NCBI GenBank assembly: GCA_025786725.1
Contig: JAHLTZ010000035.1
Coordinates: 124,001-188,000 of the forward strand
Reading direction: 5' to 3'
Length of the DNA: 64,000 bases
Source of the DNA: Syncephalis fuscata S228
Taxonomy: Eukaryota; Fungi; Zoopagomycota
Shown here: positions 1-64,000 of the stretch, in pieces
Position numbering within the stretch: the stretch's first letter is position 1
Layout of the letters: every line of letters starts with the position of its first letter
Notes under the pieces: generated by a model
Databases searched by the model: none
Seen by the model: only the letters and a program-made list of their open reading frames with translations
What the model was told of the DNA's origin: nothing
Translations under genes and position numbers: made by a program

Positions 1-2528
1 TTGATCTTACCGGTCAGAATCGTTCATTTTATCAAATTCATCAATAAGACAAACGCCTTTATCGGCAAGTACAAGTGCACCGCCTTCCAGTGTCCATTCA
101 CGGGTTACTGGATCTTTACGTACGGAGGCGGTCAAGCCCACTGCTGATGCACCTTGACCAGTGGTAAATACAGCACGATGTGCTACCTTTTCAATATACT
201 TTAAGAATTGAGACTTGGCCGTACCCGGATCACCAAGCATTAACATATTAATATCGCCACGTAGACGATGTTTCCCTTGAATATCCTTGGGACAGCCACC
301 GAATAAGGCAAGGGCAATACCTGTTTTAATATCTCGATGGCCGTAAATGGATGGTGCAATACTTTTAATGATCTATTAATTACAGGTTAGTTATTGTATT
401 TGGTATATTGTATTATCTTAACACTTACACGTTGGCCAACACGTTCATCGCGTGCCAATTCACGAATAGCTCGTTCATCCTCTTCGGTTAATCGATAGCT
501 GGAATAACGATCGGCCTTTTTATTAATATGATTTGCCTCGATAACCGTTGAGAATACAGGGAATCCATGCTGTGTATTAAGTGAGGCATCGTAATTATTA
601 CGATAGATACCCGTCACTTCCTATCAATTAAATATATTTAGTATTATTAATAACTGTAAATATCTACTATTAATGCCTTACAATTTCTTCTCCTGGTTTG
701 GCCGTATCAACTAGATCCCATAGCAAAATTACTTCTCTGTGTCGTGGTAAACGACCAGGTGGCACCATAGATGGACTTTCTTGAAGGGTTAGTTTTTGAT
801 AATTGCGATAGACCGTCTAATTAATGGTTAATAAAACACTTTGTAAATATAGACTTGGTAGTTACCTGTTCCGAGACAACTTCAAATGGACCACGTGATT
901 GACAAGAAGCACATCGCTGTATACGAATTTCTGTATGGGCATCCTGACTAAATGGACCCATAATCATGCCACATTTAACACAGTTGAATTTAACGTACTT
1001 CAACTGAGGAAATACACCAGTACGACGAGTAACTACACCGGTAACTCGTACAAGACAATTGATATGGTTACGACTGTATAGATACAAATAAGCTATTGAT
1101 GTTAGTGATTATAACGATCTACTTACCGTAAATCTCTTAGACTAACCATGGCAGGTAGATCTGTAATACGAACATGAACCTCAGGATGAATATCATCATA
1201 GTGTTGCCACATAAGTTTGACTACATCATGGGCAACCGTATCAAATATAGCCAACATTTCGGTAGGCGCATTGGCTAGGAAATATGCTAGAATACTCTTT
1301 GATTCTGCCAAATGCGTATAACTAACTTCAAGACTTTCAAGATTCTCTAATTATCATATCGTATATTATTTAGATAGTGTTACATAGTAGCAATGCCACT
1401 TACGTTCACCCAATCGTTTAATACGGGCACCGTAAACGGATGTACCACGTTCATCGACAAATGTCTTTAAAAATTGGCTGAATTCATTGGCAATTGTCTT
1501 TCGTGGACCACTCATGGTAACCCATTCGGCAATATTTCTTGCTTTAACATCCTGTAATGCTTCAACAGGGAATACCTATTGATATAGATTTGTTAATAGC
1601 GGCTATGGTTATTCACTATTAAACAGTATTGTGTATACCTACATCCATTTCTTCTTCTGGCATCATAGCCATTGGATCTATATCATTACGCATAACACGG
1701 CGTTGACGTGTCACAACCGGTAGATCTAATGGTTCATCTAATAGCATAGATTATATCAATATATGCTATATTTATGTTCACTATATTCGTAATAGCTTAC
1801 CATCCATGATAAATGCTGCCGGAACACGGCCATCTATACGACGTTGTTCAGCATCACGTCGACTCATAATGGCCTCTGCAGCATGTCGATCGGACACATC
1901 CATTGTATCGTAGTCTTGTGTATCAAGTTCGTCAATGTCATAGTCGTCAAGACGAGCATTTTGACGATAGTCACTAGTTATTTAATAGCGTTATTAATAT
2001 TATATTCCCAATTACTCATATTCAATTATAAATACATACGATTCCATGCCTGGACCAAATAGATCCTCTCCTTCATCTTCTTCGTCTAAATCATCAAGGA
2101 TATCATCGTCTTGAACACGATTCTCCTCTTCGGCCGCATCATCATCATTAAAGAACGACGAAGCAGGCGAGGATGGACTGCCAGGCGAACCAGGTGGCGA
2201 CGAAAATAGATCAGGTTCTCCTGATACAGGACGGCGAGTTGATGCCGCATTATTACGATTACTGCCACCACCACTGCCGATAGTTAAATGGTCCTCGTCG
2301 TCGTCGCGACCACCAAGATAATCGCGTTGTCTTTTCCTATCAGCCTATAAGTTATTTAATAAATCAGTTGTAAATAATATTGAATAAATTAATATACAGC
2401 TCATAACTGCATCATATATGCGATCCTTTAATAGCTAGACTTTTAAATGCTAACACTATTATTTGGTCTAGTTATATTGGATCGCGTTCCATATTTTATA
2501 TATTTAAAAGTTTTTTTTAACTTACCAT
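1..2528 (-). CDS. MCM2: DNA replication licensing factor MCM2 (multi-exon; 3' part runs off the window start)
   Basis: Exons encode the MCM Walker A (GDPGTAKSQ), the MCM box (CLIDEFDKM), the zinc finger (CVKC...CASC) and an acidic MCM2-type N-terminus ([10 protein letters not shown]). ATG at 2528-2526 is followed directly by a GTAAG intron; exon 2 starts at 2344. Confidence 0.96.
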
Positions 2529-2833
2529 AGCTATTTATTACCGCGACAATCCTTTTAAATCAGTTCAAATAGTCCTCAAACTAGGCTGTAAGCGTTTTTT
2601 TACAGGCGAATAGAGCGTCGAGCAAACGAGCAGGACAGAATATGGACTGAAAAAAGAGGTGACAATTTGTGGCGGAGTATTGTGCGCTAGTCTATTTGAA
2701 AATATTTTTTATCAATTTGAATTAAAGAATAGATCGATATAATTCAACTTGGCTGTGACGACCTGTGAATGTTTTGGTTCTACAGTCTTGCATTCGCCTT
2801 TCTCGTTCATTTTTATATCTTTAGTATTCAATC

Positions 2834-3863
2834 ATGTCAGAACGAAAAGTACTAAACAAGGTAGGTAAGCTTGTAAGATGATGTAACAGTAGGTTCTAAT
2901 GGTGTGGCATGATAGTACTATCCACCGGATTTCGATCCTTCCAAAATCCCTAGACTTCGTCGTCCAAAGGAAACACAGCATAAGGTGCGCTTGATGGCAC
3001 CGTTCAGTATGCGATGCACAACATGCGCCGATTACATTGCTAAAGGAAAGAAGTTCAACGCGCGTAAAGAGACGGTTGAAGGCGAGGACTATTTAGGTAT
3101 TAAGATATTTCGCTTTTACATCCGTTGTCCTCGTTGTTCAGTTGAAATTACCTTTAAGACTGATCCTGAGAATTCCGACTATACATGCGAACAAGGTGCA
3201 CTGCGTAACTTTGAACCATGGCGTGAAGAGAAGATTCTTGGTGTTGAAGCACAAAAAGACACAGAAGCTGAGGCAAAGCTGGATCCAATGCGGGCCTTGG
3301 AACGGCGTACAGAAGAAAGTAAACGAGAAATGGAAATTTTAGATGCATTAGATGAAATCCGGATACGTAATGCTCGTAATGAACGTGTTGATCAATCAGC
3401 TGTACTTGATCATGCATTGGGTGAAGATCCAGAGGACATAGCTCGTCGTGAAGAGGAGGAACTTGATCGATTGGCCCGAGAAGCATTCGCTTTACCAGAT
3501 ATGACAAATGATACAACGAGCAAAAATGATTCTAAAAAGAAAACGGGTAAAAAGCGTAATAATGAAACAGTCGATGTAGTAAAGACGGCCGCTCAATCAC
3601 TTGGTGTATCGCTAAGTGGTACATTAACTGGAATGGCCACGAAGCGAGCTCGTACAGAAGATACAACTGCGCGTATTAACAGTGCCATTCGACCAATATC
3701 AAATGCTAAATCATCCAAAAATGAATTAGGCATTGTACGAAAAGCAGCTCCAGCATCTAAAGTACAAGTAGCAGCTAAAAAAGTAACAGAGACTACACCG
3801 ACAAATGGTCTAGCTGGTCTTATGGGCGATTATGGTAGTAGCAGTGATAATGACGACGAGTAA
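2834..3863 (+). CDS. YJU2: Splicing factor YJU2/CWC16 (CCDC94 family)
   Basis: MSERKVLNK, then intron 2861-2915, then YYPPDFDP...[11 protein letters not shown]...KFNARKE...[14 protein letters not shown]. Divergent from MCM2 across about 300 bp. Confidence 0.95.
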
Positions 3864-4192
3864 ATAAATAATATGTATTGGCATTATGATTAGTTAAAGT
3901 ATTAATAAATAAATAAACAAATAATTAATTAATTAAATACTAAATACGATATAATAGATTAATCATATTGTGTTGATTAAATTACGTAAATCATTATAAA
4001 TGGTTTATTGGTAAATATCATATTTATTAAAAATTAAATAAAATATAAAAGCTATTTAACATTAAAGATAAGAACAAGTGTAAATATACTATTAATAAAC
4101 TTTGAAATCATTAGTTATTAATGGATTTAGATAAAATACCATGCTTTATTATATTCAATAAAATAACGGTAAAAAGTTAGAAGAAATTAAGC

Positions 4193-7071
4193 TTAAGCAT
4201 GCTTGTTCAACCAGGCGGCAACTTCGCTCTTGGCACGTTTCAAGTAGGCCGCATTAGTATTGATTAATTCAAGACTTTGCTTAACGGCACGTTCGATGTT
4301 GCGATGTTCACGTGCATCAAAGAAGGCCTTGATTTCGATGGCATCCTTTTCAGAGGCGAATTGTGCACATGAGCTTTTAACAATCGACATAAGAATTGAC
4401 GGCGAGCCACGGTAGCGTTCGGCCAGCACATTGTAATTAGACTCGACAAATGTCCAGAATTGTCGGCGAGCCGATAGATTGACGGCTAACGAGCGGTAAA
4501 CATAGATGACATCCTGAGGACGGATATCTTCCTTGGATAGCGTCATCTTAAGTGCACGCTCGATGGTGGCGGCATTTGAGGCGCAGCCAAGTGCTACAAG
4601 AGCCATTAGCTTTTGATCGGCCACCTTTGATTCGCGGTAAAGCTTAAGTACAGCCTCAAAATCGGCCTCTGTACCTGTCTTTACGACAATACCAAATATT
4701 GATCCACGAAGATCTGGGTGCAATACCGACTCATCACCAGCAATATATTGATTAAATCGCTTATGTGCTTCGTCAATAACACTAATAATAATAATAATAA
4801 TAATAATAATTGGTAATGAGTATATAAATATGGCAATTATTATATATAACTTACCCTTGATGACCTGTATTACCTGCACGGCTAATGGCCAATGTACGTA
4901 ATTGAGAAAGTAAAAAGCTTTCCCCTTCTTTATATTCCCAGCCAAGTCGTTCAACTTGTTTGCTAAATAGACGAGCAGTTAAGCGATCAAGCGCGGCGCG
5001 TTCTTCAGCTGGTTGTTCAAACCAAATTGAAGATATGTCACTCAAACGCGTGCTTACTTCACGCCACACCAAGTATTCTTCTTCGTTCTCAAAGCTTTCA
5101 AGTAATGCTAGTACATCAGCTGTACTACCAGCACCACTGGCAGCCAATGCACCAGCATCTGATAGAATGCTAATACGATCGGTTGTTTCGGTCATTGCAC
5201 CGCCACGAATAGCTGCGGCCAATTTTGCAAGATGCTCCTTTGGATAGTGTACACGATATACACCTGTTTGACGTTGATTTAACTTGTAGAACTTTTCATG
5301 TTCGGGCTTAGCAAATGTAGCCTCACGAGTGGTAAGTACAAGTGCATCCTTGCTCTCTGGATTGACTTTGCCCGCCTCAGTCGCTAGCGCCAATGGCACC
5401 CACCAGAGATGTTTATCATCTTCAGTAGTTGCATCTCCACTTGATAAGAATCGGTTCTGAGTTACAGAGAATGTCTTATCGTCAACATCCTTTACAGTAA
5501 CAACTGGATGTCCAATATAGCGAGTCCACAGTGTCATAAACTTGCTAATGTCAAGCTGTGACTCCTCGGACAATGCAGACCATAGATCATCGGTACTAGC
5601 ATTGCCAAAGGCATGCTTTTTCAAATAGCGACGAATACCAGCCAAGAATACATCACGGCCCATGTAATTGCTCAACATACGAATCACACTGCCACCCTTA
5701 TTGTAGCTGATGGCATCGAAGATCTGTGGAATTTCGGCTGCATCACGTACTTCAACTTCAATTGGATGCGAAGAGCGTAGTGAGTCGAGATTCAATCCAT
5801 TATGAACAACATCTACTACAAACTGGCTCCATACTTCCCATTCAGGGAATAAATGGTCAACAGCAAGCCATCCAACCCAGGTGGCAAATCCTTCATTAAG
5901 CCATAGATGAGACCACCATTCCATGGTAACTAGATTGCCAAACCATTGATGGGCAAGTTCATGGGCAACAACACTGGCTACGTTCATCTTGCCACGTGCC
6001 GAACTAGACTTCTTATTCCATAATAAAAGAACATTACGGAATGTGACAAGGCCCCAGTTCTCCATGGCACCAGCCTCAAAGTCAGGTACGGCAATCAAAT
6101 CCATCTTTGGCAATGGATACGGTTGGCCAAAGATTTCAGCAAAATATTCAAGGATTTTTGTAGTAATGCTTAATGCAAACTCGCCTTCTTCTTTTTTGCC
6201 AGGTGGTGTATAGACACGGCAAAGAATTGGCTTGCCGTTCTTTTCACCAGAACTTTGTGCTTCGATGTACTCGAATTCACCAACTGCATAGGCAAGTAAA
6301 TAGGTTGACATAAGCGGCGTAGTGGCAAATACAACCGATTTAAGCGGCTTTCCTTCAACGTCGGTTGTTGAGACGACATTCATGTTTGAAAGTGCCGTCA
6401 ATTCCTTGGGTACATTAAGTGTGACGTCAAAGGTTGCCTTAATGGCTGGCTCATCCCAGCAAGGAAGTGATTTACGGGCATCGGTGGACTCAAATTGCGT
6501 AACTGCCATAAATTTCTTTTCACCTGCAGCATTTTCATATGAACTACGATAAAATCCACTCATTTGATCGTTCAGTGTGCCGGTAAACTCAATCGATAGA
6601 GTACCAGTTGAACCGACTGGCAATGCCTCGGGGAAGGTCAGTGTTAATGTTTGCTTGGCCGCATCAAGCTTGAATTCCGTAGTAGCCAGATCTTGCTCTG
6701 TCTTGCCGACAACGTTGATCAAACGTGCCGATTGAACTTCAAGCTCATTGGCGTTAAGTACGATCACATTTGTTTGCTCTTTAACCTCGATGCTATTAAT
6801 AATAGATGAATTAGTGCCAAATATCAATAAACACAGTTAATACTCACTTAATATTGACATGACCACTAAAGGTAAAATTGACAAGGTCTGGCGTTAATGT
6901 AAGGGCATAGTGCGATGGACGCACAGCAGTGGGTAGAACTTCACGGTCCGACATTGTCGCAGATCTTTTGTGATAGAATAGCCATGACGTGAATATCGGA
7001 TAAATGATAGCGCCCAAGCCAACAAGTGCAGCAATAAACAGGAAAAAACCACGTGTAGATTGCGTTGCCAT
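4193..7071 (-). CDS. M1 family zinc aminopeptidase (Ape2/puromycin-sensitive type) with ERAP1-like C-terminus
   Basis: GAMENWG and HELAH-x18-E (WLNEGFA) motifs. Three exons: 7071-6848, 6792-4855, 4781-4193. Second in-frame ATG at 6954. Confidence 0.95.
4783..4811. repeat. (TAA)n microsatellite inside aminopeptidase intron 2
   Basis: Run of taa repeats seen directly. Confidence 0.85.
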
Positions 7072-7623
7072 TATAAAGGCACAACAAAGAAAAATAGTAA
7101 ATATCAACAATAGATACAAAAGATCAAGATAGTCGATGGTGGTGTATAAAAGAGTAGAGGAATAGCATAGGTTAGTTAACACGTTGGGCACTTTACTACT
7201 TAGGCAAGCGCCCTACAATCACTGGAGTAGCCTACCTTCAACCAAATGGGTGAACGAATACAATGAGTAAGAGTAGGCGGACAAGTGAGTAGTGAGCTAG
7301 CGAGTAAGAAAGTAGAAAAGAAACAAGGCGGTACGTAGTGAGATAGAGATAGCGATGGAGAGAGAAAGAAGGTTTTATATTAGCGTACTGACGAGAAAGT
7401 AGGCCTATTTGTATTCATAAGTGATGACGTAGCAACTTGTTCACGTGGAGCAGAAATCAACGCTCACCAATGATTGACCATTGTATTTATACTTTATTTA
7501 TTTTAAGTAATAATCCATTAGTTCATCTTTTAAAATGTGTGATATACTATAATTTATTTTAAATTTATTATTGCTATTGTAGTGCCAATTTATTAGTAAT
7601 TATTTAATAAGTTTAAGAAGTTA

Positions 7624-8371
7624 CTGTACTTTGACCGCCACATTTTATTTACTCATTTTACCATCTTTTTCTATTGCTATCTTATTGTTTTATCGTCTTT
7701 TTGGATATTCTATTCAGTAATATATTATACGAAAATGCCGAATATAACGATATAAATAACACGCGTATTTAAACATCAATAAAAAACATTATTCAATTTC
7801 TAGTTTTTATTTCTCTTATTTACACTAACACCTGTTCAAGTAACCTCAACGGCATGCCATATATTCTGGTTACAACTGTCACTACAAGATCTTCCTGGTG
7901 AAGACACTCAACCTACCATTATTGCATATGGTGGAGATCATTTGATTCATCAATGGTTGGCAAATAAACTACGCCTACCAAGTTGATGCCAAGAATGCTT
8001 AAGAGAATGGTGAACATCAGAAACGCTAGTCGTCCTACCTTTTTGTCATTATAGACAAGTATCTTACATTACAAATATGCCCAAAATGCAATAGTAGAGT
8101 ATTGGAAAATAGAAGAGATTATTTAGATGCAATAATCCACACTGTACGTAGTAACAACAATAACAACTGCGAAACGATATGGAATCGCGATCAATGGTTC
8201 TATTAATATTCTATCAAACTTTCTCACATGGTCAACAACAACAATGATCGGCCTCGTGAATCTCAAAGTAGTTAAATGAACGTTATAACTATGTTTGTTG
8301 TACATAACAGCATAAATTTAATTGGAACGAATTTTGCTTTGAGGACTCCAAATGTAAGAGTCAAAGTACAG
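7624..8371 (+). mobile_element. Non-autonomous TIR element (Tc1/mariner-like ends) carrying an internally deleted, frameshifted Fanzor1/TnpB-like ORF (copy A)
   Basis: Left TIR ctgtactttgaccgccacattt (7624-7645, preceded by TA) matches the reverse complement of 8350-8371 at 18/22. The internal sequence translates across frameshifts as TIIAYG..SFDSSMVGK*TTPTK...FVIIDKYLTLQICPKC...NCETIWNRD.M.SINI...HM...RP, i.e. the Fanzor RuvC/zinc-ribbon C-terminus. Confidence 0.8.
8284..8371 (+). ncRNA. Candidate Fanzor omegaRNA scaffold (copy A)
   Basis: Non-coding segment between the Fanzor stop and the right TIR end. Colinear with 10279-10201 (about 55/80 identities, hand count). Contains a GACTC-n9-GAGTC hairpin. 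Expression is not shown. Confidence 0.5.
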
Positions 8372-8382
8372 TTCAACCAAGT

Positions 8383-9970
8383 TTAATTCAATTCAGGTAC
8401 AAAACTTGTAACAAATGTTCCATTTTCATTCACTAATAGCATGTGACCAAATGTAAACTCAAAATGTTGTACCCTTGCTATTGGAAATGAATAAACATTT
8501 ACGTTACCTGTTACAACATCAATAACACAATAACAATTAGTGTTGTGACTATATCCAACAACCTTTGTATCGATAAAACGCTGAAAATAACGCAATCCAT
8601 TGGTCAAGGGTTTTAAATAAATGTGATGCAAAATCTCTTTGTTTAATAACGAAACAACAACTAACGATGGGTAATCGAACGGATAAAACACAATCAAATC
8701 ATGTTCTGAAATTAAAATCAATCTTTCAAAGTATTCTATTGGACAGCTGCACTCAAAAATGACTCATTTGCTTAAAGAAATTACTCGGATGCAGCGCTGT
8801 CGATTATATGTGTTTTCACTTGATGTTTCATTGATTAAAGAATGTTACAATGAACTAAAATACGATCGTTGTCAAGTGAATAAAATTTTGAAATCAAATA
8901 TGCCGGAAGATTGGAAATGTTAATATGATCTGAGGCAATTGTAGTCACCTGCGTCGTATCATCGTCAATTATCTTCAAATTTATATTAGGCGTCAATAGC
9001 ATGCGGACTATTTCATAGTTGAGTTTGTACTCGCTATAGTAATACCGTATTATAATTGTGTCTTTATCGTTTGTTGTATGTATTCTGCTGCTATTGAAGT
9101 TGGTATTTGGGAAGTTAATAAATTGAGATTCATAAGATTGCGTTGTTTAGCCAATGTTATAAACTGATCGAGTATAGTGAGTGGGTTGTAAATCGTGGTT
9201 GAATTAATGGATTGTGGACTGAAAAACAGCAAAAATGTACCTGTAATTCCACCGTCCCAGAAACCATCAGCATCAATTGAGTTTAACAGTTGGCAGCTAT
9301 GTTCATTCCATATTTGAAGTACATCAAATGACCTTTAATATATTTCAAGCGTAAATTACACGCATGCTTTCAGCAATGTTATCTACTTGTTGTCTGTATT
9401 GATAAAATTGGATACTTTTTATCATATTAAAACGGTGTTTATCCAAACTTAACGAATGACTTTTATTGTATTCTTGGTTGAAAGTTTAATCAAATCAACA
9501 AGGGGGTGGTCACAATCAGCTACTGCAATCCAGCCAAGATAGCTTGCAACAATTCCGTTTTCCCAAATATCTATTTCTCCTAATTTATCTACTATAGCGG
9601 AAGTTGGACAGATTATCGATGTTGACTTGTTATTTTGCCAATTTATGCCCAAGTTGATACGCTGACTATATAGTTGAAACCAAGTCAATTTTGATGTAGT
9701 TTTATTTTCCATATCAGCTGCTATTCTGTTATTCTTGATTTTGTGTTAACTGCCATTTAACCAGTCAACATTGGTATTAATATTACGAGGAAAACGTTGT
9801 TGATACAATATCTTCCAAAATCCGTCATATTTGATAATATAATTATACAACAATTTACAAGTGCGTGCCAAAGCAATAGTCTCAGGTATTTCACTAAATT
9901 GCGCTATATAATGAACTATCTCAACAACTACAAATATATTTGGCAGCGTATTGTTATTCTGTGTCGACAT
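8383..9970 (-). pseudogene. F-box-like protein gene, fragmented by several frameshifts (pseudogene or assembly errors); paralog of 28218-29995
   Basis: N-terminus LPNIFVVVEIVHYIAQF...LARTCK...FWKILYQQRFP and C-terminus FGHMLL...SFVP match the paralog. Split over at least four ORF pieces. Confidence 0.7.
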
Positions 9971-10200
9971 GATAGAAATAAAATTGAACAAACAAAGCAT
10001 CCACCTATAACAAAAGGAGCTTTGAAACTAAATAGAATTAAGTACTGAGCTGCAGACAAAACACGTCTATGCAAAACATTTCTGCGTCTACAATTACTTC
10101 ATTTATGAAACAGCTAAATTTATAACACATGCTAATTTAATTATTACAATAATATATTTAAAAAACTGTTTCGTCATTCCATTCCACTAATAATCATTTA

Positions 10201-10566
10201 TGAATTCCACATTTTGAGTCACCAAAGTAAAATTTACTACAATCAAAGTCATGTCATTATTATACACAACATAGCTATATTGCTTCCTATCAAAACATTG
10301 TTAATAAATTGTCTTAAATAAATAATGAAACATATTATTTAATTTTTTTTGAAATATTTGAGGTCGATCATTATTGTTGTTGCTGGCCATGTGTAAAAAG
10401 ATTGATCGAATATTAATAAAGGCCATATGATTACAATTCCACGTTGTTCCACATTTGTTATTATTGCATCTACATATAGCATGGATTATTGCATCTGAAT
10501 GGCCTCCTCTATTTTCTAATATTCTACTATTGCATTCTGGGCATATTTGTGATGTAAGATTAAGAT
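10201..10566 (-). mobile_element. Fanzor1/TnpB-like relic (copy B): C-terminal zinc ribbon/RuvC-III fragment plus conserved 3' non-coding end
   Basis: LTSQICPECNSRILENRG...IIHAICRCNNNKCGTTWNCNHMAFINIRSIFLHMA..DRP is colinear with copy A. The 3' segment 10279-10201 aligns to 8284-8363 and includes aaaatgtgg of the TIR consensus. Confidence 0.75.
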
Positions 10567-10823
10567 TAATATAACTATTATAAATGTCGTTTATCAAACA
10601 GTCACTTTTCCTATAGCCAATTTGACTAAATAAATAACATTTTGAACAATTAATATTATATATGACAACATATATATATTAAAGCAATAATAAAAAACAA
10701 TTGATATTTATTAAATTATTAAATTATTGGTTATTTTATGTATAAATAAAAAAGTTAATGGATTACATAATCGTTTCCTATAGCAAATTCGTTAATATAT
10801 AATAATAAAATAAAACAATTGTT

Positions 10824-13800
10824 TTACAAGCTTACCTCTAATTCATGCCCGAAAAATCGTTTTAATTTACGTAAGCGTCGTTGTCGAACACTTTTATCAT
10901 GAATTGCTTCAGGTGTATTTGGATCCTCATAGCTAATATCCGGTGATGAAACATACTCAAGCAATGAATCGACCGTCGCATCATCTTCAAGAAGCAGCGA
11001 TATTAATGAAGCGCCATCAATAGGCAGTGAGCTTGATAGCAAACTAGTATTGCCTAGTTCATCAGTCATACCATACCCGCCTTCCGCTGGATAGTTGTCG
11101 TCTTCCATATCAAGTAAATCAAGTAGCGAGTGTCGTTGGCTAGCCGGTGATGGAGAAGTGGTATCCAGCTGAACGATGGCACTATCACCACATGAGTCAC
11201 GCGACAATGGGCTAGGTAAAGTGGAAGCCACGACAAGATCTTGAGGAGGACGGGCACCAAACATACGTTCAAGTTTTTCAGCTCGACGAACACCGGCACG
11301 CTTCTCACTCGCTGACATACTCATAGTATTGGGCCCATTATCATCAACTGCTACGCTTATGGCCGTAACAACCGTGGGTAATGGCTGTGCGTATTGTGTT
11401 TGAGCATGGGGAGCAGTGTCACGATGTGAGTTGATTCTTTCTTGAGCTGCATTGATCATTTCAGCTGGCACATGAACACCAAGTACTCGGAATAGTTTTT
11501 CAACTTTCTTGCGTCGTTGTTCTCGTGCTTGCTGTTCATTGGTATAATTCGTGTTTGTCGTATTCATAGTTCGATTTTCCGATCGATTAAATGGTACATG
11601 ATGCGTTACCGTTGACACAGTATCAATACTAATTGACCTATTTCGCATACTTGTATTAGGTGTATCATTGTCGGAGTTGCGGTTTAATAAGGATACCATT
11701 GATCGAGAACGTACTGAATGACTATCAAGTAGAATAGTGGCAACAGATGAGCTTGTACTCTGCTGTGGCTGTTGTTCTTCATCGTACAGATAAGATTGGT
11801 CGAGAATAAAATCTGTTGTAGACGGTGAATGTATAGCAGTTATAGATGCTGCCGATATTGGTGTGGGGGCTGACATTGGTGATTTGGTCGCTGCTGCTGC
11901 TGCTGCTGTTGCGGTGATGGTGACTGTTGTTGTTGTCGTCGTTGCAGCTGTTATGGCCGCTGCAGCTGTAGATGTTACTGGTGTACTTGACATAACACCC
12001 ACAGCCATCATTTCACTTGTTGATCCTATTGAATTTAGACTTGGTTTTACAAGTTGCTTAAATACCATTTCTTCATTCAATGGCTCGCCGAACAGTTTAT
12101 TGAGCTTATGACGGCGACGTCTTAATTCACGTCGTACATCTGGGTCAAGTTCATTGCTATTATCCATCGTATCGTTTTGTGGCAATGGACTCGATGGTGC
12201 GCCACGTTGATTACCTAACATATCACGATCTATATCTTCAGATACACGTAGTAATGCTGGTCGTTGATTAGGATTCTTTTTGGTAATCTTATTAGGACGA
12301 CGGGCTTTTTGAAGACTGCTATTATTGGTACTATAGCTATTGTTATTATACTCCATAGTACTACTAGAATTTTTGCGTGATGTACTGCTATTATTTTGAA
12401 TGGGATGGGTACCGCTTGAAGTAGCGGGTACAATATCGCCCGGTAGACGATCACCAAAGAATCCTTCAAGTTTACGTAGTCGACGTCGTCGATTCTGGAA
12501 ACCAGAAGTGGGTGTTTGTTTTCAGTATCGTTGGTCATTAAACTATTAATAGACGTAATGCTTGCCCTTGATTGAACTGAATTAAGTGAATTTGTTGATG
12601 TGGCCGTTTTAAGTTGATGTGGTTGCTGTGTACTATAGACTACCTCAGCTTCTGTTGTTTCAACTTGCTTCTGTAGCTGCAATGGGTCTGGATGTTGACC
12701 AAAGAAATGCATCAATTTGCGGCCCATACTTACACAGCGTTGCTTTTGTGCCGGTGTCAATCGAGCTGTTTCATCAGCAAAATAACCGTCAACAGCTGCT
12801 GTTACATCAGGTCCCGGGTGGAAGCGCGATAATGCACGGGCAAGTGTCTCTTCACGGGCTCGACACATATCATGATTTCTTCTTCGGATATTTCAAAGCG
12901 CTGACGCTGGAATGATGAACTTGAAGCCCGTGGCTTTTGTGTATCATTTAGAATATACGACATTAATTTAGCATTGGGTGGAAACAATTCCGACATAGGC
13001 TGTTGCATATCTGCCGCATAGTAACGGGTTGGATCTATTATACTATTAATATATCTATTGAATACATATTGACTCATATCGCTTTACCTTGTTGTCGAAG
13101 ACGAGTTAATAAAACGTGTGCATCACTAGTTTCAAATCGAACAAAGCTATGTCGTTTTATCATTGCTTGTACCATATCTTGTGCTTCGTCAAATAGTCCA
13201 GACCAGCAGTTGCCGGTATTGGCTACTTCTTCACGTACTTCCTCGCTAATATTAATCTGAAGAGGTGCATCATTATCAATGTAGATTTCGTAGATGTAAC
13301 GAGCGTAGTGTTCCAACTGCACACCAGGTGGTAGTTTACTAGGCTCAAGTTCAGCCAATTCACGAAAGACTTCAATTTCTAGGAAGAATAGCAATGATTC
13401 GAGTGTAAATTCACGTGCACAGTGTGTTTGGAACGCGGCCAAAGCAAATTCATTATAAATACACTGACGAAATCGATCTTCAAGTCCACCTGGTTGTGAC
13501 CGATAAGAACGTACGCCAGCTGTGTCGTTGGATTCGACTTTACATAGATTATAGTCGCCTTTTGGACTAGAGCCACCTTTATTTAATGCTGTAGCACTTC
13601 TATTAGCTTCAGATGCTTCCAAATTGACAAATGATGTTGCAGCCGAGTTATTATGTGGCTCACCAGTGATTTCTTCTTCGTAGATATTAATGACACGAAC
13701 AACATCATTCATATCCAATATTTCACCAATTAAATCGTCATATTTTAGTGGTACTGTGCCAACAAATAATTGCCCACATACTAATGGACGATATGCACGA

Positions 13801-14795
13801 TAAACAGGACTTGGTTGAGAGCACGATGGACGTCGACCTGTACTTGATTCGGCTGAATTGGCCGAATTAGGCGGCAATGCAGCATTCACACGCGTATCAC
13901 TACGAAGTGGTAGTGGACGCATCGGCACTGGTGGTGGTGCAGGCTCGCCATAGATAAAGGCATGTTCAGCTTCAATAATCCTGGTTAACTCTTCTACTGT
14001 ATGGCCACGGTGTACTGTTACCGGAAATGTTTTTGGTTCAGGCCTGTTTGACCCAGTTAGTATTTCGGTGTCCTCTTCAAGTGTTGTGATAAGAATTCGA
14101 ACAAATTCATTGATATGATTGGCAGTACGTGCATTACGAAGGCTACGGACACGATAGAGACGCTCCTCATTGAGTGATTGACTAACTGATGGCTTTTTCT
14201 TAACAGGTGTGACTGGCTGAACCGTCCATGATGAAAAGCTCTGTGTTGTTGCCACGGCTACTTCACCGTCTTCGTCTTCGTCATATTCACTTTGGCTAAA
14301 GTAATCATCTAGCGTGGAGTGAGACTCACGACTAACGCCATCTTGGTAATTTATAGCTGGTCGCTCTAGTACTGCCAACTCATCATTGCTATTAACAAGT
14401 CGGTCAGCCTCCATAGAAGCCATGAATTGCTGTCGTTCAATACTTGACCACTGACGCCGGCTATTATTGGGACTTGTTGTTCTTGTTGTCGTTGTTCTTG
14501 TTGCTGGCTGTTCGCTTGCTTCAGATGCAGGTAGAGTTGGTGGTGGTGTACGCGGCGGTGGACATAAAGGAGCCGTCGACCATTCAGCGCTATTTAGAGG
14601 AGACAGCATCTCTGAAAACGATAAAAAAGATGTATTATTAGATCCTAGCTGCAGGCTTGGCCGCGGTGTATTAGCCGAGCTGTCGGAAGGCACGCTAATT
14701 AACGGCGGCATTGTGCGCTTAGCAGAAACAGGATATGAGCCTGGTGATGACGGCTTATTTGCCTCCTCGGCACTCCTGGGCGGTGAAGCCATCAT
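10824..14795 (-). CDS. Large RGS-domain protein with a probable ubiquitin-like fold region and six R-rich KLxxFFG-type repeats (two apparent frameshifts)
   Basis: RGS motifs FQTHCAREFTLESLLFF, YIYEIYI..DAPLQINIS and LFDEAQ..V..MI..HSF.RF. Intron at about 13087-13037. Frame changes near 12870 and 12515 join the ORF pieces into one protein. Confidence 0.8.
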
Positions 14796-15968
14796 AGTGC
14801 CTAGCGTTTATAAATAGTATTCGGCAAGTAGTATAAAGGTAGGCAATGGAGATAAATAGTTGACTTGGTGTAGAACAGATGGCAATTAATTAGCTGCTGT
14901 TGTTAGCTTAATAGACAAGGGCCACCATAGGCGGTTCACGAGGACAATGCAGTGGCGCTGGCGAGCTAGCAGGCTGGCTAGCGGGCTGGCCAGTGGTTCT
15001 CACACTGTACAACCAAAATATGGAACGGAGCGATATTTAATCGCTTGGCAGCGTGGACTATATTTTAGTATGGCAATATATTTAAGAGCCAAGTAGTAAA
15101 TCGATGGTATTAGTAAAAATTATTAATAAAATAGGGACGATCGTTTAGCCACCAGCAATAATAAAAAATACGTTTACTTGAACATAAGTAGTATAATGAG
15201 ATGAGAATAGCGGCAGAGCACAGCCTTTAGACTATTCAAAAACAAACACTCCTAGTAATATCAAGTAAAGTAGACGGGAATACATTGGCAAGCCATTCTG
15301 AAAGGCGCAGGATATTTAAAGAGAATCTAACCATGTGGTGGTGGCGACAATGATTAGCGACACGTGGATTGCTGGTTAAGTATAGGAGCGACTCTACACA
15401 GGTTGCATGTATGGCCAGTATGTCGATGGACTACTCTCCTCGATACAAGTACACCGCATGGTCGGACAATTGTCAGGTGGACGGTAAATGGGCCCTGTAA
15501 CATGTATTTAGCCTTTATTGCTAATTCGAGCGTGCATATCAATATCATTAAATAAATAGTATATTGGTCAAAAGTAGTGTCGTATTAATTATTAAATGTA
15601 ATGTTAATAAATTAGTACATTTGTGAAGTAGCTATTAATATCAATGGCGTTTGTTAAATAAAACATTTTAATTGGTTTTATCTATTTGATAACAATTATA
15701 TTCTACTTGCTATGTTCTTTATACGTGTGCACAATTGTATACTTGATCGTCTTTTTATTAAATGATTAATAAACCTATCAATATTAGAGATACTAAGCAA
15801 TAAGCGATATGTCACTATAGTAGAGATGATGATGATGAGGAACTGACAGTTTTTATTTCTGATGGTGCGTTTTTCCTATTTTCACACTTTCCACTACTAA
15901 TTCAACGCTCTGTTCTAGCTTTGAGATCTGTTGAGTGTGCCACTTTTAATCTAAGATCGTTTGTCATC

Positions 15969-17239
15969 ATGGTAAGTTGATTGTTTCCTGATCGCTGCTA
16001 CTGCTGTGGCTAACGTATTTCTGTAATCTTAGCGTCCCATTCTTCTACAGGGCCACACGCGCGCTCTTACGCAGATCAGGTATAATCGCGAAGGCGATTT
16101 GCTATTCTCAGTAAGCAAAGATCACGTAGTCAGTGTTTGGTTCTCGCACAATGGTGAGCGTCTCGGCACTTATCACGGCCACCAGGGCGCATTGTGGACC
16201 GTCGACAGTGACAGTATCCTTTATAAACAATAGAGATCGCTGTATATACTATATATGCATGTATACTTAACTTGTTCTACAGGCAAAACTGAACGTCTAG
16301 TAACCGGATCGGCCGACAACACAGCACGTCTATGGGACATTCGTACCGGCCGTCTACTTCATACGTGGAGCTTCCCCACAGCAGTTAAACGAGTCCAGTT
16401 TAGCGAGGATGATAAATACGTACTTATGATTACCGAACGTCGAATGGGTCATCCCGGTACTATTACAGTCATGGCTATTGATCCAGAAAGTGAAGAACGT
16501 AAGTAATTGCTAATAACAGCTAATTAGATTACTGCTTATGCGTAAAATCAGAATCCTCCGATCCAGTGATTAATATCGAGCCAGAGGGTGCAAAGGCTAT
16601 GGTTGGCGCTTGGAGCTATCTAAACCAGCATATCGTTTCTGGTCATGAAAATGGTTCAATTCGGAAATATGACTGGAAGGTAAACGAATCTTAAATAATC
16701 AAACCATTTATTAATAACAGTATAATAGACGGGTGAGTGCATTGACTCGGTATCAGTCCACGAAGGCATTATTACGGATATCCAGCTGTCAAAGGACCGC
16801 ACCTATTTGATTACCGCTTCCAAGGATAAAACAGCTCGGTTAATAGATGCAAATACTCTTGAAACAATCAAGGTTTACTATTCCGATACACCATTGAATT
16901 CAGCCTCTATTACACCAACACAAGATTTCGTTATTCTTGGTGGTGGCCAAGACGCAATGAATGTCACGACGACGTCGTCACGACAAGGTAAATTCGAGTG
17001 CCGTTTCTATCACAAAATATTTTCCGTTGAATGTGGCCGAGTTAAGGGACATTTCGGTCCTATTAACACAATTGCCGTGCACCCTGACGGTAAAAGGTAA
17101 ACATAAATGAAACTGTCGGTATAAATAGATTCTAACGTCTATTGTTTATATGAATAGTTTTTCAAGTGGTGGAGAAGATGGCTACGTACGTGTCCATCAT
17201 TTTGATCCGGATTATTTCCGATTCAAGTTTGAGTGTTAA
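15969..17239 (+). CDS. TIF34: Translation initiation factor eIF3 subunit i (WD40)
   Basis: M|[26 protein letters not shown]...[19 protein letters not shown]...GHFGPINT...[15 protein letters not shown]. Six exons. Confidence 0.96.
16214..16282 (+). other. U12-type (minor spliceosome) GT-AG intron in eIF3i
   Basis: 5' site GTATCCTTT; branch-like TACTTAAC about 12 nt upstream of the CAG. Removal restores the frame ([16 protein letters not shown]). Confidence 0.8.
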
Positions 17240-17552
17240 TGTTATTTTTGATCATTTAAACGATCTGGATCAGATTTAAGCAGAATAAAATTAAACCCGA
17301 TCACTTGCGTGTCTATGGTGAAATGAAACCGCATCAGTTCACTTTATGTGTTGCAAAAAGCAAATAAAAATATTTGTGCCAATAAAGATAATTATCCATG
17401 GGCAACAACATATTTCTTTACCTATTACTGTGACTGTCTCGCTTAAACTAAAGCAACCATTATTACTTTCATCATTTTATCATTAGCACGATAACATTGC
17501 ATCAAAGCCTATTCATTGACAGCATTTGACTTGTCATTTGGTTTAGACCATC

Positions 17553-18696
17553 ATGCCGCTTGCCGTTCGTGCCGGGCCTAGCTACACGCAGCAGACATTG
17601 ATTAATGTCAACGATGACCAGTATCCTGTCCTAATAGATTCGACGGATTTTACAGGTCGTGTAGTTGTTCGTATTAAAGATTTTACCGGTATTACACCGT
17701 CAGGAGAAACCCGAATTACGAATACAAACTATTTTAAAGGAAGGCGACGAAAGTTTTCGATCCAAGTAGAAGGAAGGTTTAAAAAAGCCGTTTCCGCCGA
17801 TGATGTATATTATGGCGTTGATTTTGACGACATAGTAAGTGTTGTGATGGGTCAGTGTTATTTATTCTAAAATTGTAAAGCCTGCTATTCCAAAAATATT
17901 TGATATTGGTATGGCCGCGGCACGACTCATAGATCCTGCCGTGTATTATAATGCGCAAACTGAGAAGCCGTATATCATGTCACCGTTGCTATGCGGTATT
18001 AATGCCTTTAATATTCGCGATGCACCCGAGGTGTGTCAAGGAAGAGAGCACGAATGTGCAAATCAAGGCGAGGAAAGTGGCATGGAGGAAGAGGACGAAG
18101 ATGAAGATGAAAACCACGATGTATTTTTCGACGCTACCGATAACTGTGGAGATCAAGAGCGTACAGATAGTTTCTACGCACCGGCACAGCCAACATCAGT
18201 CACGGGTATTCCGCCGCCATCAAAGCGAGTTTCCTGGCCTACTGCACATGAAGGCCCCATGGGTCGACCACGTCGTGGCACTGAAGCGAATGCTGCACAA
18301 CACTCGTTGATGATGGCGGCAATGAATCAAAGTATTGGCGAGGAGCTATTTGATTGTTTGCCATTGGCCGAGTATCAACTGGGTGGTGAGCGTGCGCTTG
18401 AAGAGGATACGCGAATTCAGCTGCCTAGCGCTGACCCAAAGGCGTCAATGCCTTATAAAAAGCGACGCAAATACTTTCTTAACCAAGCGAATCGACAGAG
18501 CTTTATGTTTATGCCAGATAAGCAATACGGCTTTGACTTTTACTCCCCTCATATGGATTTCAACACTTTCCAGTTGAAGCTTGGCGTGAGTGTCAAAGTT
18601 GATAAGTATCTTGGTGGACGGCCTATTCGCTACGTTTGTCGTAGTTTGGACGGTAAAATTACGTATTTCGTTATTACTTTCAACTTAGAAAACTAG
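17553..18696 (+). CDS. DUF1769-family fungal protein
   Basis: VRAGPSY...FTGRVVVRIKDF...YF.GRRRKFSIQVEGRFK...DDVYYG.DFD, and the C-terminal RRKYF...FDF.SP..DFN...PIRYV. One intron at about 17835-17880. Confidence 0.8.
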
Positions 18697-18932
18697 CTGG
18701 TTTGTTGATTTTATTCAACGTTTATAGCAATATTGACAAGTATATCGTTAGTATGATATTTTTGTAAAAAATACTGCTTAATCATGCAAAAGGATATAGA
18801 CACTATATGTTATAATACAATATCCAACACGGATTATGCTTCAACTCAAATAAACATGATATATTGCACTAGTTTGAATCAAATAAATATACAAGTAATT
18901 TCTTAGGTTTATTGCATTATCTATTAAACCGA

Positions 18933-20167
18933 TCAGTGATTTGCATACGACGAAGTGATAGATGATAACTCCTGGTTGGCGGTGGCACAGTTGGAATTAT
19001 TAGCTATTAAATGCTTTGCAGCTTTTAAAAGGGGAAGCAGCCGTTTGATTGCAAGATCCATTTGACGTTTACTCATTGTTTCTTTTCTCATATCCAACTG
19101 TTTTTGGATTACGGCTCGTGTGTAGGCTTTCCATCCATCGCTTTCTATAAACTCTTTTTTTACATAGCTTTTGGCAGTTAGATTGCCAATTATATATGTG
19201 ATGTAATCATTATCGTCACTACATGAACCAAAATTTTCTAATTTGACATCAGCCATAACATTGGCATAAGCAATAGCGCCTATCTCTTTGCTTTCAATTA
19301 AACCTAGAGGAAGTGCCGAGTCATAATCAACGATGGTTGCGGTTATTTCATGCGTATTTTGATTTTGATAAACCATTATGTCTATATACTGGTTAGTGTG
19401 CCATAGCATGCAAATCAAATAGCTTACTCATGATGGACAAATCCATATGCACAACTCCAGCTCTATGTAAATAAATTATGCCTATTAAAAATTAGTAATA
19501 ATATTATATTTAAAAGCGCACGGCTTTACCTTTAAGTACTTGAGGAATTATTTGAGCAAGCAAAGCAATCTCATCAAAGGTAGACCGTTTTCCGGACGTG
19601 TCATAGATAGATCTTCTCATTTCAATAAAGTCTTTCAATGTGCGTCCTTTAACATAATTATAAATAAAGCATAAAGTCTTTGAATCAGGGTTAAATCTAT
19701 ATAATGGTTGCTGCACATTGTATTTGCCCAACTCATTCAAACCTGTTAGTTTGTCCTTAGCGTTTAATAGTATCTAATACTAGCATCAGTAAATACATCA
19801 ATTGCTTATCATATCAGCTATTACCTTAAATGCAACAAGTTCATTTTCGAATTTTATTCCACATTTAAGAAATCCATTTTGACCGTTCCAATTTATTTTC
19901 GCTAGGCTTAAATCGGAATTTCCACCAATCCATTTGATACTAGTCAATTGGTGTTTTTTTGCATTTTGAAAAACTTTCAAATATTGACGACCAGCTGCGT
20001 CTAGTGTCGCTTGACCTATTCGATTTATGTATGTATGTATTTATTTATATGTTAATGCCAGTCACAATTATATCCTACCATGATAAATCCATTACGAGCA
20101 CAGCTTTTATATGGATTATAAAGTATAGCCAAGACAATAGCGTTGTAAAATAATAAAAGCCTAGCAT
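18933..20167 (-). CDS. Secreted atypical protein-kinase-like protein (5 exons; first-exon phase uncertain)
   Basis: Hydrophobic N-terminus, GFLKC (beta3 Lys), NELVAF (alphaC Glu), YLHRAGVVHMDLSIMN (catalytic loop), IVDYD. Paralog of 62076-63299. Confidence 0.75.
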
Positions 20168-21246
20168 AATGAATATCTAACGAGATGTGCTTGAGTTTGT
20201 GATAAAAGTCTAATGAGAAAGAAAGAGGGGAAATTTAAGAATACACTATAAATTGCCGATAATGGCTATCTTTTGCCGTTTAAAAACATGCAAACATTAT
20301 TGCTTGTAAGCTATAAGAAAATTTCCAAATTTAACAAAAGACATATTATTGTAAATTTAAAATTGGAAATAGCACCACGCAGCCATTACAAAATAGTTAA
20401 AGCCAATTTATTGCAATGCTTAATTGGGCATTGAAAACGCTTGTTTATGGAAGTCATGTGCTTTCTTTTGAATCAAAAAGTAATTGATTTAACTTTTAAT
20501 TTAGCTGATTTCTCTTGCTGATTTGCTTAAAATTATTTACTACGAATAAATACCATTTACTGTGATAGTACTAATTTGTATTTACCCATATAATGCCATT
20601 ATTTTTAATTAAAATTTTTACTGATATTTAAGTAGCTATATTACAATTACGCTCGATACAACTACGCCACACTATACATTTAAACAATAAACTTGATGCT
20701 TTAATTGACCAATCTCTTATTTATTTATTGAAATTACTACACTCATATTAAATAGCTTATTGCTTATTTAATGTAGCTTAATATTCAAATAACTAGACTT
20801 GGTAATATTTGCTTGGCTGAACTATTCACTTGTTTTATTGAACATGAACCACATAATGAGTGGCATTGCAGATCAGAAATAATCACGACAGTGCTAGTGA
20901 AAATGAGTAAGAAAAGACAGTCGGCAGAAAAACAACAATGTGTATAGCCGTCACAGTAATTGTACCAACAACTCTATACATAATTGGTAACATATACTGA
21001 GTGTAAAGTAAGAAAAAGGCGGCCAAATGAGTAAATAAAAATATAAAGTCAAACTATAATGCTCATAACTTTAATTGAGTGTGCAAACTTATATTTTTCA
21101 ATATAATAATTTTTATTCCTTTTGAATAATAACAAGTACTAATACTAATTTAATATAGCTATGAAATCCACGTTTTAAAATTAACAGATACTTTTATTAT
21201 TAATATAAACATTAAAATGGCTTAAGACTAGATGATTTCTCATCAT

Positions 21247-22791
21247 TCAGTGTGTTATGATATTTTCTACAAACTTGGTAGTTGCCGTTTCTGCAAGCGT
21301 ACTACTTTGTAGTATATCGCTATGCTGCTCAGTATTACCAGTAGTCTGGCTTGCTGCCTCGATGTCTTCATTGATCGAAGATTCGCTAAAACGTCTTTGA
21401 ATCTCAATCACCTTCGACGAACATATATCTTCTACTTCGTCTTTAAAGATTAGATCGTCCGTACGCGACTCGTCGTCGTTGCCATCTTCATCATCATCGC
21501 CGTCGTTTGCATTGTCGTCATCTTCGTAATAATCTTCCCATGCATCTTCGTCAAAGCCTACCATATCTTTAAACTTTTCAAACAGTGGTTCCGCACCTTG
21601 TAAAAGGTCGCCAATAACATGCACCCATGCACGATCAGGCAACTCGTTACGACCTAAAAATAGAATAGAAATAAATTGCTTGTAGGCTGCATTAGAGTCA
21701 GTAGATGCAGCCTCAAAAGAGCCCGGTAATAGAGTAGCATCAGCTGGCAATGCCGCTGAAGTGAAAGGGCCAAAATTACACTCGACTGGTGCATCCAATA
21801 GTACTCGCTGCACCAAAGCAAAATACTCTGGATTTGCGGTAAACAAATCACGCATTTCTGCCGGCCGATCAAGCATTGCCACCATAATTTCTCTTGATGC
21901 TGGCAAGCCGGATATTGATACTTGTGTAGTAACCGCTGTAGCACTGTCGTCGCTGATGCTACTATTCGCCTGCATTCCACCAGATAATACAGGTGAAGTT
22001 GGCGAAGTGCATAGCTCGCTCGGCCGTGGCAATTCCAATGCCCCATTGCGTGTCTGCCCCAGTTCTGAAACCATCTCGTTTATCGCAATTGGCGATATAT
22101 TAATGTTTTTACAAGCCTGATCGGCTACATCGGATGCTACCGATGTGCGATAAAATGGGGCCATATTAGCAGTAGCTGGTTCGTTGTTGTCATCCTGAGC
22201 AGATGAATATTCACTATCTGATATTGGAGGTGTGTAGCATGACGGAATTGTTTCGTGTGGCAATGAAAACCGAACACGACGAGTTTGTTCAAGTGCTGTT
22301 TGCAAAAAACTGGCCGGTCTTTTGGCGCCTGATATATGAGACTCGTTTACAAATTTGGTTTTTGCATTAGCACTGCTACGAGGATGGCGCTGTTTACGCT
22401 GCGCCACCTTAAGCGGCGGTAATTCATCAAGCCATCGGCGCCATTCCCGGGCAGGAATACGCTGTAGCATTGGTGGTGGTAGACGTTGCTGACCATTTGA
22501 TGTAGACGTCATTGTTGTGGAGCTGATATTCACTGCGTGATCATCAAATGCCATCACATTTTGTACTGCTGGAGTACCCAAGGAAAGCATAGAGTCATTT
22601 GTCAAAATAGATTCCAAATTCGATACATCGCCACTATTGCCACTGCTAATACTAGCTCTACTATTGCATTGACTAGTATTCTCGGGTGGTGACGCACCGT
22701 AGATTCTTTCCAAAGTATCCGGTGTGTCTGCAGTCCAACGACGTACCGGTAGACAGGGCCGTTTTAGTTCGTGGACACGCTGAAGCGACAT
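21247..22791 (-). CDS. Hypothetical 514-aa protein (disordered N-half, helical domain, acidic tail)
   Basis: Long single-exon ORF in GC-richer, coding-like sequence. No family recognised. Confidence 0.75.
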   Translation of the reverse strand: MSLQRVHELKRPCLPVRRWTADTPDTLERIYGASPPENTSQCNSRASISSGNSGDVSNLESILTNDSMLSLGTPAVQNVMAFDDHAVNISSTTMTSTSNGQQRLPPPMLQRIPAREWRRWLDELPPLKVAQRKQRHPRSSANAKTKFVNESHISGAKRPASFLQTALEQTRRVRFSLPHETIPSCYTPPISDSEYSSAQDDNNEPATANMAPFYRTSVASDVADQACKNINISPIAINEMVSELGQTRNGALELPRPSELCTSPTSPVLSGGMQANSSISDDSATAVTTQVSISGLPASREIMVAMLDRPAEMRDLFTANPEYFALVQRVLLDAPVECNFGPFTSAALPADATLLPGSFEAASTDSNAAYKQFISILFLGRNELPDRAWVHVIGDLLQGAEPLFEKFKDMVGFDEDAWEDYYEDDDNANDGDDDEDGNDDESRTDDLIFKDEVEDICSSKVIEIQRRFSESSINEDIEAASQTTGNTEQHSDILQSSTLAETATTKFVENIITH

Positions 22792-23943
22792 GGTTGGCCA
22801 AAGATACTACCTATCAACTAAATAGTAGCTGTGGAATAGAGGAATGTGCAAAATATAGAATATAGTAGACTAACTAATAAAATATGGTTGACCAGTATTG
22901 CAAGTAGACAATTGGACAATAAGGTGGTAAAATAGGCAATACAGTGTCGGTTTCAGTTAAAATGTTCCTATTTGTTTTAACGAAGTATACTCAATGGCAC
23001 AGTGGTGTCACATGTAGTTTACTTGTAGGTGTGCTCCACGTCATAAACTGGAGCAATCCCAAAAAAGACTGTCACTGATTTAAATGGTATTTGGTTTGAG
23101 TGGTGACGATTTAGGCTGCTAGCTGGTAATGCTTTTAATAAAAACGAGTAAACGATAAGCTAGAAATATGAATTGTTGGCTCTTCATCCGCTTAGCTATG
23201 ACCTATTATGCTTGATACGTGGATAGCACATGCATATCGAGGCTATGCATGCAGTCTGTCGACAGTGGCAGTAAAGCTTTACATAGAGTAGACTTTTAAG
23301 TATCGAGCGTAGCATCATAGTATGACGAAAGTATCCGTAAGCATGGTAGAAGCTATGGTTAGTTAATACACTGCAATTGATACTGTTGGCGCATTAGAGT
23401 GTCTTTATTTGTTACTATCGATACCACATTCACTGCTTAGCGTACAAATCGATAGCAGTCGATTACGCCTTGACAACCTGCTGATGCCCAGACCTTGCCT
23501 CTTTTAGCTATCATGCAAGTACACCACACATGGTTGCACCATAATGATGTCATAACCAACTTGTTTATGTTATGATGATAGAGCCCATTTTACTTTGGAC
23601 CCCATACTTTTAAAAATAAAAGATATGGGACTTAGTCCACTTTACTAAAGCTTGTTCGTATTTGCTAATGCTTACATTAAATTCAATTGTAGATCATTCA
23701 AGACTAATGTAATGTTGGTAATATGTTTGTTATTTTACTCCAAGTATAATAGTAGCAATATGTTATCATATATCTTATTTAATCTATTATTCAATATAGT
23801 AATTTCTCTTTTACAGATATTAACATACTACAGTTAGCTACATTTAATACAACTATATTGGCTCTGTTCATTTCAACAATAATATCAGTAATTTATTTGT
23901 ATTTACTTTCAATACACCAATATTAAACAATTTACTAACACCC

Positions 23944-24420
23944 TTTAATGTGATTCGGTGGACAAATGACTAACATCTAATAACATCCAATCTATTGAAC
24001 ATGATGATGGATGGTGAATGGCATTAATCATCAAATATTCATTATTGTAGATTTATTATCCAGTATGCATATATCCACCATTTACTTATATTATTCCCAT
24101 TCTATCCCGCGCTACCATATATCATTCTATGATATACTAGACACATTCTATTGTATATATGTTCCAATATACTTTACTAATTCCGCTTATTTTTTAGCAA
24201 GCTATATGCAATTGAAACCTATAACAATATAATGTATATAGTATATCATAAAATGCTATATGATAGTATGGGATAGAATGGTAATTATATAAATAAATAA
24301 AGTATATATGCATATTGGATAATAAATCTATGATAATAAGTATTTTAAACCTTAATGCTATTCGTCACTCATCATCATGTTCGATTGAATGTTATTAAAT
24401 TTGGTCATTGGAGCATTAAA
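23944..24420. mobile_element. Foldback/MITE-like palindromic element, copy 1
   Basis: Arms of about 210-225 bp (23944-24168 and 24211-24420) are imperfect inverted repeats, e.g. gaacatgatgatg/catcatcatgttc and ttatccagtatgcatatat/atatatgcatattggataa. Spacer about 40 nt. Confidence 0.8.
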
Positions 24421-24821
24421 TTACAATATAATTAAATGATTTAATTATTGGCAAAACTTACTACTTTGTCCTATTTTTAATAGAACGAATGTACGAGTGT
24501 AGCTGTATGAAATGTAAATAAGCATTATTGGAAATTAAAAGTAAGTATAATTATACATCATGTCATCAGTAAAGTACTGAACATGACAAGAATAATAGGC
24601 AACAAATAATAAAAACGAATATATTTATAGGGCAATGGTGGCATTGCCAAAATGATGTTCTAAATGGATTACTATCTATAAATTATTGCTGCATAGCACT
24701 TCTAAGTCAACATACGTAAAATGTATCCACTTTAACAAGTCTGAATACATTACAATTGTGTGCACGCTCTATTTGCTCTTTTGAAACAATTTAATAGAAA
24801 ATATGAGGCGCAAACTCTGCT

Positions 24822-26493
24822 TCACTCCATAAATGAATTACAGTTACAGATACCGGCGCGAACAGCAAAACTGGCCAACGATCCAATAGCAAGGCCTAAA
24901 GTCATTAGCACGGATAACATCATGCCAGAGTAGCCACGGTCCTTCTCAGCCACCTTTTCTGGGCCAAACATCATAACGCAAGTACCTATCCAGCCATTGC
25001 TAACGGAAAACACCGATAAAATGGCGTAGTAGGCGGCATCGCCAAATATAACAGGTGTGCTGCGGGCTAGAATATCGCCAGCGCCATATTGCACGTTGCT
25101 TAGTACAAAGAGTGGCGCGAAAACCATGCGTAGTGTAGATAAAATCAATAGAGCACGGTCGTTTTTAACTGGAATTATTGCTGGCAGCATTTTGCCTAAC
25201 ATATCTCCCGCATTAAAAATCGTAAAATGAAGCAAAACAAATATTTCACGGCTTTGCCAGCGCGCATTATCAGGATGGTTAGAAGTGATACTAGCGGTAA
25301 TAGAAGGAAATAGGGCCAGCGTGACGAACAATGTCATTAAGACAGCCATGCCGTACTTCCAAAGTAGCCGAGCTATGTAAAGTGTATCAGCGCGAGTGTA
25401 ATTTTGCAAAACTACAGTTGTTTGTCCTCCAAGTTTTTGGTCATTTTGATTATAGTAACGGTAAATTGGTAGACGTCGCATAATAACATAAGATACTATA
25501 GAAAGAACACGATTGCGGCGGAAAAAGCAAAATAAATAATAGCCCGTCGATTAACGCTTTCAATCGTATTGGCAGTCAAAGGATCTGACAAAAGAGCAAT
25601 AGCTAACGGAGTGATGGATGCGATTAGACCAGCTAAACCTGTAGTAAGAAAATAGTCGGTTAGTATAAATGGTAGAAAGATTAGCGTAATATCAACATGC
25701 CTTGTCCACTATTCGACACAGTTGTTAGTAAATAGCACACTGGTCAATGGCATGAATACTTACGTGAGAAATCCTTGTACATAAATGGGTGGTAGTCGAG
25801 CGCCTAGTTCGTAAAGAGCATTTTGTAAATATGAAGATGTAATACCAGTCAAGGTCATTAATGCGAGAATAATGCCGAAATACGTATCGGGTGCAATATT
25901 AGAGATATTGATCATAACAATTACCATGATGAAAATGATCATATTGAGTGTGTGTGAAACGATAATTTGCATTGGGAAATTGGCCTAATAGCATCATAAT
26001 TAATTAATGTATGTCCATTAACGCGTATACGTTGTGGTATAAACTTACTTTATGCTGAAGAGCCATAGCAACACAAACAAAAATAAGGTTGAGCAAAGTA
26101 AAAGAAACGCTAAAGTAGTTTTGGAAATTGCCAGCAAAACGTCCACCTTTGAAAGCAGCGGAAAAATACTCCGAAGCAGTAATAAACACTAATAATACGT
26201 ATATTATTTGCTACTGGGTCAGAATAACTTTTGCCATTATTGTCATTATTGCTATTGTATCACTTACCGTTCCATGGTAGCAACATAGCAACGCCTTGAA
26301 TAAAGAAAATGCCATATGCCAAGAAGAATTTATCTTGTGGTGGTGCAAGCTCGTTTTTAAACGGGGCCATATCGTTATTTCGCGACGACTCTAGCGATAG
26401 CTTTTCGCCATAGTCAAGCGGACTATAATTCGGCTGAGCATCTCGCTTCAATGGTGGGCTATCGTTATGCAATGTATCGCTGCGGTCTGCCAT
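24822..26493 (-). CDS. Equilibrative nucleoside transporter (ENT/SLC29 family), copy 1
   Basis: LLPWN.FITA..YF, TGQGLAG, VTLALFPSIT, FNAGDMLGK, SNGW. Includes an 8-nt microexon at 25701-25708. One apparent 1-nt deletion near 25505. Confidence 0.9.
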
Positions 26494-28142
26494 TTTGGCT
26501 AATTATAAATATAAAAGTTTTTGCGTGCGACGAGTTGTAAGACTAAAGTACTGAAAGCTTTTAGCAAAAATGGTGGTTGTTTTCCGTTAAAGAGGGGTAC
26601 AAAAATGTAGAAACTATAAAGCAATGAAAATGCAATGTTGCCCCTAGTTGTTTTATAGCACCGAGTGTTTAATGCATGCTACCATACTCGGCAAATACAT
26701 GAAACCATATCGGCATGGCATTATCTCGTACAAAATCTTGTTTATTAGCAATAGCCTAGTGCAGAATCAATAATGTGGCCTCTATTGGCATATTGATACT
26801 GATATCGATATACGCTATATTTTTATGCTCACTGTTGGTAAAGAGCACAATAGTTCAAATGTTTTACATCAATCTACAAATCGTTGCTCTGTACGATTAT
26901 GTCTAGATTCAGCATAACACGTGATGAAAAAAATTGTGAAAATAATTCTAGTTTAGATTTAATTAGATTCTACCAATAATATTATAATGGTAAATATATA
27001 CAATTTTATTCACTAGCTTGTTAGAGAGCTAATGAAATTCAGCTGTATGTAAATTTGAAATTAAATAACCTGCCAACCTGTTTAATACAAAGCTATTTTT
27101 ATTGTTATTCTCTTGAATTCAATTTATAACTATAATAAAGTTAACAGTATTTTTAATGTCTCGGTATGTTGATCCATAAGTCTATAGTTGAGTTACAAAG
27201 GCTTTATTATTTTCAACAAGGCAAAATGAAAGCTGAAACAATCCTTGGCTGCATATTAAAAATAATACCAGGAATGCCTAAGGTTATCATATATATATAG
27301 CAGTCCAAGGCCTTTTTTGTTTTTTAAAAAACTAGTTTTTTTCATATATAAATGTATCTGTCATATACTGTATTGCAATATACTGGTATTTTACTTTAAA
27401 GCATAACATTATTAGCATTAGTTAAACTATTTTATTGTTTATTAAAACAGCATAGTTACTATATTGCTTAGTACTAATATACTGCGTACTTTTATCATAA
27501 AAATATTCATACGTGGCGTAATATATACAAATAAAGCTAATATATGTATATATAATTAATTAATTTGTTGCATTGTTATTTGCTGACGGTAATTAACTTT
27601 TTATTGAAAATTATTTTGTAGCTTATTAAATTAATAATTTATCTATACCTTGAAATTAATATTACCAAATACTCGAACTAAATTACTGTTTTTTAATAAT
27701 AGATTAATAGATTAATGTTTATAGATGATATACAGCAAAATAGAATAACTTTATTAATGCAATGGTTATAATGTAGATTATTATATAACAAAGCCTCACA
27801 GCTGTCAAGTCAAATAAAATAGATTACATGGTACTAGTGTTTTATTTAAGCATAAAAGTCACTTTTTATGTTACTTGTATTAGTCATATGCATCATCAAG
27901 CCAGCGTAAAATAACAATAACAATAATAATATTAATCGTGCAACTTTTTAAGATTAAATAGCTATTTCCAATTTTTTCATCAGTTTCTATGCTTTTACAT
28001 ATATATTGGCAGTATATGATAAATATTGCATGTTTTTTAATAATACAACAGCAGTGGAGAAACAATAAATGCATTGTTTTACTAATATTGCATGAAAGTT
28101 GGATTGTTTTGTGGCATTACCATTAGCAATTTGGCGATAAAG

Positions 28143-28150
28143 TGACGTCA
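28143..28150. promoter_or_regulatory. Perfect CRE/ATF palindrome TGACGTCA, 68 bp upstream of the F-box gene ATG
   Basis: Sequence match only. Confidence 0.3.
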
Positions 28151-28217
28151 TCTCGTACATGTCTAGTATTCAAGGCCTCTTTCTCTCCAGCAAAGGCAGT
28201 AGTCATCTTTTTCCACA

Positions 28218-29995
28218 ATGTCTTTACGAGATAACAAAACTTTACCAAAACCGTTCATTATTGTTGAAATCGTCCAGCGTATCGCATTGTTTGGCGGAAA
28301 TAGCACTGTTGCTGCCTTGTCATGCACCTGCACTCAGATATATGCCGCTATTGCAAGAAATAACGAGCTGTGGCATATTTTGTATTTACAAAAATTTCGT
28401 ATTATTACAAACATAGGACTAATTTGGCTGTGGCGGCAATATGAACAAGCACATATTGCATCCGCAATATCGGATAGTATTAGTGCAAAAAACAGTTATA
28501 TATGGCAGAGACTATATCAACAGTATTTTTGTCCTGCTACGAATATAAAGCTTAAGCGACAATCGCGTCAACTTGAGCCTAAGCGTAATATAAAGTTTTT
28601 ATCAAACAGCTCGCAAAACAGTGAGCTAAACAATTGCATATGGATGCAGCTTTATAGACAACGTAAAGAAATGCTTTTAAATTGGCAGAATAATCATATA
28701 ACATGGAAGTCTAACACATTGCTCACTGAGAAAAATACCCAATTCAAATTTAATACATCTAATTTATTTTTCTCAGCTAGTTGTCCTGGTTGGGTTTTTT
28801 GTATTAATAGAAAAACACTGGAAGCTTTTTTAGTCAAACTTTCATCTAAAAAACCTGCAACGATGCATGTGTTAAATTGGAAGCAGAATAATTTGCATAG
28901 TGTGCTTTCTGCAGTATTCAGTAATAATCAACAAGAACAGCGTGAAACTAAAAACATCATTAATAATAACGAAAAAGAAAATAAGCACAATTCATATTTA
29001 ATTTTATGGTTAGGAACATTAGAAATGACAAACGAGCTACAAATATGGAATACGAGCAATTGCCAACTGTTAAGAACTATTAAACAAAGAGATTTTCATG
29101 ACTGTAAAATAGTTGGTTCATCTTTATTATATCATAATCCTATAGATGTTTTTTCTCAACCGCAATATCCAAACGGTTCTGTCACTTTAATGACTGACAT
29201 TTTTTCAGAATTACCGCATGAGCCGCGATCAATCGTTATTCCAAAAGATATTGAGAATCTACAATGCAGAATACAAACAACCAATGAGAAATATGTAAAC
29301 ATAATATGCTATACCAATAATACAAATCCTATATTATACGAAATAATACAGGTATCAATAACAAACACATCGAATCAAAGTGTCAATGATAAACCAAAAA
29401 TGAAAGTTATCAAGCTAGACTGTCTTTCTGTTCCCAAGAATATGACGGCAGATTTACTAGATTTTTATTACGTAGACCAAAATCGAGTTTTATTTACTAG
29501 ACATTACATTGCTTTTGAAGAAATTAATATGTCACTCGGCAGAAGAAATTGGAAGCTTCGTTTAACACTTATATCATCATCAAGTGGATTAGTATGGGAG
29601 AAGGATTATTCTAATTATAGGATCAGTAATCTGATTATTATACCGGAGTATAACCTGTGTGTATTTAATTGCAAGAAAAGTCATTTCCTGGTGGTAATTT
29701 CATTGTTGGACGGAAAACTACAGCGCCATATTAATGCTGAAGATTCGTACAAAACATTTGTTAATTTTGAACATATTACGGACGCGTTATTGTCGGTTAC
29801 GAGTATACTTCCAACCGATACTGCGTCATTGATGCGGCAACCGGGCAACGAAACATTTATTTTTTTCCAATATCCTCTGTCAAATGCTGTGTTTTTGTAT
29901 TCGGACACATGTTGCTGGCAAATGACAAAGAAGTATTAATAGCGAGTTTCATACCTAATCTACATAGTATTCAACAAATTTTATGTACAAAATAG
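28218..29995 (+). CDS. F-box-like protein with divergent beta-rich C-terminal region (lineage-expanded family)
   Basis: N-terminal LPKPFIIVEIVQRIA...LSCTC..IY....NELW..LY..KF. The ORF runs to 29939, but a frame change near 29893 gives FGHMLL...SFIP (stop 29995), matching the paralog C-terminus. Confidence 0.75.
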
Positions 29996-30749
29996 CTATA
30001 AATTATAGCTCCAAAAGTCCTTTTTTATTTTAATTTATACATTATATCTTTGCTAATGCATATTAGTATACCTTTTTATATATTATTATCTTTATGAGTA
30101 GTTTATATTAGCCCACTGCCACTCCCATTTAAGCAAAGCATTCTAGTAATGCAATCACTTTGACGTTTAGATAGCGGCAATATAAATTAATTATTATACA
30201 ACGTAGCATTGCTTATGTTGGCAAATTTATTATATTTGGATATTATAACACAAGATTAGCAATAAAGGTATTTTTTAAAGTAAATAAAGCAAGTAGCAGT
30301 TGAATTTATGCATTAGCTATTCAATAAGTATATTAATAATGATAGTATTTTAATAACATCTATGATGAATTTTTAAATAGCTACTGCTCATACTAGTGTG
30401 CGTATATCGGTGGTATAAATAGCTATTTATATAATAAAATAAATACAGCTACTAAATCTTTGAATGATCTGCCGCTAATCATTACAAGTTTGTGGAATGT
30501 GTGATGAAAATTCCATCAAACAAATGATTTAATATCAGACAACTACATCTTTTACGTCTCACGTGTATTCATTCTGTTTTTACATGATATTTGTTATTAG
30601 TCTATAATGACACTATCATTCCACAAAGCTGGCCAGGGCAGTATGCCTCTCTTCAGCGATAACTTGCCTGTTTCTTCTTCGGCTCAACCAACTAATTACA
30701 ATGTAAATAATAACCAAGCGTTAGACATTCAAAATACTGCCAACACTTC

Positions 30750-32294
30750 ATGCAGCTATCTTCGTCTGGTCATCGTAACTATACTGCTGAGACTCCTTTG
30801 CTAGGCATATCACATCATACAACGCTGGATGCTGCTGCTTCCAAAAAAGTCTATACTTCATTTGTTTTACTAGGCTTTCTCGCTTTATTGCCATGGTGTA
30901 GTAAGTAGTGGCAGCTGCAGTTAGTAAACAAAAAGCGCATTTCTAACGGGTTTGTGTTTAGTGTTTATTAATGCATTCGAATACTTTAGAATACGATTTA
31001 TAGACTCGGCATTTGCTGAAAACTATGCCAGCTATATCTCAACCGGCTATACCATCTCTTCTGTGATTTCTATGATATTGGCAGTCAATTATCAACACCG
31101 GGTAAGCAATTATTAATCGCTACAGGTACTATTGCTAATTGCAGACCAACGATAAAAGGCCAATAAAAGACGTGACATTATTATTTCATCAGTAATAATC
31201 ACTGGTGTTTTTGCGCTTGTAGCCATTATAACTCGGCTAGAAACATTAGATTCAAATATTTGTTTTTATCTTATCTTTTCTACTGCTGTTGTATCATCTA
31301 TGGCAAGCGGGTTTTTACAGATTTACAGCTTTGCAATTGTACCATGGTTTCCACTTATCAATACTCAGGGAATTCTAAAGTAAGCGCAGTACTTAAATGA
31401 TAGTTTATTGACTGTAATACTAGTGGCCAAGCAATTGCTGGGATATTGCCTTCGGCCATCCAGATAATCAGTGCTGCATCTGGAGTTCAAAATGGTGCCG
31501 ACGAAGGCGGATATAGTCCCAGTGTACGCACCTTCATTGTATTTCTGTTCGCAGTTATCAGTGGTGTAGTTGTTATCAATGATTTTTTACAATTCAGTGA
31601 TAGTGAAATTTATCATTCCTGCGTGGTAGATGATACGATAACAGCAGTAAGACAAGATAATACAACAAATGGCTCGGAAATCGTGGCCGATGACTCTTCG
31701 GCCAACAGTGGATTTGAATCCACGAATAAGGACTCACTTTTGCGTGTTATTATCAAAATCCGACTTCCTGCGTTGTCAATCTTGACTCTTTTTATTATTA
31801 CATTGGCGGTGTTCCCAGCCATTACGGCTAGGATCATTCCGACGGGTGAAATTTCTCAATATCACCGAGAACTGTTTGTTGCTGTTCATTTTGCTGTTTT
31901 TAATTTTGGTGATTGGTTTGGTCGTATGATACCGGCATTTTACCATTTAGAGACATTGCGCAACAATGCTCACCTACTTACTGCAGTCTTGTTAAGAGTA
32001 GGATTTGTTGTATTTTTCCTGCTATCCAATGTGCAAAGTCCCATTCGATGGTATGAGCCTCTATTTTTGAATAGCTTTTTGTTTTTTGCTGTTTTGTTTA
32101 TATTCGCCGCAACCAATGGCTGGTTTGCATCCATATCCTTTATGAATGCACCTGAACTTGTCAGAAAGGTAAATCGTCCATTGGCCAGCAGTGTTATGTC
32201 GCTTCTACTGGTTGTAGGGCTGGCCAGTGGCTCGGCACTTTCTTTTCTTATGCAAGGTATCGTTTGTGGGTGTAATCCCTTTATTAATAAGTAA
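30750..32294 (+). CDS. Equilibrative nucleoside transporter, copy 2
   Basis: LLPWC.FINA..YF, GQAIAG, ITLAVFPAIT, FNFGDWFGR, TNGW, and the C-terminal CGCNPF shared with copy 1. The start could be 30750, or 30607 if there is a frameshift. Confidence 0.88.
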
Positions 32295-32347
32295 TAAATG
32301 GCCAATGCTTTTTAGAGCATATTATTTCAATTTCATATTAATGACGA

Positions 32348-32535
32348 TAAAGCCAATAAAAGACGTGCTATTATCATTTCATTGGCAATAGTCGCTGGTC
32401 GTCATTATAACATGGCTAAAAACGTTAGATTCAAATATCTACTTTATCTTATCTTTCCTATCACTGCAATGTTGCCGATTGCAATTGTGCCATGCTTCCG
32501 TTTATTAACACCAAGGAAACTCCCAAGTAAGCGTG
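32348..32535 (+). pseudogene. Degenerate duplicate of an internal exon of ENT copy 2
   Basis: gccaataaaagacgtg...ttagattcaaatat...tatcttatcttt...tgcaattgt.ccatg...aagtaagcg aligns, with deletions, to 31150-31390. Confidence 0.8.
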
Positions 32536-32689
32536 AGATTTGGATGATAATGCTATGCGGGATAATTACCGCCGTGGCAAATTAATACTGCCTATCTATG
32601 GACTAAATATTAGTCGGACGTGATTGATATTCATATCATTACGTATAATTACAGTTAGTTGTTTAACGGCCCAATACAAAGATTGACAT

Positions 32690-33308
32690 GGTATTCTTCT
32701 ATTGAACATGATGGTGAGTGGTGAGTGACATCAGAAATCAAATACTCATTATTGTATATTCATTATCCAGTATGCATATATAATCTATTTATTTATATCA
32801 TTCCCATTGCAAAATCATACTATTGCTTATTATTTTATCTATACTGAATACATTATATCGGCTGTAGCTTTAAACATATATAGCTTAATGAGCCCAGTAA
32901 GCAAAATAAATTAAACTTTATTAATAATATAGCTAGAACCAAATGAGCGACATCTCTGCACAGCTCTTAACTTGTATATAGTAAAACAATATAGAATAAA
33001 ATAAATATATAATGGAAAGAACATGATAAGCGGTGGTAAAGTTACAGTGTATATAGCGCAATGACTGGAATGAGTAGAATGTAATGGAACATATAAAGAA
33101 TAGAATGTGCCTAGTATATCATAAAATGATATATATAGTAGTATGGGTATGCAACAGGAATGAAATAAAAGAATAGAAGATATATGCATACTGGATAATG
33201 AATCTATGATGATGAGTATTTGATAACTGATATCACTCACCACCCATCATCATGTTCAATAAAAAGAATATTATTAAAAATAGCCATTTAACTACCAAAA
33301 ACATTAAA
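32690..33308. mobile_element. Foldback/MITE-like palindromic element, copy 2 (same family as 23944-24420)
   Basis: Same arm sequence (ctattgaacatgatg...ttatccagtatgcatata) present in both orientations, with a longer central spacer. Confidence 0.8.
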
Positions 33309-34203
33309 TGACTATAAATTATTTATAAACCAGTTTATTGATGCAATACCATGTATTATAGAATAATCGTCATAGGCATAGCAGCCTTGTATGTGTAATA
33401 CCATCCTTGTAACATACACTGTACTAGTTTGTTTTTTTTAAATAAATAGCCGATGGCCAAGTATGCTTAACACATGACATTGTCTTAAGTATTAATAGCA
33501 TCGCACGCCGACGAGAATTGAAATGAACTAGGGCATCATTTTTTGTATAATAGAAAACATCGGACTTTGGTTATATTCCCATTGATTTTATACAAATATT
33601 TTCTATCATTGTCTTAGACATATTTTATAAAATAAATAGTCAAAACTTGCGATAATATTGGCGTCGGTAATCATGCCAACCTTTGTAGCTGGCTTATTGG
33701 TGTTAACGGGCCCGTATAAAACGAATGATTGTCGATGGACAGTGGATAGTAGCACAGGGAAAATCCCTGTGCCGTCGGTAGAAATATCGACCGCCATCCG
33801 GAGAAAAGCCGGAATGACGACACAGTAATAGCTGATGGTATCAGTGTGTGTGTGTATGTGTGCGTTCCCTTAAGTTCGTTCAAAATAGTAACATCAGAAA
33901 AGGAAATTGACGGCTAAAAATGATAACAACAATCACTTGTGGATCGGTTTTAGTTCAGCATAATAAATTTGCGCGGATCAAAAACATTGGTCTAGCCGTG
34001 ATAACGGCATAGCTAAACCGAACCACAACTCCGGATATTCGGAATTACTGTATGTTTTATTAGTAAGACATTTGCGCAAAAAAACAAATAAATATGGTTC
34101 AAGAAAGAAGTGCCCACCGAGCACGATAAACTATGCTGCCTTTATTTTTCAATTATTGCAAATTCATTACATACATTTGATATCTGTTATTTGTTAACTG
34201 CAT

Positions 34204-37200
34204 ATGGAAAGAAGGCCATCTAATAAAAAGATAGGCACCCACCGGGCCAGTCTATCTAATTCGTCCGAGCATGACGATTCGTCTCCAGACGATCAGAACT
34301 CTCCTCGTACCAGTGCCGATGGAGGCCATCGCCTGCAATTTACCGATGAGCCTCTAACGCCATTGGCACGTACCGAAAGTGCTATGCCCGGTGGTATTAC
34401 GATGAACTTTGGTGAGGTTAGCTCTGTCGATGTTGACGATGCAAAGTCAAGATACGCCGCACTAGGAAGAACTTTAAGTCACAACTCGGTCCGTCCTAGT
34501 ATCGGTAAAATAGAGGAGGGTGCTGCGCCCGCCGGCATCGACCTGGAAGAGTATCTTAACAATCGCTTGGACAAAGCGAAAGAGCTGGGTATTCGCCATA
34601 AAAGACTTGGTGTTGCTTTTCGAAATTTAACAGTTATTGGCAACTCAACCACTCGTGAGCATATCCAAACGTTTTGGACGCCATTCTACCGTCCTATGCG
34701 CGACCTGGGTGTGATGCTTCATCTTTTGCCAAAGCCAGATCCAGGCATTCCATTTGAAATTCTACACGATATTACTGGTTTGTGTGCGGATGGTGAAATG
34801 GTTTTAGTCCTGGGAAAACCGGGCTCGGGCTGCTCAACTTTACTGCGAGTCCTCGCCAATCATCGTCGCACTTACAAGGAAATTCGTGGTGCAGTCACCT
34901 ATGGTGGTATTCCAGCTGAAGAAATGGACCAATACAAAGGTGAAATCGCTTACAATCAAGAGGATGATGTTCATTACCCAACGGTAAATATAAAAGACCT
35001 TTATTTACCATTTTATTAATATTCTATTATAGCTCACAGTTAAAAATACACTTGAATTTGTTTGCAAGTGCCGTACACCAAGTGAAGAATACGTGAAAGA
35101 CCCCAAGACCTTTATTGATGAAATGGTTAACACCACTTGTCAAGTGTTTGGCTTAACACACTGCAAAAACACGCAAGTTGGCAATGCTATGATTCGAGGT
35201 GTGTCCGGCGGTGAACGTAAGCGTCTTTCTATTGCTGAACAAGTTGTCTCAATGGCCACGGTGGGCATTTGGGATGGCAGTACCAAGGGTCTTGATGCAT
35301 CGACAGCCTTGGACTTTGTTCGTTCGTTGCGTATTGCTTCTGATGTGCTGCAACGAACAACATTTGCCACGTTCTACCAAGCAAGTGAGAGTATCTACGA
35401 GCTGTTCGACAAGGTAATGGTGCTGGACCAAGGCTACTGTCTCTACTTCGGCCCCACGACTACCGCAAAGTCCTACTTTGAAGGCATTGGTCTCGAGTGT
35501 CCAGCTCGTATGACAACGCCCGACTTCTTAACGGGTGTTACGCAACTTCGTGAACGCACAATCCGCTCTGGCTTTGAAGATATGGTGCCGAAAACAGCTC
35601 AAGAATTTGACACGCAATTTAAAGCCAGTCCCGAGTACACCAACATTCTTCAAGAGATTGACACTTACGAGCATGGCCTTCAAGAAGAACGTCCTGATGT
35701 CGAATTTCGCGAAGCAGTCACACAAGCAAAACATAAAGGTGTTAAAAAGCGGTCAGCCTACATGACGCCTTATCGTCATCAGCTCATGGCTTGCTTGGCT
35801 CGTGAATTCCATTTGCTATATGGTGGCCGTGGTGAAACAATTACTCGTTTAGTTTCCAACACCATTAAAGCCATTATTATCGGCTCTCTCTTCTTTAAAC
35901 TTCCACTTGATAGCTCTGGCGCTTTCACTCGCGGTGGTGCTCTATTCGTTTCACTTCTTTTCAATGCTCTTTCCTCCCAATCTGAACTTCCAAAATCCTT
36001 TTTTGGTCGCGGTGTATTGTATAAACACAAATCGCTAGCGTTGTATCACCCTTCCGCTTTCTACATTGCTCAGGTTATTGCAGATGTTCCACGTCTTTTG
36101 CTATTCGTTGGGTCCTTCGCCCTTCTAATTTACTGGATGACGGGCTTCCACTCTACAGCAGCGGCATTTTTTACGTTTTTCTTTGCTCTTTTCGTTCTAT
36201 CGATGGCAATGACAGCACTGTTCAGATTGTTGGGTACAATTTCGCCAAACATCCAAATAGCCAATATTTTGCTGGTATTTTTCTTCTTTCTTTCCTTGTC
36301 TATGCCGGTTATATTATACCGCTGAAGGACATGAAAGGCTGGTTTATATGGATTCGATACATTAATCCATTGGCCTGGGGGCTTGAAGCGCTGCTGCTTA
36401 ACGAATTTAAAGACTTGACATTCCATTGCTCGCCACCCGCTTTACTCCCATACGGTCCAGGGTATGATGATTTGCGCTACAAGACCTGTACTCTTGCCGG
36501 TGCATCTCCCGGAAGCAATGAGGTATTAGGCCGCGATTACATGCGTACACAGCTTAGCGCACATGTATCGATGCTTTGGCCCGACATCGTCATTTCCATT
36601 GGCTTCTGGCTTCTATACATTGCATTACTTCAATTTGCATTGAAGTACTTGAATTTGGCAAGGGCGGCTACTCAACCAACATCTACAAAGCTCGTCTTCC
36701 AAAATCAACTCGCCATGGCAAGGAGATTGGTCCAGATGGCAAGCCAGTAGCCATCCGTCCCGGGTACGAAGGAGATATGAAAATGTCAGATGAATCGCTG
36801 CAACAAGCAAATATGGAACATCTTAATGAAGTACCTATTTCTTGTGGAACCATATAAGTTACACTGTGCCCTTTAAATCCGATCCCGGTGGTAAGCGAAG
36901 ACTGCTGGATAATATCGCTGGTTGGGTTCGTCCAGGAGAGCTGGTCGCTTTGATGGGCAGTAGCGGGGCTGGTAAAACAACTTTACTTGATGTGCTAGCT
37001 CAGCGCAAGTCGGTTGGTGTGGTCAACGGCGACATTCGCCTGCAGAACCACATACCAGGTGACGATTTCCGCCTGCTTACCGGTTATTGTGAACAGCTAG
37101 ATGTACATAATCCGTATGCTACAGTGCGTGAAACACTTCGCTTTTCTGCCAGTCTGCGCCAGCCACAAAGCGTAAGCACTGCTGAAAAGAATTCATATGT

Positions 37201-39141
37201 AGATTATATCATCAATCTACTTGAATTAAACAACATTGCCCATGCTATGATCGGTGAACTCGAGACTGGTCGGGGTATTTCTGCTGAAGAACGTAAGCGC
37301 GTATCCATTGCTATGGAACTTGTCGCTAAACCGACGATTCTTTTCTTGGATGAGCCGACATCTGGACTTGGTAAGCTAACCACTGCTTTAAGTATCTTAA
37401 CGCTAATTAAACGCTATCCATGTAATTAATAGATGCCCAAGCCTCGTTTACTATTGTATCGTTGATTAAACGACTTGCCGAGCAAGGACAAGCCATTATC
37501 TGTACAATTCATCAACCTTCCGCTATTCTTTTTGAACATTTCGACAAGTTATTGCTACTAGCTCGTGGTGGCAAAACAGTTTATTTCGGTAAAATTGGCA
37601 TGGACGCACGCATTCTAATCTCCTACTTTGAGCGCAATGGTGCGCCTGCATGTCCACCTACTGCAAATCCGGCCGAATATATTTTGGATGCAGTGGGCGC
37701 CGGCGTCTCAGCTTCTGTGTCACAAGACTGGCCCCAGATCTGGAACAGCTCCCCTGAAGCTAATGAAGTCCAGTTGGCCGTTGATCAATACGAAGCTGCT
37801 TGTGAACGTGCTGTTGCTGAAGAAGAGGCTCGAAACAAGAGAGAGCACAAGAAAAAGAAGAAGCCTGCCTCATACCAGACTAACAGTATTGTCCAAGCTA
37901 CTATTGTCGTTAAACGCATGATTCTTAATTACTGGCGTATGCCTGACTACAACTTTGGTCGTCTTCTTCATCAAGTTATTGTTGCACTCATTTTAGGCTT
38001 CACCTTTTACCGACTCGACTATAGCAAGGATGCACTGTTAAATAGATCCTTTGCTATTTTCCAAACATCTGTACTTGGTATTATCGTGGTCAATGATGTC
38101 ATGCCACAATTTTTCCAACAACGCACGCTATTCCGTCGCGAATCATCTGCCGGCTACTACTCTTGGTGGGTCTTTACAACAGCGATGATTGCTGCAGAAA
38201 TTCCCTACATTGTCTTTGAAGCAACTGTTTTCTTTGCCATCAACTTTTATCTTACCAACTACAACCCGGCATCGGATCGTGCAATTTACTTCTATTTGAT
38301 GTACATTGCATTTTCACTCTTTATGGCATTCCTTGGACAGGCCATGGCTGCAATGACGCCCAACCTGCCAGTTGCTATGCTTGTAGCGCCGTTTATAGCT
38401 TCGATGATGGGTAACTTTAGCGGTATTATGATTCCAGAAAGTGCTATGCCTACATTCTGGCGCCGATGGATGTACTGGGTCGATCCATATCATTATGCCA
38501 TTGAGGTAAGTAGACGTTGGTTTATATGCAATTATTTATAGCATTATGTTAACTATTTTATTTATTTATTTATTGTTTTATATTATAGGGCCTTATTACA
38601 AATGATATGTACGGCAAGAAGATTACGTGCAAAAACGAGGAATTCAATATTCTTCAGCCACCACCAGGCAAGTCTTGCGGCGAATATATGGCCAATTTCT
38701 TGAAAACCGGTCCTGGCTACATTAGTAATCCAAGTGCAACAAGCGATTGTCGCTACTGCCAGTACAAAATGGGCAATGAATTTTTTGAACCATTGGGCTG
38801 GGACTTTACACATCGCTGGCGCAACTTTGGCATTATTATCGCCTTTGCTGTGTTTAACATTTTCCTCGTCTATTTGTTTATGATCCGCTATCGTAACACA
38901 GGCCAAAAGTAAGTTGTTTATTTTATTTGTGTACATTTAAACTAACTAGCTATTATCTAGGATCAACAAAATTAAAAAATCAAGCGGAAAGGAACCAGCA
39001 GCTAGTGACCAAGTTGTGAATATGCCTGTCATAACAGCACCGATCCCCATGCGGGAAACGCCACAGCCAGAACCACAGCTTAACGATTTAGATGTCAGAG
39101 AGACTATCGATCGTACTGAAGTGTTCCACAATCTGGTATAA
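34204..39141 (+). CDS. Full-size PDR/ABCG transporter (NBD-TMD)2; about three apparent frameshifts
   Basis: NBD1 GKPGSGCST and VSGGERKR; NBD2 GSSGAGKTT and [10 protein letters not shown]; CTIHQPS; NPAEY; PDR-type cysteine-rich loops. Frame changes near 36290, 36650 and 36840. Confidence 0.93.
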
Positions 39142-39576
39142 TATTCTCTTTGTTTTTTCTTTCTCTCTCTCTCCCCTCATTGCATTGTGAGCAACTATTG
39201 CTCATTTAAAATTACCTTTATAGCGTTTAATAAAAGGAACTAGTATTTTTTAATTATGTTTTTATCACTTGTTTAATTGTTTAATAGGCTAACAAAGTAA
39301 GATTGTAAAAGTCAATTTAACATATTTAGTCTTTAATATTCATACTGGTTTATCTTCTTTAAATTACAAAGCAATTACAATATATTATTGTAATTTTTTA
39401 CTATTTAATTACTGTATTACTGTATAAATTATAATAATAATAATATATTTATAAAGCCAAAAAAATTTACTATCGTCTAATAATTATAATGCTTTATAGA
39501 TACAGATATTTATCATAGTTAGTATTATTACCGTCAATATCGTGTAAATGTTGTATGAAATGAGGAAACAAATTTA

Positions 39577-42500
39577 TTAGCAAAGTTTCATAAATACGAG
39601 ATAGTATGCCTAAGTAATTAATTAATACAATCTAGTCTATTATTAATAATGATTCTATAATCTTACATGAACAATCGGCAAGTAGCGCTGCGGAGAATCC
39701 TCAGGCAAATCATTTATGTGTATTTCCTGATAATTCTTGTCCCATTTATATGGATCACGCGAATAGCCATTAGGCACGGTAACGACCAATTCTTTCAACT
39801 TTAATTGATCCGTTCGAAATGCTCGATTCATATCCTCAAGTACAAGCATTCCCAGCGGATAGAGTAATTGTTCTTGCGGGTCGGTCGAATTACTATTGCT
39901 AGAAACGTGCGGAATACGTACATCTTTCAATCCGACGATAAAAAAACCTGATACACATAAGTCAGCGTAAGCTTGTTGAGCCGCTTGAACAATACGACAA
40001 CGATAGGCAGCTAATTGCTCAAAAGTTGTGAAAAATGGTCGTTAATATCAGTATCTTCAATATGTGGTATAATAACAATTGTAAGTGGCACATTGCCATC
40101 CTCAATCGGTGGTGAGCCATACAGTAATTTCTCCAAATGAGGTACATCATTGGCATCATCACCCAAATCCGTAATAAGCCCTATAAACATAATTAAGAAT
40201 AATGAGTAAACTATTATATACAAATCTATTAACATTACCAGTGACATCAACATTTGATTATTTTCAACAATTTGTTTCTTGCGCCGTTCTTCGTATGTTG
40301 CTGGTGCAGAGTCACCTTCAGGTTCATTATCTAATACATCAATTATTAGTATTGCCTTATTATTTGTTATTAAATAACTTACGAGGTAGACTGGGCGATA
40401 TGGGCTGTTCATCAGTTTTCTACATAAATATTATCAAATTATTAGCCTTCCAAGCTTTAGTCAATCAATCGATCAATCAATCATCTTACCTTTAAACTGT
40501 CGTCATGGTATAAACAAATTTCCTTCCAATTTGTATCATCTTTGCCAAATCGTTCAACCTAACATTCATTGTAAATAACATAAAATGCATGTTAAACAAG
40601 TCGTTTACCATACGGGACATGCATAACTGCGAGAAGGTATAGTTGGTATCAGCTCTGAAAGTCCAGACTGTGCCCATAATGACACTTTGTCGACTAATCG
40701 GCAAGGCAGGTACACGTCGAAGTATTTGTTTTATTTCCGATGCTGTTGTCGATAAATCAGTAATATCTAAACAAACCATATTCAGTTTATTATTCACAAC
40801 AATACTAATGGTCATTATTACTACATACCTTCATCTAGCGCATAATAATCACCGGTGGGTCTATTGGTTATTTTACGCACGTAATGATAAACTCATGTGT
40901 AAAACATAGAAAATCATATTGAACACACAGAAATGTGCCAAGTCCAAACGCAGAACAATAACGCTGTCGTTTTACCACCTAAGCATTTACGTAATCATTT
41001 ACGTAATTAGATTCACCAGCTATTATAATCACTTCACATTTACCAATTCCTCCAATTGATAACCATTATCAATATACGTGCGTAATAAATCGAATCCAAC
41101 TGGAATATAAAAACAAAACTCTCGATTATCGCCAATACCAATGGTACATCTTCCGCCTGGTTTCAACAGTCTATCATCGCCGTTAATCAGATTGCTTTAT
41201 CAATTCCATATAATTTGTATGTACCTCCATGCTGTTTGTGCCACTTTGGCCATTTCTTGATAAAATTCCTGTGAATTAGCGAATCGTGATAAATCACCCT
41301 GTAAACCGGCCGAGTATTCAACACAGTCTTTATAAGGTGGATGTGATAGGACATGATCATAAGATCCATCAATAAACTGATTTCCTTCTAAATAGCGAGC
41401 ATCTGACTTTAGAATAATGGGCCGTAAATCGCCGGTAATTCCAAATTCTGGTGGTACAGCAAACGAACAGTTTTTTTGTGACAATGCCACTGCCGTCTGA
41501 TTTTATTCTATGAGTTAATAACAAAGCTAACCATTTCACTTTGGTTTATCTTACCGGATTGATATCAACGCCAACACATCTAAATAGAATAGTTTTAGTG
41601 TATTAATACATGTTCATCCAATCAAACGTAAACAGCTACCTTCGTTGCAGTAAAAACGACTCAATAGCATCAGTACCTCGACCAAGAAAGTTTGATAAAA
41701 TACGATCATTTTGACGTGTATATCGTAATAACGCTCTAATTATCATTAGCATATTGCAGTTACAATGCTATAATCTATTACCTTCTAACCGTTTGAGGTA
41801 GCCATGTTCCTATTATAATAATCATTAATGTTGATACGAATATTAGTACTAATAAGAAAATAATATATTTAATACTTGCCATGATAATCTGTACCGGAAT
41901 GCGTAGCCCCTATAGTTATCATCGATTACAATAAATATTACATTAAAGTTGACACCAATAATGGCACACTTACAACGTGGTGCTCTTCCAGGAATATCAA
42001 AGTAGGTTGAATCATATGGCAAAGAGTACATCTGGTGTTCTTCAGGACCGTATGATTCAAGATATTTGGCATTGGACTGAGTCTCTTCAAATCGGCCATC
42101 AGTATAACAACGACGGGTCAAATATGGATTATGCATGTAATCATCCACATCTCCTACGTAGCCTTCATGGCTAGTGAGTTGTTCTGCATTGCAGGAAGAG
42201 GCTGTTGTAGCTGCCATTGTTGCATTAGCCTCCTCATCCGGTAATGTTATTTTTGTTTGCAATGATGTGTCCTCTATTGATACTGATGAGAGTGGCGGTG
42301 GCGATGGCGGTGGTAGCAACAATGATGGTGGCGGCGAAGAACGTTCCGGCTCTAGTGCATCAATAGCATCAGCAATTGTAGCTGTTGTAGGCAGTGTGAT
42401 CTTGAACTGGCAAAACATCGCTCACACACTCGTACTCCATTAAATACTAAATATTATACATCATTTATTCATATTAGTATTTATCATATTGGTTGCATAT

Positions 42501-45500
42501 ATTTTTTATCGACTACTATTACTCACTCTTACGCCAAGTAGGTGATGCATCGGTCCAACAATAAGAACAACGAGTTACACGTGCAAATCGAACACCTCGC
42601 ATGCCCGTCCAATGTTTACGTTCTATTAAACATGTTAGCAACTAGCCAACTATCATAGCAATAGCTTAATTATCATACGTTTTTTAACAGGATTGGGTGT
42701 ATTGTTGGCAATAATGGTTTGATTAACGATCATATCCTTGCCTAAGTAAATGATACAATTCCGGTTATTAAAAGTACTATTTATTTAATTGTTACTTACT
42801 TTTACCTGTAAAGACATTTGATGTATGTTCATGATTCCATGGATCGGTCTCAGAAGTAAAGCACTATAATGGTAATAGCAATAGAATAATCATTTAATCC
42901 ATTCTTATTTACACTATTAGCCATTAATTACCTTGCTACATAAGTCATAAGTTTGAAAAAAGTCTTCACACTTTGTACAGCTGAACCACGTATCATCAAG
43001 TTGTGCATCACATCGATTACATGAAAATATATCAATATAAGTATCTAATAGTAGAAATTATTAAGTAATATAAATAGTGGCAATGTCTTTAACTCACCAA
43101 ATTTGTGATTTTTTACTTCATGTTGCGGACACCAAAAGACAATGCCTTGACGGAAATTTTCAATTGGTTTGCCCGTGCAACCTAAATGGAAACTTCTACG
43201 ACATTTTGGTTCAAAACAACCAATAGTTGCACCACGTTCTTGACAGCCAATACAGCGCTAAATATATCATATATATAATTTAGATAACCATGTATTAATA
43301 CATATATACATGTATACAAAATACTTACCAATTTCTTGCCACGCCGTACAGCAGCTGTTACATTATACCAAGTACCATCTAAAGCAACGTGTACTTCAGG
43401 TGAGAACCGAGCACAAGCATCGTGAACCCAAAAACGTTGACGAGCTAATTAAATAAAATTGATATTCAGCAAGAGCAACGCAAACAACAATAATGACTTA
43501 CCAGTTACTGCTTTAAGTAGTTCAGTATCCATAGCTGCTATTGTAATAGCAGTACTATCTTCATTGGCCGGTAATGGTGCCATTAGATCTGAATGTAAAT
43601 GACCTTGATGCTGCTGCTTATGACGACGTTGAGCTGATGAAAGTGTACGTATAGTTCTTTTCGACACTGTTTGTGGATCTTGCATAAGGAATGGATACGG
43701 ACTGTGGCGACATATTCAGAACACGTGGTACACGGGTACCACGTAATCGATGTGTCAAGCCAGCTATAAAAGCTGGAATATTTACATTTATTAATAAAGT
43801 AGTTCAATCCTAAGAAAAACCTTTTATTACAAGATCCTAGTGTTTTATCTACCTTGCCGTATTACTCAGTCCCCCTTCATAATAGTAATACGACAATTGG
43901 TGGAGGACCTGGGCAGTTTGCCCATAAACTGCCCGTTCGCGTAGTCCCAATACTACAGATATAACACTATTTGATAGTCTCTACCATCGTAACATTCATA
44001 TTCATTCTCGTACCTCACTTCCATCAAATCATCTCATTGTTCATTGTTCATTGTTAATAACCATGTCTAGTATAACCCGTTCTGGTCGTAGTACGCGTAA
44101 CTCAGCAGCCGCAATGGCTACTGACGAGCCGGTACCCGACAATATGTCCGAAGTAAGCGGTACTGATGAAGTAGCATCAACTGAAACAGAAGAAACCGTT
44201 GATGAAGTCGTCCAAGTTGACCAACCAATAGCTACGGTTCAACAACAAGAAAATATTACTAGTACTCGTCCGGTGACATTCGCTACTCCAATCGATACAC
44301 CTACTGATACTAATAACTTAACGGTAGCTGTACCCGTCGCTAGTCAAGCATTAGTAGATAACTTATTACGCACCATTCTAAATCCTACCAACGGACTCAC
44401 TGTTCACCAAACAGCTCAATTGACAATGTCGCTGGTACACGCTTTTCGACAACTCAACCCAGGAGACCCAAATCCTCCAATTCCTACCTACACACCAGCT
44501 CCACAGTTCACTGTAGAAACGCCTGGCACTGCCCCAATTGCAGAACTTGGTCCACCTGACAACAACACCACACCCACACGCATCAACAGACGAGTGTCCA
44601 TTTCGTCCATAGATTCGGACGACTCTGACACCACATCCATCACCTCATCTTTCCCTTCCATTGCAGATAGTCAGCCTGAACCTGTTGCTGTTGTACCACC
44701 TGTGGTCACACAGCCACCCGACTTGAGTGTCCCTCAAGTGATGACTAAACTACCAAAAATGGATATTGACAAACTAGATTTTAAAGCGGATCCTTTTGAA
44801 TGGCTGCGTAGCTTCCACTTGATTGCTGGTTTGTCAGGATGGGATGAACCCACGAAATGCAGTCGATTGATGTACGGTCTGCGTGACCGCGAGAATGCAT
44901 GGTGCCTACTCAATATGCCGCGTGTCCAATCGTACCAGCCTGGCCTATTCGCGACGTTAGTAAAGGAGTTAGAGATTAAATGGTGTGCTGGTGATCCAAA
45001 AGAAGCGTTGAAAAACAAATTTTACTTACTTCGCTTAAACGACAAAGAAACATTATTCGAATACGCCGATAGAGTTGAAAGAGCTGGTACCAATGCCAAA
45101 AGGACGCCTAGACAAATTTGGAAACAGATCAAAATCGGTTCTAACGACTACGTCCGCAGCAATGTCCGCTCGTTACGAATCCGTTCTATCGATGACTTTC
45201 GATCTGTTGGTCATAGTATTGAATTAGGAAGATACACCCATAAGTTACTGCATGCGGCTAAGGCCAGCATAAACGTTGTTACTAATGACCAATCTCTGTC
45301 CGTGTCCAAGACGGCACCCAATGCAATGCAAGTAGGTACCCGTTCCGGCAATAACCGTCGCCCCAAACAACAGCCAGCTACACGTCGCTTCCCTTGTACC
45401 CTCTGTGATGATACGAATCACTACACGCATCAATGTCCAAATTTAGCCACTGCCCGTGCATCGATAACCAGTAAACTACCTGCTGGTGATGCCAAACAGG

Positions 45501-48500
45501 CGGAAAACTAAATGGGACGTCGATGTGTAAGGGTAACGACGTCCCACCCCAAGTAAATCCCTTATCGACCATATCCGCAATTAATGTTGCTTCCGCTACC
45601 ACATTATTGCAGGATGGAACGATTAATGGACATATGGTATCGATGTTAATTGATACGGGTGCTGAACGAACGGTTATTTCTAGCGCTATATGTAGAAATA
45701 TTGGCCTTGTCTTAGGCCCGTTCACTGATTCATTCGTTAGATTAGCTGATGGCCGACACGCTAACACTCGTGGCCACTCCTTGGTGGATATCGAAATAGC
45801 TAGCGTTGTTCGGAAGGTTAAAGCAATAGTATTAGATACTTCCCCGTATCCAGTATTATTAGGCATGGATTGGTTATCCGCCGCTGGTGCCAGCATTGAT
45901 TGCGCAGCTGGCAAATTGTTTATTGATGGCCAATCCATTGACATGAAATTGTCCAACACTCCATCGCACGGTATACATGTAGTTGCCGTGGCTGGAAAAG
46001 TCCGTAATGGCCGGATACTTTCTAAGTTACAACAGCACTTAGTAAGACGGGATATCCGACCTACCGAGCAAGTTGATAATGCCGTGGTATCATTGGCACT
46101 ATCCCAACTACCTCGAGTAGATCTGTCTGAGTCCATCCGACTAGCCCGACTCAACAAACTGTTACTGGAATATACGGATCTATTCGCGGTAAATCCGAAT
46201 AATCCACAAGCAGCTACTAGAGTTCGCCATACCATTAGTACTGGTGACTCTAAACCCATTAATACTCCTCCGTACCGTTCTGCTTACCGTCAACGTGAAA
46301 AGATAACTGAAGCCATTAACGATATGCTTGAGAATGGCATTATTGAACCATCTCGCAGTCCTTGGTCATCTCCAGTTGTCCTTGTTGGTAAGAAAGATGG
46401 TGGTGAACGTTTTTGTGTCGATTATCGTAAATTGAACGACGCCACTAAGAAGGATTCATATCCTACGACTCGCATTGATGATGCACTAGATATGTTATCT
46501 GGTGCCTGTTGGTTTACTACTTTGGACCTTGCCTCTGGCTATTGGCAAATCCAAATGAACGAAGCAGACAAGGAAAAGACAGCCTTTGTTACACATGCTG
46601 GCCTATATCAATTCCGTGTCATGCCATTTGGCTTATGCAACGCGCCAGCGACCTTTCAACGATTAATGGACGAAGTATTGGCTGGTCTGAAGTGGCATTC
46701 ATGTATTGTTTACTTAGACGATATTATTGTATTTGGTAGGACGTTTGATGAACACCTACAACGTCTACGAACAGTTTTTAATCGTCTACGCGATGCTGGA
46801 CTTCGCCTTAAACGTAGCAAATGTCACTTTGGCCAACAACAAATAGCCTATCTTGGCCATGTCGTGAATGCTAATGGTGTTAAACCAGACCCAGATAAAG
46901 TCGCTGCTGTGCATAATTTCCCTCGCCCTACTGATATACGTGGCTGTAAAAGTTTCCTTGGTCTTGCATCCTATTATCGACGCTTTATTAGCCGTTTTGC
47001 CGAACGAGCCGAGCCCATTCGTCGCCTTGAGAAGAAAGGTACACCCTTCGTGTGGTCAGACGAACAACAAACCGCCTTCGATGATTTACGCACTACATTG
47101 ACTAGTGATACTGTGTTAGCTTATCCAACACTATCTAAGCCGTTTCGAATTGAAACTGATGCTTCTACTTACGGTTTGGGCGCAGTATTATCGCAACAAA
47201 TCGACGATGGATGGCGACCGATTGCTTATGCCAGTAGAGCGTTGAATGATGCACAAAAGAACTATTCAGCTACCGAATGCGAATGTATGGCTATTGTATG
47301 GGCCATAGAGAAGTTCCGACCTTATATATACGGTAGTGAATTTACAGTAGTCACTGATCACTCAGCTCTACGTTGGTTAATGTCACGACCCAATCCAACT
47401 GGTCGACTTGGCCGTTGGGCATTGAAGTTACAGGAATACCGTCCGACTATCGAATATAGGCGTGGTACTGCCAATGCCAATGCAGATGCCTTGTCACGAG
47501 ATCCGTTGCCATGGCACGAACTAGTTGAACTAGCTGAACAAGACAAAGTAGAAGAAGTAATGCACATAGCTGAAAATACAACACCGTTGCTACCAACTGA
47601 AGAAGAATGGGTATATGCACAACAAACAGAGTTAACTACTGCTGATGTATATGCTTATTTACAACAAGGTGCTGAGTATATGACGCTAATGTCCGATGCT
47701 AGTCGGCGTGCTTTACGAAAACGTGCTAAACGCTTTGAGCTAGTGACTGGTCGGTTGAAGAGGAAGGTTATGAAAGGCGATGTGATGACAGAGTTGTTGG
47801 ATGTTGTGCCTAATCAATATCGACCTATAGTTCTATATCATTGTCATGATAAAGAATTAGCTGGTCATTTGGGTATTACTCGTACTTACCAACGACTACG
47901 TCAGAGCTACTGGTGGCAGAATATGCATAGTGATGTATGCGACTATGTGACATCGTGCACAGTATGTCAGAAGATACGACGAATACACCAACGATCTGGA
48001 TTATTACAATCACTACCAGTGCCAGAAAAGCCATTCGACTTTATTGCCATCGACCTTATGGGTCCATTTACTGAGTCTGAACATGGTAATAAGTACGTAG
48101 CTGTATGCTGTGATTACACCACGCGTTGGATTGAAGCCGCTGCTATCCCAGATGCAACTGCAGAAACTACAGTACAGTTCCTGATGAATAACGTTATTGC
48201 TAGACACGGCATGCCTAGTGTACTACTTACTGATGGTGGTACTAACTTTACATCTGGATTAACTGCCGGTATTGCGAAACGACTTGGCATACAGCGACGG
48301 ATTACCTCCGCACGACGTCCACAGACTGACGGACTAGTTGAGCGTTTTAATCATACACTTGCATCGATGATCGCTAAGTTCACTAGTGATTTCGAAAAAG
48401 ATTGGGATAAATATCTACCCCTGCTATTGTTTGCATACAGAACAACGAAACAGTCATCCGCTGGCCACTCACCATTTCAGTTACTATTCGGCCGAGAGGC

Positions 48501-51500
48501 GACTCAGCCATTAGAAGTAGCAGTTGGCCCTGTTTCAACGGCTCCAGTTCGGTTCCATAAGAGAGTAGAAGAATATGAGGAATACGTCACCGATCTGCAA
48601 CTCCGACTCAATGATGTCAGGGAAAGAGCCAAGTTAATGATTGAAGCGGCCCAACGTCGGCAGTCGGCTAGGTATAATAAAGGAAGAAGAAAAGAACCAT
48701 TTAAAGAAGGTGACTTAGTGTGGATAGAAGAACAACTACTAAAAGGTACGAAGTTGAGAAAGATGAAAGAAAGAATGAAAGGTCCTTTTAAAGTGATAGA
48801 ACAAACGTCAGCTGTCAACTACAGACTCAAGGATTTGGAAACACAAAGAATGTTTTCAGAACACGCTGATCGAATAATTCCACTTCACACACGACCTGCC
48901 CATTTATTATTACCCAACATATCAATTAACCAAATATCATTATCTAACCTTTCCACTAATTCACTTAATGTGTCAACGGGACGTTCGACACTTAGTGAGG
49001 GAGTGATGTGGCGACATATTCAGAACACGTGGTACACGGGTACCACGTAATCGATGTGTCAAGCCAGCTATAAAAGCTGGAATATTTACATTTATTAATA
49101 AAGTAGTTCAATCCTAAGAAAAACCTTTTATTACAAGATCCTAGTGTTTTATCTACCTTGCCGTATTACTCAGTCCCCCTTCATAATAGTAATACGACAC
49201 GGACCAATGAAATCACCTAATTCACCACCTGTTTCATCATCATTACAAAGGGCACATCGACGCCGTTTTGACCATCGTTCAAGAAATGCGTATCCTGTAT
49301 CTGCCTCGGCTAAAGATGCTTTGACTGTTACATTTATTGGTTCTACTGCAGTAATAGCCGACGCTGTTGTCGCTGTTGTAGTTGATATGCCATCTCGACC
49401 ACAAGCTGCACTAAATTCTTCAAGTGTCTTTGTAGCATCCAGTAAGTCGGTCTTTGGATTGAATGTATAATCAAATAGATCAAGTTCGTAGCGTACAGCC
49501 AATTCACGCGTTGTTTTAACTGAAGTAATACTTGATTCATCTAATACACACTGTTCGGCAAATGAAGATCGAGGATGTTGATGATGCCAAGGAAAGAAAT
49601 TGGTAAAGCAACTGATAATATGTAATAAATAGATGATTGTATCTAACTTAGTACTAATAAAGTGATAAATAAAGACGTAACCTACTTGATACAAAGTTCA
49701 AAACTAGAATATGTTTTATCTTGAGAAGGAATTTCGCAATACGTACAATAATAACTATAATAATAGGCAATATTAATAAATATATAAAATATATAAAATA
49801 TTATTAATACTTACCGGAATTGTCTAATGACCATACGACATTGATCACAATAAAGTAACCACGATTCTCCCTCTAATCATCAGTATAATTTTGTATTAAT
49901 TACTATTACTGTTATTATGGTTACATCACAAATTAAACTAATTACCTTCATTGGCCATATCCTCTCGAAAATATTCAATTTCAGTTGGTTCTTCGGTGTT
50001 TTCCTGTTTAACCGGTAATCCATGATGATGATGTTTTTTACGCGATATCTTTATTGACTTAGTTGATCGTGGAGATCTTGTATTTGTGTGGTCATAATTA
50101 ATCATATCCATTCGTGTCTTTTTACCCAGATTATCTAAATCTAATTTATCAAATGACTATTATTATAGTATATTTCAATGTAATGATTCGTTAGTTACTA
50201 ATAAGTTAATTGGCACAATTAGCACTTACTGCTTGATTGAGGGCCCATGGCGGTAGTAAAACGCGCCGTTTGCCACGAAGTCCTGTAGCAAATAATGGCT
50301 CACAGCCTGGACATAGTACAGTCGATCCAATAATTCTAAATTGTAGATCAGGATCTATAGTATCCGGTGCCTCAGTACGGCAAGATTCACAGCAAACGCG
50401 TTTCGATTCAAGTGCTGAATTCTCTGCAGCAACTGATGCCATATCTTCTATTTCTGAAGAATGCCCCTTATACTCATCGTCGCCTTCTTCTTCTTCTTCC
50501 TCCTCTTCCTCGTCTTCCGCCTCCTCATCTCCACCGTTAAACTTTGAATTAAAAAAAGCATTCAAGCCATTAACTGACGTATTTGCAACACTTAGTCGAG
50601 CTCGTTTCTTTTTACGAGACGTTTTTTGGCTTCGTTTACGGGATACACGTGCAGCTGGCTAATAAACAGTTATAACATTAATTAAAAGTTAACAAATCTA
50701 TTGTTTTGCTACTTACATCTGAATCATGTTGTTTTATACGACTAGCCAGTAGCTTTGTTTGCGTTGCAGCTCTTGAGAGAAATAAGGGCACACAATTAAT
50801 ACACACCATTAATTGGCCAATATGTACAAGTGCATGCCCTTTGACTGCATCACCACAACACTCGCATAGTGGATCATTAATGGTAGGTTTTGGATTTAAT
50901 GATACAATCGATGTTATAATTTCATTAGAAAGTGTAGCCTCTACAGTTAAAGGTACATCATTGGCGAGTACTATTTCTGATGATGACTTTTTGGGTGTAT
51001 TCTTTAAAACCGTACTATTTACTTTTAAAGTAATTGGTGTTTTTTGAGTTGAGTTACCATCCGTAATAGGCGCAGTACGAGCAGTACGACCACGACAATT
51101 AAAAACAAGTGCACAGGCTGGACATACCATTAACTGTCCAACATGGCGTAATCCATGTACAGCTATACAGCCACAACTCTCACAAGGTAATCGTTGTTGT
51201 TGCTGCTGCTGTTGCTGTTGATGTTTCTGTGTCACTGCTGCTGCTGCTGCTGTTGTTGTTGTTGTTGTTGCTGTTGCTGTTGTAGAAGTTTTAATATCCA
51301 AACTTGATCCATTTAACGGCTGTTTAACTTCAGATCGTCGACTTCGACTTTTAACTTGATGATTCATCAACGATGATGGCTGTCGCTTTTTAGTCGCTAT
51401 ACTATTTACTGTAGATGTCGTTTTATGGTGCTTTAACGAGCGCGATGTTGCTAATTTGGTACGATCAGGCACATCGGATGTCAGTAATAATGTAGAATCT

Positions 51501-64000: not shown

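Follow-up and report, generated by a model that had tools for sequence, protein, structure and literature searches.

A zinc-finger-fused, bacterial-type amino-methyltransferase gene of Syncephalis fuscata S228, a predicted adenine methylase disrupted by a young retrotransposon in the assembled copy

A locus on the minus strand of Syncephalis fuscata S228 raises the question of whether this fungus has joined chromatin readers and a bacterial-type amino-methyltransferase in a single gene, and which substrate such an enzyme would modify. The locus lies in a window of 64,000 nucleotides (the whole stretch of DNA analyzed; contig JAHLTZ010000035.1, positions 124,001 to 188,000), and all coordinates below refer to this window. 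It holds a real fungal gene that combines zinc-finger chromatin and DNA readers with a bacterial-type amino-methyltransferase, spread over approximately 24 exons from an ATG at 53443 to a stop codon at 39655-39657 (39655 to 53443, minus strand) and interrupted by a transposon. Profile, fold, and tree work used single exons of the window together with orthologue proteins.

The N-terminal part is composed of seven C4 fingers (50290 to 53329, minus strand; CxSC..VGxLxLCxxCxxLF), identified by regular expression and direct reading at 53329-53243, 52747-52655, 52226-52140, 51634-51548, 51184-51101, 50866-50780, and 50391-50290. These fingers share one pattern (CxxC, 14 to 22 residues, CxxC, xx, F) and retrieve weak GATA and ArfGap matches in Pfam and nothing more, and several orthologues carry one or two fingers of this type in their N termini. 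At each of the four N-terminal junctions, a canonical intron of 50 to 73 nt would keep the reading frame. Next come a ZZ-like finger, a linker, and the first CxxC of an extended PHD finger (RRRCALCNDDE...GP), located by tblastn with orthologues at 49205 to 49870 (minus strand) and ending at the insertion site. This first ZZ is the weakest of the finger calls, with an E of 0.03 to 0.05 for ZZ_ADA2 in orthologues. The remainder of the extended PHD lies at 43093 to 43702 (minus strand; exons 43502-43702, 43329-43448, and 43093-43257). The domain exceeds its Pfam cut-off (PF13771 zf-HC5HC2H, 29.8 bits versus 29.1, E 7e-07, on 43048-43257), and its exons are 50 to 62% identical to orthologues. The second ZZ-type finger (42799 to 43057, minus strand; exons 42932-43057 and 42799-42863, bounded by transcript joints) stays under the Pfam cut-off, with an E of 0.02 for the first exon alone and of 7e-4 in orthologue P0006. 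The GATA-type finger, which an intron divides (CSYCWTDASPTWRK / FNGVRVCERCF; 42397 to 42622, minus strand), was read directly as a motif; the orthologous fingers reach GATA E values of 6e-4 to 4e-3, also under the Pfam cut-off.

The active methyltransferase domain occupies eight exons (40829 to 42145, minus strand), delimited by motifs, tblastn, and transcript. The sequence-only reading had located NFLGRGT, GVDIN, and HPPY in this region, and all three are present on the minus strand, NFLGRGT at 41672-41692, GVDINP in a micro-exon at 41555-41579, and HPPY at 41332-41343. They are joined by LLKPGGR..GIGDNR (41042-41170) and KRQ..THEF (40829-40976), and the upstream RW-ATHSGTDYHG-TWLPQ stretch is split among three small exons. 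The protein is completed by a further methyltransferase-like module, degenerate and interrupted by a KRI-like helical insert (TYEERRKKQIVENNQMLMSL...), at 39655 to 40766 (minus strand; exons 40238-40330 and 39655-40178). Individual methyltransferase exons of the window gave no match in Pfam.

The fingers and the enzyme lie on one mRNA, because a 4,622-nt spliced contig from a public RNA run of the same organism covers 39666-43702 with 18 joints, passes directly from 43702 to 49205, and continues for 1,713 nt past the transposon site. Of these joints 15 are listed, and 13 of them have GT..AG ends on the minus strand. This single contig carries the exons of the PHD, ZZ, and GATA fingers together with those of the methyltransferase and the C terminus, and the orthologue tblastn matches are collinear with the gene from 49870 down to 39583. 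Two separate genes, one for the fingers and one for the methyltransferase, were rejected on these grounds. The sequence-only reading had named such a split as the finding that would count against it; its own proposal, that seven C4 fingers, a ZZ, an extended PHD, a second ZZ, a GATA finger, and a methyltransferase form one multi-exon gene, is borne out by the exons, by the contig as far as it reaches, and by the bridgeable N-terminal junctions.

The segment missing from the transcript is a Ty3/gypsy LTR retrotransposon of 5,497 bp on the plus strand (43703 to 49199), with identical 193-bp LTRs (TG..CA), gag at 44051-45511, and pol at 45523-49050. It is flanked by the target duplication CGGAC at 43698-43702 and 49200-49204, and its removal in silico restores the PHD reading frame. 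Three more genomic copies of this element are 100% identical, full length, and free of indels. The gene copy in this assembly is thus disrupted by a young insertion in a PHD exon, a circumstance that the earlier reading had left unweighed. Splicing of the transposon out of the mRNA was considered and rejected: the 43702/49205 join is an empty site with a single CGGAC, and no register within the duplication yields GT..AG ends. An intact, transposon-free allele is transcribed in the public run of the same organism.

This architecture had been described computationally, as the sequence-only reading had thought possible, for basal fungi under the name Group-1 Clade 4 (Iyer, Zhang and Aravind, BioEssays 2016, PMC4738411). 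The defining traits of this clade are an unpermuted catalytic domain, fusion to ZZ, PHD, and GATA fingers, and restriction among eukaryotes to early-diverging fungi; the description includes a second, inactive C-terminal methyltransferase with a KRI insert and a link to DpnII systems, and the members were predicted in 2016 to be chromatin-targeted adenine methylases, perhaps acting on single-stranded DNA (PMC4738411). The defining traits that can be read from sequence are present at the locus or among its relatives. NFLGRGT precedes HPPY, and orthologues match PF01555 positions 145-220 first and then 2-147. The extended PHD (over its cut-off) and the ZZ and GATA fingers (under theirs) are all in one transcript. 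The second module is recovered by alignment A3, by hhalign, and in the AF2 model of an orthologue, and the named matches are all early-diverging fungi. The reading that we prefer, and hold to be moderately probable, is that this Group-1 Clade 4 member encodes a predicted N6-adenine DNA methylase with a partner module and finger-based targeting. It differs from the clade as described in its seven C4 fingers, in the lack of detectable MBT or chromo-like repeats, and in the disruption of this copy. The finding is thus partly new: the Clade 4 architecture is known, whereas this member, the transcript proof of one mRNA, the age of the domain pair, and the apparent null beside an intact allele are additions.

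A total of 76 relatives were found, with fungal proteins of 1,300 to 2,450 amino acids at the top. Their hosts are Glomeromycotina, Mortierellomycotina, a Mucorales species, Kickxellales, Basidiobolus, Neoconidiobolus, Calcarisporiella, and chytrids, and no Dikarya, animal, or plant name occurs among the 18 eukaryotic matches looked up (13 with an organism name). The fungal orthologues carry MBT, chromo-like, ePHD, and ZZ domains, Tudor-like repeats too, together with PF01555 in swapped order. In a quick unrooted IQ-TREE analysis, which does not show the donor, the fungal sequences form one clade with an SH-aLRT of 100. One candidate prokaryotic relative, P0035, was rejected, as its contig holds Arf/Ras, RRM, WD40, and MBT genes and is eukaryotic. 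The literature search, which included the papers on fungal 6mA, retrieved no functional study of any fungal Clade 4 member, in agreement with what had been supposed from the sequence.

Judged by profiles and relatives, the catalytic domain is a prokaryote-derived amino-methyltransferase, an unpermuted relative of PF01555, and the earlier proposal that such an enzyme was joined to readers of chromatin and DNA holds. The top match in a PDB profile search is the putative DNA modification methylase 2zie (E 8e-16). Against the PF01555 (N6_N4_Mtase) gathering cut-off of 26.7 bits, fungal orthologues score 27 to 35 bits, with P0004 at 26.5 and P0001 without a match, and prokaryotic relatives score 60 to 106. 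The permuted order of the beta class in PF01555, with the catalytic motif before the SAM motif, is absent here, as motif I is followed by motif IV. Alignment A4, of 29 fungal and prokaryotic relatives in all, shows no variation at the H, P, P, and Y positions, and fungal lineages that diverged long ago all retain HPPY, GDNR, the glycines of motif I, and the aspartate of motif II. In motif I the fungi read SNFLGRGTD where prokaryotes have LDPFxGGGT. That the domain is no MT-A70 enzyme, as first proposed, is confirmed by the absence of a PF05063 match in the orthologues and by HPPY in place of DPPW; elsewhere the genome holds at least four MT-A70 loci, and a PF02384 match is absent.

The prokaryotic relatives fall into two forms. 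The short form, of approximately 250 amino acids, is 35 to 37% identical to the fungal domain (alignment A1) and shares its catalytic family, the invariant HPPY, and the motif order. In contrast to the fungal protein, it has neither second domain nor fingers and is always found beside a Dam-like methylase and a GATC nuclease. A D12 Dam-like methylase (PF02086) is adjacent in all 31 of 31 loci and a DpnII endonuclease (PF04556) in 25 of the 31; some of the GATC nucleases paired with relatives are of the DpnII type and some are MutH-like. The short form thus sits in the position of the second methylase, the DpnA slot, of DpnII-type cassettes. A link to classical DpnA is suggested by this cassette position and the analysis of Iyer et al. 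(PMC4738411); the match to the H. pylori "DpnA" structure 5hek is confined to motif I, and no characterized name, such as DpnIIB, appears among the best 120 matches of the bacterial short form.

The long form, of 500 to 570 amino acids, occurs in Chloroflexota, Archaeoglobus, Methanophagales, Thorarchaeota, and others. Like the fungal protein, it contains an active domain and a degenerate C-terminal module with invariant W, R, and D.R columns (alignment A4), but it lacks both the KRI insert and chromatin domains. Most long-form genes are orphans, and only 4 of 21 loci lie beside a DpnII endonuclease. The cassette argument is one step removed for the fungal proteins, because the long form that shares their second domain is mostly an orphan. 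The second module itself aligns with the active domain in hhalign (probability of 76%, E 2e-5), has PHI-type residues in place of the PPY motif, and in the AF2 model of an orthologue (pTM 0.85) folds as another Rossmann-like domain interrupted by a helical segment. Because the long form has this module too, the pairing of an active with a dead domain appears to be older than the transfer into fungi.

The substrate may be sought among nucleic acids or proteins. It is unlikely that the domain methylates RNA, whether as an m2G enzyme like Trm11, TrmN, and Trm14 or as an m6A enzyme, with fingers that recruit it to nascent or chromatin-associated RNA. Archaeal Trm11 and bacterial TrmN share the unpermuted topology and a (D/N/H)PPY-type motif, and the top fold matches are Trm11 (6zxv, Z 19.4), TrmN (Z 18.4), aTrm11 (Z 17.8), and Trm14 (Z 17.2), with a Foldseek E of 1e-11 and a TM of 0.57 for these enzymes. 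The structural lead over generic class I methyltransferases, however, is approximately 1 Z, as expected from the common unpermuted topology. In sequence, a collinear match to aTrm11 5e71 (E 6e-10) and TIGR01177 as the best NCBIfam match point the same way, as does the name "TRM11 family" given to the bacterial form by NCBI PGAP; the Trm11-like and adenine DNA methylase models are nevertheless equal at approximately 3e-10 and far under their cut-offs. The bacterial short form scores 83.5 bits on PF01555 versus 27.1 on PF01170, and fungal members score 17 to 22 bits or nothing on PF01170 (cut-off of 22.3). The region past motif IV (KRQ...HE..K) fits the DNA methylase profile, and searches of the window pieces and the orthologues revealed neither THUMP nor any other RNA-binding domain, whereas the tRNA enzymes have THUMP domains and lack the cassette context in which the bacterial relatives are located. 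The Trm11-type fold match is a resemblance and not a membership, and fold searches alone do not tell a DNA methylase from an RNA methylase. An affinity to tRNA m2G enzymes, named beforehand as a finding that would count against a DNA enzyme, is suggested by the fold rankings, whereas sequence profiles and gene context place the domain with DNA methylases.

The NPPY enzyme N6AMT1/KMT9 methylates H4K12, and a protein methyltransferase that modifies lysine or glutamine in histone tails docked on the PHD and ZZ fingers would account for the fusion to histone-tail readers, including the MBT, chromo-like, and Tudor-like repeats of the orthologues. Such a function is distinctly unlikely: the PrmC/HemK and PrmA matches in PDB and NCBIfam searches are far weaker than the DNA methylase ones, and both the GATA-type fingers and the DpnII-cassette ancestry indicate nucleic acid. 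Loss of catalysis in the fungal enzymes, which would then serve as chromatin or DNA readers or scaffolds, with a dead gene at this locus, appears highly unlikely. It would fit the altered motif I (SNF for DPF), the transposon and three frameshifts of this copy, and the repeated fungal losses of the family inferred by Iyer et al. (PMC4738411), but the conservation of HPPY, GDNR, the glycines of motif I, and the aspartate of motif II argues for purifying selection on catalysis, and the intact allele is transcribed and correctly spliced. A writer of N4-methylcytosine like bdelloid N4CMT is scarcely probable, even though PF01555-type enzymes have repeatedly switched between N6-A and N4-C specificity (PMC8885841) and N4C methylases are among the PDB matches over motif I. 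The motif is an invariant HPPY where N4C enzymes have SPPY, N4CMT has the permuted beta-type arrangement that this domain lacks, and the relatives are paired with Dam-like methylases and GATC nucleases (DpnII, MutH-like). The original proposal of a 4mC/6mA writer thus retains its 6mA half, in line with the GATC cassettes, and finds no support for its 4mC half.

For the predicted N6-adenine DNA methylase, the HPPY domain would most likely methylate adenine at N6 in DNA, possibly in single strands. Such a reaction is favored over 4mC or tRNA m2G because the short-form relatives fill the second-methylase slot of DpnII-type GATC cassettes. The degenerate second domain is probably a noncatalytic partner in the same chain, and the ePHD, ZZ-like, GATA, and seven C4 fingers may bring the enzyme to particular chromatin or DNA. 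Bdelloid N4CMT (PMC8885841) offers a parallel, in that a eukaryote has likewise acquired an amino-methyltransferase from bacteria and joined it to a chromatin reader, but N4CMT is of the permuted beta type, carries SPPY and one chromodomain, makes 4mC, and has been tested experimentally. In early-diverging fungi, 6mA is at present attributed to MTA1c (symmetric ApT) and MetB (asymmetric), which are the characterized Mucorales 6mA writers (PMC11258239, PMC12019607). MTA1c (MT-A70) and MetB (PF02384), candidate or proven adenine DNA methylases of early-diverging fungi, the latter also bacterial in origin, belong to protein families other than that of the HPPY gene. We tentatively propose that early-diverging fungi have a third pathway of DNA adenine methylation, apart from MT-A70 and MetB, in which a DpnA-slot HPPY enzyme, as an active-plus-dead pair derived from orphan long forms, became fused to readers, and for which this isolate would be a natural knockout beside an expressed allele. 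If active on DNA, the enzyme would add to MTA1c and MetB a writer wired directly to histone readers; if active on RNA or protein instead, an annotation conflict would be corrected, as cassette members are named "TRM11 family."

In addition to the transposon, this copy probably lacks three single bases that the transcript has (behind 40041, 40880, and 42396, minus strand), each loss shifting the frame, as seen by read alignment and frame analysis. General indel error in the assembly is an unlikely source, as the transposon copies are gap-free and the reading frames of two HSP70 genes stay open for 665 and 685 amino acids. A local assembly error may nonetheless lie behind them, since three deletions with only two substitutions between window and transcript would be an odd ratio for natural decay. 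Should the natural knockout be true, the disrupted and the expressing samples of one organism would offer a ready comparison for finding the mark.

The locus is one intron-rich fungal gene on the minus strand, running from an ATG at 53443 to a stop at 39655. Three-frame reading found the methyltransferase motifs where a sequence-only reading of this DNA had placed them: NFLGRGT at 41672-41692, GVDINP on a micro-exon of 25 nt (41555-41579) and HPPY at 41332-41343, with RW, ATHSGTDYHG and TWLPQTVR upstream of them, divided among three small exons. Across its N-terminal 3 kb, the gene encodes seven fingers of the same type (CxxC, 14-22 residues, CxxC, xx, F), followed in order by a ZZ-like finger, an extended PHD, a second ZZ and a GATA-type finger whose coding sequence is divided by an intron. 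The extended PHD (exon 43048-43257) scores 29.8 bits with PF13771, above the 29.1-bit cut-off. The putative ZZ and GATA fingers fall under the Pfam cut-offs in the window and in orthologues alike, and are motif-level observations in agreement with the published family description. A second module toward the C terminus carries a KRI-like stretch (minus-strand exons 40238-40330 and 39655-40178).

The transcript evidence comes from X1 (2017), the single public run containing this stretch, mapped to 39560-44200. One contig of 4,622 nt aligns to 39666-43702 as 19 pieces, with 18 intervening joints of 46-80 nt. Thirteen of the 15 joints listed are bounded by CT..AC on the plus strand, that is, GT..AG for a minus-strand gene, showing that the contig is a spliced mRNA. 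It connects the PHD, ZZ and GATA exons with the methyltransferase and C-terminal exons. Past 43702, the next 30 letters are exactly 49205-49234, with 1,713 nt beyond that point; by exon arithmetic the contig would reach approximately 51.1-51.2 kb, into the C4-finger region, outside the mapped range. A canonical intron of 50-73 nt can join each of the four N-terminal junctions in frame, the C4 finger type recurs in the N termini of several orthologues, and five orthologues align collinearly by tblastn over 49870-49200 and 43448-39583. The fingers and the methyltransferase therefore belong to one gene, as the sequence-only reading had proposed, rather than to two.

The PHD exon is interrupted by a plus-strand Ty3/gypsy element of 5,497 bp (43703-49199), with identical 193-bp LTRs, intact gag and pol open reading frames and a CGGAC target duplication. 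Removal of the element and one CGGAC copy restores the frame of the exon, and this exact empty site is present in the X1 transcript. Splicing-out of the element was rejected, as no register yields GT..AG ends, so that the RNA derives from element-free DNA. The genome has at least three further full-length copies with 100% identity, and element transcripts are abundant in X1 (contig depth figure of ∼920-2,590 versus 142 for the host gene, roughly 6- to 18-fold). The family is thus young and looks currently active.

Compared with the window, the X1 transcript has one additional base behind each of positions 40041, 40880 and 42396, and each regains the frame and homology that the window loses at that point. 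The window gives THEFIITCVK-stop at 40880, where the transcript gives THEFIIT-VRKITNRPTGDYYALDE up to the next donor. No long homopolymers surround the three one-base deletions, which together with two substitutions relative to the contig (42017 and 42198) all lie within 2.9 kb of exons. A ratio of three deletions to two substitutions is unusual and not what natural decay would be expected to leave, so that a local assembly error is conceivable; the remainder of the assembly appears clean. A generally error-prone assembly is disfavored by the identity of the transposon copies and by two HSP70 genes with no interruption. We lean toward real lesions; in that case the sequenced isolate is losing the gene, and an intact allele is expressed elsewhere.

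Relatives were sought with single window exons and orthologue proteins as queries. The 90-residue HPPY exon retrieved 76 relatives among 1.84 billion representatives; the best, of 1,300 to 2,450 amino acids, come from Entrophospora, Funneliformis, Geosiphon, Calcarisporiella, Actinomortierella, Mortierella, Benniella, Hesseltinella, Coemansia, Basidiobolus, Neoconidiobolus and several chytrids. These orthologues carry MBT, chromo-like, Tudor-like repeat, ePHD and ZZ domains and match PF01555 (DNA methylase N-4/N-6) in swapped order, with the profile's C-terminal SAM-binding part preceding its catalytic part. The second module is conserved in an alignment and matches the latter half of the active domain (hhalign probability, 76%; E value, 2e-5); the AF2 model of one orthologue shows it as another Rossmann-like domain into which a helical segment is inserted (pLDDT, 81; pTM, 0.85). 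The family is Group-1 Clade 4 of Iyer, Zhang and Aravind (2016, PMC4738411), described there as unpermuted and confined to basal fungi, with a further, inactive methyltransferase domain that contains a KRI insert and with prokaryotic relatives in DpnII systems. The proposal of a prokaryote-derived, chromatin-targeted writer holds in outline but is not new, having been predicted computationally in that paper. What is added here is the transcript evidence, the C4 finger expansion, a prokaryotic long form already carrying the dead domain and an apparent natural null allele. A quick unrooted tree places the 21 eukaryotic sequences in a single clade (SH-aLRT, 100), and the donor lineage is not readable from it. 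The Calcarisporiella orthologue has a RabGAP-TBC domain after its C-terminal module (residues 2039-2236), most likely a merged gene model. A metagenomic protein labeled "DNA modification methylase" (JGI contig L011), with Arf/Ras, RRM, WD40 and an MBT fragment as neighbors, was rejected as a prokaryotic relative; it is a fragment of a eukaryotic orthologue split by prokaryotic gene calling.

Prokaryotic relatives occupy at least 558 loci and take two forms. The short form (∼250 amino acids) adjoins a D12 Dam-like methylase in 31 of 31 loci, and at all of them a nuclease, DpnII in 25 and otherwise MutH-like or PD-(D/E)XK. In many of these DpnII-type cassettes (L062, 3666-6744, and 30 similar loci), the HPPY methylase is the third gene, after the Dam-like methylase and a DpnII or MutH-like nuclease. 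The long form (500 to 570 amino acids; Chloroflexota and several archaea) is mostly an orphan gene and already has the degenerate second domain, as judged from invariant columns in a 29-sequence alignment, so that the active-plus-dead pair seems to predate transfer to fungi.

The tie to GATC restriction-modification, seen in this cassette context, points to N6-adenine in DNA, and DNA adenine methylation is the reaction we favor on balance. From archaea to fungi, HPPY, GDNR, the motif I glycines and the motif II aspartate do not vary, which favors a working enzyme; a dead one is very improbable. An RNA substrate is suggested by fold searches, which rank tRNA m2G enzymes first (Trm11, Z = 19.4; TrmN, 18.4; Trm14, 17.2; Foldseek E value, 1e-11), by equal scores of the NCBIfam Trm11-like and adenine DNA methylase models, and by the NCBI pipeline label of the cassette HPPY methylase, "TRM11 family SAM-dependent methyltransferase," a name that is probably misleading, as the context suggests a DNA methylase. 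These fold matches barely exceed generic methyltransferases and reflect a common unpermuted topology, no THUMP domain is present, the DNA modification methylase 2zie outscores aTrm11 in a profile search of PDB sequences (E values, 8e-16 and 6e-10), and the bacterial form matches PF01555 far better than PF01170 (83.5 versus 27.1 bits). RNA is unlikely. A protein substrate is quite improbable. The 4mC half of the original proposal found no support, since SPPY, the hallmark of N4-cytosine enzymes (PMC8885841), is absent, and such an activity is hardly to be expected.

In fungi, the characterized writers of 6mA are MTA1c, a complex of the MT-A70 type, and MetB, a PF02384 enzyme (PMC11258239, PMC12019607, PMC13297926). 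The present family is unmentioned in these papers, in a broad 2025 survey (PMC12695648) and in the Rhizophagus methylome paper, and a full-text search for PF01555 or N6_N4_Mtase with fungi gave nothing relevant. Across the whole genome, at least four loci belong to the MT-A70 family and none matches PF02384 (MetB type); the canonical symmetric 6mA machinery is probably present in the organism and the MetB pathway probably absent.

In a Methanophagales-like archaeal metagenome-assembled genome (L008/L009, 6001-10763), the long-form methylase is followed by genes of 214 and 450 amino acids, neither with a Pfam match, and then by a radical SAM gene. The methylase stop overlaps the next start, and the block appears conserved on three contigs.
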